NCBI GenBank assembly: GCA_003249555.1
Contig: QKIQ01000067.1
Coordinates: 27,835 to 91,834 of the forward strand
Direction: 5' to 3'
Length of the DNA stretch: 64,000 bases
Origin: Clostridia bacterium
GTDB lineage: Bacteria > Bacillota > Clostridia > Christensenellales > SZUA-584
Shown here: positions 1 through 64,000 of the stretch, in pieces
Layout: the number at the start of each line of letters is the position of its first letter
How positions within the stretch are numbered: the stretch's first letter is position 1
Made by a program: the position numbers and the translations under genes
The notes under the pieces: generated by a model
Told to the model about the DNA's origin: nothing
Seen by the model: the letters and a program-made list of their open reading frames with translations, nothing else
Databases searched by the model: none

Positions 1-762
1 TTCGCCTTTTTTAATGTCGTAGTCATACGTGCCTTCAAAATCGCCGTAGCCCGAGTAAACGGACACTTTGCCGTTCTTAAAGCCGAGGATTTCGCCGATT
101 TCTTCACTGCTCCAAAGACCTTCCATGGTTTTGAGCACGTACTTTTCCACATCGCTGCCGTCCTTAAGCTTCACAAACGTCGATTCATCATTTGCGTCCA
201 CCCCCTCAAGAACAAGTTCGTCTTTGCCAACTGTAAATGCATATTCGTTCCCGTTGGCGCTGATTGAGCCGGCGGCTTTGCCTTTGTCGTATGTATAGTC
301 CGCTTCAAATGTGCCGGTCAAATCGTATGCGATAACCGAGTTGTCTTCGTTGAAAACGAGCGCCCGGCCAAACTCCTCGCAATACCACTGGCCGGTGACC
401 GGCGTGCCGCCCAAGAAAAGCATTGCCAGCACAACCGCTGCGGCCACAAGAACCACGCCGCCGGCAACGAGGCCGATGATGAGCCCTGTCTTCTTTTTCT
501 GTGGCGCTTCTTGATATGGCGGCATACCATATGGCTGCTGCTGCGCAAATGGCTGCTGATGCGGGGGATACGCTTGCGGCTGCGGCTGATATTGAGCCTG
601 ACTCTGCGGCTGAGCTTGCGGCGTAGGCTCTGGCTGCTGAGGGGGAGAGGAAGGCGGAACGGACTGCGGAGCTGAATCGGATTGTGCCTGAATCGGCGTG
701 CCGCACTGCCTGCAAAAACGCGAGCCTTCGGGGTTCTGGTATCCGCAATTAGTACAATTCAT
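1..762 (-). CDS. Zinc-ribbon domain membrane protein (3' end runs off window; absent from ORF track)
   Basis: RBS AGGAGG then ATG at 762; my translation MNCTNCGYQNPEGSRFCRQCG (CxxC..CxxC), Pro/Gln-rich linker, TM helix (KKKTGLIIGLVAGGVVLVAAAVVLAMLF), extracellular beta-rich repeats; frame open to base 1. Confidence 0.85.
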   Translation of the reverse strand, partial: MNCTNCGYQNPEGSRFCRQCGTPIQAQSDSAPQSVPPSSPPQQPEPTPQAQPQSQAQYQPQPQAYPPHQQPFAQQQPYGMPPYQEAPQKKKTGLIIGLVAGGVVLVAAAVVLAMLFLGGTPVTGQWYCEEFGRALVFNEDNSVIAYDLTGTFEADYTYDKGKAAGSISANGNEYAFTVGKDELVLEGVDANDESTFVKLKDGSDVEKYVLKTMEGLWSSEEIGEILGFKNGKVSVYSGYGDFEGTYDYDIKKGE

Positions 763-885
763 GTTTTCCTCCTGAAAAGTAAAAAAGACAATGTGATATT
801 AATATATTAAAGATATTATATCATATGCCGATGGGAATAGGTATAAGAAATATAAAGGTGTATACATTGAAATTAAGCCTTTAAA

Positions 886-1422
886 TCAGGCTTTTTTGCG
901 ATCAACTTCGACGACGTAGGGGAGATTCCGCCATTTTCCACTCACGTCCATACCGTAGCCCATGAGCCATGCGTCCGTGACCTCGAAGCCGGTGTAGGCA
1001 AGCGGCACGTTGATAAGCTGCTGTGCCGGGTTGACGAACAACGCGCAAACCTTGACGCTTTTAGGGCCTCGGGATTCCAGATTCTGCACAAGGTATCCAA
1101 GGGTTAGACCCGTGCGCACAATATCCTCAACGATGAGCACATGCTTGTCCGTAATGTCAGTATCCAAGTCTTTGGTAATGCGGACGACGCCGGTTTTGCT
1201 CGTGGCGGTGGGATACACGCCGATGGATATGGTATCAAGCTGAATAGGCAGCTCGATGGCGCGTGTTAAGTCAGCGCAAAAATACAGCGAGCCTTTAAGA
1301 ACCGTGACGATCACAAGCTCTTTATCCGTGTAATCCTGCAAGATCTGAGCGCCAAGTGCCGCAATTCGTGATTTAATTTGTTCTTCCGTAAAGGCAACGC
1401 GCTGATATGTGGGCTTTGTCAT
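886..1422 (-). CDS. hpt: Hypoxanthine phosphoribosyltransferase homologue with variant active site
   Basis: VLKGS, KDLD, VLIVEDIVRTGLTL, GYGMD, RNLPY motifs of HPRT. Confidence 0.85.
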   Translation of the reverse strand: MTKPTYQRVAFTEEQIKSRIAALGAQILQDYTDKELVIVTVLKGSLYFCADLTRAIELPIQLDTISIGVYPTATSKTGVVRITKDLDTDITDKHVLIVEDIVRTGLTLGYLVQNLESRGPKSVKVCALFVNPAQQLINVPLAYTGFEVTDAWLMGYGMDVSGKWRNLPYVVEVDRKKA

Positions 1423-1426
1423 ATGC

Positions 1427-2362
1427 TTATTCTCCGCTTAGATTAAACCGCTCTGCGAGCGAATGAAAATCCTTTTTGTAAACCACCTTGATGTTGATGC
1501 CCGGATAAAGCTCGCGTAGCTTTTTGACTTTTTTATTCTTGTCGGTCACGTATTTTTGATTCATCGTGGTCAGCTCGATGAATGTATCGAATTTGGGCAG
1601 ATAAAAATCCGGGCTGAATGCCGAAATCACGTTGCCGCCTGCGTCCCATTCGACGGGAAACGTTTTGGGCTCGTAAACCCACTCAATATGATACATATCT
1701 AGCAGCCGCGCAAACTCAATTTCAGATTCGTTTTTCAGCACCGCCAAGCCGGACAGATTGGCCTTAGCGCTTATATGATCAGCGTGCTGTTCAATGCGCC
1801 GCTTTATTGCGCGCTGTTCGTGCAGCGCCATGACGGCGGCCACACACTCGTCTGCCCCGAGGTTTGCCGTATTGAGAGTCAGATGATATTGGGAGGCTTC
1901 GGCAACCGATGCACCGAAAAGCGTGTAAACGAATTTCTTTTGTTTTTTATCCGCTTTAGACAATATCTGCTCGGCTTGCGCGTCAGACACATGGTATTGC
2001 TTTTTAAGCCGTGCAATGCGGACGCTGTCCGGTGCGAACACCCGTATATGCAGCGCACTGTCGTCATTCGCGTATATCGCCTGTGAACCGAAGCCGACAA
2101 GCACGGCATTGTGCGTGCGTGTAAAAGCACGCAGGTTTTGACTAAGCAGATCGAGAAAAGTGTCTCCTGTTTGGCTCGCTGTGAGATAGTATTTAGCGCT
2201 TTCGTTAAGCATATGCCTCTCGTGAGGGCTGGCTGCGGTGTCTAAAAACATCGAAAGCCATGTGTCATGAGTAATTAGCTCAAAGCCGAGTTTTTGTGCG
2301 AGAGCGGCGGCAATTTCATTTCCGAAGCTGCCCCGCTGTCTAGAGATTGTGATAACGCTCAA
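1427..2362 (-). CDS. Cytidylate kinase-like domain fused to C-terminal PD-(D/E)xK nuclease-like domain
   Basis: N-term VITISRQRGSFGNEIA (cytidylate kinase-like family); C-term SEIEFARLLD..YEPKTF..FSPDFYLP..FIELTT. Confidence 0.75.
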   Translation of the reverse strand: MSVITISRQRGSFGNEIAAALAQKLGFELITHDTWLSMFLDTAASPHERHMLNESAKYYLTASQTGDTFLDLLSQNLRAFTRTHNAVLVGFGSQAIYANDDSALHIRVFAPDSVRIARLKKQYHVSDAQAEQILSKADKKQKKFVYTLFGASVAEASQYHLTLNTANLGADECVAAVMALHEQRAIKRRIEQHADHISAKANLSGLAVLKNESEIEFARLLDMYHIEWVYEPKTFPVEWDAGGNVISAFSPDFYLPKFDTFIELTTMNQKYVTDKNKKVKKLRELYPGINIKVVYKKDFHSLAERFNLSGE

Positions 2363-2507
2363 AAGGACACCCTCCTTGCTTGTTTATTATAGCATAATCA
2401 GGCAAGACGTTGAATAGTCCTTAACCCCGCGATTTTGTTATTTATTTGAGCGACAGTGAGCGCACGTGTAGGGTAAGCTGTTCAAAAACATAAGAAGCGA
2501 GGTGCTT

Positions 2508-2954
2508 ATGGCAAAAAGGAGAACGCGTGTAAGCGGTACGCAGCTAAAAAGCGAAGGCTTATATACGGTAAGGTCTGGCGGCAGCTGGCAAATAGATTTG
2601 GCGGCGGTCAGACGGCGTATTGATGCGTATCTGAAGGAAGCGGCAGAGACGGGCAAATACAGCATATCTGGGCTTTGTATTGCGCTGGACGTGCCGAGAA
2701 GCGTGCTTGGTTTATGGAGAGAGGGATACGCCTGTGAGCAAGACACAGGCGCTGCAGCGGTGCTGCCCAATGAGTCGCTAAGCCGATGTGTCGAGATGGC
2801 GCTGCTGCATATTCAGCGGTATTGGGAAGAGGCCGACAAGCCGTCTTCAATGAATGTGAAACAGCTGGAAGCCACTGGCGCGCTTTCAGATAGTGCGCCT
2901 TTAAGCGTAGTGCCGCCTTTTGATCTGGGGCGTTTAAAAAAGTATTCCCAATAG
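2508..2954 (+). CDS. Putative terminase small subunit (GP3/DNA-packaging HTH-like)
   Basis: RBS GAGGTG, ATG 2508; IDAYL..YSISGLCIALDVPRSVLGLW..LSRCVEMALLHIQRYWEE resembles the GP3_package-type TerS pattern; lies upstream of TerL. Confidence 0.55.
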   Translation: MAKRRTRVSGTQLKSEGLYTVRSGGSWQIDLAAVRRRIDAYLKEAAETGKYSISGLCIALDVPRSVLGLWREGYACEQDTGAAAVLPNESLSRCVEMALLHIQRYWEEADKPSSMNVKQLEATGALSDSAPLSVVPPFDLGRLKKYSQ

Positions 2955-2960
2955 CCGTCA

Positions 2961-2990
2961 TTGAATAATCGGTAATTCTTGGGGTACAAT
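2961..2990 (+). promoter_or_regulatory. Sigma-A-like promoter for ferredoxin
   Basis: TTGAAT-18bp-TACAAT just upstream of the RBS. Confidence 0.5.
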
Positions 2991-3026
2991 AGTATTGATT
3001 TTTGTGTAAACGAGGAGGAAACAGCA

Positions 3027-3218
3027 ATGAAAGCAGTAATTGACCGTGACGGCTGCATATCCTGCGAACTGTGTGTGGATACGTGTCCTGAGGTGTTTCG
3101 AATGGCGGAGGATGGGCTCGCGGAAGTCTATGTGGATGAGATTCCCAAAGAGGCAGAAGATGCGGCGAATGAGGCGGCAGAAGGATGCCCCGTTGCCGTG
3201 ATTACGATAAACAATTAG
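3027..3218 (+). CDS. Single-cluster [4Fe-4S] ferredoxin
   Basis: RBS GAGGAGG; CISCELC...GCP motif, acidic, 63 aa. Confidence 0.92.
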   Translation: MKAVIDRDGCISCELCVDTCPEVFRMAEDGLAEVYVDEIPKEAEDAANEAAEGCPVAVITINN

Positions 3219-3232
3219 AAAGGATGTGCTTT

Positions 3233-3265
3233 GCGCCGAACGGTTTGCGTTTAGGCGCTTTTTTT
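3233..3265 (+). terminator. Intrinsic terminator after ferredoxin
   Basis: GCGCCGAACG..CGTTTAGGCGC stem followed by T run. Confidence 0.65.
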
Positions 3266-4723
3266 ATGAGAAGAGACGAGAGTGTAGAGATGGTGCTTTC
3301 CAGGGCATTTGGCAAGCCGACGCCGAAGCAAACCGCGTTTTTGCAGGCGAAAACGCGGTTTGTGGGATATGGCGGAGCAAAAGGAGGCGGCAAGTCGCAC
3401 GCCATACGTGCCAAAGCGACGTACCTGGCGTTTGAGTATCCGGGGATACAGATGCTCATTGTGCGGCGTTCTTTCCCGGAATTGCATGAGAACCATACCA
3501 AACGGCTGCTCGCTGTATATGCTCGCCTGCCCAAACTTTTTAAGCCCAAATACAGCGACAGCGAAAAAGTGTTTACGTTTCCTTGGGGGTCGCGCATCAA
3601 GCTGGGATATTGTCACAACGAAGACGATGTACTTCAGTACCAGGGGCAGGAATGTGATGTGCTTTTTCTTGACGAAGCCACGCAGCTCACCGAGTATCAG
3701 TTCGGCTGGCTGTGCGCATGCGTGCGCGGCACGGGAGATTACCCCAAACGCACCTATGTGACCTGCAATCCCGGTGGCGTGGGGCATGCATGGGTAAAAC
3801 GGCTGTTTATTGATCGTGATTTTAGGCACGGAGAGGACGCATGCGACTATACGTTCATACAGGCGCGTGTGTGGGACAACGCGCCCCTGTTTGCCAACGA
3901 CGACGGGTATAAACGAAGACTGGCTGAGCTTAGGAAAAATAAGGACGGCAAAACCTTGTCGGAGAAAAAAGAACTGGCAAAGCGCAGCGCAAGCTATGTG
4001 CGCCAGCTCGAGAGCCTTGAGCCCTCGCTGCGCCGGGCATGGCTGGACGGCGAATGGAGTGTGTTTGCGGGGCAGTTTTTTTCCGAATACAGCATAGACA
4101 AGCATGTTTGCGCACCTTTTGCGATACCCGACGGCTGGAGAAGAAGCGCCTCGCTCGATTATGGACTGGATATGCTCGCGGTACTCTGGTTCGCGGTGAG
4201 CCCGACTGGCCGCGTTTATTGCTACCGCAGCATTGAGATAAGCGATCTCACGGTGTCGCAGGCGGCTGCGGCGATACGGGATGCCCAAAGCGAAACGGCA
4301 GAAGAATACATTGCGCCGCCCGATCTTTGGAACAGACGGCAGGACACGGGACGCAGTGCCGCCGAGATCTTCGCTGCTAACAATGTGCCTCTGGTGAAGG
4401 CGGGCAATAGTCGCATTGATGGCTGGCTCAATGTCAAGGAATATCTGCGGTGCGATAGGGGAGAACCAACAATGATGTTTTTCTCATCTTGCATACCTTT
4501 GCTTAAATGCCTTCCGCTGCTGCGTCATGACCCCGCCAGGCCGGGAGACGCGGCGACGCAGCCGCATGACTTGACACACAGCCTCGATGCACTGCGCTAC
4601 TGGTGCTCGCGGCGGCAACTATGCCCAATTTCAGATGTGCTTGACGCACCAAATCTGTTTGGGCGCGGCTGCCGCGAAACCGGCACCGTGGAAGATTATT
4701 TGTTGGGAGGGTTTGAGCTATAA
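3266..4723 (+). CDS. Phage terminase large subunit (start 3266 or 3290)
   Basis: Walker A GYGGAKGGGKS, Walker B VLFLDEA, coupling motif TCNPG, RNase H-fold nuclease residues SLDYG and HSLDALRY. Confidence 0.92.
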   Translation: MRRDESVEMVLSRAFGKPTPKQTAFLQAKTRFVGYGGAKGGGKSHAIRAKATYLAFEYPGIQMLIVRRSFPELHENHTKRLLAVYARLPKLFKPKYSDSEKVFTFPWGSRIKLGYCHNEDDVLQYQGQECDVLFLDEATQLTEYQFGWLCACVRGTGDYPKRTYVTCNPGGVGHAWVKRLFIDRDFRHGEDACDYTFIQARVWDNAPLFANDDGYKRRLAELRKNKDGKTLSEKKELAKRSASYVRQLESLEPSLRRAWLDGEWSVFAGQFFSEYSIDKHVCAPFAIPDGWRRSASLDYGLDMLAVLWFAVSPTGRVYCYRSIEISDLTVSQAAAAIRDAQSETAEEYIAPPDLWNRRQDTGRSAAEIFAANNVPLVKAGNSRIDGWLNVKEYLRCDRGEPTMMFFSSCIPLLKCLPLLRHDPARPGDAATQPHDLTHSLDALRYWCSRRQLCPISDVLDAPNLFGRGCRETGTVEDYLLGGFEL

Positions 4724-4724
4724 G

Positions 4725-4751
4725 AAAAAAGGGCGGCAACCCGCCCTTTGT
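4725..4751. terminator. Bidirectional terminator between TerL and DUF2812 gene
   Basis: AAAAAAGGGCGG-CAAC-CCGCCCTTT. Confidence 0.75.
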
Positions 4752-5293
4752 CAGCCTTCGTGGATCAGCAGCTCTTTCTTTAATCGCCGGATTTTGCGCG
4801 TGATCTGTATTACCCAGGAGATAAATGCTCCTCCGAGTACAATCACCAATCCTCCCAGAATGACATTTCCAATACGAAAATAAGGAGAAATTCCGACCAA
4901 TAAATTCATTATGCCGATGCTGATTTCTAAAATGCCGAATCCGAGCCACCACCCGCGAATCCTTTTGTTGTGTGCGATTTGCGACGGGATATCCGAGTGC
5001 AGAGTAAACGGTCCGTCGGCGGCTTTTTTTCGAAAATAGACCCACCGCATGTATGACGAAACAAATTCCGCGCCTGTTTCTTCCACAAATCTTATATACT
5101 TTAGCGCTGCCGGATTTCTAGAACTGTAATCGAGCATCTCTATCCGGTAGATATACTTGCCCGGCGGCGTGTCTTCAAACACATAACGGCACCATGAATA
5201 ATCCGCCAAAGCGAGCCCATTGGCGCTCATTTCGTTGAGCCACTTTTCTTCCTTTTCCCAATTACAATAGGGTTTACGAATCACATGCTTCAT
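4751..5293 (-). CDS. DUF2812 family membrane protein
   Basis: WEKEEKWLNEMSANG N-term, YRIE, WVYFRK, two C-terminal TM helices; typical PadR partner. Confidence 0.85.
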   Translation of the reverse strand: MKHVIRKPYCNWEKEEKWLNEMSANGLALADYSWCRYVFEDTPPGKYIYRIEMLDYSSRNPAALKYIRFVEETGAEFVSSYMRWVYFRKKAADGPFTLHSDIPSQIAHNKRIRGWWLGFGILEISIGIMNLLVGISPYFRIGNVILGGLVIVLGGAFISWVIQITRKIRRLKKELLIHEG

Positions 5294-5613
5294 TTGTTCA
5301 CCCCTCCCGCAATCTGACGACCGTTGAGAATCAGTTCTTCCAGCCGCTCCAATTCTGCTAACACCATGGCTTTTCCGATGCCTGTAATGACGTATTCCTT
5401 CTTGCGGTCATCGCTTGTGCGCTCATAGGGCTCAATCCAGCCTTTTTCAACCAATGTGCTGATGGCGCCGTACAGTGTGCCCGCGCCCATAGACACGCGT
5501 CCGCGGCTTAACGTCTTCACGTTTTGCATGATGCCATAACCGTGCATCGGCTCAAAAAGCGATAATAGTATATAGTATACGGCTTCAGTGAGCGCACCTT
5601 GACTTTCCGCCAT
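5290..5613 (-). CDS. PadR family transcriptional regulator
   Basis: LTEAVYYILLSL..HGYGIMQ..GAGTLY..RKKEYVIT. Confidence 0.92.
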   Translation of the reverse strand: MAESQGALTEAVYYILLSLFEPMHGYGIMQNVKTLSRGRVSMGAGTLYGAISTLVEKGWIEPYERTSDDRKKEYVITGIGKAMVLAELERLEELILNGRQIAGGVNK

Positions 5614-5630
5614 GAAACAGCCTCCTTATT

Positions 5631-5700
5631 ATAACGAATAACGATGCATCGCAACACGATGTAACGCGTAACGATATAAATTATATCGGCATACGATATA
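5631..5700. promoter_or_regulatory. Array of four palindromic operator-like units (AWCG-N5-CGAT), probable PadR autoregulatory sites
   Basis: ataacgaataacgat / gcatcgcaacacgat / gtaacgcgtaacgat at 15-bp period, plus tatatcggcatacgatata. Confidence 0.6.
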
Positions 5701-6000
5701 ATTGTCAATAGGCTGTTGACTAAACTTTTGTTGGTAAGAAGATGAATGACATGAAATTTTGATTATCATAATAAAAAAGACAAATGTTCATGCGCTCCGC
5801 TTCTTTGCATTATGGCTTTATACCACCATTTTCACGCGCTAGATAATTAAAAAAGTGAGAATAATACATTATATGATTTACGTGGAAACATATTAGCGTA
5901 AATGCACTCAATTGACATAGCATTATTTCTCACATATAATGATGACTGATAAACAGGAAGGGACCCGTCGGATGATTGTTATTACCGGGTCAATATAGGT

Positions 6001-7050
6001 ATGCTGAATTATTTGATTGTCATAGCCGTCTCGCTTGTGCTTTCACTGGGGTTGACACCACTGATGATTGTGGCATCGCGCAGATGGGATATTATGGATA
6101 TACCAGATGTGAGAAAGGCGCATAATAAGCCCATTCCGCTGATGGGCGGAGTGGCGATATATTTGGCTACGATTGTGGCCACGGTTCTTTATGTTATGTT
6201 GTTTGAAGTTATTCCTCTTCAGTTTAACATGATTATCGCTTTTTTAATCGGAATCTCCGGCGTCACGATGATGGGATTGATCGACGACATCTTGTCTTTA
6301 AGTCCTAGAAGAAGGCTCATTGTTCTTTTTATTTTGGCTGTCATCGTGCTCATCGGCTGCCTTCAATTCTATTTTCCCAAAACGTTGCTGGAAGATCCTT
6401 TGCTGGCCATCGGTACATCGGTTGTCGTCGTTTTTTGGATCGTGGCCATTACAAACGCGACGAACTTCACAGACGGGCTGGACGGGCTCGCCAGCAGTTT
6501 ATCTTTGGTTTCAGCCTTATCGTTTGCGGTTATCTTTTTCATTCAAGGAAGGAATCAGCTGGCTTTGCCCACCACGCTGGCGTTATGCGGTGCGATAACC
6601 GGGTTTCTGATATACAATTTTCACCCTGCAAAGATATTTATGGGTGATGCGGGCAGCATGTTTATCGGTTTTATGCTGGGTATTCTTTCGATAATGAGCA
6701 TGTCTCAAAAGACAATCATCGTTTTTGTTGTTCCGGTGTTTCTCATGATTGTTCCCATTGCGGATATGTGCATGTCGATACTCAGACGTCTATTGCTTCG
6801 GAAGCCTGTGATGAAACCGGATAAAATGCATTTCCATCATATATTGATTGGTCGCTTTAAAAATCACCGCGTGGCCGTTCTCATACTCATGGCCGTTCAA
6901 ATGGTATTTGCCTTTATCGGCGTAATAATATACTTTTTGGAGCTCTATATACTTGGATGGATATTGCTTGCGGTTCTGGTCATGTTCGCTATTGTTTATA
7001 CGTTGGTGAAGGTAAGAAAGATAAAACAAGCCCTGCAAATCGAAGAATAA
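6001..7050 (+). CDS. Undecaprenyl-phosphate GlcNAc-1-phosphate transferase (TagO/WecA, MraY-like family)
   Basis: GLIDD, TNATNFTDGLDGL, KIFMGDAG, DKMHFHH motifs; multi-TM. Confidence 0.9.
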   Translation: MLNYLIVIAVSLVLSLGLTPLMIVASRRWDIMDIPDVRKAHNKPIPLMGGVAIYLATIVATVLYVMLFEVIPLQFNMIIAFLIGISGVTMMGLIDDILSLSPRRRLIVLFILAVIVLIGCLQFYFPKTLLEDPLLAIGTSVVVVFWIVAITNATNFTDGLDGLASSLSLVSALSFAVIFFIQGRNQLALPTTLALCGAITGFLIYNFHPAKIFMGDAGSMFIGFMLGILSIMSMSQKTIIVFVVPVFLMIVPIADMCMSILRRLLLRKPVMKPDKMHFHHILIGRFKNHRVAVLILMAVQMVFAFIGVIIYFLELYILGWILLAVLVMFAIVYTLVKVRKIKQALQIEE

Positions 7051-7177
7051 TCGTATTAATCCAATACATAAGAATAATTCAAGGCTCGTCATACGCAAAT
7101 AGGTCGAGCCTTTTTTGTATCCTTCATATGGTTAAAACAAAAAGCCCCGCCGAGGCGGGGCATAAGATGACAAATCA

Positions 7178-8800
7178 TCACGATTCAATATCCCTTATCG
7201 AAAACGCGATATTGTTGGCATGGTCGGCAACGCGCTCCAGTGTGGAGACCATATTTGTGAAGATAACGCCTGTTTGAGGATCGCAGGATTTGCCTTGCAG
7301 CCTTTCGATATGGTTATTCATATACTGCCGTTTCATATCATCAACTTCCTGCTCAAGCTTGTCCACCAGCGGCAGCTGCGATTCATCGCGCTGTTTGAAT
7401 GTGTCGAGACTGACACGTAGCGTTTCCTTTGCCTTATCTGCCATTATTTTAAGCTCTTCCAAAGCATCCGGAGACAGCGTCGCTCGGCGTTCTGCCAGCG
7501 TCAGCGAGAACTCGGCAATGTTTTCCGCGAGATCGCCGATACGTTCCAAATCGATCACGACATGGTGCAGGCTGCCCATGATGACAAGATCATGTTCGGA
7601 CAATTCCATGCCGCGGAATTCAATGAGGTAATGGGTAATATGGTGAGTGATATAATCAATTGTTTTTTCCACGTCCAAAACGCGGTTGGCCCGCTGCTCG
7701 TCACGGTCGAAAAAGGCATCCAGCGAACGCCGGAAATTGTCGGAAGAGATTTCTCCCATGCGGGTTAATTCCTTTAATGTCTGACTCAAAGCGATAGTCG
7801 GCGTCTGAGCGATACGCTCGTCCAGGTAGACAAGTTTTTTCTCAACACGGTCCGGCTCATGCTTTTCAGGAATGATACGCGTGATGAGCTTAACCATGTG
7901 ATTAGCAAACGGAAAGAGCAATATCGTTACGGACACATTGAATAAAGTATGGAAATTTGCAATTTGACGCGATATGTTGTCGGGAGAAATCGATGCAACC
8001 CAAGACACGATAGCCGGGAAAATCGCAATAACGATTAAGTAGATCAGGGTTCCGAGTATGTTGAACATCAAGTGAACGCCGGCTGTTCTTTTGGAGTTAG
8101 CGTTTGTTCCGATGGCGGCAAGAATGGCCGTAACGCAGGTGCCGATGTTTTGTCCGAGTATCACGTAAACCGCGGAATCGAGACCAATCAAGCCAAGCGC
8201 CGCGAGCGCCTGCAAAATACCCACGGATGCGGATGAGCTTTGAATGATGGCGGTAAAAACCGCGCCGAACAGCACACCGACGACGGGGCTGTTGAAGCTC
8301 ACAAGAAGACTCCGAAACAGTTCGCTTTCCCGAAGCGGCTCCATTGCCTGAGACATCAGTGAAAGGCCCACAAACAGGATACCAAAGCCGAGTATGATTT
8401 CGCCTAATCGCGAAATGACACGTTTTTTGACGAATACGGTAAAGACCATACCGATGAAAAGGAAGAAAGGAGCAATTTCAGAAAGCTTGAAAGCAATTAA
8501 CTGAGCCGTAATTGTTGTGCCGATGTTGGCGCCCATAATCACACCTGTGGCTTGAAGCAGTGTCATCAGACCAGCATTGACAAAGCCCACAACCATCACG
8601 GTGGTTGCCGAGGAGCTTTGCACGACCGCCGTGACGCCCGCACCCACCAAAACCGCCGCAGGCCGCTTGCTTGTAAGCACCTCAAGCACACGTCGCATTC
8701 GGTCTCCGGCCACATTTTCCAGCCCGTCCGACATCATTTTCATGCCGTATAAAAACATGCCCAGGCCGCCCAATAAAAGAAATACCGCTACGATGGTCAT
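7178..8800 (-). CDS. Na+/phosphate cotransporter with C-terminal PhoU domains
   Basis: QSSS repeats, GANIGTT / GQNIGTC, ERIGD / ERVADH PhoU motifs. Confidence 0.93.
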   Translation of the reverse strand: MTIVAVFLLLGGLGMFLYGMKMMSDGLENVAGDRMRRVLEVLTSKRPAAVLVGAGVTAVVQSSSATTVMVVGFVNAGLMTLLQATGVIMGANIGTTITAQLIAFKLSEIAPFFLFIGMVFTVFVKKRVISRLGEIILGFGILFVGLSLMSQAMEPLRESELFRSLLVSFNSPVVGVLFGAVFTAIIQSSSASVGILQALAALGLIGLDSAVYVILGQNIGTCVTAILAAIGTNANSKRTAGVHLMFNILGTLIYLIVIAIFPAIVSWVASISPDNISRQIANFHTLFNVSVTILLFPFANHMVKLITRIIPEKHEPDRVEKKLVYLDERIAQTPTIALSQTLKELTRMGEISSDNFRRSLDAFFDRDEQRANRVLDVEKTIDYITHHITHYLIEFRGMELSEHDLVIMGSLHHVVIDLERIGDLAENIAEFSLTLAERRATLSPDALEELKIMADKAKETLRVSLDTFKQRDESQLPLVDKLEQEVDDMKRQYMNNHIERLQGKSCDPQTGVIFTNMVSTLERVADHANNIAFSIRDIES

Positions 8801-8932
8801 TCATTGTCCTCCAAAATTCGCTTGATTCGTGGCGGCATAATGGCTCGCCCGTCCAATTTAATATTATAGCGTAACGAATTTTGTTTGTCATCTGTAAGAA
8901 TACTTAAATGTCAGAAAGTCAAGAAAAAACAA

Positions 8933-8959
8933 TGTTAAGTCATGTAAAAAACACGTTAA
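8933..8959 (-). promoter_or_regulatory. Putative PhoP (pho) box upstream of Na/Pi transporter
   Basis: Minus strand TTAACG, TTTACA, TTAACA at 11/10-bp spacing, matching Firmicute TT(A/T/C)ACA repeats. Confidence 0.5.
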
Positions 8960-9129
8960 CATCATAAAGCATATAGAAATATGCCATATTTTATAGAATA
9001 CTTTCGACATATGTATTTATTCCAAAAAACAAAAAACAATACAAGAAAATAAAAATTATGGGAACAAATTATACCGATTAAGCGTCAAGATTATTGATAA
9101 TTTTCAATTAGAAATGATTAGGAGGACGA

Positions 9130-9306
9130 ATGGCTGAGCTTAACAGACAAAAACGTATTTGGGTTTCCAGCCCGCAACCCACTGACAATAAGGCCAAAGC
9201 GGTTGTTATTTGTACGATAATAATCCTTGGTGTTGCGGCGCTTTTGTTATGCATTTTCGGTTTTATCCCCGCGATTCTTTCCGATGTGGCTGATTTCGTG
9301 AGCTAG
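9130..9306 (+). CDS. Small single-TM hypothetical protein (58 aa; absent from ORF track)
   Basis: Strong RBS AGGAGG; MAELNRQKRIWVSSPQPTDNKAKAVVICTIIILGVAALLLCIFGFIPAILSDVADFVS. Confidence 0.65.
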   Translation: MAELNRQKRIWVSSPQPTDNKAKAVVICTIIILGVAALLLCIFGFIPAILSDVADFVS

Positions 9307-9354
9307 AAACACATCGTTTCTGTGGTTTTAAAAGAATTCTTATCAGGTTATTGA

Positions 9355-9517
9355 ACCTTTCAAAAAAATTTGCTTGCAGTGAACGCAATCGATGGCAGTG
9401 TGATCGATTTGCGGCAAGGATATTGAATCTGGATAGTATCGCGGCTTGTCAACGCGATAGATGGCAGCGTTATTCCTCGCCATCGTGGAAAAATGATAAA
9501 AAATAACGCGGGGCTAA
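9355..9517 (+). pseudogene. Two tandem C-terminal remnants of DUF6034-like genes
   Basis: One frame reads LLAVNAIDGSVIDLRQGY* then LVNAIDGSVIPRHRG..*; no start codon; motif like FMINALDGSGI in the gene at 63426. Confidence 0.55.
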
Positions 9518-9686
9518 TATTTTAAGAATATTTTGGGATATTCGCGTCATTTGCCCCAATTTCCTTGACATATCTCAATCTGTCGTATATGCTAAAGATA
9601 ACAAAACATAATGCGGCAGATTGTTTGTTTTTTGATTCTTGAAAAGCGAAGGTTTTCGGGAGCAGAATTGGTGGAGGGTGGAAACG

Positions 9687-10094
9687 ATGAAAAAGAGACT
9701 GGCAGACTCGGAATGGGTCATATTAAAGGCGCTCTGGGGGAGGCCCCCGCAAACGATGAAGCAGATTATCAAAACGGTGCAGGATCAGCAAAGCGATGTC
9801 GAGTGGAGCTACAAGACGTACCATACGTATTTGCGCAACATGGCAAAAAAGGGGCTGCTGCTTGCGGAAGAGCGAAACTTAAAGGATAAGCAGTATTCGC
9901 CGTTAATCTCTGAGCAAGATGCTATGGCTGCGGAAGGCGGCGAACTCACATCGCGCCGCGGTTTTTTTGGCTCGGTGGGAAGGCTGATGCTCACCATGGC
10001 GGACAACGGCCAGCTGACAGAGCAGGACAGACAAGAGCTTATGGCACTTGCCAAGCGGCTGGAACGCGAAGCGTCAGAGAAAAACGGCAGCTGA
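9687..10094 (+). CDS. BlaI/MecI/CopY family repressor
   Basis: RBS GGAGGG; LADSEWVILKALW, WSYKTYHTYLRNMAKKG, YSPLIS. Confidence 0.88.
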   Translation: MKKRLADSEWVILKALWGRPPQTMKQIIKTVQDQQSDVEWSYKTYHTYLRNMAKKGLLLAEERNLKDKQYSPLISEQDAMAAEGGELTSRRGFFGSVGRLMLTMADNGQLTEQDRQELMALAKRLEREASEKNGS

Positions 10095-10346
10095 AAATAT
10101 TACCTTTTTATTAAATTTAATAAATGCATGGCACTTTTGGCTCTTTACGACGTCTTATATGTGTATAAGCGAAGGGGTTGTGTTGTCTTATGCATTTTTT
10201 ACGAATGTTGATTATATAATGCAGTCTTTTTATTGTAAAAATTAAATTGCATATATTTTTTTCATTCACAGAAAACAGATTTATGTGTATAATGTGTACG
10301 ATGATGCTAAAAATAGACAATATACATTTTATATGAGAGGGTCGTT

Positions 10347-12143
10347 ATGATTAGCGAAACAAATGGGAACATGGAAATGAGCAACGGCAAAACGAAGGGC
10401 AGACGCATTTTTTTAATCGCCGCATCGGGCGTGCTGCTCGTGGCGCTGGCTGTTGCGGCGGTATTTGTGTTTGGAAGCAGTGCCGAAAGGGTACAGCGTG
10501 TACTCGATTTTAACACGGTGACGCAGGGAGTCAGCGTCAACGGTATCGATATATCAGGGCTGACAGACGAAGACGCAAGAGCGGCAACCGAAGGACTTGT
10601 CAAGGAACTGCTCAGTGCCAATTCCTTCACATTTATTGTCCACGACCAGACACACACCTATGCGCTGGAAGATTTAAGCGTGAGAACGGACTATGACGAT
10701 ATCATAGCGCAGGCAATCGATTACGGACGAACGGGTACATTTGCGGAACGTTTGGGCGCTTATGACAAGGCAAAGAGCGAAGGTGTGACGTTCGGCGTGA
10801 GCCTTAAGGCGGAGGAGGACAAGCTGCGCGCTGCGCTGGCCGATATAAAGAAAGAGCTTGATCAGGCGCCGCAGGACGCAAAAGCCGAGTTTATGCCATG
10901 CGGCTTTACGTTGGATAACGGAGCGCCCGTGCCGTTTGAGCCGAATCCCAAGGAAATGGCAGACACACACGCGGATAAAAAGCAAATTGAACGGCCTGAA
11001 CTGGTGAGAATTGATGAGTTGCCGAATAAATTGAGATACCAGTTCTGGAATGAACATGAATATGAAGAAGAGGATTACATCCCCGTTGATGCGGATATAG
11101 CCCGGTTCTATTACGAGCCTGAGGTGACGGGTTTTGATGTGGATACCGACGCGATCTATGAGCAGGTGATGAACGCGGTAACAAGCGGTGACTTCAGCGA
11201 AATCGAGGTGCCCACTCAGGTGACGGAAGCGGTAGTCAAGCTGGATGATATCAAAGCGAATACACAGCTTATCTCGTCGTGGACATCCAGCTACAGGGGT
11301 CATTCTGGCTATGACAGAAATTGGAATGTATCCCGTATGTCCAGTTTTGTGGATGGGGTGATCATAAAACCGGGAGAGCAATGGTCTGTTAATGATGAAG
11401 CCGGTCCGCGCAATTCAACGACAGCCAGAGAAATCGGCTGGAAGGAAGCGGGGGGGCTAGAGCTTGGCGGTACAACACAACAAGTTGGCGGCGGCGTCTG
11501 CCAACTGGGCAGCACAATATACAATGCCGCTCTGCGCGCAAATTTAACCATCGCGAAATTTAGCCACCACTCAATACCGTCGGAATATATTGAGCTTGGT
11601 CTCGACGCGACACTGAGTACACCGTCGCCCGATCTTGTGCTGCAAAATGACAATACGATGCCGGTATATCTCGTGTCTTATGTCGATCCCAAAAAAGAGA
11701 CGGTGACGGTGGAGGTTTACGGCCAGTTGCCAGTTGACCCGACATACGGCGAAAACATTATATATAATTTTACTTCGGAAAATAAAAGGCGGTATGGTTC
11801 GCCGGGATCTATCACCCTTTACAATCAAACCCAGACCCCTAACGGCAAGACATTAAGCCCTGACTGCCCCACGATCGAATTCGCGTCACCGCGCGTGGGA
11901 ACAAAAGCGGATGTCTACAAGCATATTTTGTCTTCAATAGACGGAAAAGAACTTTGCGATCCGATATTCTATGAAGAAGCTGATTATAGGCCGATATCGG
12001 GAAGGATTTACTGCTATTGGCCGGAATCCGGTCCGCCTCCTGTCGAAGAGACGGTTCCGGTGGACAATCAGCCAACAGACGGGACAACACAGCCGACAGA
12101 CGGGACAACACAGCCGACAGACGGGACACAGCCGACTGAATAG
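10347..12143 (+). CDS. VanW family protein with N-terminal TM and peptidoglycan-binding region
   Basis: GVSVNGIDISGLT, GGGVCQLGSTIYNAAL, HHS, GLDAT, DLVLQN. Confidence 0.88.
   Translation: MISETNGNMEMSNGKTKGRRIFLIAASGVLLVALAVAAVFVFGSSAERVQRVLDFNTVTQGVSVNGIDISGLTDEDARAATEGLVKELLSANSFTFIVHDQTHTYALEDLSVRTDYDDIIAQAIDYGRTGTFAERLGAYDKAKSEGVTFGVSLKAEEDKLRAALADIKKELDQAPQDAKAEFMPCGFTLDNGAPVPFEPNPKEMADTHADKKQIERPELVRIDELPNKLRYQFWNEHEYEEEDYIPVDADIARFYYEPEVTGFDVDTDAIYEQVMNAVTSGDFSEIEVPTQVTEAVVKLDDIKANTQLISSWTSSYRGHSGYDRNWNVSRMSSFVDGVIIKPGEQWSVNDEAGPRNSTTAREIGWKEAGGLELGGTTQQVGGGVCQLGSTIYNAALRANLTIAKFSHHSIPSEYIELGLDATLSTPSPDLVLQNDNTMPVYLVSYVDPKKETVTVEVYGQLPVDPTYGENIIYNFTSENKRRYGSPGSITLYNQTQTPNGKTLSPDCPTIEFASPRVGTKADVYKHILSSIDGKELCDPIFYEEADYRPISGRIYCYWPESGPPPVEETVPVDNQPTDGTTQPTDGTTQPTDGTQPTE
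12069..12140 (+). repeat. 21-bp coding tandem repeat (QPTDGTT x~3.5)
   Basis: cagccaacagacgggacaaca / cagccgacagacgggacaaca / cagccgacagacgggaca / cagccgact. Confidence 0.9.
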
Positions 12144-12332
12144 CCGTCGACGTAATATCTTTGGATGAGAATCAAAGTAATAGAATGATAAAAGTGGGGG
12201 TGGCTTGTTTGCCACCCTTTTTTGCGGCATAAAGTTTATCATTCCGTATTAAAGACAGGAGATTGTGCTCTGGCTTGTGTAATAAAATCAAGAGGAATAT
12301 AATGAGATATCATTTTAAGGAGTTTTTAAACA

Positions 12333-13178
12333 ATGCAAAAAAGGATTGCCGCTATACACGACATCTCGGGCTTTGGAAAATGCTCGTTGACTGTGGCGCT
12401 GCCTATCATTTCCGCAGCAGGCATTGAAGTCAGCGTTATTCCCACTGCCGTGCTGTCCACGCACACCGGCGGCTTCACAGGTTTTACCTATAGGGATTTG
12501 ACTGAAGATATTCTGTCTATCACCGATCATTGGTGCTCGCTCGATCTGAAGTTCGACGCGATTTATACGGGCTTTTTGGGTTCGTTTGAGCAGATCACCA
12601 TCATGGAGCAGGTCATCGGTCGTTTGCGTACCGACAATAATTTGATTCTGGTCGACCCTGTAATGGCGGACAACGGCGTGCTTTACAAAGTGTTTCCGGA
12701 CAGCTTTCCTGACGGTATGAGACGGCTTTGCGCCAAAGCAGACATCATTGTGCCGAATATGACAGAAGCGGCGCTGCTCATCGGGCAGGAATACAAGCAG
12801 GGGCCGTATACGCGTGAATATATAGAAGATATGCTTAAAAAACTCGCGGGGCTCGGGCCGCGGCGCATTGTGCTGACGGGTGTTTATTTCAATGGTTCAC
12901 AGCTGGGCGCGGCTTCTTACGACAGACATAAAGGTGAGGTGGAATACGCGTTTTCTCCGCGCGTTGAAGGGTATTATCATGGCACGGGCGATGTGTTTGC
13001 AAGTGTGCTGCTTTCAGCTGTGTTGAAAGGGTTTCCCCTCGCTGATGCGGCGCAGATTGCGGTGGATTTCACCGCGCAGAGCATTGAACGTACACGCCTT
13101 GCGGGTACGGATGTGCGATATGGCGTGAATTTTGAGGAAGGCTTGCCCATGCTTATGCAGCGGCTGAATATAAAGTAG
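12333..13178 (+). CDS. pdxK: Pyridoxamine/pyridoxal kinase
   Basis: HDISGFGKCSL, STHTG, YTGFLG, VDPVMAD, GTGDVFAS. Confidence 0.9.
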   Translation: MQKRIAAIHDISGFGKCSLTVALPIISAAGIEVSVIPTAVLSTHTGGFTGFTYRDLTEDILSITDHWCSLDLKFDAIYTGFLGSFEQITIMEQVIGRLRTDNNLILVDPVMADNGVLYKVFPDSFPDGMRRLCAKADIIVPNMTEAALLIGQEYKQGPYTREYIEDMLKKLAGLGPRRIVLTGVYFNGSQLGAASYDRHKGEVEYAFSPRVEGYYHGTGDVFASVLLSAVLKGFPLADAAQIAVDFTAQSIERTRLAGTDVRYGVNFEEGLPMLMQRLNIK

Positions 13179-13204
13179 CAATTAACGCATTATCATTAAT
13201 ATAT

Positions 13205-14167
13205 TTATCTATTCGACCGATAATAGCGGCTGTTTTCGCGGAACCAACCGATCGTTTTTTTTAGGCCCTCTTCTAGGCTGCGGGTGCTGTGCCAACCTAA
13301 CAGCTGTGCCGCAAGACGGACATCCGGAACCGGCGACCAAAGCTCGTTGGTGCGGAATGGCAGCGCGCCGTAGCGGACTTCGCTGTGCGGCATCATTATC
13401 GCGCGTATCTGCTCGATATAGTTTCGGAGCGGGCATGCTTTGCCTGTGCCGATGTTGATAACGGTTTTTTTGAGAACGTCTTTACTATAAGCTGCTATAA
13501 AAGCATCCACAATATCGTCCACATAGCAATAGTCCCGGCTTTGCGTACACGGTGTGAGGTCTAAGTGTTCGCCGCTCAGCATCGATAGAATGGCATGGCA
13601 GAATATTTTATGCTGCGGCTCCGCTTCTCCGTATACACCGAACGGACGCAGCGTTACGATACCGATGTCGTTTTGTGCCGCATATTGATGCGCAATGATA
13701 GTGGCGGCAGCCTTTGTGCTGGCATACGCATTTTCGGGGTGCAGCGGAGCGTTCTCGCCGACTGAACCTTCATGGTTGCCATATTCAGCGCCGCTGCCCG
13801 CTGTAACGATGCGGCTGCATCCGCAGTCTTTCATCGCTTTTATCACATTGATCGTGCCGGTGACGTTCACGCTCGCCGCTTGTGTGATATCCTGTTGTGC
13901 GGCATCTGTTCCGTATACGGCAAGATGGAAAACGCCATCGGGCCGGGTGTCGGCAAAAATCCGGCATATGGTGTTTTCATCAGTGATATCGGCAGCCGCC
14001 AGACGATAATATCCGCCGCAGTCATTCAGCCTCCAGGCAGTGTCTCCGGCTTTTGCAAGCACGATGACATCCGCTTGTTCGCGGATAAGGCGGCGAACCA
14101 GATGAGAGCCAATAAATCCTGTGCCGCCCGTGACCAGTAGTCGTTTACCCGAAAATAACGTATCCAT
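13205..14167 (-). CDS. NAD-dependent nucleotide-sugar epimerase/dehydratase
   Basis: GGTGFIG, YASTK (YxxxK), RDYCYVDD. Confidence 0.9.
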   Translation of the reverse strand: MDTLFSGKRLLVTGGTGFIGSHLVRRLIREQADVIVLAKAGDTAWRLNDCGGYYRLAAADITDENTICRIFADTRPDGVFHLAVYGTDAAQQDITQAASVNVTGTINVIKAMKDCGCSRIVTAGSGAEYGNHEGSVGENAPLHPENAYASTKAAATIIAHQYAAQNDIGIVTLRPFGVYGEAEPQHKIFCHAILSMLSGEHLDLTPCTQSRDYCYVDDIVDAFIAAYSKDVLKKTVINIGTGKACPLRNYIEQIRAIMMPHSEVRYGALPFRTNELWSPVPDVRLAAQLLGWHSTRSLEEGLKKTIGWFRENSRYYRSNR

Positions 14168-16259
14168 TAACGTTCTCCCGTGATGCGTTTAAGCGGAAAG
14201 GGTTTTGGACGTTCTGCACGTTCTCAAACAGTGAAGCCGCATTGAATCCTTTGGTGCGAATATCTCGGTAGATAGCGCTTAAATGCTCAAGATACGGCAC
14301 ATAGATGCTGTCAATAACGCGTTGATCAAAGCTTAGAGGTTCATGTTTCCACAAATCAAACGTGTTTTCGCTGATGACGTTGACGCTGCCGAAATGATAA
14401 GCCGTGAGCTTTTCGCTCCCCAGATAGATTTCGCTGCCTTTGCGGCTTACATTTAGATTGCAGACGTCGTTCATCACTATATTCCACGGCGCCGCCACCA
14501 GACCAACGCAGCCATTGATACGTATGGACGTAAACAAGTCGGGTATCCGGTTAAGATACTTCTGATCGCCCCAGCGGTCAGGCTCGCTGTGATCGTCGTA
14601 GCACCATTCGGTGCATTTGCGCTGCCACCAGCGCAACACCTCTAGAGATTCTGCCGATTTACTGAATCCGATCATGCCCGCCTGATATATGCCGTACTTG
14701 TTTTCCAACGCGGGTGTGCCCAGCTGGCGGTTAAGCAGCGTGGCATAATTGTTCCAAAGCTCATAAATAGGGCGCGGATGTGAGAAAAAATAGATGTCCG
14801 AATCGCAATAAAGCAGGCGGTTTGCGTTGAAATGCTCAAGCACATAGCTGCACAGCGCGGATTTAAGCGTCCAGCAGTATTCGGTGACGGTTTTGGACGG
14901 CCGTGTTTGAAGGATCTTTGCTGTCTCCACATCTTTTGCATGCAGCAATGTGGTATTAGCCAGCCCAAAACGGGAGAGGATGGCATAAGCCGTGTCGTCT
15001 GCACAGCAGATCCACAGGTGGAAATTGCTTAAGTGACGGCGGATTGAACTGTAAAGCGCGAGCGTTTTGGCTAAATAGGTGTGGCTGGAAACGGTACAGA
15101 ATGCGTATTCGCCGCTCCATGTATTGAACTTCAGATTCTTTTCGGAATAGATAAAAGGCGTTTTGGCCAGCGAAAACCTTTTGCTGACAAAAAGCCGCCT
15201 CAAATCTCCCATCTGTGCTTTCACATCAATAATCACCTCCCGCAGAAATCTCAGATACGGTACGTAGATGGCGTCGCGTACGACGGGCTGAATATTAATA
15301 CTGCCGAGGTTCCAAAGATCAAACCGCTGTGCGTCGTATATATCCATGCGGGCAAAATGGTACGCGATAAGCGGTTCGCCGTCTATGGTCACATGGCTGC
15401 CCTGCACAGATATTTTATAGTTGTTGTTATAAACGGTGTTCCACGGTGCCGCGTCAATGCCCTTGTGGGCGGATATCTTGACATCGCTGAACAGCTTCGG
15501 AACCAAATCCAGATATTTTTGGTCTCCCATACGGTTGTCTTCGGCATCAGAAAAGCACCAATCCCGGCACTTGTTTTTCCACCAATGAAGCATCTTAAGA
15601 CCGGTATTGCTGTTTCTTACGCCCAATATGCCGGCTTGATATTTGCCGTATTTTCGTTCGACCCAATCCACATCGCGCTGGGTGCAAAGGTAGATGGCGC
15701 TTTCGCCCCAATCGTTAAACAGCAGTGCCGGGTCTTCCATAAAGCCGATGTCACCGTCACAATAAAGCACTTGAGGCAACCTTAAGACTTCGAGCAGATA
15801 AGCCATGAGGTAGCTTTTGAGTGTCCAGCAGAATTCGCTGGCCGTGCGCTGCTGTTTTATATCAATGAGCTCATCGTCTTTAAGTTCGCTGAGTGATATG
15901 GGAATGCACCGCGGCAGCTTAAGCGCTTTAAACGCATGATATGTGTCATCATCTGTGCAGCAAACGTACATGCGGAAGTGATCTGTCACCGAATCAAGTG
16001 AATGGTATAGCGTGAGCACCTTGAAGGCATACAAAAGATCCGCTACGGTACAGATACAGTAAGCTGCCTCGACCGACGGTTCATCTTCATTCTCGGCATG
16101 TAATGCCTGCTGGAGCACCTTGAAGGACAGTGCAGGCTGATCTGCTCGAGCCGCAGATTCCAGAAATTCATCATTTACAGCTGTGTTTCGCGTACATCCG
16201 GAAGACAGCAGAGCCTTTTTTCCCATAAATAGCTCCGCAGGCATCATTTTTATATTCAT
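14145..16259 (-). CDS. Two-domain GT-A fold glycosyltransferase (internal duplication)
   Basis: Each half has E(F/Y)CWTLK, YCD(G/S)DI (DxD), YQAG, WW..KC..WC, GDQKYL, APWN, YHF. Confidence 0.8.
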   Translation of the reverse strand: MNIKMMPAELFMGKKALLSSGCTRNTAVNDEFLESAARADQPALSFKVLQQALHAENEDEPSVEAAYCICTVADLLYAFKVLTLYHSLDSVTDHFRMYVCCTDDDTYHAFKALKLPRCIPISLSELKDDELIDIKQQRTASEFCWTLKSYLMAYLLEVLRLPQVLYCDGDIGFMEDPALLFNDWGESAIYLCTQRDVDWVERKYGKYQAGILGVRNSNTGLKMLHWWKNKCRDWCFSDAEDNRMGDQKYLDLVPKLFSDVKISAHKGIDAAPWNTVYNNNYKISVQGSHVTIDGEPLIAYHFARMDIYDAQRFDLWNLGSINIQPVVRDAIYVPYLRFLREVIIDVKAQMGDLRRLFVSKRFSLAKTPFIYSEKNLKFNTWSGEYAFCTVSSHTYLAKTLALYSSIRRHLSNFHLWICCADDTAYAILSRFGLANTTLLHAKDVETAKILQTRPSKTVTEYCWTLKSALCSYVLEHFNANRLLYCDSDIYFFSHPRPIYELWNNYATLLNRQLGTPALENKYGIYQAGMIGFSKSAESLEVLRWWQRKCTEWCYDDHSEPDRWGDQKYLNRIPDLFTSIRINGCVGLVAAPWNIVMNDVCNLNVSRKGSEIYLGSEKLTAYHFGSVNVISENTFDLWKHEPLSFDQRVIDSIYVPYLEHLSAIYRDIRTKGFNAASLFENVQNVQNPFRLNASRENVNGYVIFG

Positions 16260-16287
16260 TCGGTCACCAAACTAAGCCTTTCTACAT

Positions 16288-16315
16288 CATTCTATGCAAT
16301 TGTTTGGCGACTGTT
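16288..16315 (-). promoter_or_regulatory. Putative sigma-K promoter for GT-epimerase operon
   Basis: Minus strand AACA-15bp-CATAGAATG. Confidence 0.45.
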
Positions 16316-16369
16316 GCTATGTATTGCGGCTTTTACGTTTTTAAACGAGCCGCATATAGAGTTCTTCAA

Positions 16370-17122
16370 TCATTTTTCTAAACGGAAAGCGTTTTGGCGG
16401 GCATTAAGCAGATCTTTATACGTGTCTATTCCCATCCAAAAACCATCGTGCTTATAAACCGCTAATTCGTCAATCGCCGTTAATTTTTTAAGCAGCGTGG
16501 ATTCCAGAGCGCATCGCTTATCATCCGTCAGGTATTGAAATACAGACTTGTTAAAGACGAAAAATCCTGCGTTGATGGTCAGATTGAGCAACGGTTTTTC
16601 TTTATAAGCTGTAGCCACGCCATTTTTTACCGTCAGTATGCCGTATTGGCTTTGATAATAGACACCGGTGACCGTCGCGAATCTGTCCATCTTGATATGG
16701 TATTCGAGCAGCTTGTCAATATCAATATCGCCGATGCCGTCACCGTATGTGACAAAGAAAGTATCGCCTGTGACATACTTTTCAATCATTTTGATGCGGG
16801 CGCCCGTTTGCGTATCGATTCCGGTATCCACGAACGTGATATTCCAATTGTTTTTGAATTCATCGAGATATTCGATATGGTTATCACTCATGGATAGCTT
16901 ATAATCCAGGTGATTGATATAGTACGTGTTAAAGTACTCCCTGATTTCATCGCCTTTGTAGCCAAGAGGCAATAAAAAATCCCGGATACCATATTGACTG
17001 AACCGATTCATAATATGCCAAATGATCGGCTTCCCGTTAATGTCAGATAACGGCTTTGGCACATTGCCGATCCCTTTGTTCATTCTCATGCCTTTTCCAC
17101 CACAGAGTATGACAGCTTCCAT
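16370..17122 (-). CDS. rfbF: Glucose-1-phosphate cytidylyltransferase-like sugar-phosphate nucleotidyltransferase
   Basis: VILCGGKGMR, PKP, DTG..TQTGARI, TYGDG, INAGFFV, HDGFW. Confidence 0.8.
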   Translation of the reverse strand: MEAVILCGGKGMRMNKGIGNVPKPLSDINGKPIIWHIMNRFSQYGIRDFLLPLGYKGDEIREYFNTYYINHLDYKLSMSDNHIEYLDEFKNNWNITFVDTGIDTQTGARIKMIEKYVTGDTFFVTYGDGIGDIDIDKLLEYHIKMDRFATVTGVYYQSQYGILTVKNGVATAYKEKPLLNLTINAGFFVFNKSVFQYLTDDKRCALESTLLKKLTAIDELAVYKHDGFWMGIDTYKDLLNARQNAFRLEK

Positions 17123-17320
17123 GTGAGTATTTCCTCCAAACTGTATTGTAAAAAGGCTCAGGTGCTTGAGGCAGTCTCACGGCAAACGAGTCCTTTATAA
17201 TATCATATGCCTACGTGTATGAATGTTGATATATGTATATATTATTATTTATACAAAACAAGATAAAAAAGAGTCATAATGATCTTGACATGTAATGTTA
17301 GCCGTGTTAAACTCACCTTA

Positions 17321-17336
17321 GTTAGATGATACTAAC
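17321..17336. promoter_or_regulatory. Palindromic metalloregulator box (DtxR-family-like) upstream of feoA
   Basis: GTTAG-N6-CTAAC; degenerate copy at 17297. Confidence 0.6.
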
Positions 17337-17394
17337 AATGGTGCTGCGAAAGGCACATATCATAAATTTTTCAAGTTTAACGGGGGGATTAAAA

Positions 17395-17616
17395 ATGATG
17401 ACGCTCAATAAAATACCCTGCGGCAAAACTGTTAAAGTCGTAAAGCTTGACAGCCAAGGCGCACTCAAACGCAGAATCATGGATATGGGCATCACGAAAG
17501 GGACACCTGTGACTGTAAAGAAGCTGGCGCCTTTGGGTGATCCAATGGAAATTAACGTCAGAGGATACGAGCTTTCGATGAGAAAAGCGGATGCCGCTAA
17601 CATCGTTGTGGAATAA
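17395..17616 (+). CDS. feoA: Ferrous iron transport protein A
   Basis: RRIMDMGITKG, APLGDP, RGYELSMRK. Confidence 0.93.
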   Translation: MMTLNKIPCGKTVKVVKLDSQGALKRRIMDMGITKGTPVTVKKLAPLGDPMEINVRGYELSMRKADAANIVVE

Positions 17617-17638
17617 TTTAAATTTTTTTACGACATCA

Positions 17639-17654
17639 GTTAGCTTAAGCTAAC
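17639..17654. promoter_or_regulatory. Second metalloregulator palindrome upstream of feoB
   Basis: Perfect palindrome GTTAGCTTAAGCTAAC. Confidence 0.6.
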
Positions 17655-17671
17655 ATTTGGAAGGAGCAAGC

Positions 17672-19846
17672 ATGACAATGAAAGTCGCGCTGGTGGGCAA
17701 TCCGAACAGCGGAAAAACAACGCTGTTTAATACGCTCACCGGCAGTAAACAATATGTCGGCAACTGGCCGGGCGTCACGGTCGAGAAAAAAGAAGGTCAA
17801 TTCAAAAGCAACAATAGGGAAGCGACTATCGTGGATCTGCCTGGCGTTTACTCGCTTTCGCCTTATTCGCTTGAAGAGGTGATTGCGCGGGATTACATTA
17901 TCAACGAGAAGCCGGATGTGATTATCAATATCGTTGACGCGTCCAATCTGGAGCGCAATCTGTATTTAACCACACAGGTGCTTGAACTGGGCGTGCCCAC
18001 TGTGATCGCGCTCAATATGATGGATGTCGTTGCCCGCCGAGGCGATCGTATCGACATGGCGGCTTTGCAAAAAAGCCTGGGCTGTCCCGTTGTGGCCATC
18101 TCCGCCGTTAAGGAACATGGCGTGGACAAGCTGATTGATATGGCTTTGTTAAGCGCAAAGAAGCCGCTGCCGCGAACGTTCTCTTCGAATACGGAATTGG
18201 TGCTTTCGGGGGTATTGGATGCCGTTAAGGATGAACCTTGGCTGGGCTGCTACGAGCCGCGCTGGTTGTCCGTCAAGCTTTTTGAAGGTGATGAGGATCT
18301 GCTCAAAAGAATTCAGCTTTCCGATGCGATAAAGCGCAAAATTGACGGTATTGTGAAAGCCATGGAAGCCGCGAATGACGACGATGCACAAAGCATTATC
18401 ACGAATGAGCGCTACGACTGTGTGGCGGCGCTGCTCGGTCAAGCATACATAAAGAAAGAGCGGCCAAAGCTGACCGCTTCCGACAAGATTGATAAGGTGC
18501 TCACCAACCGCTGGCTCGCGTTGCCCATATTCTTTTTCATCATGTGGGGCGTTTATTTCGTCTCTATACAGACGGTGGGCGGTTGGACAATCGGCTGGGT
18601 GGAAGAGCTCATAGGATGGGTATCCGGCGGCGTGGGAACGCTGCTTACAAGCTGGGGTGCTTCCGATTGGGTGTTAAGCCTCGTGATAGACGGCATATTC
18701 GGCGGTGTGGGCGCGGTGCTCGTGTTTGTGCCGCAGCTCATGATACTGTACTTGTTTATTTCGATACTTGAAGACTGCGGCTATATGTCGCGCGTCGCGT
18801 TTATTATGGATCGTATTTTTCGCCGGTTCGGGCTGTCGGGCAAGTCGTTTATTCCTATGCTGATTGGTACGGGATGCAGCGTGCCTGCCGTGATGGCGTC
18901 GCGCACCATCGAGAACGAGAGCGACCGCAAAATGACGATTATGCTGACCCCGTTTATTCCCTGCGGCGCAAAGCTTCCGTTGTTTGCGATGTTTGTGGGG
19001 CTTGTGTTTAAGGATGCGTCATGGGTGGGGCCGTCCATGTACCTGGTCGGCATCCTTATGGTTATCCTGTCTGGCCTGATACTCAAAAGAACCAAGCTGT
19101 TTAAGGGAAACACCACGCCGTTTGTGATGGAGCTGCCTGAATACAAAATGCCCCGTCCTAAGGGACTGCTTCTTCACATTTGGGAGAAGGGAAAGTCATT
19201 TGTTATCAAGGCCGGAACGATCATATTTTTAGCTTCGGCGGTGCTCTGGGTGCTCCAGTCGTTCAGCCTATCGTTTGAATATTTGACGCCTGAACAGATC
19301 GATCAAAGCATACTTGCGGGCATTGGGCATATTTTGGCACCTTTGTTCGCACCGCTCGGATTCGGAAACTGGATGTCTGCTGTGGCATCGCTGACGGGGA
19401 TTGTGGCTAAGGAAATCGTGGTATCCACGTTTGCGATTGTCAGCGCCAACACGGTGGTGACGTTTACTGCCGTAACAGCCTATGCGTTTATGATGTTCAC
19501 GTTGCTGGCGGCGCCTTGTATGGCGGCAATCGGGGCCATCAGGCGTGAGATGGGCAGCTGGAAATGGACATTCATCGCCATCGGTTATCAGACAGGTCTT
19601 GCCTATGTGATGGCGATGCTGGTCAACACTGCTGGCGGTTTTCTGTTCCCGAACGCAAAGGCCATTCAGCTTGGCAGCGATGCTGCAACGGCGGGTGAAG
19701 GCGCGCTCGCAAGCGTTAGTCTATTGGACAACCCCATGATATACATACTCGGCGCCGTACTGCTCGCTGTCGCTGTGACAAGTCTTGTCTCTCTGATCAA
19801 GCGGAGCGGCAATAAGCCGCTGCCCGGTTCCGCGACTAAGTTATAG
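17672..19846 (+). CDS. feoB: Ferrous iron transport protein B
   Basis: GNPNSGKT, VGNWPGVTVE, DLPG, NMMD, PFIPCGAK. Confidence 0.96.
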   Translation: MTMKVALVGNPNSGKTTLFNTLTGSKQYVGNWPGVTVEKKEGQFKSNNREATIVDLPGVYSLSPYSLEEVIARDYIINEKPDVIINIVDASNLERNLYLTTQVLELGVPTVIALNMMDVVARRGDRIDMAALQKSLGCPVVAISAVKEHGVDKLIDMALLSAKKPLPRTFSSNTELVLSGVLDAVKDEPWLGCYEPRWLSVKLFEGDEDLLKRIQLSDAIKRKIDGIVKAMEAANDDDAQSIITNERYDCVAALLGQAYIKKERPKLTASDKIDKVLTNRWLALPIFFFIMWGVYFVSIQTVGGWTIGWVEELIGWVSGGVGTLLTSWGASDWVLSLVIDGIFGGVGAVLVFVPQLMILYLFISILEDCGYMSRVAFIMDRIFRRFGLSGKSFIPMLIGTGCSVPAVMASRTIENESDRKMTIMLTPFIPCGAKLPLFAMFVGLVFKDASWVGPSMYLVGILMVILSGLILKRTKLFKGNTTPFVMELPEYKMPRPKGLLLHIWEKGKSFVIKAGTIIFLASAVLWVLQSFSLSFEYLTPEQIDQSILAGIGHILAPLFAPLGFGNWMSAVASLTGIVAKEIVVSTFAIVSANTVVTFTAVTAYAFMMFTLLAAPCMAAIGAIRREMGSWKWTFIAIGYQTGLAYVMAMLVNTAGGFLFPNAKAIQLGSDAATAGEGALASVSLLDNPMIYILGAVLLAVAVTSLVSLIKRSGNKPLPGSATKL

Positions 19847-19857
19847 AGGTGATAATA

Positions 19858-20037
19858 ATGATTGATTATATAATCGTCGGTGTTGTGGCAGCATTGCTTG
19901 TACTCGTGGCAGTGCGCATGGTGAAAAGGCGCAAAGCGGGCAAAGGCTGTGCGGGATGCACAGGTTGCAGCGCGCATCAAACAGATCAAAACATGTGCAG
20001 CGGGTGCAGCAAAAAGCCAACTGAGAAAAACGAATAG
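19858..20037 (+). CDS. FeoB-associated Cys-rich membrane protein
   Basis: N-terminal TM then GCAGCTGC; follows feoB. Confidence 0.82.
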   Translation: MIDYIIVGVVAALLVLVAVRMVKRRKAGKGCAGCTGCSAHQTDQNMCSGCSKKPTEKNE

Positions 20038-20071
20038 CAAGCATCTCCATCCAATTCGGGTGGAGATTTTT

Positions 20072-20758
20072 CTATCTGGCGGACGGTGCTTTGCGGCATG
20101 ACGGACGCAGTACCTCTTTAGAAAAAGGCAGCAGGAATTCCGGTATGCCGCTCGCATACGGCGCAATCTGATACTGCTGATAGTACACGACGAGCCCCTC
20201 GGGGACGAGATAGAAGCTGTTGACGTTGAAATACCGCGCGGCATTCGTTTCATAGTCTTCAAAATACGTGCGGCTATCACTTTCCATCACGGCACTGATT
20301 TGCTCGTTGACCGCGTTGATGACATACGCTTTGTACATCGTGCCGGGTTTGAAAAATCGTGCCATCGAGATTCTGCGGCCACAGCCCAAATCCCATGTAT
20401 CCGAGTTGCGTGTGGTGTTGCCGTGTGCACCGCCGGTAAACTGGTACGCGTCAAAAAATAGGCTCAGCGTGCAGTTATCGTTGTATGTGATCGTGCATCC
20501 AAGGTATGCTTCAAATGGGCGGAACGGGATATCAGGATTTTCCTGCGAGTTGTCAAATTCACGCACGGCCTGATGGTAAAGGCTGTGCCGTAAGCGCTGA
20601 CGGTAAAGGTCCGCTTTGGCGCGGTAAAAACGGTTGATGGTGACGGCTGACGTTCTAAAGACAGCCGAGGATACCTCCGGATATTGTATGGTGTATGAAA
20701 GCACACGCTGACCCCGGTACATCATTTCTTCTTCGATGGCTTTAATGCTGACTTGCAT
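20072..20758 (-). CDS. DUF4163/DUF3298 (RsiV-like) protein
   Basis: YQFTGGAHG, FYL..EGLVVYYQQYQIAPYASGIPEF; no signal peptide; sigma-E-like promoter at 20792-20820. Confidence 0.82.
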   Translation of the reverse strand: MQVSIKAIEEEMMYRGQRVLSYTIQYPEVSSAVFRTSAVTINRFYRAKADLYRQRLRHSLYHQAVREFDNSQENPDIPFRPFEAYLGCTITYNDNCTLSLFFDAYQFTGGAHGNTTRNSDTWDLGCGRRISMARFFKPGTMYKAYVINAVNEQISAVMESDSRTYFEDYETNAARYFNVNSFYLVPEGLVVYYQQYQIAPYASGIPEFLLPFSKEVLRPSCRKAPSAR

Positions 20759-20896
20759 GTCAATTCTCCCTCCAATTTACGTCCAATATGAAGATATTCA
20801 GCAAAGCCTGCTTTCATGACGGCATTCTCACGCCTTTACAACTTCGTTAAAAAGATGTAATTTATAGGTATACATTCGAGTTTCAAAGGAGACGTT

Positions 20897-21949
20897 TTGA
20901 TGAAAAAAGAAGTTTTCGGGGTATGCAAAGACGGACGCACCGCATCGCTTTATACGATTGCCAATAAAAACGGCATGATGGCCAAGATCAGCGATTTCGG
21001 CGGTGTGATCGTTTCACTTTTTGTGCCCGATAAAGACGGTGTGATGACAGACGTGGTGCTGGGGTTCGATACTTTTGCTGAATACCAAGAGAATCCGCCG
21101 TTTTTAGGCGCGGCTATCGGGCGCTGCGGCAACCGTATTGTGCGCGGTATATTCACGCTGGACGATGTCACCTACCGTCTGGCATGCAACAATGGTGTGA
21201 ACCATCTGCATGGCGGCCCCGTAGGCTTTGATAAAAAGCTTTGGAATGCGGTACAGATTGCGGAGAACAGTTTAGCGCTTACGCTATTCAGCCCGGACGG
21301 CGACCAGGGCTACCCAGGCAATCTCGTGGCTTGCGTGACGTATACAATCACAGATGATAACGCGTTGGTGCTTAAATACCGCGGCATGAGCGACAAAAAG
21401 ACGATATTTAACATGACGAATCATTCGTACTTCAACCTTGCGGGGCAGGACAGCGATTCCATATTGGATCAAGAGCTCATGATCAACGCGGATAAAATGG
21501 CGACGGTGGATGAAAACGTGAGCGCCACGGGCGAGATGATCGACGTGACGGACACGCCGTTTGATTTCCGCAGACCTAAGAAGATCGGCGCGGACATGGG
21601 CGCTGATCATTTGCAAATTAAATACGTCGGCGGGTTCGATCACCACTTCGATCTCAATAAGAACGGCGATCCCGCGGCGCAAAGCTACTGCGCTGAGAGT
21701 GGCATTGCCATGGCCATGTATACGGACTGCCCCGGCGTACAGCTTTACACCGGGAACTTTTTGGAAGACGGTATGCCGCTGAAAGGCGGCAAAAAGGCCA
21801 GCAAGCACCGCGCGTTCTGCCTTGAAACGCAGTTTGCCCCGGATGCGGTGAACAGGCCGCAATTTATAAGCCCTGTGATTGATGCGGGGCAGTGCGGCGA
21901 ATACGAAACGCGCTATGTGTTCTCTGTCGGCGCGCCTTGGAAAAAGTAA
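20897..21949 (+). CDS. galM: Aldose 1-epimerase (galactose mutarotase)
   Basis: GRCGNRI, HLHGG, TNHSYFNL, FDH, QLYTG, CLETQ. Confidence 0.93.
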   Translation: MMKKEVFGVCKDGRTASLYTIANKNGMMAKISDFGGVIVSLFVPDKDGVMTDVVLGFDTFAEYQENPPFLGAAIGRCGNRIVRGIFTLDDVTYRLACNNGVNHLHGGPVGFDKKLWNAVQIAENSLALTLFSPDGDQGYPGNLVACVTYTITDDNALVLKYRGMSDKKTIFNMTNHSYFNLAGQDSDSILDQELMINADKMATVDENVSATGEMIDVTDTPFDFRRPKKIGADMGADHLQIKYVGGFDHHFDLNKNGDPAAQSYCAESGIAMAMYTDCPGVQLYTGNFLEDGMPLKGGKKASKHRAFCLETQFAPDAVNRPQFISPVIDAGQCGEYETRYVFSVGAPWKK

Positions 21950-22064
21950 TACAGAAAAGATTCAAAACATCTCGCCGGCTTTGCGCTGACGGGATGTTTT
22001 TTTAATATTATAATCGCTTCTTTATTGGGAGATATTAATACCATCAACACATGGAGGATATGCC

Positions 22065-22877
22065 ATGCATGCGATGTTTAAGGGCACCATCAGCTTCGGA
22101 CTGGTGAGTATTCCCATCAAAATGTTTGCGGCGACGGAGGAGAAAGACATCCGCTTTCGTTCGATACATAAAAAGTGCCATACGCCCATCAAATACAAAA
22201 AGACGTGCCCGCTCTGCAACGAGGAGGTGGAACCCGACGATATCGTCAAGGGCTTTGAATACGAGCCGGGCAAATTCGTGATCGTGTCTGAAGCGGATAT
22301 TGAATCGGCCAAGGCCGAGGTGCAGGCGCGTTCCATTGAGATCGTTGATTTTGTGGCATTAAGCGAGATCGATCCAATCTATTTCGATAAAACATATTAT
22401 CTTGCGCCGCAGCCCGAAATGGGCGACAAAGCGTACAGCTTGCTGCGTGAGGCGATGAACCGATCGGGGCGCATTGCCGTGGCGCGCGTGACGATGCGCG
22501 ATAAGCAGACGCTGTGTGTGCTGCGTGTATACGGCGAGGCGCTTGTACTGGAAACGATTTTTTATCCCGACGAGATTCGTCCTGTGAGCGAAGTGCCGTC
22601 GCTGCCCATAGAAACGAAGATTGACGCCAAGGAGATGGATATCGCCGAAAAACTGATCGGTCATCTTACCACGGCGTTTGATCCGTCCAAGTACACCGAT
22701 GAATACCGCATGGCGCTGCGCGATGTCATCGATGCCAAGATCAAGGGCAAACAGATTGTCACACAGCCAAATGTGCCGGAAACCAACGTGATTGACCTCA
22801 TGGAGGCGCTTAAAAAGAGCGTGGAGCAGACCGAAAAGGCGATGAAAAAGGCGCCGCCCAAACGCCGTGCCAAATAA
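22065..22877 (+). CDS. ku: NHEJ protein Ku
   Basis: KGTISFGLVSIPIK, IDPIYFDKTYYL, YTDEY, NVIDLMEALKKS. Confidence 0.95.
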   Translation: MHAMFKGTISFGLVSIPIKMFAATEEKDIRFRSIHKKCHTPIKYKKTCPLCNEEVEPDDIVKGFEYEPGKFVIVSEADIESAKAEVQARSIEIVDFVALSEIDPIYFDKTYYLAPQPEMGDKAYSLLREAMNRSGRIAVARVTMRDKQTLCVLRVYGEALVLETIFYPDEIRPVSEVPSLPIETKIDAKEMDIAEKLIGHLTTAFDPSKYTDEYRMALRDVIDAKIKGKQIVTQPNVPETNVIDLMEALKKSVEQTEKAMKKAPPKRRAK

Positions 22878-23771
22878 ATGGCTATACAATGCATGGAGCC
22901 CATTGCGTTGACGCGTGTCGCGCAAGGAGACTTTATTCATCAGATCAAGTGGGATGGCATACGCGGCATTTGCATGATGGAAAATGGGGCGGTATCGGTG
23001 TTTTCCAAGAGCGGGCGTAACGCAACGGCGGCCTATTTTGAGCTCTCGGTACTTAAGACTCAGATGGATGCCAAGCAGGCCGTGATGGACGGTGAGCTGG
23101 TGGTGTTTGTGGACGGCAAGCCGTCTTTTTATCACGCGCTTAAGCGCAGCCGTGTTCATGGATCCGCGGTAACTGCGCGGTATGCTGTGAGATACATCGT
23201 GTTTGATTTGCTGATGCTGGACGGTGAAGACTTGCGGAGCAAACCCATTGAGCAACGGCAGGCACGGCTCAAAGAGCGTTTTGAAGGCAGTGCAGTGGCA
23301 GCGCTCGCGGACAGCTTCGACGACGGCAATGCGCTGTTTGCGCTCATGAAACAAAAAAGCATGGAGGGCATCGTTTCTAAACGGCGCGGCAGCCCGTACA
23401 CGGCGGGCAAACGCCATAACGATTGGTTTAAAACAAAAACCGCAAAAAAGATACTTTGCATCGTGAGCGGTGTGCATTTTAATGAAGGGCAGGCGGCGTC
23501 GCTGATGCTGGGCATTTACCGTGACGGTTCACTCGTGCCTGTGGGGCATGTGGGTGCGGGGCTATCGCAGGAAGACCTGCGATGTCTTGGAGAATACGCA
23601 AAGAGAGAAGGCAAAGCCGAGGGCAAGAACGATATTGCTTTAGAACCAAGGCTCACTTGCTGGGTGCGGTTTGCCGAATGGACGCCCGCGCTCACTCTGC
23701 GCCATCCGGTGATGCTGGGCTTTGCGGATAAACCGCCGGAGGACGCCGCGGGAGAGGAGATCAGCTTATGA
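22878..23771 (+). CDS. ligD: ATP-dependent DNA ligase (LigD ligase domain)
   Basis: KWDG, DGE, VFDLL, EGIVSK, WFKTK, LRHP. Confidence 0.9.
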   Translation: MAIQCMEPIALTRVAQGDFIHQIKWDGIRGICMMENGAVSVFSKSGRNATAAYFELSVLKTQMDAKQAVMDGELVVFVDGKPSFYHALKRSRVHGSAVTARYAVRYIVFDLLMLDGEDLRSKPIEQRQARLKERFEGSAVAALADSFDDGNALFALMKQKSMEGIVSKRRGSPYTAGKRHNDWFKTKTAKKILCIVSGVHFNEGQAASLMLGIYRDGSLVPVGHVGAGLSQEDLRCLGEYAKREGKAEGKNDIALEPRLTCWVRFAEWTPALTLRHPVMLGFADKPPEDAAGEEISL

Positions 23772-24649
23772 GCACCATTACTGTGCAAGGCAGCACCGTG
23801 TCTATCACAAATCCTGATAAAGTGTTGTTTCCGGACACCGGCATGACCAAAGCCGGGTATATCGATGTGCTCGCCAAGCTGGCACCGTATCTTCTGCCGC
23901 ATACCACCGGGCAGCCGCTAACCGCGATCCGATATCCACACGGTGTGGGAGATCATGAGTTCTTCTATCAGAAGCGGCCGCCCAAAGGGACACCGGACTG
24001 GGTCAGCATCACCACCGGCGACAACGGCGAAACGTTTATCAACCTCGACAGTATGAAAACGCTGTTGTGGCTGGGCAATTCGGCAGCGCTCGAATTTCAC
24101 GTTCCTTTCTGCAAGCCCGACGGCATGCTGACGGCGCTCGTATTCGACCTTGACCCTTCGGAAGGGCAGACGTTTGAAGACGTTGCAGCGTGCGCATTGT
24201 CTGTCCGCGAGACGTTGACCGAACTCGGCGTGGCGTGTTACGCCAAGACATCCGGCGCATCGGGTTTACAAATCTATATCCCCACGCGGCGTATGATGTT
24301 TGAGGAAGGCCGCAAGATCAATACATTTTTCGGCAAGTATTTTGAAGCCAAGCATCCCGATTCCGTGACCATCGAGCGGCTTGTGAAAAACAGGGGGCGC
24401 AAGCTCTATTTTGATTATCTGCAGATGGGGCATGGCAAAAGTATCATCTGCGTATATTCGCCGCGCGCGGTGCCATGCGGCGCGGTATCGATGCCGGTCA
24501 CATGGGAGGAGCTTGAAAGGGGCGTGAGCCCTTGCGACTTTACGCTAAGCAATGCGGCACAGCGGCTGAAAGAGAAGGGCGACTTGTTTGCGCCCGTGCT
24601 CAACGAGGGTAAATCAAATTCCGCGTTGGAGGAAATTCTGAAAAGATAG
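23768..24649 (+). CDS. LigD polymerase/primase domain protein
   Basis: ITNPDKVLFP, RYPHG, FYQK, FDLDP, KTSG, FDYLQ, YSPR. Confidence 0.9.
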   Translation: MSTITVQGSTVSITNPDKVLFPDTGMTKAGYIDVLAKLAPYLLPHTTGQPLTAIRYPHGVGDHEFFYQKRPPKGTPDWVSITTGDNGETFINLDSMKTLLWLGNSAALEFHVPFCKPDGMLTALVFDLDPSEGQTFEDVAACALSVRETLTELGVACYAKTSGASGLQIYIPTRRMMFEEGRKINTFFGKYFEAKHPDSVTIERLVKNRGRKLYFDYLQMGHGKSIICVYSPRAVPCGAVSMPVTWEELERGVSPCDFTLSNAAQRLKEKGDLFAPVLNEGKSNSALEEILKR

Positions 24650-24716
24650 ATTTTGTTGCCACACTGACATTCATGCTGTAAAATAATACAAAACATATTA
24701 TTAAAGGAATACTGAT

Positions 24717-25964
24717 TTGAAAAAAATACAGAGCAATTATATCAAGATTGCCGTGATCGTGGTTATTGCGGGCGCGATTCTTTACGCGATTATGAGCATT
24801 ATCGACAATATCGGGCTCGTTTACGACAGCGTGGCCGCCGCCGTCAAGTTTGTTCTTCGTGTACTCGCGCCTGTGCTTATTGGCTTTGTGATTGCCTTCC
24901 TTTTAAACCGTCCATCTGATTTCTTTGAGCAACTGCTTGGTAAAATTAAGTATCTGAAAAAAAGAAGAAAAATCGCGCATGTCCTTGGCGTTCTTTTCGC
25001 ATTTTTCCTGTTCATCGGTATCATTGTGGCTTTTTTCTATCTGATGGTGCCGGGCATCATCGAAAGCGTGAGCAGCATTTCCAGAGACATTCCGAGCTAC
25101 GCTGAATCGGTGGATGCCGTGCTGCTTAACTTAAGCGAAAACCCGGATATGGGCAGGGTGTTTGAGTTTGTGGGTATCGATCCGGCCAAGACCAATTCCA
25201 TAAGCGCCATTATTTCGGAGTTCTGGGATGAGATCACGGCGTTTGTTCAAAACATTACAGGATCGGTGTTCGGATTTCTTGTGAATACAGGGTTGTTCAT
25301 TTACAATTTTGTGCTCGGCTTATTCTTCTCAACGTACATGCTGCTCTTCAAACACGAGCTTAAAGGTCAACTGCGGACTTTGTCAAAAAACGTGCTGCGC
25401 AAATCGCATTTTCGGCTCATGTTTGTGGTGGATACCGCCGACGATATGTTCTTCCGCTTTCTTGTGGGAAAAGGCATCTGCTCAATTGCGGTCGGCATTC
25501 TGACTTTTGCGATATGCGCGATACTCGGCTTTAAGTACAGTCCGCTTATCAGCATCATCATCGCCGTGACCAACATGATTCCCACATTCGGGCCGTTCAT
25601 CGGCGCAATTCCCTCTCTGCTGCTATCGCTTATGACCGCGCCTGTTTATGCGCTGTATATGCTGATCATTATTATCGGCCTGCAGATCGTGGACGGCAAC
25701 ATCATTGGGCCGCGGGTGCTCGGCGATTCGATGGGTATCAACGGCTTTTGGATCATGTTTTCTATCATCGTTTTCGGTACGCTTTTCGGCGTGCTTGGTA
25801 TGCTGGTAGCAGCGCCGGTATTCGGCGTGCTGCGCATACTCATAAAAAACTGGATATACAAACGGAACCATGGAACGCTTGAGGGAGAGGCAGAGTTTGC
25901 TGCGAGCATGCAGCGGTTCCGTGAGTGGACAAGCAAAAAGAAAAAGAATAAAGAAGCTGTTTGA
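24717..25964 (+). CDS. AI-2E family transporter
   Basis: NMIPTFGPFIG, QIVDGNIIGPRVLG; multi-TM. Confidence 0.88.
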   Translation: MKKIQSNYIKIAVIVVIAGAILYAIMSIIDNIGLVYDSVAAAVKFVLRVLAPVLIGFVIAFLLNRPSDFFEQLLGKIKYLKKRRKIAHVLGVLFAFFLFIGIIVAFFYLMVPGIIESVSSISRDIPSYAESVDAVLLNLSENPDMGRVFEFVGIDPAKTNSISAIISEFWDEITAFVQNITGSVFGFLVNTGLFIYNFVLGLFFSTYMLLFKHELKGQLRTLSKNVLRKSHFRLMFVVDTADDMFFRFLVGKGICSIAVGILTFAICAILGFKYSPLISIIIAVTNMIPTFGPFIGAIPSLLLSLMTAPVYALYMLIIIIGLQIVDGNIIGPRVLGDSMGINGFWIMFSIIVFGTLFGVLGMLVAAPVFGVLRILIKNWIYKRNHGTLEGEAEFAASMQRFREWTSKKKKNKEAV

Positions 25965-25987
25965 AATGTACCCATCGCAACACGCTG

Positions 25988-26656
25988 CTATTTACAGAAC
26001 GTGTGCTGCCCGATATACGTGATGACCGGTCTTGACAGCATCCACTTGTTCGTTGTCTTCTTAGGATTATAATAGAATAAAGCGCCGCCGGATGGATCCC
26101 AGCCGTTTACTGCGTCTCTTGCGGCCTGAAGAGCACTGTCGTCAGGTGTCAGATTAATTTGTCCGTCGGCCACAATCGAAAACGCATCCGGCTGATAAAC
26201 AACACCCGAGACTGTATTGGGAAATAGCGCACTGCCCACCCGGTTGAGCACAACAGCCGCCACAGCGACCTTGCCTTTATAAGGCTCTCCTCTCGCTTCT
26301 CCGTAAACAACGCGCGCAAGCAGATACACATCATTTGAATCGGGCTTGCTTGTGGGCAATGCAATGCCTAGCTTTTCGGCGGTTTGCGCCCCGACAATTC
26401 CGTCCACTTTGATTTTATTCTTTTGCTGAAACCACACCACCGCCGCTTTTGTTATGGGACCGTATATGCCGTCTGCCACCCCATCCTTTAAATATCCCCA
26501 GGCAATGAGCCGTCTTTGTATCTCTTTGACCTGTTCGCCTCTTGAGCCAACTTTGTAAGACACGGCTGGAACAGACTGACAGCCAAATGTAAAGATCAAA
26601 GTCAAGACAAGTATCAAAAGCACAAATCTTTTAAAATGAAGACGCATCGAACACAT
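25988..26656 (-). CDS. sleB: Spore cortex-lytic enzyme
   Basis: PG-binding DGIYG/DGIVG, GEARGEPY, VAVAAVVLNRV, YYNP. Confidence 0.92.
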   Translation of the reverse strand: MCSMRLHFKRFVLLILVLTLIFTFGCQSVPAVSYKVGSRGEQVKEIQRRLIAWGYLKDGVADGIYGPITKAAVVWFQQKNKIKVDGIVGAQTAEKLGIALPTSKPDSNDVYLLARVVYGEARGEPYKGKVAVAAVVLNRVGSALFPNTVSGVVYQPDAFSIVADGQINLTPDDSALQAARDAVNGWDPSGGALFYYNPKKTTNKWMLSRPVITYIGQHTFCK

Positions 26657-26685
26657 TAAACCTCCGTGTTGGGACAGCTTTTATT

Positions 26686-26715
26686 TAGTCATGTCCAAAG
26701 CCACGATTCGTATTC
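26686..26715 (-). promoter_or_regulatory. Putative sigma-G promoter of sleB
   Basis: Minus strand GAATA-17bp-CATGACTA. Confidence 0.55.
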
Positions 26716-26823
26716 CCTGATACGTTAGCCATACAAAGGATTTTACCGCATTGTAAAGCGCGCGATTCAGATTGAAAAGAAATTGCAAGTTCTATGAAAA
26801 TGTAGTAGGATTGACGCATACAC

Positions 26824-26950
26824 TTGCGTGGGGAGTCGTTTATGCGGCATATGGCACCGTGCGACAAATCGACTTTTCGGTCAAGACGATGTTTAGGGTG
26901 ACGATTGCCTGGTAAATAAGACTCATGGGTAGCTTGCCTATGGGTTTATT
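26824..26950 (+). ncRNA. yybP-ykoY (Mn2+) riboswitch with terminator
   Basis: GGGGAGT..GTCAAGAC..GCCTGG..AAGAC conserved elements; hairpin ACTCATGGG/CCTATGGGT+T tract; upstream of mntP. Confidence 0.78.
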
Positions 26951-26973
26951 CATTTGGTTTCAAGGGGATAAGG

Positions 26974-27537
26974 ATGCATTATTTTGAGCTGCTGATCATA
27001 GCTGTGGGACTCTCGATGGATGCGTTTGCTGTGGCTGTCTGCAAGGGGCTTGCGCAAAAGCAGCACAGCATTAGAAATTCGATTATCACGGGCGTTTATT
27101 TCGGCGGTTTCCAGGCGCTGATGCCTTTGCTTGGCTATCTTTTGGGTACGCAGTTTGCTGATTCCATCACGGCGGTAGACCACTGGATCGCTTTGGCGCT
27201 GCTCAGCATTATTGGTATCAATATGATTCGCGAATCACGCTCATGCGATGTAAAAACAAGCAACTCGTTCGGTTTTAAGAAGATGGTGGTGCTTTCTCTC
27301 GCAACCAGCATTGACGCGCTGGCCATCGGCATTACTTTCGCGTTTTTAAAAGTCAGCATCGTGCCGGCTGTGCTCGCCATTGGCGTCATTACGTTTGTGA
27401 TTTCGTTCGTGGGTGTGAAGCTGGGCAGCGTGTTTGGCAGCCGGTTTAAGTCTAGAGCGGAAGTCACCGGCGGTGTGATTCTCATTCTTATGGGGCTCAA
27501 AATATTGCTGGAGCATCTTGGCGTTATTAGTTTTTAG
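26974..27537 (+). CDS. mntP: Manganese efflux pump
   Basis: [25 protein letters not shown]. Confidence 0.93.
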
Positions 27538-27596
27538 AAGGTATACCGAACATACAAGAAACGCCGCGAATATCGCGGCGCCTCTTGCCTATCTCC

Positions 27597-29249
27597 CTAC
27601 TTCTCCCTATCTTTTTCCCTCAGCTCAACCCGGCGGATCTTGCCGCTGATTGTCTTGGGGAGCTCATTGACAAATTCGATCACGCGCGGGTACTTGTACG
27701 GCGCGGTCACCTTCTTCACATGCTCCTGCAACTCCTTTGCGAGTGCGTCGGACGGCTCATAGCCCTTCGCGAGCACGACGGTGGCTTTCACGACCTGTCC
27801 GCGGTCGGGATGGGGCACACCCGTGATTGCCGTTTCCAGCACCGCCGGATGCTCCATCAGCGCGCTTTCCACCTCAAACGGCCCGATGCGGTAACCGCTG
27901 CTTTTAATCACGTCGTCTGTGCGGCCCACATACCAGTAATAACCGTCCTCATCTTTCCAAGCGACATCGCCCGTGTGGTAAACGCCGTCGTGCCAGACAG
28001 AAGAAGTCAATCCTTCATCTTTATAGTATCCCAAAAACATGCCAGGCGCAACTCCATTTGCGGTACGAATTACCACTTCGCCGGATTCACCCCAGCCGCA
28101 CGGCTCTCCAAACTCGCTCACGATCTCCACATCGAAAAGCGGGGAAGGCTTGCCCATGGAACCCGGGCGGGGTTCCACATAGATAAAGTTTGCTACGGAA
28201 AGCGTGGTCTCGGTCTGCCCGAAGCCCTCCATCATTTTTAGCCCCGTCGCCTTTAAAAACTGGTTGTAAACCTCGGGGTTAAGCGGCTCACCTGCTATCG
28301 TTGTGTATTTCATCGCTGAAAAATCGTATTTTGTAAGGTCTTCCTTGATGAAATAGCGGTACATCGTGGGCGGCGCACAGAATGTCGTCACCTTGTTGTC
28401 GCAGATGGCCTTGAGAATTTCGTTCGGGATAAACTTCTCATGGTCGTAGACGAAAACTGCCGTTTCGCCGAGCCACTGGCCGTACAGCTTGCCCCAGACA
28501 GACTTGGCCCATCCCGTATCGGAAATGGTTAAATGCAAACCGTCCGGATCAACGTTATGCCAGTGCACCGCCGTGGGAATGTGACCCAGCGGATATGTGA
28601 ATGAATGAATAACCATCTTGGGCATGCCCGTTGTGCCGGATGTAAAATAAAGAAGCATGATATCGTCGTTCTCGGGCAGCTCGAAAGACGATGTGTCCAG
28701 TACGTCGCTGGCGGCTTCCACACCCGACGTGTAATCAAGCCAGCCTTCGCGTCCGTCCAAAATAGCTTTGCATTCAAGCGTCGGCATACCTTGGGCTTCT
28801 TCTATATGATCCGCCACTTCGCCGTCTGCCGTGCAGACGATCATTTTGATGCCCGCCGCGTTCACGCGGTATTCGATGTCTTTTTTGGTCAGCAGATGCG
28901 TCGCGGGGATTGTCACCGCGCCGATCTTGTGAAGCGCCATGATGGTGTACCAAAACTGGTAGTGGCGCTTTAATATCAGCATCACCTTATCGCCCTTCCT
29001 GATGCCTTGAGACAGGAAAAAGTTTGCGGCCTTGTCTGAAAGGCGCTTTAAGTCAGCAAAGGTGAAGGTGTGTCGCTCACCTTTTTCTTGCACCCATACG
29101 AGCGCACACTTGTCTGGCTTGGTGACGGCCAACTCGTCAAGCACGTCGTAAGCGAAATTGAAACGCTCCGGTACGCTGATTTTGAAGTTCTTCTTAAAAT
29201 CCTCATAGGATGTGTAATGAGCTTTTGCGTATTTTTCAAATATCCTCAT
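27597..29249 (-). CDS. Short/medium-chain acyl-CoA synthetase (AMP-forming)
   Basis: [42 protein letters not shown]. Confidence 0.92.
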
Positions 29250-29259
29250 GCTGCCCCCC

Positions 29260-29814
29260 TTATTTGGCTATGATAGCGAGAAACCGGCAAACGCCGCCCT
29301 CGGCCTGCATCGCGTGCGGATGCTTCGCGTCGAAATATACCGCGTCGCCCGCGGAGAGGACGAGCGCCTGGTTGTCGATATATAGTGTCATGCGGCCTTC
29401 TACGATATAGTCAAACTCCTGTCCTTCATGCGAATTCATGTGCGACTTCGCGTCCACGTTGCTAGGCTCGACGGTGACGAGGAACGGCTCCATCTTTTTG
29501 TTCTTAAAAATGTAGGCCAGATGCTCGTAATTGTATTCCTTGCGGCGCTCCATTTTTAGGCCGTGCCCCTTTTTTACAAACGAGCACACAGACAGCCGCG
29601 GCGCTTCGCCTGTCATCAGATCGACGATATCCACGCCGAGCTTCCCGGCCGCCGAATACAAAAACGAAAATGAAAAATCGTTCTTGCCCGCTTCATACTC
29701 AAGATATTCGGATTCGCTCAGACCAACAGCCTTTGCCATATCGGCTGCACAGATGTCCATGATTTCCCGGAGTGCTTGCAAACGTTTTGCAATCAGCATG
29801 ATCTTTTCATCCAC
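29260..29814 (-). CDS. XRE-HTH + cupin transcriptional regulator
   Basis: RBS AGGAG, GTG at 29814; [20 protein letters not shown]; HEGQEF..H cupin. Confidence 0.88.
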
Positions 29815-29844
29815 GATATTTACTCTCCTTTTAATTATAATGGT

Positions 29845-30090
29845 AAATAAAAAACCTTGCGCCCCACATGGGACGAAGGTTCCGCGGTACCACCCAATTT
29901 GACCATCACTGGTCCTGCTCAATAGACTCTTTAAGCCATCTGCATAAAACGGTGCAGTACCCGTCAGGCTTTTACGTGTCAAAGCCGCCGCTCGGAAGTG
30001 ATATTAACGTGCTGCCTCTGCTCCGCTTTCACCGTTCGCGGGGCTCTCTATAAAAGACTTGTGCCCGTCACGTCTTCGTCATTGCGTTTC
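29845..30090 (-). ncRNA. T-box riboswitch, probable Ile (AUC) specifier
   Basis: Minus strand AGAGA and GGTGAAA stem-I motifs, TAAT-ATC-ACTTCCGAGC specifier region, AAATTGGGTGGTACCGCG T-box, terminator and T run. Confidence 0.88.
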
Positions 30091-30218
30091 AAGTATAAAT
30101 TAAAAATATCGTAGCACAGGCGGCCTTTTGTTGTCAACAGCGACAAGCCAAATATTGCTTTTGCCTTGCGGCGTTAATCAGTTTCATGTAGAATATATCT
30201 AATAAACGAAAGGAATGA

Positions 30219-30509
30219 ATGCGGATGGCAGATTTTATTAAAGTTAGTGGGCGAGACGTTGGAAACATTAAGATATTTACGCTGAGCACCTGCGGATGGT
30301 GCAGAAAGACAAAGGCTTTCCTAAACGATAACGGCATCGAATACACATATATTGATGTGGATAAGCTGGAAGGCAATGAAACCGACGCGGTTCGTCAGGA
30401 ACAGATGAAGTTTAACAAGAGTGGTTCTTTCCCAACCATCGTAATCAACGATAAAGAATGCATCGTCGGGTACGACGAAGACGCGCTCAAGGCGCTGATC
30501 GGTGAATAG
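30219..30509 (+). CDS. Glutaredoxin/NrdH-like protein
   Basis: TLSTCGWC, SFPTI, IVGY. Confidence 0.88.
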   Translation: MRMADFIKVSGRDVGNIKIFTLSTCGWCRKTKAFLNDNGIEYTYIDVDKLEGNETDAVRQEQMKFNKSGSFPTIVINDKECIVGYDEDALKALIGE

Positions 30510-30511
30510 AC

Positions 30512-30988
30512 ATGGACGTGCAAAAAAGACTTGAGAAGCTCAGGCGTGACGCGGCCGCAGGAGGATACAAGCTCAATTCTGATGAGGATTTTGTGGCGGA
30601 TCTGACCGCGGGGCTGCTGGCCAATCAGGAACGTTACGGTATCGAGAGCTGTCCCTGCCGTTTGTTTACGGGTGAAAAAGAAGACAATATGGATATCGTA
30701 TGCCCGTGCGTGTACCGCGACGACGACCTCGCCGAATACGGCGCGTGCTTTTGTGCGCTGTATGTGACGGATGAGGCGCAGAATAAACAGGTGCCCGAGC
30801 GGCGGCCGTCACTTGAGGAACGGCGCAAGGAAGCGAAAACAGATGAGGCCGGTGAAAAAGCGCCTGCGGCGCTGCCGTATCCTGTTTACCGGTGCAGCGT
30901 GTGCGGCTATCTTTGCGCGAACAACAATCCGCCCCGCATATGCCCGATATGCAAGGCGGGTTCGGAGCGATTTGAGCGCTTTATGTAG
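30512..30988 (+). CDS. Ferredoxin:thioredoxin/disulfide reductase catalytic domain fused to rubredoxin
   Basis: CPC, CPC, CFC motifs; C-term CSVCG..CPICK. Confidence 0.9.
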   Translation: MDVQKRLEKLRRDAAAGGYKLNSDEDFVADLTAGLLANQERYGIESCPCRLFTGEKEDNMDIVCPCVYRDDDLAEYGACFCALYVTDEAQNKQVPERRPSLEERRKEAKTDEAGEKAPAALPYPVYRCSVCGYLCANNNPPRICPICKAGSERFERFM

Positions 30989-31073
30989 AAAATTTTTCGT
31001 GACTTTTTTAGAAGCCTCGTTGGTAAAATGATGGTCACAAGTTTCATTGCCGACAAGGCTTTTTTTATAGCTT

Positions 31074-32009
31074 TTATATTGAGACCGACTTATCTTCAGG
31101 TTGATTAACAACGGCTTCGTCCGGCTGATGCGGGTTTACATGCACCATGCAGTGCTTCACAGCGGGGAACGCTGCTTCAATCGCGTCGTGAACCCGCTGC
31201 GCGATGCCGTGTGACTGCTTGAGCGGCACGGCGCCGTCTGCGCATATCTCGATATCCACATAGATGCGGTTGCCAAAAAGCCGTGTCTGTATCCCGTCAA
31301 TGCCAAGTACGCCTTCCTGTGAGAGACTCACTCGCTTGATTTCATCCACAACGCCGCTTTCGCACGCCTCATCCGTCATTTTACGCATGGCGTCTTTGAA
31401 TATGTCATATGCGGCCTTGATGATAAACAGGCAGATGACGACACTCGCGATGGGGTCGAGCACGGGCAGACCCATCCTGGCGCCGAGTATGCCGATGAAG
31501 CTGCCCACAGAAGAAAGCGCGTCGGAACGGTGATGCCACGCGTCTGCCATCAGAGCACCCGAGTCGATTTTTTTCGCGGCCGTGCGCGTATACCAGAACA
31601 TCGCTTCCTTCACGGCTATCGACACAACTGCCGCGACGAGCGCAAGCGTGCCCGGAATAAGCGGCTTAGCGTCGGTGCCGTCGATGATTTTTGATACACC
31701 GCTATACCCGATGCCGATGCCTGTTAACGCAAGCATCACGGCGAGCAGAACAGCGGCCACGCATTCGATACGTTCGTGTCCGTACTGGTGCTTGGCGTCA
31801 GATTCCTTACCAGAAAGCTTCACGCCGACAATGACGATAAATGTGCTGAAAACGTCGGAAAGAGAATGAACCGCGTCGGATATCATCGCGCCCGAATTTG
31901 CGATTATTCCAGCGAAAAGCTTGAAGGCGCTGAGCAAAACGTTGACGGCAATACTTACCGCTGAAACACGCATTGCAAGCTGCAAGCCGGTTTTTTTTTG
32001 ATGCTCCAT
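31074..32009 (-). CDS. Cation diffusion facilitator transporter
   Basis: SDAVHSLSD, HQYGHER, DAWHHRSD, VHVNP. Confidence 0.93.
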   Translation of the reverse strand: MEHQKKTGLQLAMRVSAVSIAVNVLLSAFKLFAGIIANSGAMISDAVHSLSDVFSTFIVIVGVKLSGKESDAKHQYGHERIECVAAVLLAVMLALTGIGIGYSGVSKIIDGTDAKPLIPGTLALVAAVVSIAVKEAMFWYTRTAAKKIDSGALMADAWHHRSDALSSVGSFIGILGARMGLPVLDPIASVVICLFIIKAAYDIFKDAMRKMTDEACESGVVDEIKRVSLSQEGVLGIDGIQTRLFGNRIYVDIEICADGAVPLKQSHGIAQRVHDAIEAAFPAVKHCMVHVNPHQPDEAVVNQPEDKSVSI

Positions 32010-32112
32010 AAAAGTTACCTCCACAGATTTTGTAAGATAGCTCTATGGCACTTTTGTCAACGCTGTATGCTCCCGGGCAATACCGTAAATAAAAAAAGTA
32101 CCCGTGGACCAC

Positions 32113-32212
32113 ATACACTGTCCCACAGATACGATTTGCAACGTGATCTGCTGCCGCAAGATGGCGGCCCGGCCCCACGAACCATACGGTTCATCGCCTG
32201 CTCAGTTTGTAC
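32113..32212 (-). ncRNA. NiCo (czcD) riboswitch
   Basis: Minus strand GTACAAACTGAGCAGGC..GGGCCGGGCC..GCAGCAGAT..GTGGGACAGT, then terminator; upstream of CDF. Confidence 0.88.
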
Positions 32213-32351
32213 TGTTGAACGCCCATTCATTTTTTATGTCCCTGTGACGCTTGCGTCGGCAGGGCGGTTTGAATGTCTGCAGTGCAAAGAGATACTTCAT
32301 ATGGTATATTATGCAAGGCATTTTGTCAAGGTGACAAGATTGCTGAATATT

Positions 32352-32891
32352 TTATTCTTCAATCAAGCTGAGCTTGTTATCGTCCAGCGTGTAATAAAGA
32401 GGGACTACGGTGACGCCTTTGTATTTATCGGCAAGGCGTTTGCTTTCCGCAAGCACGAATTCTGTTTCGTTGTCAATTTCATATATAGGTGCGTAGTTGA
32501 AGAAATGGTCTTTGGCTTTTTCCTCGTCCCAGTTTTCAAGGCGGTCGAGGCCTTTAACAAACAGCTGCATTTTAGACGCGAGATTCACCATGCCGCAATT
32601 GTCATGCGCGATCAGCACAATATAATCCACTTTGCCCACGGCGATGGCGTATGAGACTTTAAATTCGCTATAGCGAAGGTTTGCGCCGCCTGTGCGGATG
32701 ATATAGGCGAAGTTTTCGGGTATTTTGAGCTGCTTGCGGTTATCCATGCACATACCGATCAGCAGCTGCGCGGATGTGTATTCCTTGTGAGGCGCGGCGA
32801 AGTTCTGAAAAAGTATCAGCGCCTCTACGGGTGTGCTCTTGAGCTTTGAGGGGATGTCATCCTGTTGTGCAATTTTTTTGATGTTCATCAA
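32352..32891 (-). CDS. Beta-class carbonic anhydrase
   Basis: CMDNR and HDNC zinc ligands, RTGGAN. Confidence 0.82.
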   Translation of the reverse strand: MMNIKKIAQQDDIPSKLKSTPVEALILFQNFAAPHKEYTSAQLLIGMCMDNRKQLKIPENFAYIIRTGGANLRYSEFKVSYAIAVGKVDYIVLIAHDNCGMVNLASKMQLFVKGLDRLENWDEEKAKDHFFNYAPIYEIDNETEFVLAESKRLADKYKGVTVVPLYYTLDDNKLSLIEE

Positions 32892-32980
32892 TTACATCTC
32901 CTTTCGGATTGTGACATTATGAATAACGTATAGGTGATTGGTGCTGAGTGCAAGCGCCAATCATCGACATATTTGTGTGA

Positions 32981-33193
32981 TTACTTGGGTGAGCGGTCTT
33001 TTGCTATCGCCCTGACGGAGCTGGCAATGGATGTGACACAGAGTATCCAGAGCAAAACAGTGGATATATCGTTGCTCACAAACTTCATTGTGGGGTTATA
33101 TTCGTCCAAAATCATAAAAACAATAAATATTACCGAGAATATCATGGGCACATGAGGGAGTATCCTCAGTAACGCATTCAGAAAAGCTTTCAT
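32981..33193 (-). CDS. Small two-TM protein (paralogue of 50810..50998)
   Basis: PH..S..D..NP.M.FV.N shared with paralogue; ATGA overlap with upstream gene. Confidence 0.78.
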   Translation of the reverse strand: MKAFLNALLRILPHVPMIFSVIFIVFMILDEYNPTMKFVSNDISTVLLWILCVTSIASSVRAIAKDRSPK

Positions 33194-34236
33194 GCTCCAA
33201 CCTCCTTTATAAGCACAATATCACTGACGCCGCGTCCGCCTTCAAAGGGTATGTTCACCATTTCATCGTTGTACGTCATCACTGCGGATTTTCCTCCGTC
33301 GAAATTGTAAGCGGCGACACAACCCAGGTCTATAAATATCTGGGAAAACTCCTCAAGTGTGACGCCGCGTGAATAGCCTTTGTCTCGTCCGTCCACCACC
33401 ACAAAACAGTAATGCCCCGGTTCAATGCAGCCAAAGCCGCTTCTTGGGTTCAGATCCTTTATTGATGCTTTTGCGTTGTATTCAGACGGGAGGTTTCCGT
33501 TTGCGTCGAGCAGTGCGGGCCCAAACGTCCAGCCCTGATAAGCGCCTTTGGCGACGGTGTTATCAAGGTTAAACGCATCGGGTGAAAACGTCTCAACGGT
33601 GCCGTCGTAATACAGCACGCAGATATCAAGGTTGGTCTCGTCTGCGCGGTACACCACGCCGTTTCTGATGACCACGCCTTCATCCTGATAGCCGTAAAAG
33701 TCTCCCGTCATCCCCAACAACGCACCGGATGCTATGTCCTGATCGAGCACGTCCTCTCTGAAGCCTTTTCCGTACGTGTTTCCCGCAAGATATGTCTGGA
33801 AGCATTCGATATCCGCAAGATAGATGTCAGCAACATAGTAGGTGATGGTATCGCGGTCATCGCCAATCGTCTTTTTTTCTATAGTGAAGGATATATTGGG
33901 GCTGCTGTATGATGTATCAGTCGCGACCACGGTGTCTGTAAAATGGTCAGCATACATTTGCGCCCATGTAAGAGGAACGTCGGCCACGTCCGTTTCTGTC
34001 ACGTCATCGGCATCCGCGGCGGCCGGGGTGCTTTGTGCAATTGACTGTGCATCCGCGGTGTTTGAACTGCTTGGGTTGCTGACAACAATATTCAGCGGTT
34101 CCTGTTCGCGCGGCAGTACAAAGTAGTATAGCATAAAACCGCCGAGAATCATCGCTGTGACCAAAACATCAATAACCACAATCGCCCATATCGGCAGCTT
34201 CTTGTTCTTTTTGTATTTGACTTTCGTTTCTTGCAT
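33190..34236 (-). CDS. Membrane-anchored phosphodiester glycosidase (NAGPA) family protein
   Basis: N-term TM; GDFY, VIRNG, FGPAL, NPRS, VDGR, AYNFDGGKS. Confidence 0.88.
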   Translation of the reverse strand: MQETKVKYKKNKKLPIWAIVVIDVLVTAMILGGFMLYYFVLPREQEPLNIVVSNPSSSNTADAQSIAQSTPAAADADDVTETDVADVPLTWAQMYADHFTDTVVATDTSYSSPNISFTIEKKTIGDDRDTITYYVADIYLADIECFQTYLAGNTYGKGFREDVLDQDIASGALLGMTGDFYGYQDEGVVIRNGVVYRADETNLDICVLYYDGTVETFSPDAFNLDNTVAKGAYQGWTFGPALLDANGNLPSEYNAKASIKDLNPRSGFGCIEPGHYCFVVVDGRDKGYSRGVTLEEFSQIFIDLGCVAAYNFDGGKSAVMTYNDEMVNIPFEGGRGVSDIVLIKEVGA

Positions 34237-34595
34237 AGGTAAGGCTCCTTTTCATTGCCCTTCTTATATATGAAAAGACGCAGGGCGTGCCATCTGACAT
34301 CAGATAATGACTCTTTTTTGTTTTGAGAGTAAGTATAACACAATTGGTATCACAGCGCACGTAATAACTGCATCTGCAGCAATAATTCAGACTGTATTCA
34401 ATCGCAAAATGTGCACTGTATTGATGCGGATTTTATGGTTATCAGTAAACGCATGATATAGCATCCCTATCAATTATAAAGAGCAAGAGTTAGAGCCGCT
34501 TCCGGTTGCCTTTTTTTGCACAGGGCGTTATAATTCTAATCGTTGTCACGCTGTTGTGATTCATATTCAATACCGAACAGGTGAAAGGACGGCAC

Positions 34596-35711
34596 ATGAA
34601 ATACGACTATCTGATCGTGGGCAGCGGTTTATTCGGCGCGACGTTTGCCCATGAAGCAAAGAAGAGGCAAAAAAGCTGCCTGGTCATCGAAAAACGAGGT
34701 CACATCGGCGGCAATATCTATACAGAAAAGCTGGACGGAATCAATGTTCATAAGTACGGTGCGCATATATTTCATACAAGCCACAGCGCTGTGTGGGATT
34801 ACATTCGTCAGTTTGCATCGTTCAACCACTATATCAATTCTCCGGTGGCGAATTATAAGGGCGAGCTATACAACCTGCCTTTTAACATGAACACATTTAA
34901 TAAAATGTGGGGCGTGGTCACGCCGCAGCAGGCGCGCGAGAAGATCGAGCAGCAGCGCAGTGAGATGGCAGGGGAGCCTGGCAACCTTGAGGAACAGGCC
35001 GTTTCGCTGGTGGGCCGAGACATATTCGAAAAGCTCATCCGCGGCTATACCGAAAAACAATGGGGGCGCAGCTGCAAAGAACTCCCGCCATTTATCATCA
35101 AGCGGCTTCCTGTGCGCTATACGTATGATAACAATTATTTCAGCGATCCGTACCAGGGTATCCCCGAGGGCGGATATACGCCCATTATAGAAAAGCTGCT
35201 GGACGGTGTGAAGGTAGAGCTGGGTGTGGATTTTAACGCTGACCGCGAACGCCTCTCTGCCACGGCGAAGCGAATCGTTTATACGGGTCAACTGGATGCC
35301 TATTTCGACTTCTGCTACGGCAATCTCGATTATCGCGGACTCAAATTCGACACGAAGCGCTTTGAGACGGACAATTATCAGGGTGTGGCGGTCATGAACT
35401 ATACGGACGGTGAGACGCCGTACACACGTGTGATTGAGCACAAGCATTTCGAGTTCGGCACACAGAGCGTGTCGCATGTGACGTGGGAATACCCCGAGGA
35501 ATGGAGCAAAGGCGACGAACCGTATTATACTGTTAACGACGAGAAAAACGAAGCGCTAAAGGGTAAATATATGGTACTCTTAAAACACCACAAAAACGTG
35601 ATATTTGGCGGACGCCTTGCGGAATACCGTTACTACGATATGGACAAGACGATTGCATCGGCGCTGGACGCGGTCAAACACGAGTTTAACGAGCAGTCAA
35701 TACTATTTTGA
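34596..35711 (+). CDS. glf: UDP-galactopyranose mutase
   Basis: GSGLFG, HKYGAHIFHT, YTEKQWG, GGRLAEYRYYDMD. Confidence 0.96.
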   Translation: MKYDYLIVGSGLFGATFAHEAKKRQKSCLVIEKRGHIGGNIYTEKLDGINVHKYGAHIFHTSHSAVWDYIRQFASFNHYINSPVANYKGELYNLPFNMNTFNKMWGVVTPQQAREKIEQQRSEMAGEPGNLEEQAVSLVGRDIFEKLIRGYTEKQWGRSCKELPPFIIKRLPVRYTYDNNYFSDPYQGIPEGGYTPIIEKLLDGVKVELGVDFNADRERLSATAKRIVYTGQLDAYFDFCYGNLDYRGLKFDTKRFETDNYQGVAVMNYTDGETPYTRVIEHKHFEFGTQSVSHVTWEYPEEWSKGDEPYYTVNDEKNEALKGKYMVLLKHHKNVIFGGRLAEYRYYDMDKTIASALDAVKHEFNEQSILF

Positions 35712-35743
35712 CAGTTGGGCACCCCGCTATTAAACGGGTGCTC

Positions 35744-35893
35744 AGACTATCAAAAAAGCTAAAATATAATTCGTGGGCAAGACGGGCTTTGCCCGCGCAG
35801 CCCACACCTTGTGGTTTTTTACTGTTTCAGAGCGTAGCGAGGAACAAGCAAAACCGGAAAACTGGCGGAAAACCGAAGGTTTTTCGACAAGCT
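35744..35893. mobile_element. MITE-like element (~150 bp) flanked by duplicated hairpin
   Basis: Imperfect terminal IRs AGACTATCAAAAAA / TTTTTCGACAAGCT; flanks ACCCCGCTATTAAACGGG(G)TG at 35721 and 35898. Confidence 0.6.
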
Positions 35894-36065
35894 CGGAACC
35901 CCGCTATTAAACGGGGTGTTTTTATGCTCAAAAAAAATTTTTTATTTCCCGTAGCACTTTGCCTCTTTTCAAACGTCTAATATATAAGACGGCATAATAA
36001 GTCTAGAATCTTTGTGTTCTTGTCAATCATGACCCGTATGGAAATAAAACATTCAGAAAGGGAAA

Positions 36066-36713
36066 ATGATGCGGAATATCGTTGCGGTCATAATGGCTGC
36101 CCTTTTGCTTGCTCTTGGCGCGTGTGCGGCTGATGAGGCAATGCCAGGTATGGCGCTGGCAGGAACCACGCAGCAATCAGCCAATGCAGCTGTGGTAATG
36201 TGCGAAGAGGAAATACCGCTGGCCGAGTCAATCACCTTTGATGAGAGCAACAACGAGTCGGCGAGTATACCCACGCATGTCGGTGGCGGCATTCAGCTCA
36301 AGGTCGACGGAGTGTTGTATGATATCTGCTATAGTTATGGCGAATTGGCTTTGGAGAAGGAAGGCCATGTCTATGAACTTTGGGACGCCGGCCTTATCGG
36401 TATCGTAGAGACAGCAACCGCAAGTACCTTTGGTGAGCTTTGCGCTTACTGTGTGACAAAGGACGGGAAAGAATATATCGTAGACGGGTGGACGCGCCGA
36501 ACGATTTTCGACATACTGACTGCTGTTTACGGATCTGCGCCTCTTGGCGGCTTTAAAAGTCTGGGGGAGTGTGTGCGCTTTACGAACATACTGGGCGCGG
36601 ATTTCGATTTATACTTGGATGACGACATTATCTATTCGCCGTATCTGGATGCCAGTTTTGATATATCTGCCTACCATAAAGATTTCGCCAGTATACTGAC
36701 ATCATTAAATTAA
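36066..36713 (+). CDS. Hypothetical lipoprotein
   Basis: Signal peptide with lipobox LGAC; RBS AAAGGG. Confidence 0.72.
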   Translation: MMRNIVAVIMAALLLALGACAADEAMPGMALAGTTQQSANAAVVMCEEEIPLAESITFDESNNESASIPTHVGGGIQLKVDGVLYDICYSYGELALEKEGHVYELWDAGLIGIVETATASTFGELCAYCVTKDGKEYIVDGWTRRTIFDILTAVYGSAPLGGFKSLGECVRFTNILGADFDLYLDDDIIYSPYLDASFDISAYHKDFASILTSLN

Positions 36714-36902
36714 GAATCAGTTTATTAATCTTAAATCCCAACCCTATAAAGCAGAGCAGACCGGTTTTTGGTCTGTTTTGCTTTTGTGGCGTAAAGATGG
36801 CTGCGTTTTTTGCCGATATATCTAGTAGAGCTTAAATTTCGGCAATTCAATATAACAGAGCATGATAAATTGAGAAAAAATTATAATGGGGAGGTAGCGG
36901 GG

Positions 36903-38117
36903 ATGTCCGTGGTGTTTGACAACAGAGAAAAAAATGCTAGGGAAGAGTTGGCTTGTAGAAAAAACGACTACGAAACCTTTAAGGAGCTGCGTTTTAAGGA
37001 AGCAAGCAGCAGTATGAAAATTGGTGAGGATGCATCCGGTTCAATTCTGAATACAGGGGATTATTGCGTCTTTGCAGAAAACGAGTATAATTTTACCACG
37101 TTTAACGCCATATGTTTTGGAAACGATGACGCAGAAGATGAGTGGGAGTTTTACAAAGTGGAAAACATCAAGTTCTATTTTTGTATGTTTGATAATTGCA
37201 GCTTCAGCAATATCAAGTTTGTGAACTGCGTTTTTATCGGATGCACGTTTTCTCAATGCTTTACACTCAATTACGGGATGATTTTTGAACAATGCAACTT
37301 CTCAAAAAATGATGCAGACAGAAACTCGGTTGACGATATGTTTTCATATTTTCGATTTTGCGAGTTAACGGTGAAATTTATTAAATGCGATATGACGCAA
37401 AATATATTCTCGAAGACGAATTTTTACTTTTCAAGCCTTTCCGAGAACAAGCTTTATGATATCATAATGGTAGATTGCGGATTCGATATTTGCACACTAA
37501 AGGATTGTGATTTGAGAAATGCAAGAATTATCAATACTAAATTTATAAGATTCTCTTTTGAAGACGAGGAAAAAGGCACCAAGGTGAACAGCGGCACCTT
37601 TTTTGGAGAGATCAATTTTAATAAAAAAGATGCGCGTGAGCTTGCGAGCGCAGTCGATATGTATTTTGCGCTGAAAGATCTGTTTATGGATAACAAAATA
37701 TCCGATCTTTATGGAGAATACTTTTATCTGTATAAAAAAACAGAAATGAAAACTTTAAAAGGCCTATCAAAAATAATGTCCGGCGTGTCTTTTATCATTT
37801 GCGGCTATGGGGAACGGCCTTTTCATAGCCTTATTGTGTCGTTAGCCATGGTTTTTGCCTGCGGCAATCTATATTATTTGTTTGGACTAAAAACACAGAC
37901 AGATATTATTGTCTATAACGCTTCAAATCAATTAAATGTCTTGCTTGATGATATATATCAATGCTATCATTTTAGTCTGGTGACTTTTTCTACAGTAGGT
38001 TACGGTAACGTGATTCCCGTCGGTGCTAGTATAGTGGTAAATGAAGTTGAGATGATATGTGCCATTATTCTGGTGGGTATTTGGGTGTCTACGCTGGTTA
38101 GAAAAATGGTCAGATAA
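36903..38117 (+). CDS. Pentapeptide-repeat protein with C-terminal 2-TM K+ channel domain
   Basis: F..C.F repeats; GYGERP; FSLVTFSTVGYG filter motif. Confidence 0.85.
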   Translation: MSVVFDNREKNAREELACRKNDYETFKELRFKEASSSMKIGEDASGSILNTGDYCVFAENEYNFTTFNAICFGNDDAEDEWEFYKVENIKFYFCMFDNCSFSNIKFVNCVFIGCTFSQCFTLNYGMIFEQCNFSKNDADRNSVDDMFSYFRFCELTVKFIKCDMTQNIFSKTNFYFSSLSENKLYDIIMVDCGFDICTLKDCDLRNARIINTKFIRFSFEDEEKGTKVNSGTFFGEINFNKKDARELASAVDMYFALKDLFMDNKISDLYGEYFYLYKKTEMKTLKGLSKIMSGVSFIICGYGERPFHSLIVSLAMVFACGNLYYLFGLKTQTDIIVYNASNQLNVLLDDIYQCYHFSLVTFSTVGYGNVIPVGASIVVNEVEMICAIILVGIWVSTLVRKMVR

Positions 38118-38144
38118 ATATGCATTAAGGAGAGGGGTTGCAGG

Positions 38145-38522
38145 ATGCCGGGGAAGATTTTGATAGTTGACGACTCATTATTGATCAGAAAAGTGACGAC
38201 TCAGATTTACTCAAAGCAGGGATACGTAACAGTTGAAGCAACAGATGGGCGAGAAGCGCTGAAGATTCTCGATGAATCATTTAAGGATATTATGCTTATT
38301 ATTACCGACTGGAACATGCCGAATATGAACGGTTACGAGCTGCTTGTGCAAATCAAGAAAAACAAGAAGCTGTGTCATATTCCGATCATCGTTGCGACAA
38401 CAGAGACGGAGAAAGGAAGCATTAACAAGGCCTTAAAAGCCGGGGCTGCAGACTATATAATAAAGCCCTTCAGTGCGCATGAACTGCTAAAAACCACCGC
38501 GAACTATATTATCACACAATAA
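38145..38522 (+). CDS. Single-domain CheY-like response regulator
   Basis: ILIVDDS, TDWNMPNMNG, T, KPF. Confidence 0.92.
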   Translation: MPGKILIVDDSLLIRKVTTQIYSKQGYVTVEATDGREALKILDESFKDIMLIITDWNMPNMNGYELLVQIKKNKKLCHIPIIVATTETEKGSINKALKAGAADYIIKPFSAHELLKTTANYIITQ

Positions 38523-38656
38523 TCAAAGTATCATGGCTGGGGTGTAGAGAACACCGCGGCTGATTCACTGTTCATACTGTAATGATAAAAAAATAAAATA
38601 TCACGGTTTTTCAGTCACTAACGCCAAAAAGGCAGTTCGAAAACAGTTGGGTTTAT

Positions 38657-39559
38657 CTATCCCTCCATCGGCTTGATAACGGGAGAGGGCTGTGCGTTGA
38701 ACACGGTGGAATAAGGCGGAGCGGAATGCGTGAGCCAAACGTTGCCGCCAATGACCGAATCGTGACCAATCCGCGTGTCGCCGCCGAGTATTGTGGCACC
38801 CGCATAAATCACCACGTTGTCCTCGATATCCGGGTGACGTTTGATGCCCTTGATGGGGTTGCCGTTCTCATCGAGCGGAAAGCTTTTCGCGCCGAGCGTC
38901 ACGCCCTGATACAGTTTAACGTTGTTGCCGATGGTGCACGTTTCGCCGATAACGACACCCGTGCCGTGGTCAATGAAAAAGCGGCGGCCTATGGTCGCGC
39001 CCGGATGAATGTCGATGCCTGTATTGCGGTGCGCGTATTCGGTCATAATGCGCGGTAGTATGGGTACGCCGCATGTGTAGATGTGATGCGCGATACGGAA
39101 AATGCTCATGGCCTCCAGTGACGGATAGCTCAGCATGATCTCTTCGCTGGATTTGGCGGCAGGGTCGCCTTCGAATGCGGCCTCGATGTCGTCACCAAGC
39201 AGGCTGCGGATGGCGGGCAGTCCTTCGAGAATACGGATGGTGAGACGCTCTGCGCGGCAGAGACAATCGGCATCGTTTTCGTCTTCGCAGGTGTGCCTTA
39301 ATACACCGTGTATAAGGTCGCAAAGCTGCATCGCCGTGCTGCAAAGCTGTGTAGCCATCACGGCATTCAGACGTGTGCGGTTGACAGGCTGGCGCTCAAA
39401 TATGCCCGGCAGTATTAAAGACCGAAGGCTCTTTAATATATCGATGACCTGCGTACGCGTCGCGAAGCCCAGCACATCATTGTGGTGCAAGTTGTCTTCG
39501 TTAAGCTGCGTAAGCTGTGCCGCGACGGTGTTGCCTGCAAGCCATTCATTGAGTGTCAT
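38657..39559 (-). CDS. cysE: Serine O-acetyltransferase (EpsC-type long form)
   Basis: [30 protein letters not shown]; start 39559 after RBS. Confidence 0.9.
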
Positions 39560-39989
39560 TTGCTTCTGCCCCCTTATTATACTCATTCGCGATATCCGCA
39601 ATTGTGATGCGGTCCAGTGTGTCGTTAATCTCATGTGCGATTTTGAGCCAGAGCGTGCGTGTAATGCAGCCTTTATAGGTCCTGCAGTCTTTAGTCGATT
39701 CATCGCCCAGACAGCATTGAGTGGGCGCAAGGTCTCCCTCGACGGCGCGCACGATCTCGCCGGCTGTAAGGTTTTGCGCCGGACGCGTTAAATAATAACC
39801 GCCCGTCTTGCCGCGCACACCCTTCACAAGCCCGGCGTTTTTGAGAGCAAAGAAAATCTGCCCCAGATAGCGCGGTTCAATATCTTGTCTTTCGGCAATA
39901 TGCGCGAGGCTCTCATGGCCGTTTTCTGTGTGCATCGCCAGATCGACCACGCTCAGCAACGCATACTGTCCGTTTTTGGAAATCTTCAT
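39546..39989 (-). CDS. Rrf2 family regulator with Cys cluster (IscR-like)
   Basis: YLGQIF, RGKTGGY; CC..C..C. Confidence 0.88.
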
Positions 39990-40260
39990 ACGTGCTCCTT
40001 TACATTCTTGTATTATTATAACTTTTCCTTCTCGCTTTTTACAAGCCCCCGGCTGGCTGATGAGCCGTTTTGCCTATATCCTTTATTTCGCTGCATAATT
40101 GCTTTGAAAACCTGGGCTATTGTTCGGTTGTTGTATTGACAAATTGCATATTTCAATGTATATTTACATTAGCATTAAAACATTACAAAAACAATAGGAA
40201 TATTAATGTATAGTCAAAACCAAAATGGTGAACTTTTGGATAAGTGAGGTGTATGATATA

Positions 40261-41433
40261 ATGAACAAACGAATTTATCTGGATCATGCCGCGACCACAT
40301 ATTTGAGGCAGGAGGCGTTTAGTGCCATGATGCCTTACCTTGGCGAGATTTACGGCAATCCATCTAGCATACATGCATTTGGTTTTGAAGCAAGGCGCGC
40401 GCTCGAAGCGGCGCGTGCGCAGATTGCCGAGGTTCTCGGTGCTAAGACTGAGGAGATCCTTTTCACATCGGGTGGCACCGAATCGGACAACCTTGCGGTT
40501 CGCGGCGCGGCGCAGGCAAAAAAGGGTAAGGGGCGTCATATCATCACCTCGCAAATTGAGCATCCCGCGGTGATGAAAACATGCAGGGCGCTGGAGAAGG
40601 AAGGCTTTGAAGTCACCTATCTGCCTGTCGATCAGGACGGAATCGTGAATTTAGAAGCGCTCAAAGCTGCGCTGCGCGAAGACACCATACTGGTGAGCAT
40701 CATGGCGGCCAATAACGAGATCGGTACTATAGAGCCCATAGAGGAGATCGGGCGCATCGTCAAGGAAAAATCCAAAGTGTATTTTCATGTGGATGCGGTA
40801 CAGGCTGTCGGTGTCATGGATATGTCTCTAGACAGGCTTATAGATGTTGATTTGATGTCGTTCTCCGCCCATAAGTTTTACGGCCCGGCGGGTATCGGCG
40901 GCTTGTTTGTCCGCAAGGGAACGCGCTTAAGCTCGATACTCACCGGTGGGTCGCAGGAGAAGGGCAAACGCGCGGGTACCGAGAATGTGGCGGGCGCGGT
41001 GGGCATGGCGGAGGCGTTAAAGCTTGCGGCGCAGGAGCGAGAGGAAGAAGCCGTAAGGCTTTCAGAGCTGCGCGATCATTTGATCGAGCGCGTACTGGGT
41101 GAGATACCTGATTCCCGGCTTAACGGGCACAGGCAAAAACGTCTGCCCGGCAACGCGAACTTCAGCTTCGATTATATTGAAGGCGAGTCGCTTGTGATGC
41201 GCATGAGCGCATTGGGCATCGCGGGCTCCACAGGCTCTGCGTGTTCGTCGGCCTCGCTGAATCCGTCTCATGTGCTGCTGGCTATCGGCCTTAAGCACGA
41301 GACGGCACACGGTTCATATCGCGTGACGCTGGGGAAAGCGACAACGCGGCAAGATATTGATGACACGGTGGAGGCGCTCAAAAGCGTGGTTAAGGAATTA
41401 CGCGATATGTCGCCGCTCTGCCAGAAAGGATAA
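40261..41433 (+). CDS. iscS: Cysteine desulfurase
   Basis: YLDHAATT, GNPSS, SAHKFYGP, STGSACSS. Confidence 0.95.
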   Translation: MNKRIYLDHAATTYLRQEAFSAMMPYLGEIYGNPSSIHAFGFEARRALEAARAQIAEVLGAKTEEILFTSGGTESDNLAVRGAAQAKKGKGRHIITSQIEHPAVMKTCRALEKEGFEVTYLPVDQDGIVNLEALKAALREDTILVSIMAANNEIGTIEPIEEIGRIVKEKSKVYFHVDAVQAVGVMDMSLDRLIDVDLMSFSAHKFYGPAGIGGLFVRKGTRLSSILTGGSQEKGKRAGTENVAGAVGMAEALKLAAQEREEEAVRLSELRDHLIERVLGEIPDSRLNGHRQKRLPGNANFSFDYIEGESLVMRMSALGIAGSTGSACSSASLNPSHVLLAIGLKHETAHGSYRVTLGKATTRQDIDDTVEALKSVVKELRDMSPLCQKG

Positions 41434-41438
41434 CAGTT

Positions 41439-41816
41439 ATGTATAGTGAAAAAGTGATTGACCATTTCTCTAATCCGCACAACGTGGGCGAGCTGGAAGG
41501 CGCAAACGCCGTCGGCGAGGTGGGCAATGCCCGCTGCGGCGATATTATGCGTATGTATTTAAAGATTGAGGACGATGTGATCAAGGATGCGTCGTTTAAG
41601 ACTTTCGGGTGCTGCGCGGCGATCGCGTCGAGCAGCGTGACAACCGATTTAATAAAGGGCATGACGGTCGACGAAGCGCTCAAGTTTAAGAACGCCACCG
41701 TGGTGGATGCGCTGGGCGGTCTTCCTCCAGCCAAGGTTCACTGCTCTGTGCTCGCCGAGGAGGCCATTAAACAGGCGATTGGTAATTATAAAAAAGGGCA
41801 GGAAACGGCACAATGA
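41439..41816 (+). CDS. iscU: Fe-S scaffold protein
   Basis: YSEKVIDHF, CGD, FKTFGC, KVHCS. Confidence 0.95.
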   Translation: MYSEKVIDHFSNPHNVGELEGANAVGEVGNARCGDIMRMYLKIEDDVIKDASFKTFGCCAAIASSSVTTDLIKGMTVDEALKFKNATVVDALGGLPPAKVHCSVLAEEAIKQAIGNYKKGQETAQ

Positions 41817-42220
41817 AGCTATCGACCAAAGGCCGTTACGGTCTTCGCGCTTTGGCAGACCTTGCGCTTCACTCGGGCGGGCAGCCCGTAGCGCTGGCGG
41901 CTATTGCGAAACGTCAGCATTTGTCTGACGGATATCTGGAAAGCATGTTCGGCGCGCTTCGGCGCGCCGGACTTGTGCGCAGCATTAAAGGCGCGGGCGG
42001 CGGCTATGTCCTCGCGCGCTCGGCATCCGCCATCAGCGTGGGCGAAATTCTGTATGTGCTGGAGGGCGATTTGGCTATCGTTGATGAGGACGGTGAGCAA
42101 ACCGACAGTCTGCGTGGCTGCATCAAACGCTTTGTGTGGGATAATGTGTCCCGAAAAATCAACAATGTTGTGGATACGGTGATGTTGGAAGATTTGATCA
42201 GCCATTGCAAGGCAGACTGA
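41813..42220 (+). CDS. Rrf2 family regulator lacking Fe-S Cys triad (CymR-like)
   Basis: MKLSTKGRYGL, YLE, KGAGGGY. Confidence 0.88.
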   Translation: MKLSTKGRYGLRALADLALHSGGQPVALAAIAKRQHLSDGYLESMFGALRRAGLVRSIKGAGGGYVLARSASAISVGEILYVLEGDLAIVDEDGEQTDSLRGCIKRFVWDNVSRKINNVVDTVMLEDLISHCKAD

Positions 42221-42237
42221 TATAGAAAGGAAACGAT

Positions 42238-43152
42238 ATGCCGATAAAAATACCCGAAAATCTGCCGGCATATGAGGTGCTGAGCAAAGAAAATATATTC
42301 GTGATGACGGACGAGCGTGCGCTGCATCAGGACATTAGACCGCTTCGCATTGTCATACTCAACATCATGCCGGATAAGATCCTTGCGGAAGCGCAGTTGC
42401 TTCGTCTTATCGGCAACACACCGCTTCAGGTAGACCCCGTGCTGCTTAAAACGGCAACGCATAAGTCGAAGAACACATCGCAGGAACACTTGAATACGTT
42501 TTACAAAACGTTTGACGAGATACGCGAGCAAAAATACGACGGACTCATCATCACGGGTGCACCCGTAGAAAAGCTTGAGTTTGAAGAGGTGAGCTATTGG
42601 GAAGAACTCACGGCGATCATGGAATGGAGCAAGGCCAACGTGTTTTCCACGCTGCATATCTGTTGGGGCGCACAGGCCGGACTGTTTTACCACTACAACA
42701 TCCCAAAATACCCGTTGCCCGAAAAGAAGTTCGGTGTGTTTTTGCACACGGCGGATAAAATGCAAAAAAAGATGAAGCTGCTGCGCGGTTTTGATGATAC
42801 GTTCTATGTGCCGCATTCGCGATACACCGAGGTGAGGCGCAAGGATATAATAAAAGACAAACGTCTTAAAATCGTCTCCGAATCCAGAGAATCGGGCATC
42901 TATATCGTATCGGCGCTGGGAGGCAAACAGGTCTTCGTGATGGGACACCCCGAATACGACAGACTGGCGCTGGCGCGCGAATACAGCCGCGATATAAAAA
43001 AGGGGCTGGATATTGCGCTTCCCCAAAACTATTATCCCTGCGACGACCCCAAACTGCAGCCACCCGTGACATGGCGCAGCCACGCGCATCTGCTGTTTGC
43101 CAACTGGCTCAACTACTACGTCTACCAGGAAACGCCTTATATATTGGAATGA
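42238..43152 (+). CDS. metA: Homoserine O-acyltransferase MetA (acetyl-type predicted)
   Basis: [18 protein letters not shown]; GAPVE Glu associated with acetyl-CoA specificity. Confidence 0.94.
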
Positions 43153-45491
43153 GTACGAATTGTTTCTTTCTTCACCACATACAAGTTCGACCCGAAATCC
43201 CCGAGCAGCCGTGTGTGCGCGTTGTAATAGCTGCCGACGAACTGGTTACTGAGCCGTATGCCCGCGTTCAGCATGTCCCCGTAGGCTTCGTAATGCTCCA
43301 CGCAGTCGGTAAGGCGGTAAAAGCGACCTGCCGTGCGCAGTACAATGCCGTCGGGATTCAGTGATACGGGCAGTATGTGCTTTGCCAGCCCGCCGAAACG
43401 CTTGATGAAAAGGCTCTGCGGGCGTGTGCTCACTGTATAACGTGCGTCGGGGTCAAGTCCGGTCAGCGGCAGACAGTCGCCCCCTTCGCTCGCGGTGGCC
43501 AGTGTCTGGAAAAAGCCCGCGATCGCTTCGCTCCCGTCGGCGGTGGTGCACTGCCAATGCACCTTGTTGTTCTTTTGCGCGGGGAGTTGTGTGAACCGCC
43601 CGTATTGGAACGTGCGGCGGTGCGCCTTGTAAAACGCGATCTGCTCTTTGATCTCTTTGCGCTCCACATGCGTTAAATACTTCAGATCCATCTCATAACC
43701 AAGACACCCAAAGCACGCCGCGTTGAAGCGTGTGGTCAGCGGTGTGTACCGCAGAGTCTGCTGATGCGGGGCTTCCGAGACATGCGCGCCCATCGTGGAG
43801 AGCGGATACAGGCTTGACAGCCCGCTTTGAATCTTGAGCCGCTCGATGGGGTCGGTGTCGTCAGACGCCCATATCTGCGGCGAAAAACACAGCATGCCAA
43901 GATCGAATCGGTTGCCCCCGCTCGAACAGCTTTCAAGCAGTATATGGGGGCGGGGTCGGAATATGCGCGCCAGTACCTCGTAAAGCCCCAGAATGTAACG
44001 GTGAAAGAATTCGCCTTGGTTTTGGAGCAGCGTCGAAAACGCGTCGCTAATATGACGGTTCATATCCCATTTGACGTAAGAGATCTGCGCTTCGTCGAGT
44101 ATGCGCCCGACGGATTCCACGATATAGTTCCGCACGTCGGGATTGCAAAGGTCGAGTACAAACTGGTTGCGTCCCAATGCGGGTGTTTTGCCGGGCGTGC
44201 GTACCGCGTATTCGGGGTGTGCGCGGTAAAGGTCGCTGTTTTCGTTGACCATTTCGGGCTCGAACCACAGACCGAATGCCATCCCTGTTTTGCGTATTTT
44301 GTCAGCAAAGCGCGGCAGCCCCTGCGGCAGCTTTTTTTTGTTCACCCAATAGTCGCCGAGCCCCGCGAAATCATCGTTCCGTTTGCCGAACCAGCCGTCG
44401 TCCAGCACGAAAAGCTCAATGCCAAGGCGCTGTGCGCGACGCGCCAGACGCAGCAGCTTTCGCTGGTTAAACTTGAAAAAATGAGCTTCCCAGTTGTTGA
44501 TAAGCACAGGGCGCTCTTTGTCTTTCCAGTCGCCGCGCACGATATGGCTGTTCACGAAGTCGTGAAAGTGTGCGCGAAGACCGTTAAACCCGCCGTCTGA
44601 GTATGTCATCACCGCTTCGGGGGTTTCAAACTGTTCGCCCTGATTCAGCGTCCATTCAAAGCAGTGCGGATTGATGCCGATCTGTACACGCACGATATCG
44701 TGACCGGACAGTTCCACAGCACCGTAGTGGTTGCCGCTGTACACAAGGTTAAATCCGTATACGCCGCCGTGTGTGTCCATCGTGTCCGTTTCGGCCAGCA
44801 GAAAGCCCGGGTTGTGACGGTTGCTGCTGGCGCCCGTTGTGGAGGCGTTGATATACAGCCCGTATGCCACGGGGCGTTCATGTCGGTGTGCTTCTTTTAT
44901 CCAGCCGCCGTCGAACGTGATAAGACGATAATTCTTGTTTGGCATATCCATCATCATGCTCATGAGCCGCCGGATGACCAACGGATTTTCGTTGTCGTTC
45001 TTAAGTACCGCGCGGCGTGTGATCACGTCGGTTTGCTCAAATACCGTGTAATAAATCAACAGCGTGACACCGTTGGATGCATCCTCCAGCGTGAGCTCCA
45101 GCGTTTCGCAATCGTCCTTGTCGCTGTAAGCGGATGGCAGCGTATCTATTGGTATCGTCCCTTTAATGACGCGGTGAGAGCGGAAGACAAAATCGCAGGC
45201 GAAGCTGCCGTCCGGCATTTTAAGCTCGGCGGGGGAGTGGCGGTAATCGCCGCGCCCGATGCCCGACCACTCCAGACACATGTTGTCAAGACAGTAGGTT
45301 GGGTCGGATGGATCGTAAACCACGCTGCTGCCGAGCAGAGCGGTGCGTTTGAGTATCAATCCATCGGGATCTTGATTGTGCAGGCGTGCGCCGTAATGAA
45401 TGTGCGCCAGGTGCCCAAAAGCGGTCACGCGGAACCAATAGCTTGTCTCGTTGGTGGTCAGCCGAAACAGACCGTCCTTTTCCTCAATCAT
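43137..45491 (-). CDS. Alpha-galactosidase GH36
   Basis: [42 protein letters not shown]. Confidence 0.95.
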
Positions 45492-47110
45492 TGGCGGTCT
45501 CCTTTGTCTACGACGACCGCTTCATACGGTGATAATGTGCCGTCATATGTATCACGGGGGTAATTGGACAGCAGCAAAATGCCATCGCAAGGCGCTTTGC
45601 AGGCCTTCTTGCTGAAACTGAGTATCACGCGGTAAATGCGCCCGTCGAGCTCTCGCTCATAGATGAACAGACGGCGCGTGGCGCTGATTAAGCGGAAACT
45701 GCCTAATTTGAGCACGTCGTTGCCCGCGCGCAGCGCGATCATCGTTTTGTAGAAGCTGCGCACCGAATCCGGATCGTTCATCTGTGCTGCCATATTGATA
45801 CGCGTGTAGTTATGGTTGATTGCAAGCCATGGTTTGCCTGTGGTAAAACCGGCGTTTTTTCCTGTGTGCCATTGCATCGGGGTGCGTGCGTTGTCCCGCG
45901 AACTTTTTTTTATCATACGCCAGCGGTAAAATGCGGGGATGTGCAGCTTTTTGGCGAGCTTATTGACATTGTGGGATTCCACGTCTTGGATCTGCTCCAT
46001 GTTTGTATAATCAAAATTCGTCATGCCGATTTCTTGACCTTGGTACACATACGGCGTGCCGCGCAGCGTCATGAGCATGGTGCAAAGCATCTTGGCGGAA
46101 TGCGCCCAGTATTTGTCCGCGTCGCCAAAGCGCGATACGCTCCTTGGCTGATCGTGGTTTTCCAGATAGTTGGCGTTCCATTCCAGTGCCTGCTGCCATT
46201 TTGCGATCGTTTTGACGAACCGTCCCGCATGAAAGCGCCGTTTAAACCATTTGACGATGTATTGATCGGTCTCCATATGTTCAAAAGAGAATATCATGTC
46301 CAGTTCGCCGCGGCTTTTGTCGCACAGGTCTTTGCCCATTTGCGGCGTGACAAATACCGTCTCGCCCACGGCAAAGCAGTCGTATTGGCTTAAGACGTCA
46401 CGGCGAAGCTCCTGCAGTATCTTGTGCGTTCCCGGCTGCGAGATATAATATTCGCTGCCGGTGAGCGCGAGCCGCTTTTTGCCGTCCTCCAGCGACGATT
46501 TGTATATGATGTTGATGACGTCGCAGCGAAAACCCGCGATGCCTTTGTGAAGCCAGAAACGCATGATGCCTTTGATCTCATCAAGCACCTGGGGGTTATC
46601 ATAGTTTAAATCCGGCTGCTCCTTGGCGAAAAGATGCAGATAGTATTCGCCGCTTTTCTTATCGTATTCCCAGCAGTCTTCGGCGAAAAAGCTCGTCCAG
46701 TTGTTGGGAGGTCCGCCGTTTTTGCCCGGACGCCAGATGTAATAATCGCGGTAGGGGCTGTTTTTATCGCGACTCGATTGAAACCATGCGTGTTGATCTG
46801 ACGTGTGGTTGATCACTAGGTCCATCACGAGCTTGATGTCGCGCTTGCCCGCTTCCTGAATCAACGCGTCCATATCCGCCATCGTACCGAATTCGGGGGC
46901 GATATCGCGGTAGTCGCTGATGTCGTAGCCGTTGTCGGCGCCGGGAGAACGGTATACAGGGCTTAGCCAAATGATGCCGACACCTAAGTCTTTGAGCTCA
47001 TCAAGATGCGCAATGATTCCCGGGATATCGCCTATGCCGTCTCCGTTGGTATCCGCAAAACTGCGGGGATAGATCTGATAAACGATGCGTTCTTTCCACC
47101 AGTTTGACAT
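45488..47110 (-). CDS. GH13 alpha-glucosidase/oligo-1,6-glucosidase
   Basis: YQIYPRSF, DLVINHTS, QPDLN, GFRCDV, ENHDQPR. Confidence 0.93.
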   Translation of the reverse strand: MSNWWKERIVYQIYPRSFADTNGDGIGDIPGIIAHLDELKDLGVGIIWLSPVYRSPGADNGYDISDYRDIAPEFGTMADMDALIQEAGKRDIKLVMDLVINHTSDQHAWFQSSRDKNSPYRDYYIWRPGKNGGPPNNWTSFFAEDCWEYDKKSGEYYLHLFAKEQPDLNYDNPQVLDEIKGIMRFWLHKGIAGFRCDVINIIYKSSLEDGKKRLALTGSEYYISQPGTHKILQELRRDVLSQYDCFAVGETVFVTPQMGKDLCDKSRGELDMIFSFEHMETDQYIVKWFKRRFHAGRFVKTIAKWQQALEWNANYLENHDQPRSVSRFGDADKYWAHSAKMLCTMLMTLRGTPYVYQGQEIGMTNFDYTNMEQIQDVESHNVNKLAKKLHIPAFYRWRMIKKSSRDNARTPMQWHTGKNAGFTTGKPWLAINHNYTRINMAAQMNDPDSVRSFYKTMIALRAGNDVLKLGSFRLISATRRLFIYERELDGRIYRVILSFSKKACKAPCDGILLLSNYPRDTYDGTLSPYEAVVVDKGDRQ

Positions 47111-47346
47111 ACCAAAAGTGCCTCCAAAAGCAAATTGTTCTTGGGTGAATGTGTGAAAGTATCTATTAACAATAGTGTAATATAAAGGATGAAATCGTGC
47201 AACGATTGAAGCAGATTTATTTGGAATAGCGAAACAAAAGTTTGCACCTAATAGGTTTTTTTAAGCATCACATATATCTTTTTTACAGTCTTTATTATTG
47301 CGGTGCTGTAAGGTATAATGGCTAAAGATTCATCAAAGGAGATAAC

Positions 47347-48354
47347 GTGGAAGGATATTCAGTGCTGATTCCGGCCTATCAGCCGGATGTAAAGCTTGTG
47401 CAGCTGGTGTCAGATTTACGCCAGAAGGGCATCGCCGTTTCTGTTGTGGATGACGGCGGCGGAGCGGATTACGCGCATATTTTTGAGCAGGTCTTAGAGA
47501 CGGGCGCCTGTGTGCTGTGCCATACGCAGAACAAGGGCAAGGGGGCCGCGCTTAAAACCGGCATTTCGCATCTTATGAAGCAGACGGATGTGGAGGGCAT
47601 CGTGACGGCAGACGCGGACGGTCAGCATACGATTGAGGATATCTGCCTCGTGATGGATACCATGGCGGCGAATCCCGACCATCTTGTGATCGGTGCAAGG
47701 TCATTTGCGGGCGATGTGCCTGCGCGTTCGCGCTTTGGAAACACGCTGACGCGCGGTATTTTCCGGCTTGCAACCGGCCTTAAAGTGACAGATACGCAGA
47801 CGGGATTGCGCGGACTGCCCCGAAAAATATTTTCTGAACTCAGTGTCCTTGAGGGCGACCGATACGAATATGAGATGAACATGCTGCTTAATATTGAGCA
47901 CTGGGGAATCGCATACACCGAAGTGCCCATAGAAACGGTGTACATTGAGGGCAACAAAAGCTCGCATTTTCATCCGCTGCGCGACTCGTGGCTGATATAC
48001 GGCAAGATACTCAAATTTCTCACATCGTCAATGGCGTCATTTGCGGTGGACTATGGTTTGTTCTTTTTGCTGTATACGGCCTTCAAGTTAGAATACTGGT
48101 TTAGCTATGTGCTTGCGCGCGCAGTCAGTTCGTTTGTCAACTACATGATCAACCGCCATATCGTTTTTGCGAACGGGCGAAAAAGCAGTGTGATAAAGTA
48201 TTATCTTCTTGCATTGTTCATAATGGCACTTGGATCAATCGGGGGCGATCTTTTGGCAACGGCGGGCATACCCGGGCTTTTGTCTAAGCTTATTGTTGAC
48301 TTGCCGCTGTTTTTTTTGAGCTATACAGTGCAGCGAAAATACATTTTTAGATAG
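47347..48354 (+). CDS. Bifunctional GT2 glycosyltransferase / GtrA flippase
   Basis: IPAY, VDDG, NKGKG, DADGQH, DTQTGLR; C-term GtrA TMs. Confidence 0.9.
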   Translation: MEGYSVLIPAYQPDVKLVQLVSDLRQKGIAVSVVDDGGGADYAHIFEQVLETGACVLCHTQNKGKGAALKTGISHLMKQTDVEGIVTADADGQHTIEDICLVMDTMAANPDHLVIGARSFAGDVPARSRFGNTLTRGIFRLATGLKVTDTQTGLRGLPRKIFSELSVLEGDRYEYEMNMLLNIEHWGIAYTEVPIETVYIEGNKSSHFHPLRDSWLIYGKILKFLTSSMASFAVDYGLFFLLYTAFKLEYWFSYVLARAVSSFVNYMINRHIVFANGRKSSVIKYYLLALFIMALGSIGGDLLATAGIPGLLSKLIVDLPLFFLSYTVQRKYIFR

Positions 48355-48494
48355 CGATATTTCAATGCTTAAAAAAGAGTATCGAAGTTATTAATGGTTC
48401 CGACAAAAACAAGCAAGAAGTGCACAATGCTTGCAAACGTAAAATGTCTGCAAGCATTGTGAATTTATCATGATTTCTGCTGCTGTTAATAAAA

Positions 48495-49493
48495 CTATGA
48501 AATAAACTCCGATGCCGCTTCAAAGAAAGCGTCGATGTTGTCAAAAGAGGTTTGGCTCGGAATGTCGCAGCCTGATGACAGCACAAAGTTCGGATACGCT
48601 GAGCATTTTGAGATCACATCTTTTGTCACCTCGGCGATGCTCTGGGGCGTACCGTGACGGAACTCAACCGCTGCGTCAATGTTGCCCATTACGATAACGT
48701 CTTTGGGAATCAGTTGTATTATTTTATCCATCACGGTTTCGTTTCCAAAGTGCAGTACTTTTGCGCCGATTTTCACGATATCTTCAATCAGAGGGTCAAC
48801 ATTGCCGCAGTTGTGATACATCACCGTGAATTCTTCGTCCTGCACAGCGTCAACGATCTGTTTGTTGTAGGGTACAGAAAATTCTTGGTTTAGATCCGGA
48901 GAAAGCAGGCCTGCTGCCGGTTCCGCAATGCATACCCCGTCTGCGCCCGCTTCCTTTAGCGCCTTTACATAATCGATCAAAAAAGCAGTAATTTTTTTAA
49001 GTGCCTTTTCTACAGCTTCCGGTTCTATCATGCTCATAATCATTATTTCGGTCATGTCAAACAAACGCCCTGCGAGCGTAAACGGCCCGATAACGCCCGC
49101 GATGGTCGGGCGGTCAGTCACACGCTTTTTTGTTTCTTTCACCGCATCAATATATATCTGTGTACGTGCATCGCCGACTTTGGGAATTTTCAAATTGTCG
49201 ATGTCTTCATCCGTCACAAGAATGCGGTCGGTCACGACCGGAACGTCATCGTCTGTGATTGCCACGGGGCTGCCAAACGCTTCTGCTTCAACAGACAGAT
49301 CCATAAACATAATTGCCGCAGGCATATCGACGCGATCAAGCAGCGCGCGAATGGCCTTGCCCTGCGCAACCGAATTGGTGACCAAATCTTTCATACTGTA
49401 ATCCACAAGCTGAATGGCGGGAAAAGAGAGTATCGGCAACGGTTTTTTTATTTTTGCCGTTTTTATCTCTTCCAGCCATAAATCCATATTCAT
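48495..49493 (-). CDS. Uroporphyrinogen decarboxylase-fold protein (MtaA/CmuA corrinoid methyltransferase-like)
   Basis: DLSVEAEAFG, GPFTLA, HNCG, MGNID, LSSGCD. Confidence 0.82.
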   Translation of the reverse strand: MNMDLWLEEIKTAKIKKPLPILSFPAIQLVDYSMKDLVTNSVAQGKAIRALLDRVDMPAAIMFMDLSVEAEAFGSPVAITDDDVPVVTDRILVTDEDIDNLKIPKVGDARTQIYIDAVKETKKRVTDRPTIAGVIGPFTLAGRLFDMTEIMIMSMIEPEAVEKALKKITAFLIDYVKALKEAGADGVCIAEPAAGLLSPDLNQEFSVPYNKQIVDAVQDEEFTVMYHNCGNVDPLIEDIVKIGAKVLHFGNETVMDKIIQLIPKDVIVMGNIDAAVEFRHGTPQSIAEVTKDVISKCSAYPNFVLSSGCDIPSQTSFDNIDAFFEAASEFIS

Positions 49494-49770
49494 GTTTGCA
49501 TCATTTGTATTGCTTCAGACCAACAATACTTTCCTCTCTTTTTTGAACATAGTATATCCAGCCGTTATTTGTTATGTATTGTAAAATTTTATTTTGTATA
49601 TAAATACTTTTTTCCTTTGGGAGAAAGATTGAAAAACAATGCAAGTAGAATTTACGAGCAAAACCGCTCATCAAGAATTTCAGAAGCTGTGCTAAATATT
49701 TTCAACACATCCCGAATAATATCGGATAAGAGACGAATGAATAAAATTAATTACATAAAAAGAATGAGGA

Positions 49771-50799
49771 TTGATTCCTTTGAATGAAATTACGCAGAGC
49801 CGGGACGATGAACTTCGGGGAAAGACAAAAACGGCCGAAAAAAAGAAAAAAAGGATACCCGTAGCGGCAGCCATTGTCATTGATTTGATTATCGCCGCAT
49901 TGGCGATGTATATTTTTTCGCTTTACTATTTTCTGCTGCCTCAGGATTTAAGCGAAAATGCGCAGATGTTGCCAGTGAAGACCGGCAACGCGCCTAAAGC
50001 GACAGCCTCTGAAGAGGAGCCTGCGCTGACGGCAGTTCAGGATGATTCCATGTGGGGAGAAAAATTCCCGGGGCTTTTTACAAACGGCGCAGTAGAAAAA
50101 ACCGAAAACTCTTATAAAAGCGCCAATATCAGCATCACCATAGAGAAGTATCAATCGGATGGCATTGCCTATTATGTTTCAGACATTTATCTTAAGGACA
50201 TCGCGTTTTTTAAGACGGCTTTTGCCAAAGGCAAGTACGGCAAGGGACTGCACGATGGGACAGATGTCATCGCGGCTCAGAATAATGCGATACTCGCGAT
50301 CAACGGCGATTACTATGGCAGCAACGCAGGGCCTGTGGTGCGAAACGGTGTGCTGTATCGCGAAGAGACATATAAGGATGTGCTGGTGATGAATAACGAC
50401 GGCAGCATGCAGACGCTGACAGCTTCTGAGTTTGATATGAAAAGAATTAAAACGGAAGGCGCGTATCAGATATGGACTTTTGGCCCCATGCTGCTTAAAG
50501 ACGGCCAATCCATGACCAAATTCAACTCGGACCTGACACGCGCAAACCCGCGTACGGCGATCGGCTATTACGAGCCCGGTCACTACTGCTTTGTGGTGGC
50601 AGACGGACGTCAGCCGGGATATTCCAACGGCATGACGCTTCAGCAGTTATCTCAGCTCTTTTATCGCCTCGGATGCGCCGCTGCCTATAATCTGGACGGC
50701 GGACAGTCCTCTGAAATGGTGTTTCTTGACGGTTTTGTTAACCAACCATATAAAGGCGGGCGCAGTGTCAGCGATATCGTTTTTATTGCGGATGAATAA
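49771..50799 (+). CDS. Membrane-anchored phosphodiester glycosidase (NAGPA) family protein
   Basis: N-term TM; AINGDYY, VRNG, FGPML, NPRTAIG, DGR, AYNLDGGQS. Confidence 0.88.
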   Translation: MIPLNEITQSRDDELRGKTKTAEKKKKRIPVAAAIVIDLIIAALAMYIFSLYYFLLPQDLSENAQMLPVKTGNAPKATASEEEPALTAVQDDSMWGEKFPGLFTNGAVEKTENSYKSANISITIEKYQSDGIAYYVSDIYLKDIAFFKTAFAKGKYGKGLHDGTDVIAAQNNAILAINGDYYGSNAGPVVRNGVLYREETYKDVLVMNNDGSMQTLTASEFDMKRIKTEGAYQIWTFGPMLLKDGQSMTKFNSDLTRANPRTAIGYYEPGHYCFVVADGRQPGYSNGMTLQQLSQLFYRLGCAAAYNLDGGQSSEMVFLDGFVNQPYKGGRSVSDIVFIADE

Positions 50800-50809
50800 G
50801 GAGAAGATT

Positions 50810-50998
50810 ATGGTCAAAAAGCTCATTCCCCATATTTGCATCATTCTTTCGGTTATGCTGCTCACGTTTTATGTCGTGGATAAGTTTAACCCGGGTATGA
50901 ACTTTGTGGGTAACAATTTCTTTAAAATGCTGCTGGTGCTGGGTGGCATTGCGGCGATCATTACCGCCGGATTTTTGATAGCGGCGAACAGAAAATAA
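50810..50998 (+). CDS. Small two-TM protein (paralogue of 32981..33193)
   Basis: RBS AAGGAG; PHICIILS..DKFNPGMNFVGN. Confidence 0.78.
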   Translation: MVKKLIPHICIILSVMLLTFYVVDKFNPGMNFVGNNFFKMLLVLGGIAAIITAGFLIAANRK

Positions 50999-51415
50999 TA
51001 AGAGAGCGTAGACACATTTTTTTTGCTTCAAGCGGATGTTTCTGTGTTCTCAAACGGCCGCTTTATACGAGATGGCATGTGTTTTTATGCATTTTGTTCA
51101 TTTATTGTATCCGAACCCGTAACGAATTCTCGTTTGTTAATGATATATGTGCTTATAATAGAAAATCACCAAAATTAAAAATAGCCGAAAAAATGGGGAC
51201 AAACCTGCAAACATTGTGAAATAATAAGCAATCAAAGTATTTACTGATACGCTGTTTAGATGGTATAATTGAAAAATACGCAGGAATTAAAAAAAAAACT
51301 TTCATTAGGGGATTCATTTTTAGGAAAAAAACAGTTATAATAAGAGTACTACGGTTTTCTAACGAATCAAAAGGAAATTTTGATTTTTAAAAAATTCAAA
51401 AATGAGGTGAGAGTT

Positions 51416-53218
51416 ATGACAACGAACAAAAAACTTTTGGCATGGATAGACGAAGTGGCCGATCTGTGCCAGCCGGACCAGGTTTACTGGTGCGACGGAT
51501 CCGAAGAAGAAAATGAGAGATTATTTCAAGAGATGGTAGACTCCGGTGCGACGATAAAGCTGGATGAGAAAAAGCGCCCGGGAAGCTATCTGTTCCGCAG
51601 CGACCCGTCCGACGTGGCGCGCGTTGAGAACAGAACGTTTATATCTTCCAGAAAAGAAGAAGATGCCGGCCCTACGAACAACTGGATTGATCCCGATGAA
51701 TTAAAAAAGACAATGACGTCGCTTTACAAGGGCTGCATGAAGGGAAGAACGCTATACGTGATTCCGTTCTCAATGGGCCCGATAGGCTCTCCGATTTCTA
51801 AAATTGGCATAGAAATCACGGACAGCCCTTATGTTGTGACAAATATGCGCGTTATGACCCGCATGGGTCAAGCGGTGCTCGATGTGCTGGGCGACGGCGA
51901 GTTTGTACCGTGCCTGCATTCTGTGGGAGCGCCCTTAGAAGAAGGCCAGAAGGATGTGCCGTGGCCGTGCGCACCGATTGAAGAAAAATATATCAGCCAT
52001 TTCCCCGAAGACAGAATGATCTGGTCTTACGGTTCCGGTTACGGCGGCAACGCGCTGCTCGGCAAAAAGTGCTTCGCGCTGCGTATCGCTTCCGTGCAGG
52101 CAAGAGACGAGGGATGGATGGCTGAGCACATGCTGATCCTCAAACTGACCAGCCCTGAGGGCAAGGTGAAATATGTGACAGGTGCTTTCCCGAGCGCTTG
52201 CGGCAAAACAAACCTCGCCATGCTGATTCCCACAATTCCCGGTTGGAAGGTAGAGACCATCGGGGACGATATCGCATGGATGAAGTTCGGCGAAGACGGA
52301 CGTCTGTACGCCATCAATCCAGAATACGGATTTTTCGGCGTGGCGCCCGGTACGTCGATGGATTCCAACCCCAACGCCATGCACAGCACTGATAAGAATT
52401 CGATATTCACAAACGTTGCACTGACAGACGACGGGGATGTGTGGTGGGAAGGCATCGGTTACGACGCGCCGGATCACCTGATCGACTGGAAGGGCAAAGA
52501 CTGGGCGCCGGGTTCCGAGACGCCTTCTGCTCATCCCAATGCGCGTTTTACAGCGCCTGCAGGGCAGTGCCCCGCGATTGCGCCTGAATGGGAAGATCCC
52601 AAGGGTGTGCCGATCGATGCGATACTCATTGGCGGACGTCGTCCGAGCACGATTCCGCTTGTTCATGAAAGCTTTAACTGGCAGCACGGTGTGTTCCTCG
52701 GCTCCATCATGGGTTCCGAGATAACAGCTGCGGCTATTTCCGCGAAGATCGGTCAGGTTCGCCGCGATCCGTTTGCCATGCTTCCGTTCATTGGCTACAA
52801 CGTCTGCGATTACTTGCAGCACTGGCTTGAAATCGGTGAAGCGACGGATGCCGATAAGCTGCCGAAAATCTTCTACGTCAACTGGTTCCGTAAGGACAAA
52901 GACGGCAAGTGGCTGTGGCCGGGATTCGGTGAGAACAGCCGCGTGCTCAAATGGATTTTCGAGCGTGTGGACGGCACGGGCAAAGCGGACAAGACAGCCA
53001 TCGGCTATATGCCTTCAAAGGACGCTCTGGATATATCCGGGCTTGATGTCAGCGAAGCTGATATGGCTGAACTGCTCAAAATTGAGAAGGACGAATGGCT
53101 TGCTGAAGTTGAATCAATCAAAGATCATTATGCCAAGTACAACGATCAGGCTAAGAAAATGCCCAAGGCTCTGGAAGACGAATTGGCAGCTCTCGAAGCG
53201 AGAATCAGCAGTCTGTAG
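51416..53218 (+). CDS. pckG: Phosphoenolpyruvate carboxykinase (GTP)
   Basis: [39 protein letters not shown]. Confidence 0.96.
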
Positions 53219-53382
53219 GTCGCCTGTAAAGTTTCGTTTTAAACGTGAAGGTCGGTATCATTTATTTGATGCCGGCTTTTTTTTTACGTCAAACCGTTAA
53301 AAAAGCCAATGTTGCAAATTTCCTCTTGCTATTATGTGTAATTAATGGCTTAATGAAACTATATAGGTGGAGGGATACATTT

Positions 53383-53571
53383 ATGACTGTAATTACGAAA
53401 CGAGGCCGCGTATATAAAATGGTCGGCACATGGGACGGTGATCTGGTGTTCGCGCCGGAAGACGGGCTGGACGATCAGGTCATGATCTATTCGAAGGATG
53501 AGGTCGATGAACTGCTGAAGCAGGGCAAGTTTTATGATGTGACAACAGGGCAGAGTGCCTATCCAAACTAA
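53383..53571 (+). CDS. Small hypothetical protein (62 aa)
   Basis: RBS GGAGGG; protein-like composition MTVITKRGRVYKMVGTWDGDLVFAP... Confidence 0.65.
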   Translation: MTVITKRGRVYKMVGTWDGDLVFAPEDGLDDQVMIYSKDEVDELLKQGKFYDVTTGQSAYPN

Positions 53572-53806
53572 AAGATTGATCATAAACTAAGTGCAATTTT
53601 CCCATATCAATACGTTCTGTGGGCATATCATTACGTTTTACTAATCGGAGCCAGCTATTATATTATATCCAATGTACTTTCGTGATGAGTTTTTGTCTTT
53701 GATTTTTTGCGTATAATTGCTATCATAGTCTTGCGCGGCATAATGATGCAGTATGTTTTTATGTGTTTTATAAAAGCGAGGCTTTCTTTGGTGATTGAAT
53801 GAGGTA

Positions 53807-54718
53807 ATGAACGTGCAAAAAGACGAGGGCGTGAGAATTATCACGATCTGCTTTATCGGCAATATCATATTGCTGCTGCTCAAGGGCACGGTGGGCTTTT
53901 GGGTAGGCAGCGAAGCGCTCAAGGCCGATGCGTTTAACTCGGCGGGCGATGTCATCAATACCGTCGTGGTGCTGTTGGGGCTGCGTTATGCGCTAAGGCC
54001 CAAAGATAAAACCCATCATTATGGCCACGGCAAGATGGAAGCGCTTGTGTCGTTGCTTGTCGGCGTGGTTGTCGCTGCGGCCACGGGATACATCGTGTAC
54101 GAAGCGGTGAGCGCGATTGTGAAGGGAGAAACAGGACAGCCCAGCGTTTATGCGCTAGGGGCGGCGCTTGTGTCCATCGCAGTAAAAGCTGTGATGTTCA
54201 AGATCACGTATTCGGCTGCTAAACGCCTGAACTCTATTGCTGTGATGACGAACGCGATGGACCACCGCAACGACCTTTTTGCGACATCCGGAGCGGCTTT
54301 GGCGATCGGACTGTCCTTTGTCGGTCAGTTTTTTGGGATAAACGCTTTTACTGTTTATTCGGAACCCATCGTGGCCATACTCATCTGCGGTGTCATTATC
54401 AAAACCGCCGTATCCATTATCACACAAGCCAGCCAGATGCTGCTGGACGCAGCGCCCGATGACGAGACGATGCAAACGATGCAACAGCTTGCTGCTTCGG
54501 CAGCCGGTGTGAAAGCGTTAAGCTGGCTCAAATGCCGCCGCATGGGGCGCGGGCTGCTTGTGGACGCTGCCATTGAGGTCAGCGGCAGCATCAGCGTGAG
54601 CGAGGGACATACGATTGCCGACGCGGCGCGAGACGCCATCCGCGGCGTGTTTCCGGAGGTCATCGATGTGGTGGTTCACGTTAATCCGGCAAAAGCGGAT
54701 GATTCAGGTAAATTATAA
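53807..54718 (+). CDS. Cation diffusion facilitator transporter
   Basis: ADAFNSAGD, HHYGHGK, DHRND, VHVNP. Confidence 0.9.
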   Translation: MNVQKDEGVRIITICFIGNIILLLLKGTVGFWVGSEALKADAFNSAGDVINTVVVLLGLRYALRPKDKTHHYGHGKMEALVSLLVGVVVAAATGYIVYEAVSAIVKGETGQPSVYALGAALVSIAVKAVMFKITYSAAKRLNSIAVMTNAMDHRNDLFATSGAALAIGLSFVGQFFGINAFTVYSEPIVAILICGVIIKTAVSIITQASQMLLDAAPDDETMQTMQQLAASAAGVKALSWLKCRRMGRGLLVDAAIEVSGSISVSEGHTIADAARDAIRGVFPEVIDVVVHVNPAKADDSGKL

Positions 54719-54751
54719 GATACTCTCAAGGTATAAAACGTTTGGATACAA

Positions 54752-54780
54752 TCATATGCGTTCGCTTCTCCTAATATATT
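54752..54780 (+). promoter_or_regulatory. Putative sigma-E promoter of gerM
   Basis: TCATATG-14bp-AATATATT. Confidence 0.55.
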
Positions 54781-54811
54781 TATAAAAAAGCAAATAGGGG
54801 GAGGAACGGGT

Positions 54812-55777
54812 ATGCTGAAAAGAGCATTGGCCGCGCTGTTCGCGATATTCTTGGTTTTTGGACTGGTTGGATGCGGCGGCGCGAAGGATGAAGAACCATA
54901 TGAAGAAATACCGGCGGCCAATATAGAGGATACTGACGCCGATATGAGAGATACCATTCTTTATCTCGAGGACGATTACGGTTATATCGTGCCAGTGATG
55001 AAGCAGATAGAGTGGGTGGAAGGCATCGGCGCCGCCACCGTATCGCAGCTGATAGCGGATTCGAATGTGGATTCACAGTTGGAATACTTAGGGCTCAATC
55101 CGATACTTGCCGAGGGCACGGAGCTTAGCCTTTCAATTACGGAAGGCGTGGCCACAATCCAGCTCAGCAAAGGCGCATTGGCCGCGGAGGACGCGGTGGG
55201 CGAATTAAACAAAGTGGTGGCGCTTGTCAACACATTAACCGAGTTCTCTACGATCGATAAGGTCAACATTCGTCAGGATGGCTGTGGGGATACGCTTCCG
55301 CTCGGTACGGATATCAGCGCGGCATTTGGTGCATTTGATTTAAATGTGATGAGCTCGCTGTCTGAACAAGACAAGGAGAACGCATCCAAACTGCTGCTTT
55401 ATTTTGTGAACGAAGCGGAAACGGCCATAGTGCCAGTAACCAAATATGTGGGCGGTCAGGCGGATGCTTTTGCGGCAATGAGTGAGCTTGTGAAAGGCCC
55501 CGGAGAGGGCGGCCTTAGGAGCCCGTTCCCTGAAGGGACTGAGTTGCTCGGTGTGACGGTGGATGACAACGGCGTGGCTTCTGTCAACTTCTCCGAAGAG
55601 TTTAAAACCATTGGCGAAACGCCAGAGAGGGAAAAAGCGTTGATACGCTGCATCGTGCTGTCGCTGATGCAGTTTGACAATATCGACGAGGCGCGTATAC
55701 TGGTGGATGGAAATGAATACTCATCCACATCACAGACAACGATGGCAACACCGGAGTTTGTCAATACATTGGAATAA
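54812..55777 (+). CDS. gerM: Sporulation/germination lipoprotein GerM (two GerMN domains)
   Basis: Lipobox LVGC; LVNTLTEF, LVKGP, NFSEEF; upstream of rph. Confidence 0.85.
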   Translation: MLKRALAALFAIFLVFGLVGCGGAKDEEPYEEIPAANIEDTDADMRDTILYLEDDYGYIVPVMKQIEWVEGIGAATVSQLIADSNVDSQLEYLGLNPILAEGTELSLSITEGVATIQLSKGALAAEDAVGELNKVVALVNTLTEFSTIDKVNIRQDGCGDTLPLGTDISAAFGAFDLNVMSSLSEQDKENASKLLLYFVNEAETAIVPVTKYVGGQADAFAAMSELVKGPGEGGLRSPFPEGTELLGVTVDDNGVASVNFSEEFKTIGETPEREKALIRCIVLSLMQFDNIDEARILVDGNEYSSTSQTTMATPEFVNTLE

Positions 55778-55792
55778 AGGAATGATAAACAA

Positions 55793-56503
55793 ATGATAAG
55801 AGGAGATGGCCGTAAAGAAACGCAGCTTAGGCCGTTAACAATAAAAAAAGCTTATTTGAAAAACGCACACGGCAGCGCGCTCGTGTCTTGGGGCGGCACC
55901 ACTGTGCTGTGCACGGCTATGTATGAGGCGGGTGTGCCGCCGTTTCTTGAGAACACGGGCAAGGGTTGGCTCACGGCGGAATATGCGATGCTGCCCGCGA
56001 GTACGCCGATGCGAAAGCCGCGAGAGACCAAACGGCCCGACGGGCGCAGTACCGAAATCGGGCGGCTGATCGGCCGCTGTCTGCGTTGCGCTGTGGATTT
56101 AAAACTGATGCCTGGAGTCACGATTCATATCGACTGCGACGTGATGGACGCGGACGGGGGAACACGCACGGCAGGCATCACAGGCGGCTATGTGGCACTG
56201 TGCGAATGCGTGCAAAAAATGATCGCGGACGGCGTGATTCAATCGTCCCCGGTGCTGAACGGTATTGCCGCTGTGAGCTGCGGTATTGTGGATGCGCAGT
56301 GTGTGCTGGATTTAAACTATGAGGAAGACAGTCGGGCGGCTGCGGATGTTAACGTGGTGATGTCGCATGGCGGCGGGTTTATCGAGGTTCAGGGTACAGG
56401 CGAAAAGCGCCCGATTCTGCCGGAGGAGTTCGGTGAGCTGCTCGGGTACGCAGCACAGGGCATCGCAGAGATACAAAAGATACAGGAGGCAGCGCTTACG
56501 TGA
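55793..56503 (+). CDS. rph: Ribonuclease PH
   Basis: GWLTAEYAMLP, GRSTEIGRLIGR, ADGGTRTA, EVQGTGE. Confidence 0.95.
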   Translation: MIRGDGRKETQLRPLTIKKAYLKNAHGSALVSWGGTTVLCTAMYEAGVPPFLENTGKGWLTAEYAMLPASTPMRKPRETKRPDGRSTEIGRLIGRCLRCAVDLKLMPGVTIHIDCDVMDADGGTRTAGITGGYVALCECVQKMIADGVIQSSPVLNGIAAVSCGIVDAQCVLDLNYEEDSRAAADVNVVMSHGGGFIEVQGTGEKRPILPEEFGELLGYAAQGIAEIQKIQEAALT

Positions 56504-57081
56504 TGGGCAGACTGTTGATTGCGACGAACAATCAGGGTAAGGTGAAGGAAATCAAAGCGATACTTGGCAACTTTTACGATGAGATTGTATCGCTGAAGGA
56601 TGCGGGCATCGATCTGGAGGTCGTGGAAGACGGAGACAGCTTCGAGGCCAACGCGGTAAAAAAAGCGCGAGAAGCAGCGCAGGTTGCCGGCTGCGACGCG
56701 CTGGCCGATGATTCGGGGCTTTGTGTCGATGCGCTGGACGGTGCGCCGGGCGTTTACTCCGCAAGATATGCGGGCGAGAACGCGACAGACGAAGACAATA
56801 ACGAAAAACTGCTAAAAAAACTGGAAGGTGTGACGGCCCGCGGCGCGCGCTTTGTGAGTGTGGTGGCGCTCGTGTCGGGCGATAATGTGACGACGGCATG
56901 CGGCGAGGTGTGCGGCGTGATTTCGCATGAGCCGTCGGGAAATGGCGGGTTTGGCTATGACCCGCTGTTTTTTGTACAGAAGCTGGGACAAACCTTTGCG
57001 GAAATTCCTTTGGAAATCAAGAACAGCCTGAGCCACCGTGCGCGTGCGCTTGAGGCGCTCAAACAAAAACTCGGGAAATGA
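56500..57081 (+). CDS. rdgB: XTP/dITP diphosphatase
   Basis: ATNNQGK, ADDSGL, GFGYDP, SHR. Confidence 0.95.
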   Translation: MMGRLLIATNNQGKVKEIKAILGNFYDEIVSLKDAGIDLEVVEDGDSFEANAVKKAREAAQVAGCDALADDSGLCVDALDGAPGVYSARYAGENATDEDNNEKLLKKLEGVTARGARFVSVVALVSGDNVTTACGEVCGVISHEPSGNGGFGYDPLFFVQKLGQTFAEIPLEIKNSLSHRARALEALKQKLGK

Positions 57082-57551
57082 AAAAGATACTGATTATAAG
57101 CGATACACATGGTGTCAAGATCAAGATGTCCGCGGCTGTTCACCGCTTTTCGGATGTGGATATGATCGTTCATCTTGGGGACTACAGCCGCGATGCCGAT
57201 TATATCCGCAAGCTGACGGACAAGCCTTTTTACAACGTGCGCGGCAACTGCGATTTAGGCTCGGCGGCGGAGGACGAGCTTTTGATATCCGTCGAAGGTG
57301 TGAAAATCCTTATGGTTCACGGGCATAGGCAACAAGTCAAATCCTCGCTGCTGGGGCTTTCGTTGTACGCGCAGGAAAAGGAAGCGGATGTCGCTCTTTT
57401 CGGGCACACGCATATTCCGACTGAGCAATATCATCAGAACGTGCTGCTCTATAATCCGGGCAGCCTTGGTGAGCCGCGCGGCATGCGTCCGACGGTCGGC
57501 TTGATGAGTGTCGAACAAGGAACCGTGCGTGTTTCCACGGTGAAACTATAG
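57078..57551 (+). CDS. YfcE/YsnB metallophosphoesterase
   Basis: SDTH, HLGD, RGNCD, HGH, GHTH, NPGS. Confidence 0.92.
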   Translation: MKKILIISDTHGVKIKMSAAVHRFSDVDMIVHLGDYSRDADYIRKLTDKPFYNVRGNCDLGSAAEDELLISVEGVKILMVHGHRQQVKSSLLGLSLYAQEKEADVALFGHTHIPTEQYHQNVLLYNPGSLGEPRGMRPTVGLMSVEQGTVRVSTVKL

Positions 57552-57560
57552 GAGAAAAAA

Positions 57561-58028
57561 ATGATTCGTTATGATTCGGCGGTGCTGATAACCAAAAATG
57601 TTGAAGTCATGAAAAGCTTTTATGTAAATGTGCTGCGTCAGCCGCTTCGTTTTGATTTCGGCCGCTGCCAGATACTCGAGTGCGGCATCGCCATATGGGA
57701 TATTGATGCGAATGACCCTGCTATGACGGCGCCCGGCATCGGCAAGGGACAAAACAGCCGCCTGGAGCTTTGCTTCGATACGGAGGAATTTGAGGAAGAC
57801 GTGGCGCATATTATGTCGCACAACCCCAAGATGCTTCATGGCGTGGCCGAAGAAGCGTGGGGACAGCGCACCATCCGCTTTTTTGACCCGGACGTCAACT
57901 TGATTGAGCTTGGTGAAAGCATCCCGTGCTTTTGCAGACGGTTTTACAGGGAAGGCATGGCGGTGCAGCAGGTGGCTCAGAAAACAGGTGTGGATATCGA
58001 CAAGGTGAAGGAATACGTTGGCGTTTGA
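57561..58028 (+). CDS. VOC/glyoxalase family protein with C-terminal helical extension
   Basis: FYVNVL, ELCF, WGQRTIRFFDPD.NLIE. Confidence 0.85.
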   Translation: MIRYDSAVLITKNVEVMKSFYVNVLRQPLRFDFGRCQILECGIAIWDIDANDPAMTAPGIGKGQNSRLELCFDTEEFEEDVAHIMSHNPKMLHGVAEEAWGQRTIRFFDPDVNLIELGESIPCFCRRFYREGMAVQQVAQKTGVDIDKVKEYVGV

Positions 58029-58289
58029 CGCCGACGAACCGATAAATGATAATTCGCACGGGCGGCCTGTGGTCGCCTTTTTCGGTTTTTTAAGATATCC
58101 GAAGGCAACCAACAATCATTGCGCTTAAATCAATGCTAGGAATTTTCAGTTCGCTTAGCGGCCTCATTTCATTTACTTCCCGCGTTCTTTTTCATTTTAC
58201 GCTATATTCTTTTTTTTACAGTGCGCAGTTCTACAATATATCAAGTGACAGTACCTATATAATATGCCCATCATAAAAAAAAGGGTCTG

Positions 58290-59327
58290 ATGGGGTTGCA
58301 AAAGGTCTATATTGAGCTGGTGTTTTTAGATAATTTTGTTGTCAATACGCTCATCATACTGCTTGCGTCACGGCTCACAAAAACGCCTGTCAAATGGGGT
58401 CGGTTCTGTATCGCGGCCGCCTTGGGCGGCATATACGGGTGCTTTGCGGTGGGGTTCAGTGGATGGCTGGAGATGCTTGCGGTCAAAATCGCTGCCGGTT
58501 TTGCCATGTGTTTCGTTGCGTTTCGGCAGCGCGGCGAGCGTGGATTTTGGAAAAACGTGTGCGCGTTCTGGGCGTCGTCGTTTGTGCTCGCAGGGGCAAT
58601 CTACGCGTGTATGATCAGCTTTGGAGAGCCTGCCGCAATTGGTGGCGCAGTCATCGTGCGGCCGCCCGTGCGCTTTATACTCTTGGGGCTTTGTGTGGGC
58701 GCTGTGCTCACAAATTTGCTTGCCAGCGTCAAGCGTATGGTGCTCAAAAGGGAAAGCCAAACAGCCATGCTCAAGCTAACGCTCGGGGAGACGCAAATCG
58801 CAGTGAAAGCATTCGTTGATACAGGCAATTTAGTGCGCGACCCGCTCTCGAAACAAAGTGTGATTTTTTTAAGCCATGCGGCTGCGCGGGAACTGCTTGG
58901 GTATAAGCTCTATTCAATAATAACAGAGGAAACACTAACGCCGACAGACCGTCTGCGTATCGTGCCGTATGCCACTGCGGCAGGGCAGGGCATTTTTTAT
59001 GGCATTGAGATCGATGAGGTGATGCTTCAGGGTGAATATAAGAAATCACGCTCCGTTGTGTGTATCTCAAAAAGGCCGCTGTCAAGCGGCTGCCGCGCTA
59101 TTGTGGGTACTGAGCTATTGGATAAACTGAAGGAAGGAGCACATAATGAGGACGCTTTGGGTACGAAAACTGATCGCTTGGGTGATGCTGCGAATGGGGC
59201 TGACCGCGAGGGCGGACTACATCAACGGGAGCGAGGCACTGCCGCCGCCGCTGACACGGCAGGAGGAGACAACACTGCTGCAGCTGCTGGGGGAGGGGGA
59301 CAAATCGGTCAGACGCGTACTCATTGA
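58290..59327 (+). CDS. spoIIGA: Pro-sigma-E processing aspartic protease
   Basis: [11 protein letters not shown], 5 TMs, FVDTGN..DP; upstream of sigE. Confidence 0.9.
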
Positions 59328-59856
59328 ACGCAACCTTCGCCTCGTGGTTTATATAGCGCGCAAGTTTGAAAACACTGGAATCGGCATCGAAGACCTTGTG
59401 TCCATCGGGACGATCGGGCTTATCAAAGCTGTCAACACGTTTGACGTGGATAAAAACATCAAGCTCGCGACCTACGCTTCGCGCTGTATCGAAAACGAGA
59501 TACTTATGTACCTTCGGCGCAACGCCAAGCTGCGCTATGAGGTGTCGTTCGACGAGCCGCTCAATGTGGACTGGGATGGCAATGAACTTCTGTTGTCAGA
59601 TATATTGGGTACCGAGCCGGATGTGGTGTATACCGAGATTGAAGACAGTGTGGAAAAAGACCTGATGCAATCGTGCATTGAAAAGCTCTGTGCGAGGGAA
59701 AAGATGATCATGGAGATGCGCTTTGGCTTAAACGGCCAGAAAGAGCGTACGCAAAAGCAGGTGGCAGATTATCTCGGTATTTCCCAGTCTTACATTTCAC
59801 GGCTGGAAAAAAGAATCATTAAGCAGCTGCGCAGCGACATCAGCAAAATCGTATAA
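59146..59856 (+). CDS. sigE: Sporulation sigma factor E (pro-form)
   Basis: Pro-sequence, [37 protein letters not shown]. Confidence 0.96.
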
Positions 59857-59977
59857 TCGTCGGCCTATCGCCGTCAGCTATAGATGAACCCTAAAAATCA
59901 TTGTAAAAAAATAGATGTGCTTTGCTTTGTTTTGGCATTGTGTTATAATTGACGGCAGCAGAGATTGTGGAGGTTTT

Positions 59978-60985
59978 ATGAGAAAGCTCACGCTTTTTGT
60001 TTTGATACTGGCCATGCTGATAGGGGTGGGTGCGTGTGGCGCAAACCCGGCAACGGCCGATATAAGCGCACCGCCGTCCGCTACGCCAAGCGATATAGAC
60101 GAGGTGGAAATGCCGTCCCAAACGCAGATCGGTTTTTCGCTTGCGGGAGAGGGGGCGTTTTATGACCAGCTTGCAAAGGATATTGAGGCGGCCTGTGCCG
60201 CGCTGGATTACAAAGCCAACATCGTCGCGGCAGACAGCGGCGATAAGCAAATAAGCGACATCTCATCGATGCTGAGCGTGGGGGCGGCCGTGATCGTGAT
60301 CGACCCTGTGGAAGTGGATGCGCTGGAAACCGTGCTGGCCGAATGCGAGACGGACGGCGTACCCGTCATCAACATCATCGATTCCATCAACGGCCTTGTG
60401 AGTACGCTGATTTCGCCGGATTATATCGAGATTGGCAAGAGTGCCGGACAGCGTGCGGTATCGCTGTACAAAGAGCAGCAAGGAAAATGTCTGGAGCTCA
60501 AAACCGACTACGACAGCTTTATCATGCAGCTGATGTCGGATGGGTTCAGCAGCGCGATCGGCGAAGATGCCGACGTGACATTGACTGCTGAGAAATATTG
60601 CGGCTATGATGAGGAACAAGCGTATCAGGCCGTCAAAAACGACCTGTCGAATAACGATACGAACTTTATTTTTGCCCAGAGTGCGGAGCTGGCCCGCGGC
60701 GCGATGCGCGCCATTGAGGAAAGCGGCAAAGAAGTGAGCCTCGTGGTGTTCGGCGGTGACATGGATATTATCGAAGCCGTATCTGGTGGTAAAGTCGATA
60801 TGGCGTTGTTTTTAGACACCGCGCAGATTGTGCAAAAGACTGTGGCGGATGCCGACAGCTTCATTAAAAATGAAAGCCATGCGCCCGCGCAATATCAAAA
60901 GCTCGATGTTTTTACGGTCACAGCGGACAACGCGGCCGAATATATAAGCGCTGACAGCCTATATGCCAAAGCGCCTGTGCAATAA
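59978..60985 (+). CDS. Sugar ABC-type substrate-binding lipoprotein (orphan)
   Basis: Lipobox VGAC; RbsB-like IGFSL, QISDI, VIDPV, GVPVI. Confidence 0.82.
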   Translation: MRKLTLFVLILAMLIGVGACGANPATADISAPPSATPSDIDEVEMPSQTQIGFSLAGEGAFYDQLAKDIEAACAALDYKANIVAADSGDKQISDISSMLSVGAAVIVIDPVEVDALETVLAECETDGVPVINIIDSINGLVSTLISPDYIEIGKSAGQRAVSLYKEQQGKCLELKTDYDSFIMQLMSDGFSSAIGEDADVTLTAEKYCGYDEEQAYQAVKNDLSNNDTNFIFAQSAELARGAMRAIEESGKEVSLVVFGGDMDIIEAVSGGKVDMALFLDTAQIVQKTVADADSFIKNESHAPAQYQKLDVFTVTADNAAEYISADSLYAKAPVQ

Positions 60986-61152
60986 AACAACTTTCATTAA
61001 TATGACTTATAGAATCGGCTTGCGACAGCCGGTTTTTTTGAGTTATCATTTAAGCCACTTGCTTCGTATATATATATTATAGCCCCCATTGTTTACACAT
61101 GCGTAATGAACCGGCACGCGTGTGAATATATATAGATGCGGGTGGTGAAACA

Positions 61153-61737
61153 ATGAAAAAGCGGACAGTGATTACGAACATTTTTTTAATACTCATCATG
61201 GGTCTGACTTATGTGGCGTCGTTCGGGTTTGCCTTGCCGTCTCAAAGTTTGGCATTGAAAGGCTGTACAGGCGAAAACAATATCGCGCTTCAGATCACCG
61301 TGGATGAAAACAGCGACGTGGCGGCCTATATGGATCGGCTGGAAAAGCTGGGCGCATTTGGCACGTTTTTTTTCTGCGAACAGTGCTATAAGGATAAAAG
61401 CTGCGTCATAAGCGAGGTTATCTCGCGCGGCCACGGCGTGGGTTTTTACGTTTGTGAGGAACACGAGGGCAAGGAAACGGATATGTACATAGGACACGGA
61501 TACAGCGTCCCCGTCATGAGCTGTGATGACGGCAGTGCATTGCGCCGTATCGGCCCGTCTATCGACTTTGAAAAGCTCAAAACGCATGCGGCGTGGCAGC
61601 AGCTTTTGCAGGAAAACATATACGGAGATATGTTTATTCGAATTGACGCGAATAATGAATTCGGGGATTTCGAAAAAGTTGTACAAATTATACGGGATAA
61701 AGGTTATACTATCCTTAAGGTGGAAGAAATGCTTTAA
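61153..61737 (+). CDS. Degenerate polysaccharide deacetylase-like sporulation protein (YlxY position)
   Basis: N-term TM, IALQITVD, GTFFF, RGH, IRDKGYTILKVEEML; upstream of M16 peptidase. Confidence 0.6.
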   Translation: MKKRTVITNIFLILIMGLTYVASFGFALPSQSLALKGCTGENNIALQITVDENSDVAAYMDRLEKLGAFGTFFFCEQCYKDKSCVISEVISRGHGVGFYVCEEHEGKETDMYIGHGYSVPVMSCDDGSALRRIGPSIDFEKLKTHAAWQQLLQENIYGDMFIRIDANNEFGDFEKVVQIIRDKGYTILKVEEML

Positions 61738-61750
61738 AAGGAGACGACAT

Positions 61751-63055
61751 ATGTTAAAAACGCTGGATAACGGTCTGCGCGTGATAACGGAGCCATTGCC
61801 AAATTATCGCTCGGTGGCCGTCGGCATATGGGTAAAAACAGGCTCGACGTGTGAGAGCCCTGAGGAAAACGGTATCTCGCACTTTATCGAGCACATGATG
61901 TTTAAAGGAACGCAGAAGCGCAGCGCCAAACAGATTGCTGTGGATATGGACAAGATCGGCGGCCAGCTCAACGCGTTCACCTCCAAGGAATGCACGTGCT
62001 ACCATGCGCGCGTCGTGCCCGAAAAGCTTGACGTGGCTGTGGATGTGCTTGCAGACCTTTTCTGCGATCCTTTGCTGGAAGAGCACGAGATCGAAAAAGA
62101 AAAGGGCGTGGTGCTCGAAGAGATCGCGATGGTCAACGACAACGTAGAAGAGCTTGCCCACGAGAAAATATCCGAGATCTATTTTGAGGGCAGCACGCTT
62201 TCTCAGCCGATACTCGGGCCTGCTAAGAATATCAGCGCGTTTCAGCGCAGCAACCTTGTGAATTATATCGAAAATCATTATTATCCGGCCAACGTCGTGG
62301 TGGCGGTCGCGGGCAAATACGACGAAGCGCGCCTTGATGACGTGCTGGACCAATACATTGGCAGCTACAGCCGCGGCACACGCAAGGAGGTATCCGACTG
62401 CTCGACACCCTTTGTGCCCAAACCGAGCACGCTGTATGTGGAGAAGGACGTGGAGCAAACGCATCTGTGTTTGGCTTTTCCGGGGTGCACGTTTGCGGAC
62501 GACGACCGCTTTGCGCTGGCAGTGCTCAACAACGTGCTGGGAGGCGGCATGAGCTCGCGGCTGTTCCAGTCTATCCGTGAGGAGAAAGGTCTGGCGTATT
62601 CCGTGTATTCGTATCCGTCATCTTACAGCTACACGGGCATGTATACGCTGTACGCGGGCACCACGGCCGCCAATGCGGATACGGTGGTGCAACTCATGAA
62701 GCAGGAGATCGACCGATTAAAGGCTGAGCATATCAGTGAGGCGGACTTCAGGCAGGGCATTGACCAGCTCAAGGGTAATTTTGTGCTCTCCATGGAGGGT
62801 GTCAATTCCAAAATGAGCGCGGTCGGCAAATCGCTGATACTGCTGGACGAGGTCTACGATGAGGACAAAACCATCGCCAAGATCGATGCGGTGACATTGG
62901 ATCGTGTGAACGCGATGATCGATGAGATATTTGATTATAAAAACATGTCGGCTGTGTTCGCGGGCAAAATAGAGAAGAAAAAAGAGCTGGAGAGTTTTTT
63001 GGAGGGGTTAAATGGACAAGCTGGAGAACATATTCAAGTATCAGAATCAGTTTGA
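61751..63055 (+). CDS. M16 family zinc peptidase (MlpA/YmxG-like)
   Basis: HFIEH inverted motif, NAFTSKE, GGGMSSRLFQ..RE..GLAYSV. Confidence 0.93.
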   Translation: MLKTLDNGLRVITEPLPNYRSVAVGIWVKTGSTCESPEENGISHFIEHMMFKGTQKRSAKQIAVDMDKIGGQLNAFTSKECTCYHARVVPEKLDVAVDVLADLFCDPLLEEHEIEKEKGVVLEEIAMVNDNVEELAHEKISEIYFEGSTLSQPILGPAKNISAFQRSNLVNYIENHYYPANVVVAVAGKYDEARLDDVLDQYIGSYSRGTRKEVSDCSTPFVPKPSTLYVEKDVEQTHLCLAFPGCTFADDDRFALAVLNNVLGGGMSSRLFQSIREEKGLAYSVYSYPSSYSYTGMYTLYAGTTAANADTVVQLMKQEIDRLKAEHISEADFRQGIDQLKGNFVLSMEGVNSKMSAVGKSLILLDEVYDEDKTIAKIDAVTLDRVNAMIDEIFDYKNMSAVFAGKIEKKKELESFLEGLNGQAGEHIQVSESV

Positions 63056-63371
63056 CACAGAGCTCGCGAAGACGCGCGGTCTTGAGGGCATCCCGATGGA
63101 GCAGTGGATCCAGAAGGAAACGCTTGCCATGCTCTCAGAGCTTTCAGAGCTTATAGACGAGGTCAATTTCAAGTGGTGGAAGAATCCAAAGCCTGTCGAT
63201 ACAAACAAGGTGAAGGATGAGCTGGTGGACATCCTGCACTTTTTTGTGAGCATGTGCTTAAAGACGGGCATGGATGCAGCCGAGCTGCACGAACGCTATT
63301 TGAGCAAAAATAAGGAGAACTTCGCGCGGCAGCACGGCACATCCGAGAAGAAGGGCTATGAGGTCGGGTGA
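63012..63371 (+). CDS. All-alpha dimeric dUTPase
   Basis: ELSEL, FKWWK, DELVDILHF, KNKENFARQ. Confidence 0.85.
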   Translation: MDKLENIFKYQNQFDTELAKTRGLEGIPMEQWIQKETLAMLSELSELIDEVNFKWWKNPKPVDTNKVKDELVDILHFFVSMCLKTGMDAAELHERYLSKNKENFARQHGTSEKKGYEVG

Positions 63372-63425
63372 AAAAATGAAAGCGAGTCTCCGTTCAAGGA
63401 GGCCCGCTTTTTGTAATGATTCGCT

Positions 63426-64000
63426 TTACCCCTGCCAATTCTGCATATGTTCCGATATGCCCGGCATAAGTATGCCGCTTCCGTCGAGAGCATTGATCAT
63501 GAATTCCTCTTCGTTTCCATGCGTCCAAGTATCCTTTTGGTCAAACAAATACTCTTCCTGCGCCATGATATGCCATGCGGGTACGATCAGCACGCGCTCG
63601 GGGTCGTCCTTGGCGTTGATGTATGTCGTAACAAGCCGTATTTCTTCGATTCTGACGCGCTTTACTTCTTGTTGCGCGTGGTTCAGCCATGCCCCATTCA
63701 TAAAGTAAATATGGTCGAGGATACGTTGCTTTGTTTCATCGAGTGGCAAAAGAGTGGTATTTTCGGCAACGCGCTCTACGACCTGCGCCATGTCTCTCCA
63801 TGAGAAATACTCCACGCCATCTTCGCTTACAAGCAGGTTCACACACTCAAGACCAAAGGGCGCGCAATATAGTTCTGAATAGTCCTGTTCATGCGAAAAG
63901 CCGCCGCCGCGTTGTGAAAGCGAGGGGATGCCGCCGCATTCGCGTACAAATTCCACGTAGCATCCGGGTATTGTGTAATCATCCTGATCGCGCTCTCTGG
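63426..64000 (-). CDS. DUF6034-like protein (5' part off window)
   Basis: LLPLDET..RI, IEEIRL, IVPAW, FMINALDGS; frame open to window edge. Confidence 0.7.
   Translation of the reverse strand, partial: RERDQDDYTIPGCYVEFVRECGGIPSLSQRGGGFSHEQDYSELYCAPFGLECVNLLVSEDGVEYFSWRDMAQVVERVAENTTLLPLDETKQRILDHIYFMNGAWLNHAQQEVKRVRIEEIRLVTTYINAKDDPERVLIVPAWHIMAQEEYLFDQKDTWTHGNEEEFMINALDGSGILMPGISEHMQNWQG

Follow-up and report, generated by a model that had tools for sequence, protein, structure and literature searches.

PurR of Bacillus and PyrR are PRT-fold proteins that sense PRPP or nucleotides and are coupled to DNA or RNA binding. HPRT is the textbook salvage enzyme and a main target of (p)ppGpp in Gram-positive bacteria. 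We analyzed a two-gene locus in a window of 64,000 nucleotides from a Clostridia bacterium (contig QKIQ01000067.1), which shares with PurR and PyrR the pairing of a PRT fold, whose catalysis is putatively reduced or moonlighting, with a putative nucleic-acid-binding part. This likeness is an analogy of logic only, and the locus is not a member of that group: the part found here is not a winged helix but a PD-(D/E)xK domain, which we call the ELTT domain, and the PRT subfamily is HPRT. The closest described relatives of the individual parts are T7 endonuclease I (PF05367; 1m0d, 2pfj, 3cae), canonical HPRT (TIGR01203; 4pfq, 2geb, 1r3u) and the Cytidylate_kin2 structures of unknown function 3hdt and 3fdi. 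A literature search, judged by titles, found no published description of the ELTT domain or of its link to HPRT and no paper on the function of PF13189 (Cytidylate_kin2). The ELTT domain family and its HPRT linkage thus appear to be undescribed.

Gene A (1427..2362, minus strand) has a TTG start and encodes a protein of 311 aa comprising a cytidylate-kinase-like (CK-like) pseudo-kinase and an endonuclease-I-like domain. Gene B (886..1422, minus strand) has an ATG start and encodes a second-copy HPRT of 178 aa. It follows gene A after a gap of 4 nt (GCAT), and a GGAG sequence ahead of gene B lies within the 3′ end of gene A. The first-pass annotation had described two genes 4 bp apart, and both ORFs are indeed present on the minus strand in this arrangement. 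5′ of gene A (2371..2394, minus strand), the sequence shows the signals for its transcription and translation, an extended -10 box (TGCTATAAT, 2394-2386) and a ribosome-binding site (AAGGAGG, 2377-2371). In a k-mer enrichment of 76 regions upstream of gene A, the top 8-mers were TGnTATAAT-type words, the first two of which occurred in 25 and 23 regions (shuffle maximum 8). Apart from this sigma-A -10 box and the RBS, the enrichment revealed no operator-like conserved motif upstream of the operon in the 76 regions. Rfam searches for riboswitches and leader RNAs gave no match at E ≤ 1 for positions 1-6000 of the window and none at the gathering score for 13 related loci. The cassette is present in single copy, with one full-length gene A match in its own genome. 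The best explanation of this layout is that genes A and B form a putative chromosomal, translationally coupled operon encoding a two-subunit module.

At E ≤ 1e-3, a search with the gene A protein yielded 1059 relatives, and most of the 120 matches listed span 98-100% of the query. Its AlphaFold2 model had a pLDDT of 83.3, with values below 50 for residues 194-206 between the two domains. Residues 3-166 (1865..2356, minus strand) match the Cytidylate_kin2 family (PF13189) with E 1.3e-30 and 107.3 bits at a gathering cut-off of 28, whereas the equivalog of true (d)CMP kinases (TIGR02173) scored 27.1 bits, below its cut-off of 102.1. The P-loop reads GSFGNE and lacks the Lys residue; the invariant G14 occupies the position at which we place the Walker Lys of CMP kinases. 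The initial description of this part as a cytidylate-kinase-like domain with a P-loop devoid of Lys is therefore borne out by the family match and the P-loop sequence. In a Foldseek search, 3hdt (E 5.7e-13) and 3fdi (7e-12) were the best matches of the N-terminal domain, with target-normalized TM-scores of 0.81-0.87. They share its fold and the degenerate P-loop, but with 161-179 residues these structures are too short to include a nuclease-like C-terminal domain.

The ELTT domain, of the PD-(D/E)xK type, covers about residues 205-311 of gene A (1430..1750, minus strand) and is better conserved than the CK-like part. Its motifs are E214, P251-D252-F253 and E263-L264-T265-T266, followed by a basic helix (KNKKVKKLR). 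E214, D252, E263 and T265 are invariant in 20/20 and 28/28 relatives, and Thr265 also in all 40 sequences of a further set. PHROG searches with the domain retrieved endonuclease and Holliday-junction-resolvase families with E-values of 1e-6 to 1e-7, and the family profile matched T7 endonuclease I chains with E-values of 6.4e-5, 0.0041, and 0.0083. In the profile alignment, the E, PDF and ELT motifs lie over E, PDF and ETK of T7 endonuclease I, so the active-site E, PDF and E are shared, and the order of secondary structure elements is the same. The two proteins differ in that the invariant Thr265 aligns with the K of ETK, and the catalytic Lys of the (D/E)xK motif is thus absent; furthermore, T7 endonuclease I is phage-borne, whereas the ELTT domain is chromosomal and fused to CK-like, GAF or HPRT modules. 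Since PD-(D/E)xK enzymes elsewhere use other residues at the Lys position, the presence of Thr alone is no proof of lost cleavage.

The first-pass annotation had recognized a PD-(D/E)xK-like domain with Thr in place of Lys, a reading upheld by the invariant E/D/E triad, the invariant Thr and the T7 endonuclease I profile match. Whether residues 205-311 adopt a nuclease fold was checked by Foldseek and a fold search, and PD-(D/E)xK chains dominated the best rows of both. T7 endonuclease I was the best Foldseek match (E 0.012). The AlphaFold2 model of the domain (pLDDT 86.7) retrieved mostly restriction-endonuclease-like PD-(D/E)xK chains at Z 5-8.5 in the fold search, among them a RAP-type mitoribosomal protein (8.5), Bax1 (7.6), I-Bth0305I (7.1), Vsr (6.5) and TnsA (6.1), where values below about 8 may reflect a common fold only. 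The top matches thus include RNA-binding RAP modules as well as structure-specific nucleases. The likeness to RAP/FASTK-type modules comprised 88 aligned residues at an rmsd of 3.5 for 9g6k_Li (Z 8.5) and a score in the common-fold range for the RAP module of FASTKD4 (9gek_A, Z 5.9), but both belong to organellar proteins of eukaryotes, at 8-9% identity. Neither Pfam nor NCBIfam, both of which were scanned, contains a model for the ELTT domain. PF05367 did not match gene A at E ≤ 0.1, and the relative P0222 reached 20.4 bits with this model, below the cut-off of 29.1. The family is large, with 1704 cluster representatives at 50% identity (E ≤ 1e-3) and 4938 short and 3977 long clusters at 90% identity (E ≤ 1e-5). 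In the ESM Atlas, the nearest clusters consist of small proteins that lack annotation, with Actinomycetota as the most frequent source. Judged by profiles and models, the ELTT domain is a distant relative of T7 endonuclease I with a predicted PD-(D/E)xK fold.

Gene B scored 176.8 bits on the HGPRTase equivalog TIGR01203, above the cut-off of 150, and only about 20-23 bits on PyrR models with cut-offs of 138-268. It aligns over its full length with solved HPRTs and keeps residues E99 and D100 of the PRPP motif (VLIVEDI) as well as D159 and R165. Where the solved proteins 4pfq and 2geb read VEDIIDSG, however, gene B reads VEDIVRTG, and FVNP replaces LRKP or LDKP, which places Arg103 at the position of the catalytic Asp, the general base, and Asn131 at that of the purine-binding Lys; the SSY loop is also altered. 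The roles of the Asp after EDI(I/V) and of the Lys binding the purine 6-oxo group are those we assume from work on human and parasite HGPRT. The earlier designation of gene B as a catalytically altered HPRT homolog agrees with this alignment. R103 was found in 78/78 linked paralogs of the genome loci, and N, S and C are the three commonest residues at the Lys position (75/78). A housekeeping hpt, scoring 220.5 bits, is located elsewhere in the genome next to an ORF of 443 aa, which we take to be tilS from the usual tilS-hpt arrangement. A higher-scoring hpt elsewhere was found in all 11 Bacillota genomes tested, i.e., this genome and 10 others. At the catalytic Asp position, 62 linked HPRTs from metagenomes carry D (43), R (7), G (6) or N (4), two being uncovered, and 29 Bacillota loci carry D (14), G (12), R (2) or K (1). 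In this phylum sample, Asp is hence missing in 15 of 29 linked HPRTs. E99, D100, D159 and R165 are retained in nearly all linked HPRTs. As read from the alignments, the putative PRPP-binding residues are kept in linked HPRTs while the purine-contacting ones have drifted.

A conserved linkage to hpt, the second point raised for checking at the outset, was evident in all samples. Of 80 genome loci, which show 50-70% identity and span several named families, 78 have the HPRT gene immediately 3′ of gene A; the remaining two stop at a contig edge. HPRT is adjacent in 29/30 loci from a sample of 401 genomes of the phylum. In metagenomes, 62 of 80 loci have an HPRT gene within 3 kb of the ELTT domain and in the same orientation, in three arrangements; the upstream sequence of the 18 loci lacking it never exceeds 1.7 kb. 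Start/stop overlaps (-3 nt) are frequent among the metagenome loci. The ELTT domain occurs alone, fused to a CK-like or GAF module, or fused directly to HPRT. P0151 is a fusion of CK-like domain, ELTT domain and PRT; P0191 reads as the same architecture in its sequence, with no PRT match in Pfam. P0241 and P0255 are GAF-ELTT-HPRT fusions with a canonical HPRT, and P0203 is an ELTT-PRT fusion without N-terminal module. Among the best 120 of the longer relatives, 93 contain PF13189, 15 contain PF00156, and 12 have no Pfam domain. With respect to existing annotations, one source labels proteins of about 104-150 aa as "hypoxanthine phosphoribosyltransferase" or "TilS/HprT", and some entries annotated as hpt, about 330 aa long, represent ELTT-HPRT fusions, such as the 333-aa hpt of Thermomicrobium roseum. 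Both the misnamed small proteins and the overlong hpt annotations are explained by the association of the ELTT domain with HPRT. Cassettes were present in 18 of 201 genomes of the order and 37 of 401 of the phylum, a patchy distribution of about 9% of the sampled genomes. In summary, several bacterial phyla have the ELTT domain next to, or joined with, HPRT. Conserved as it is in hundreds of relatives, the structure of the locus described here goes far beyond chance.

What we observed directly are the identities of the domains, the residue substitutions, the linkage to and fusions with HPRT, its occurrence as a second copy and the chromosomal location. The best of the readings considered, by analogy to the logic of PurR and PyrR, is one that is quite conceivable, although we stop short of calling it probable, namely that the locus encodes a purine- or PRPP-sensing complex with an HPRT-fold sensor and an endonuclease-like, nucleic-acid-facing output. 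Subunit A would combine a ligand-binding pseudo-kinase with an endonuclease-I relative carrying a metal-binding E/D/E triad and a strongly basic helix. Subunit B would be a dedicated second HPRT in which residues for PRPP and ribose-5-phosphate are kept and those contacting or activating the purine are replaced. We infer a complex of the HPRT-fold protein with the endonuclease-like domain, in which levels of PRPP or purine nucleotides, and possibly of (p)ppGpp, are read out jointly by the HPRT fold and the N-terminal pseudo-kinase, while the output domain binds structured DNA or RNA, perhaps with restricted cutting. Predictions of a complex of gene A and gene B scored 0.31, 0.31, and 0.35 at a mark of 0.32, with 0.00 for the controls, and carry no weight for or against it. 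That the N-terminal module is interchangeable (absent, CK-like or GAF) fits a role as sensor input. Points that speak against this reading are the predominance of Asp-bearing HPRTs among the metagenome loci, the negative results for an operator-like motif and a riboswitch, and the patchy distribution of the cassette. The nucleotide-sensing interpretation of the first-pass annotation was strengthened by this swappable module, the second copy and the residue drift; the sensing itself is a step that we infer.

Alternatively, the nuclease-fold domain might serve HPRT solely as a scaffold or regulatory subunit, tuning salvage via ligands of the CK-like or GAF module, and have no role at nucleic acids. 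Most linked HPRTs outside the Bacillota look fully catalytic, with Asp in 43/62 metagenome loci, so that enzyme activity may be relevant and regulation of salvage could be all that the domain does. The canonical HPRT of the GAF fusions, the start/stop overlaps in many loci, suggesting translational coupling, and the lack of phage matches and of a mobile context for the ELTT domain also agree with such a function. However, a scaffold would not need the invariant E/D/E triad and the basic helix, which are kept across phyla. Moreover, the Bacillota partner was always a second copy and has often lost the Asp, and these two features together would leave little salvage activity to regulate. We therefore regard a purely scaffolding role as unlikely.

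Less likely still is a cassette for salvage of a non-canonical base or nucleotide, in which the altered HPRT pocket would accept the base and the CK-like domain phosphorylate the NMP. A PRT and an NMP-kinase-like protein would make a logical two-step pathway, and the PRPP residues are kept while the base pocket is remodeled, with Asp replaced by Arg, Gly or Asn and Lys by Asn, Ser or Cys, and fixed within clades, as seen for R103. The CK-like domain, however, lacks the Walker Lys and falls below the CMP-kinase equivalog cut-off, and the N-terminal module may be GAF or absent. The residues at the catalytic position vary by clade (R, G, N, K, C) and are chemically unrelated, which fits relaxation better than a new specificity, and the nuclease-like domain is left without an account.

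In the window, terminase genes in the order terS-fdx-terL are divergent from the operon. The divergent transcription mentioned in the first-pass annotation involves real genes, but it has no relation to the cassette beyond close relatives: the adjacency is limited to 4/80 loci, and in a fifth locus terL is arranged differently. The terminase genes are thus incidental to the cassette. A prophage context was considered and rejected, as the ORFs scanned past terS-fdx-terL, at 4.7 to 47 kb, are ordinary genes. ORF clustering of the 80 loci revealed nothing conserved beyond genes A and B, the next cluster being an ABC ATPase in 20 loci; the flanks are variable, with transporters and metabolic genes as neighbors. 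None of 50,697 phage records matched the ELTT domain, and its sole match in 72,556 plasmid records was on a chromosome-like replicon of 918 kb, under an annotated hpt. PADLOC-DB gave best E-values of 0.0014 to 0.04, the stronger matches extending over short stretches. The defense switch suggested initially, which we considered as an anti-phage or toxin-antitoxin module with a nucleotide-sensing nuclease, could draw on the two-gene cassette with a nuclease-like domain, the patchy carriage, the variable flanks, the adjoining terminases and the occurrence of PRT-fold proteins in some defense systems, but it is unsupported and most improbable given these PADLOC and phage results, ordinary chromosomal neighbors in place of defense islands, a single copy per genome in this organism and very high conservation over the 80 genome loci.

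A more general form of the sensing-complex reading, which we consider possible but doubtful, is a metabolite-gated nucleic-acid switch, in which an endonuclease-I-derived domain with Thr in place of Lys and an HPRT or pseudo-HPRT would couple purine status to nucleic acid. The status sensed might be that of PRPP, purine nucleotides or (p)ppGpp, and the switch would recognize or process a structured nucleic acid, e.g., a four-way DNA junction, tRNA or leader RNA. Where a genome has a single hpt, the housekeeping HPRT would moonlight as the sensor. Thermomicrobium roseum DSM 5159, which is cultured and has the fused form, and the named species Carboxydochorda subterranea, in which the CK-like form is present, would make the question directly testable. 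A family that travels with HPRT implies either an unknown layer of control of purine salvage or a coupling of nucleic-acid transactions to the purine status. If true, the ELTT domain would be a phylum-spanning, previously unrecognized partner of HPRT and would define a new class of metabolite-gated nucleic-acid switches.

The cassette is encoded on the minus strand by gene A (1427-2362; 311 aa, TTG start) and gene B (886-1422; 178 aa, ATG start). Only 4 nt separate the gene A stop codon from the gene B ATG, which confirmed the close spacing reported in the first-pass annotation. As read from the sequence, AAGGAGG and an extended -10 box (TGCTATAAT) lie upstream of the gene A TTG. A GGAG among the final codons of gene A, ahead of gene B, and the 4-nt spacing suggest translational coupling of the two genes. 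The next downstream gene encodes a zinc-ribbon protein, and since a TGATATAAT box was spotted by eye in the 123-nt gap preceding it, the operon was read as probably comprising two genes. No Rfam family matched across the gene A/gene B region.

Residues 3-166 of gene A are covered by Pfam Cytidylate_kin2 (E 1.3e-30), and the protein failed the (d)CMP-kinase equivalog widely (27 bits versus 102). In its AlphaFold2 model (pLDDT 83.3), residues 194-206 between the two domains fell below 50, and the closest structures were the structural genomics entries 3hdt and 3fdi, with NMP, shikimate, and dephospho-CoA kinases ranking next. The P-loop reads S-R-Q-x-G-S-F-G-N-E, with T5, S7, R8, Q9, S12, and G14 invariant among gene A relatives. 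At what we take to be the Walker Lys position of CMP-kinase P-loops there is an invariant Gly, in agreement with the lysine-free cytidylate-kinase-like domain initially described. Because of this Gly, placed as we assume, the N-terminal part would be a binder of a nucleotide-like ligand rather than a kinase.

No Pfam or NCBIfam model scored on gene A residues ~205-311, termed the ELTT domain. In PHROG it matched endonuclease and Holliday-junction resolvase families (E 1e-6 to 1e-7), and a profile of 40 family members matched T7 endonuclease I chains with E-values of 6.4e-5, 0.0041, and 0.0083, aligning E / tPDF / iElT with E / TPDF / VETK of the phage enzyme. A model of the domain by itself (pLDDT 86.7) gave nothing at E ≤ 1e-3 with Foldseek, but PD-(D/E)xK proteins headed the weak matches, T7 endonuclease I being first (E 0.012). 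An independent fold search returned a RAP-type mitoribosomal protein (Z 8.5), Bax1 (7.6), I-Bth0305I (7.1), Vsr (6.5), TnsA (6.1), and the FASTKD4 RAP domain (5.9). Several lines thus place the ELTT domain in the PD-(D/E)xK superfamily, as first proposed. E214, D252, E263, and T265 are invariant among its relatives; therefore the metal-binding triad is kept, and the catalytic Lys, present in T7 endonuclease I, is replaced by Thr family-wide. A basic helix follows the active-site motif (KNKKVKKLR in gene A, KKNRKLRRLR in the consensus), and within gene A the ELTT domain shows higher conservation than the kinase-like part.

Gene B passed the HGPRTase equivalog (176.8 bits versus 150). A better-scoring hpt (220.5 bits) is located on another contig of the same genome, adjoining a 443-aa ORF that we take to be tilS from the usual arrangement. 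Alignment of gene B to the solved HPRTs 4pfq and 2geb revealed VEDIVRTG versus VEDIIDSG, FVNP versus LRKP or LDKP, and IGVY versus SSY. With the first change the general-base Asp is presumably lost, and with the second, we assume, the Lys that reads the purine 6-oxo group. All 78 linked paralogues, the HPRT copies beside gene A relatives in genomes, carry Arg at the catalytic Asp position, and the three commonest residues at the Lys position (N, S, C) account for 75 of the 78. On the side that binds PRPP and metal, E99, D100, D159, and R165 are conserved in 76-77 of them. The second gene appears, as judged by these residues, to be the catalytically altered HPRT that had been suspected.

Conserved linkage to hpt, which the first-pass annotation had singled out for a survey, was found. 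Species-representative genomes contained 251 gene A relatives. Among the best 80 of these 251, an HPRT paralogue started within ~230 nt downstream in 78, the remaining two loci having a contig edge within ~25 nt of the match; no other conserved neighbours were found around these 80 loci. The ELTT domain was present in 18 of 201 sampled genomes of the same order at E ≤ 1e-5 (15 with E < 1e-50), in four of five other genomes of the genus, and in 37 of 401 genomes of the phylum sample, where 29 of the 30 loci returned had an adjacent HPRT. In each of the 11 Bacillota genomes examined, a higher-scoring HPRT was present elsewhere, making the linked one a second copy whether or not it retains the catalytic Asp. 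Besides its cassette-linked copy (183 bits), one related genome (G002:C1:467494-468553) carries a tandem pair of high-scoring hpt genes (217.5 and 208.3 bits).

Among the best 80 of at least 592 metagenome matches, 62 had a same-strand HPRT gene within 3 kb. It followed a CK-domain protein in 27 loci and a non-CK ORF, with a stand-alone domain or another N-terminus, in 15; in the other 20 it preceded the domain gene by 0.5-1.6 kb. The 18 loci in which HPRT was not found each had ≤ 1.7 kb of upstream sequence and so include no clear negative. Of the 62 linked HPRTs, 43 have D at the catalytic position, 7 have R, 6 G, and 4 N (two not covered), and nearly all non-Asp copies adjoin CK-type proteins. 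In eight loci of the upstream arrangement with scanned intervening genes, the order was hpt, a PF02577 bifunctional-nuclease (BFN) domain gene, usually MerR, and the ELTT domain, followed by gcvP where scanned. The cluster with a stand-alone ELTT domain recurs in L101, L110, L118, L124 (lacking MerR), L136, and similar loci, and a glycine-cleavage P protein follows in L101, L110, and L100. It may resemble the actinobacterial garA / MerR / BFN / MerR / small ORF / gcvB neighbourhood.

A full-library search with the 110-residue ELTT domain yielded 1704 representatives at E ≤ 1e-3. Source names of relatives point to Acidobacteriota (among them Bryobacteraceae) and Carboxydochorda subterranea. The best 120 relatives longer than 214 aa contained PF13189 in 93 cases, PF00156 in 15, and no Pfam domain in 12. 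Architectures, read from a 38-protein subset and the sequences themselves, comprised the ELTT domain alone (~115-160 aa), CK-like plus ELTT, CK-like plus ELTT plus PRT (P0151, and P0191 by sequence reading), GAF plus ELTT plus canonical HPRT (P0241, P0255), and ELTT plus PRT (P0203). The plasmid collection yielded a single match, in Thermomicrobium roseum DSM 5159 (L210:3932-4933, NC_011961.1): the annotated hpt gene (333 aa) there fuses an N-terminal ELTT domain to an HPRT whose catalytic Asp is exchanged for Asn and whose flexible loop is shortened, and it overlaps the 3' end of the convergent mutM. For several proteins of ~104-150 aa with the nuclease-like domain only (P0163, P0272, P0277, P0291, P0377, and others), one source gives the name 'hypoxanthine phosphoribosyltransferase' or 'bifunctional protein TilS/HprT', probably by annotation carryover from fused forms.

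Divergently from gene A, as noted at first reading, the plus strand carries a packaging trio (2502-4723) of a terS-like gene with weak matches (GP3_package, E 0.013; phrog_57, E 0.042), a 4Fe-4S ferredoxin (Fer4_13, E 8e-16), and terL (phrog_979, E 9e-40). This position is shared by only four of the 80 loci, all close relatives (L008, L009, L010, L013), with 66-71% TerL identity and a similar 66-68% for gene A; a fifth locus (L050) has terL in a different arrangement. No other phage genes were seen among the ORFs scanned from 4.7 to 47 kb. The ordinary chromosomal genes following terL as far as scanned disfavour the cassette being part of a prophage, and the trio is apparently an orphan, suggesting that a terminase remnant has been kept by vertical descent or that the terminase has been domesticated. 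The minus strand immediately beyond terL carries a gene pair (4751-5613) for a DUF2812 protein and a PadR regulator. Farther on, a stand-alone LigD primase-polymerase domain protein is encoded (23768-24649, plus strand; PF21686, E 5e-68), with no ligase domain in the scanned neighbouring ORFs.

The constant pairing across phyla, the natural fusions, and the interchangeable N-terminal ligand-binding modules argue that the nuclease-derived domain and the HPRT-fold protein would act as a single unit. Because the Bacillota copy is a dedicated second one, with the purine side replaced clade by clade and the PRPP side kept, its fold may be retained to bind PRPP or a ribose-phosphate ligand and not for purine salvage. 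Both the conserved metal triad and the basic helix suggest an output facing nucleic acid; with Thr at the Lys position, binding or an altered chemistry seems more likely than ordinary cleavage. Of the nucleotide-sensing regulatory or defence switch originally envisaged, the sensing part survives tentatively: the cassette is possibly, though short of probably, a PurR/PyrR-like sensor-output module. That it is purely a regulator of salvage seems unlikely, and a salvage route for an unusual base, which the dedicated copy with its replaced purine side might also serve, is rather improbable. A defence or toxin-antitoxin role is very improbable, since PADLOC gave nothing better than E 0.0014 for the cassette, none of 50,697 phage records matched the ELTT domain, and the neighbouring genes are for transport and metabolism. 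In the ESM Atlas, the clusters nearest to the domain are unannotated, and a surface-level literature search found nothing on it. Judged by sequence, the ELTT domain represents a new and widely distributed form of the endonuclease I / PD-(D/E)xK fold with a new, consistent partner.

Follow-up and report, generated by a model that had tools for sequence, protein, structure and literature searches.

The window, the 64,000-nucleotide stretch of Clostridia DNA analysed here, contains phage genes only between positions 2508 and 4723, where three genes follow each other on the forward strand: a probable TerS, the small terminase subunit (2508..2954, 148 aa, divergent P22 gp3 type), a single-cluster 4Fe-4S ferredoxin of 63 aa (3027..3218, Fer4_13/Fer4_15) and TerL, the large terminase subunit (3266..4723, 485 aa). 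The initial annotation had placed these open reading frames correctly and had described a terminase pair; the ferredoxin gene between TerS and TerL had been missed, and the cassette is a trio. The TerL frame is open from 3185 to 4723, and its likely start is the ATG at 3266 because the homologues start at that point. That no other phage gene accompanies the cassette was confirmed: with a threshold of E<=1e-6, none of the 59 other ORFs scanned (7178-63956) matched a family of phage lysis genes, integrases, or portal, capsid or tail proteins, 16 of these 59 ORFs having no family match whatsoever. A tblastn search of the whole genome with the structural proteins of relatives retrieved nothing else on the window's contig.

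Downstream, TerL converges with a DUF2812 gene and a PadR gene (4751..5613, reverse strand), and family matches bore out the host type ascribed to them. Between the convergent TerL and DUF2812 genes lies a GC-rich hairpin, an intrinsic terminator (4728..4749), that had been annotated as bidirectional. Termination on the minus strand, where a strong T-run would end the DUF2812-PadR transcript, stands; on the plus strand an A-run is found ahead and merely TTT behind, so that the hairpin is bidirectional only in a weak sense, the strong T-run existing on the minus strand alone. Upstream, a divergent gene (1427..2362, reverse strand) encodes a cytidylate-kinase-like protein (Cytidylate_kin2, 1.3e-30) with an endonuclease-like C-terminal domain (PHROG endonuclease and resolvase matches over residues 200-302). 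It is syntenic in four relatives (G002, G009, G013 and G005) and is a conserved neighbour of the cassette, its membership of the system being putative. A weak sigma-70-like promoter site (9/12), on which no claim is built, lies ahead of the ferredoxin gene. The link to sporulation is limited to the SpoIIGA, Germane-domain and SleB-like hydrolase proteins encoded in the window.

TerL is full-length, as initially reported, and all its catalytic motifs are intact. It matches the Pfam families Terminase_3 (42.4 bits, cut-off 23.2) and Terminase_6N (36.5 bits, cut-off 22) and phrog_979 at 1e-39; the NCBIfam model for the PBSX TerL scored 32.3 bits, below its cut-off of 105. The motifs, named after consensus patterns, are located at GGAKGGGKS 36-44 (Walker A), D136-E137 (Walker B/catalytic), T166-N168 (coupling) and D298, D353 and D441 (nuclease). 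Walker A GGA[KR]GGGKS was found in 22 of the 23 genomes compared, the exception being G023, in which the matched stretch begins behind an intein-like insert. The ..DEAT motif, the coupling motif TCN[PL]GG and the nuclease residues D298, D353 and D441 (PDALRY) were each present in all 23. The AlphaFold model (pLDDT 86.3) exhibits the two-domain fold of an ATPase and an RNase H-like nuclease. Searched with Foldseek, it retrieved the full-length large terminases of phage D6E (E 2e-21) and Sf6 (gp2, 6e-15), and its superposition on the P22 nuclease domain yielded a TM of 0.73 and an rmsd of 3.1 A; PDB sequence searches with TerL and with its profile returned no match. Apart from two contig-end fragments, TerL is the sole member of its family in the genome, and it is 65-86% identical across the 22 genomes of the genus.

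The 148-aa protein is probably a small terminase of a divergent P22 gp3 type, as judged from GP3_package matches in its family and among remote relatives, an hhalign comparison, its modelled fold and its modelled complex with TerL. In profile searches it stayed below every family cut-off, the match to GP3_package reaching 16.2 bits (E 0.012) for a curated cut-off of 29.4 bits. GP3_package is similarly sub-threshold in 49 of 50 members of the TerS family (best 1e-5); it was found in 21 of 58 remote profile matches, 8 of which exceed the cut-off. With hhalign, TerS was aligned to the gp3-like TerS of a contiguous cluster in the relative G026 with a probability of 94.8% (E 5e-8). In its AlphaFold model (pLDDT 81.8), an N-terminal beta-hairpin precedes an HTH-like core of helices; the C-terminal tail, PPFDLGRLKKY, is conserved. 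Among 48,161 PDB chains, the best match of this model is the P22 small terminase 3p9a_A, aligned over 86 residues with an rmsd of 3.3 A and a Z of 6.8 (runner-up 4.7), although a Z under 8 can reflect a common helical arrangement. A Foldseek search of the PDB returned no match at E<=0.001, a PDB sequence search with the TerS profile gave no match, and tblastn of TerS against phage records gave none at E<=1. The gene is present as a single copy in 24 of 24 sampled family genomes, and of 19 loci in the genus, 17 have it just upstream of TerL.

We also modelled the complex of the two subunits. The score was 0.61 (0.62, 0.61 and 0.60 in three runs), the best of three controls scoring 0.35. In a benchmark, that mark was met by 58 of 80 solved complexes and by 2 of 110 mismatched pairs, counts that apply only roughly here since the alignments were custom-built. 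The runs share at least 59% of contacts, with a partner pLDDT of at least 71. In the modelled interface, TerS residues 134-148 pack against TerL residues 6-59, 107 and 160, in the N-terminal domain, and D139, G141 and K145 of the TerS tail are invariant in 50 sequences. The model, which may draw on resemblance to solved terminases, supports a binding of TerS to TerL through its C-terminal tail.

The ferredoxin (Fer4_13 5.4e-16, Fer4_15 5.9e-16) is single-copy in the genome, save for one contig-end fragment. It was detected in 24 of 24 sampled family genomes, always adjoining TerS and/or TerL, and also within the near-contiguous cluster of the relative G286. The three genomes of genus g21, in which TerS abuts TerL, yielded no match to it. 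One could propose that it is a working third part of the terminase operon, a Fe-S redox sensor or electron donor that would make DNA packaging depend on the anaerobe's redox or energy state, but we hold this to be improbable. Were it true, the separate location of the motor genes would allow packaging and capsid production to be regulated independently, a layout not known from any gene transfer agent (GTA) or phage. A full-text search of PMC and bioRxiv combining terminase, ferredoxin and gene transfer agent gave nothing relevant among the titles and opening lines of abstracts returned. An encapsulin-like compartment with the ferredoxin as cargo was considered and rejected, portal, terminase and tail genes being present and conserved.

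Structural genes had been predicted elsewhere in the genome if the cassette belonged to a dispersed system, and they were found as a 9-kb module on contig C78 of the same genome (G000:C78, about 155.2-164.3 kb). This module encodes p67, a portal of the P22_portal family, a scaffold-like protein, a major capsid protein (MCP) of 279 aa in the Phage_capsid_4 family, two small proteins, a tail protein, a virion protein, a tail fibre and, at its end, an NlpC/P60 + PG_binding_1 hydrolase. It is without a terminase, and its portal is the sole P22-type portal of the genome. The nearest tyrosine recombinase or integrase match on C78 is 42 kb away and none was found on contig C41; neither module has an identified holin or a recognisable regulator. 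The two ordinary prophage regions of the genome, on C31 and C4, each come with TerL_ATPase, Phage_portal and HK97 capsid genes. Elsewhere in the genus, other species have the PadR-DUF2812 pair not beside the cassette but at the 3' end of the head-tail module, and this swap with a DeoR flank could correspond to one inversion or to a translocation.

That the terminase cassette and the C78 module belong together is supported by genomes in which both halves form one cluster. In G286, of the same family, a single contig carries TerS, ferredoxin and TerL, a 1.3-kb interval, then p67, portal, scaffold, MCP, p124, p138 and further genes up to vsp607, fibre and NlpC. In G026 and in the 9.6-kb fecal record MT836592.1, the gene order is the same and TerL lies immediately ahead of the portal. 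The distance from TerL to the capsid gene is 4.8 kb in G286, about 11 kb in G321 and G024, 17 kb in G320, 24 kb in G315, about 62 kb in G022 and 1.35 Mb in the closed genome G013; in G024, IS elements are among the insertions between TerL and portal. Both modules are also richer in GC (53.8% and 54.4%) than the genome (47.6%), which places them at percentiles 94.5 and 99.2 among windows of the same size, and a similar offset was observed in most relatives.

Within the family, TerL was detected in 36 of 40 genomes (E<=1e-100), the capsid gene in 32 and both in 29; TerL was present in all 22 genomes of the genus and in all 24 of the family sample. Seven of the 40 exhibit TerL with no detected capsid gene (G007, G008, G020, G318, G204, G323 and G325), G008 having portal and vsp607 all the same, and three exhibit the capsid gene with no TerL at that threshold (G003, which has a partial TerL, G140 and G324). 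One, G317, has neither. The genomes in question are mostly incomplete MAGs. Real losses may have occurred in G140 (96% complete, without TerS, ferredoxin and TerL) and in G204, which is 95% complete and in which the search for a capsid gene came up empty. G007 and G020 both gave no match for portal, MCP or vsp607, which may be due to an assembly gap or a true loss; in G007 the DeoR flank is missing as well. The prophage TerL of C31, taken as a control, occurred in 8 of 40 family genomes, at no more than 51% identity outside G000.

The initial annotation had proposed several ways in which a retained host system could be told from a stray prophage fragment, and each computational test favoured its reading of a GTA-like system. 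Syntenic orthologues exist, the order hpt, cmk-like gene, TerS-ferredoxin-TerL ... GT4 being kept in G013 and G005. The phylogeny is host-congruent: trees of TerL and of elongation factor EF-G over 21 genomes conflict only at weakly supported nodes, and the distance matrices correlate with that of EF-G at a Mantel r of 0.92 for TerL, 0.96 for portal and 0.93 for MCP, values that 0 of 2000 permutations reached in each case. Within the genus, MCP is 84-96% identical and EF-G 81-92%. The dN/dS ratio is well below 1, at 0.18 for TerL, 0.22 for TerS, 0.11 for portal, 0.085 for capsid and 0.064 for ferredoxin; it spans 0.06-0.37 over all 13 genes of the system and 0.07-0.15 in the host flanks. Finally, the nearest homologues are found outside complete prophages, either in the same chromosomal cassette or in compact 12-13 kb clusters without lysogeny and replication genes.

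From these sequence comparisons, we consider it probable that the cassette packages DNA for a GTA-like system that descends from a podovirus, is inherited vertically and has become dispersed, the cassette being split from the C78 head-tail module. Its host is an uncultured Christensenellales-like family of Clostridia. As in GTAs, phage-derived head, tail and packaging genes are chromosomal, inherited with the host and under purifying selection; the element has no replication, integration or lysogeny genes, is not self-transmitting, and its loci lie between host-type genes, split over contigs. The traits of a prophage are lacking: the genes do not form one continuous phage genome equipped with an integrase or repressor and with modules for replication and lysis, and the distribution is not sporadic.

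In the mechanism that we propose, the head-tail locus would produce procapsids with a P22-type portal. TerS, probably as a gp3-like ring, would recruit DNA and hold TerL by its conserved C-terminal tail. TerL, supplied in trans from the window locus, would dock on the portal, pump the DNA and cut it by headful, and the cell-wall hydrolase would aid release or entry. [quoted passage not shown] Particle production, packaged content and DNA delivery are what we infer from the genes. Among the sequencing runs listed for the locus, none is recorded as RNA.

The same genes might instead produce particles that deliver no DNA, acting as killer particles in the manner of PBSX, or in lysis or defence, with any packaged DNA being incidental, a reading that we judge unlikely. 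To our knowledge, killer tailocins need no capsid, portal or terminase, and here TerS and TerL are strongly conserved, with nuclease and ATPase motifs intact across 23 genomes. We argue from this strong conservation of the motor that selection acts on DNA packaging itself. In favour of non-delivery, the module ends in an NlpC/P60 + PG_binding_1 hydrolase and tail-fibre-like genes, and passages of PMC12946183 leave the same possibility open for FpGTA, the GTA-like element of Faecalibacterium.

It is less probable still that the terminase cassette and the ferredoxin have been co-opted for a capsid-free host role in DNA processing or repair, the head-tail module being a separate relic. Such a role would fit the seven genomes with TerL and no detected capsid gene, the 95% complete G204 among them, the location of the cassette amid housekeeping genes and beside a kinase-nuclease fusion, and the host-type ferredoxin inside the operon. 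The head genes of the supposed relic, however, are held more strictly than TerL (dN/dS 0.085 for capsid and 0.11 for portal against 0.18) and are co-inherited with the host as TerL is. The modelled contact of the TerS tail with TerL and the putative gp3-like fold would moreover be traits of a packaging enzyme, and in genus g21 (3/3) TerS and TerL are intact without any ferredoxin.

Very little speaks for slowly decaying, functionless pieces of an ancient prophage. Genes are indeed scattered, one half is missing from some genomes and insertions pile up between TerL and portal, IS elements in G024 included. Yet the matches are full-length, with no internal stops, in genomes whose EF-G is down to 79-92% identical, dN/dS is 0.06-0.37 in every gene, and the terminase of a genuine prophage of the same genome is sporadic (8/40). 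Capsid-forming satellites bring their own terminase and capsid genes, which would fit the gene content here, and one of the related contiguous clusters, recovered from a fecal virome, bears the record name 'Bacteriophage sp.' A mobile capsid-forming satellite of the PICI type, an origin also raised for one mouse-gut candidate in part of 10.64898/2026.07.08.737213, or a still-active small podophage, either of them widespread by chance, is nonetheless the least credible account, given that no integrase adjoins either locus, that the flanks are host-type and fixed in synteny, that the phylogeny is host-congruent and that the genes are split by up to 1.35 Mb.

Several known systems can be compared with the GTA-like system. 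The gene order TerS, TerL, portal, scaffold and coat of phage P22 is shared by it. With P22 and Sf6 (gp3 TerS, gp2 TerL, gp1 portal) it has in common the TerL fold, the P22_portal family and, possibly, the TerS fold (3p9a, Z 6.8); it differs by a TerS under the Pfam cut-off, a Phage_capsid_4 capsid of 279 aa and the absence of the rest of the phage genome. RcGTA of Alphaproteobacteria consists of head-tail genes that have been domesticated and pass vertically with the host, accessory genes lying at other loci; it is under purifying selection and has a GC raised relative to the host. It is siphovirus-like, its head is of the HK97 type, and its terminase has stayed within the main cluster. The two systems belong to different phyla and derive from different phage ancestors, while domestication, host inheritance, purifying selection and raised GC are common to both. 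Agents of the RcGTA type are named in the introduction of PMC12946183. Passages of the same article present PBSX of Bacillus subtilis as a chromosomal, non-replicating, phage-like element of a spore-former that packages host DNA. The window's system resembles it as a chromosomal, non-replicating phage-like element of a Gram-positive; PBSX, unlike it, is a defective prophage that resembles a myovirus and has its genes in one contiguous block.

Among described systems, FpGTA of Faecalibacterium prausnitzii comes closest. Passages of PMC12946183 (Nat Commun 2026;17:2046) present it as a two-locus podovirus-like element that forms 40-nm particles with about 9 kb of DNA; the same passages report GTA-like packaging from Christensenellaceae MAGs. 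As they describe it, FpGTA shares with the window's system a Gram-positive anaerobic host in Clostridia, a near-universal presence in the host clade, the absence of lysogeny and replication genes, and a compact, multi-locus set (10.5 + 5.5 kb in FpGTA) of TerS, TerL, portal, scaffold, capsid, tail/baseplate, fibre and lysin. The split is placed differently: in that account, FpGTA has its terminase with portal and capsid, and tail and lysis genes at a second locus, whereas here the break falls between TerL and portal. The FpGTA TerS is described there without an obvious DNA-binding domain; that of the window has an HTH-like core in its model. The ferredoxin inside the terminase operon is peculiar to the window's system in this comparison, the word 'ferredoxin' occurring 0 times in PMC12946183. 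FpGTA particles and their DNA are reported there from experiments, while the window's system is known from genes alone and likened to FpGTA by gene content and layout. Among the named rows of the listed capsid and TerL homologues, no Faecalibacterium name appeared.

According to passages of PMC12946183, GTA-like packaging of host DNA is common in gut Clostridia, Christensenellaceae included, and the gene set has been worked out only for Faecalibacterium. In the main texts of the PMC and bioRxiv articles on gene transfer agents that were retrieved, the window's element is not described. Our analysis offers candidate genes for such a system across an entire Christensenellales-like family, and it suggests that such a system can stay under selection with its terminase up to 1.35 Mb from the head genes. 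When a draft genome shows an 'orphan' terminase, or a capsid cluster that has no terminase, these genes are not necessarily junk, and detection tools that look for contiguous clusters will overlook split systems. The arrangements range from contiguous clusters over interrupted ones to complete separation and can be read as a stepwise record of dispersal, and the ferredoxin is a concrete, testable oddity.

A capsid homologue at 96% identity in the ESM Atlas belongs to generic phage-capsid clusters only. A brief look at more distant capsid relatives in the order gave G110, G235 and G275. In the genus of G110, where the capsid gene occurs in 4 of 4 genomes, there is a portal-capsid cluster with no TerL of the window's family within 20 kb, and the cluster of G275 apparently carries a different terminase.

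The packaging cassette of the window (G000:C41:27835-91834, from a draft genome of 130 contigs with 92.7% completeness and 5.6% contamination) comprises three genes on the + strand, encoding TerS (148 aa, 2508-2954), a single-cluster 4Fe-4S ferredoxin (63 aa, 3027-3218) and TerL (485 aa, 3266-4723). We consider it probable that this cassette encodes, in trans, the packaging motor of a putative GTA-like (gene transfer agent) particle system that has been domesticated and dispersed. The initial annotation had described an orphan terminase pair: both terminase subunits stand, but the ferredoxin gene lying between them had been missed. The 485-aa protein is a large terminase, scoring above the Pfam cut-offs for Terminase_3 and Terminase_6N in profile searches and matching phrog_979 at 1e-39. 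Walker B with its DE residues, the TCN coupling motif and the nuclease residues D298, D353 and D441 were each found in 23/23 genomes and Walker A in 22/23, the single exception being an alignment artefact from an intein-like insert. The AlphaFold model (pLDDT 86.3) matches the full-length terminases of phages D6E, Sf6, T4 and HK97, as well as the P22 nuclease domain. In the TerL of genome G023 (L029:8698-11169, - strand), an insert of about 345 aa lies within Walker A (GGGK / insert ... HN / S). It carries two LAGLIDADG-like motifs and is therefore intein-like in appearance; it begins with Leu, where Cys or Ser is usual, and matched no Pfam family at 1e-5.

The 148-aa protein passed no family cut-off; its assignment as a divergent small terminase of the P22 gp3 type rests on four lines of evidence. 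GP3_package was detected below threshold in 49 of 50 relatives, and in 21 of 58 remote profile hits (8 above the cut-off), among which it was the sole recurrent family. An hhalign comparison with the gp3-like TerS encoded in the intact cluster of a relative gave a probability of 94.8%. Among 48,161 PDB chains, the best structural match of the TerS model was the P22 small terminase 3p9a (Z 6.8, rmsd 3.3 Å over 86 residues), 2 Z units above the next hit, this Z score being in the range where a common arrangement is possible. Finally, in the model of the TerS-TerL complex, the invariant C-terminal tail of TerS (134-148) sits on the TerL ATPase domain, with a score of 0.61 versus 0.35 for the best of 3 controls, a contact agreement between runs of at least 59% and a partner pLDDT of at least 71. 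The mark used for the complex score was reached by 58/80 solved complexes and 2/110 mismatched pairs, counts that apply only roughly here because the alignments used were our own. The TerS-like gene and the intact TerL motifs noticed initially were borne out.

The 59 further ORFs of the window (16 without any family) yielded no family of phage structural proteins, integrases or phage lysis proteins, in agreement with what had been read from the sequence; outside the cassette, the window is host DNA. Divergent from TerS, a gene at 1427-2362 (- strand) encodes a cytidylate-kinase-like domain (Cytidylate_kin2, 1.3e-30) fused to a C-terminal region, whose residues 200-302 match phage endonuclease and Holliday-junction-resolvase PHROGs with E-values of 1e-6 to 4e-4; this fusion gene also adjoins the cassette in four other genomes (G002, G009, G013 and G005). 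A LigD primase-polymerase domain (5e-68) is encoded by itself at 23768-24649 (+ strand), with no adjoining ligase or Ku noticed in the window's Pfam table.

Searching the genome by tblastn with the neighbours of the relatives' TerL yielded a match on contig C78, at about 155-163 kb. The head-tail module annotated there (L033:9227-18280, all genes on the + strand) starts with p67, a 67-aa protein whose N-terminus is hydrophobic, followed by a portal (552 aa; P22_portal, phrog_156 at 1e-28), a 228-aa protein in scaffold position, the major capsid protein (279 aa; Phage_capsid_4, phrog_267 at 4e-38), two small proteins, a tail protein (222 aa, Gp10_C), a 607-aa virion protein (vsp607), a fibre-like protein (232 aa) and a 301-aa hydrolase (NlpC/P60 and PG_binding_1). 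It is flanked by AIM24-like and DeoR genes and its annotated stretch contains no terminase. Its portal is the only P22-type portal of the genome, and the window's TerL is the only one of its family, apart from a partial second copy. No tyrosine recombinase match was found on the window's contig, C41, the nearest one on C78 being 42 kb off, and no holin or regulator was identified in either module. None of the listed sequencing runs containing the locus is registered as RNA. The second cassette copy is broken across two contig ends (G000:C28:1-1018 and G000:C56:1-1372; L003, L002), one carrying TerS (72%), the ferredoxin (90%) and the TerL N-terminus (90%), the other the TerL C-terminus (74%), DUF2812 and PadR. 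The simplest explanation is not a paralogue but DNA from a second, related strain present in the bin, whose contamination is 5.6%. The interval between the portal and scaffold-like genes (L033:11085-11714; same in L056-L062 and L035) varies from 0.6 to 4.7 kb, with additional genes in some species. The reading frames of the portal gene measure about 510 to 790 aa, internal stop codons occurring in some portal matches of the search listing, and the longer portal of G024 has a PAV1-137 bromodomain-like C-terminal match.

The layouts of relatives show that both halves were formerly one cluster. In G286, from another genus of the family, a single contig carries TerS-fdx-TerL, a gap of 1.3 kb, then p67-portal-scaffold-MCP-p124-p138 and, further on, vsp607-fibre-NlpC. 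G026, from another family (47-49% identity), has a 12-kb block flanked by EF-G and SpoIIP, in which a gp3-like TerS and a 349-aa gene precede TerL and a 70-aa gene separates TerL from the portal; about nine further genes complete the block. In other genomes TerL and the capsid gene lie further apart, at a distance of about 11 kb in G321 and G024, where host-type genes and IS elements are inserted, 17 kb in G320, 24 kb in G315, about 62 kb in G022 and 1.35 Mb in the closed genome G013. Two clades of the genus differ by a swap of the modules' 3' flanks (L006-L012, L050-L054): in G000, G021 and G004, TerL faces DUF2812-PadR and DeoR comes after NlpC/P60, DeoR follows TerL in G017, G018, G022, G019, G015, G011 and G020, and NlpC/P60 faces DUF2812(-PadR) in G017 and G018. 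This exchange is compatible with a rearrangement that broke precisely at the 3' end of each module; the modules therefore move as intact units. A more distant capsid relative was found in all genomes sampled from two other genera of the order (8/8 and 4/4). No TerL of this family lies within 20 kb of the portal-capsid cluster in G110 (L096), so layouts that are split or lack a terminase may occur repeatedly in the order. The fecal virome sequence MT836592.1 (L100; 9,588 bp), labelled 'UNVERIFIED: Bacteriophage sp.', belongs to this element family and carries TerL, portal, capsid, p124 and vsp607 contiguously, in the same order as the clusters of G286 and G026 and at 32-49% identity. With its length of 9.6 kb, it might represent a GTA-like cluster, or a fragment of host DNA that was packaged, instead of a phage genome.

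Within the genus, TerL was present in 22/22 other genomes, its full-length matches showing 65-86% identity, and portal and capsid in 19/22 each; at least one structural gene was found in 20/22 once vsp607 was counted. In the family sample, TerL, the ferredoxin and the TerS profile were each detected in 24/24 genomes; in other families, the TerS profile was found in 0/16. The ferredoxin was not found in the 3 genomes of another genus (g21), where TerS abuts TerL; the cassette can therefore do without it. Over 40 family genomes, 36 had TerL, 32 the capsid gene and 29 both; 7 had TerL without a detected capsid gene, 3 the reverse at the threshold used and 1 neither. The C31 prophage terminase, taken as a control, was found in only 8/40, at no more than 51% identity outside G000. 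Most of the genomes missing one or both halves are incomplete MAGs; G140 (96% complete) has the head-tail cluster and lacks TerS, ferredoxin and TerL, and G204 (95% complete) has TerS-TerL, with no capsid gene found.

The TerL and EF-G trees (21 genomes) agreed in topology, differing only at nodes with weak support. Distance matrices correlated with that of EF-G at r = 0.92 for TerL, 0.96 for the portal and 0.93 for the capsid, values reached by 0/2000 permutations in a Mantel test, the distant G026 driving part of the correlation. Nei-Gojobori dN/dS ratios, calculated on pairs with dS<1.5, were 0.18 for TerL (87/231 pairs), 0.22 for TerS (29/153), 0.064 for the ferredoxin (34/171), 0.11 for the portal (59/136), 0.085 for the capsid (46/136) and 0.11-0.37 for the remaining structural genes, the host flanks giving 0.07-0.15. 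The initial annotation had proposed to look for structural genes elsewhere in the genome, host-congruent phylogeny and dN/dS well below 1; all three were found, the first as the C78 module, and its interpretation as GTA-like dispersed packaging passes these tests. The GC content of cassette and head-tail module is 53.8% and 54.4% versus 47.6% for the genome, with a GC3 of 0.61-0.64 versus 0.51 for EF-G, and a similar kind of offset exists in most relatives. Two ordinary prophage-like regions (G000:C31:20.4-25.4 kb and G000:C4:11.6-17.4 kb), with their own contiguous TerL_ATPase, Phage_portal and HK97 capsid genes, have lower GC contents than the GTA-like modules (45.3% and 47.6%).

GTA-like packaging from Christensenellaceae MAGs accounts for 3/25 events in PMC12946183, no gene cluster being named for them in the text covered here. 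A mouse-gut preprint reports further GTA candidates in other Clostridia families, with no Christensenellales among those in the portion covered here (10.64898/2026.07.08.737213). The closest described system, compared here by description, is FpGTA of Faecalibacterium prausnitzii. FpGTA is podovirus-like and encoded by two loci 125 kb apart, one of 10.5 kb (TerS, TerL, portal, scaffold, capsid) and one of 5.5 kb (baseplate, fibre, holin, endolysin), and its 40 nm particles contain about 9 kb of host DNA (PMC12946183). The likeness of the present element to FpGTA is one of kind of system at the level of gene description. Unlike FpGTA as described there, the present element is broken between TerL and portal, includes a ferredoxin within its terminase operon and is dispersed up to the megabase scale.
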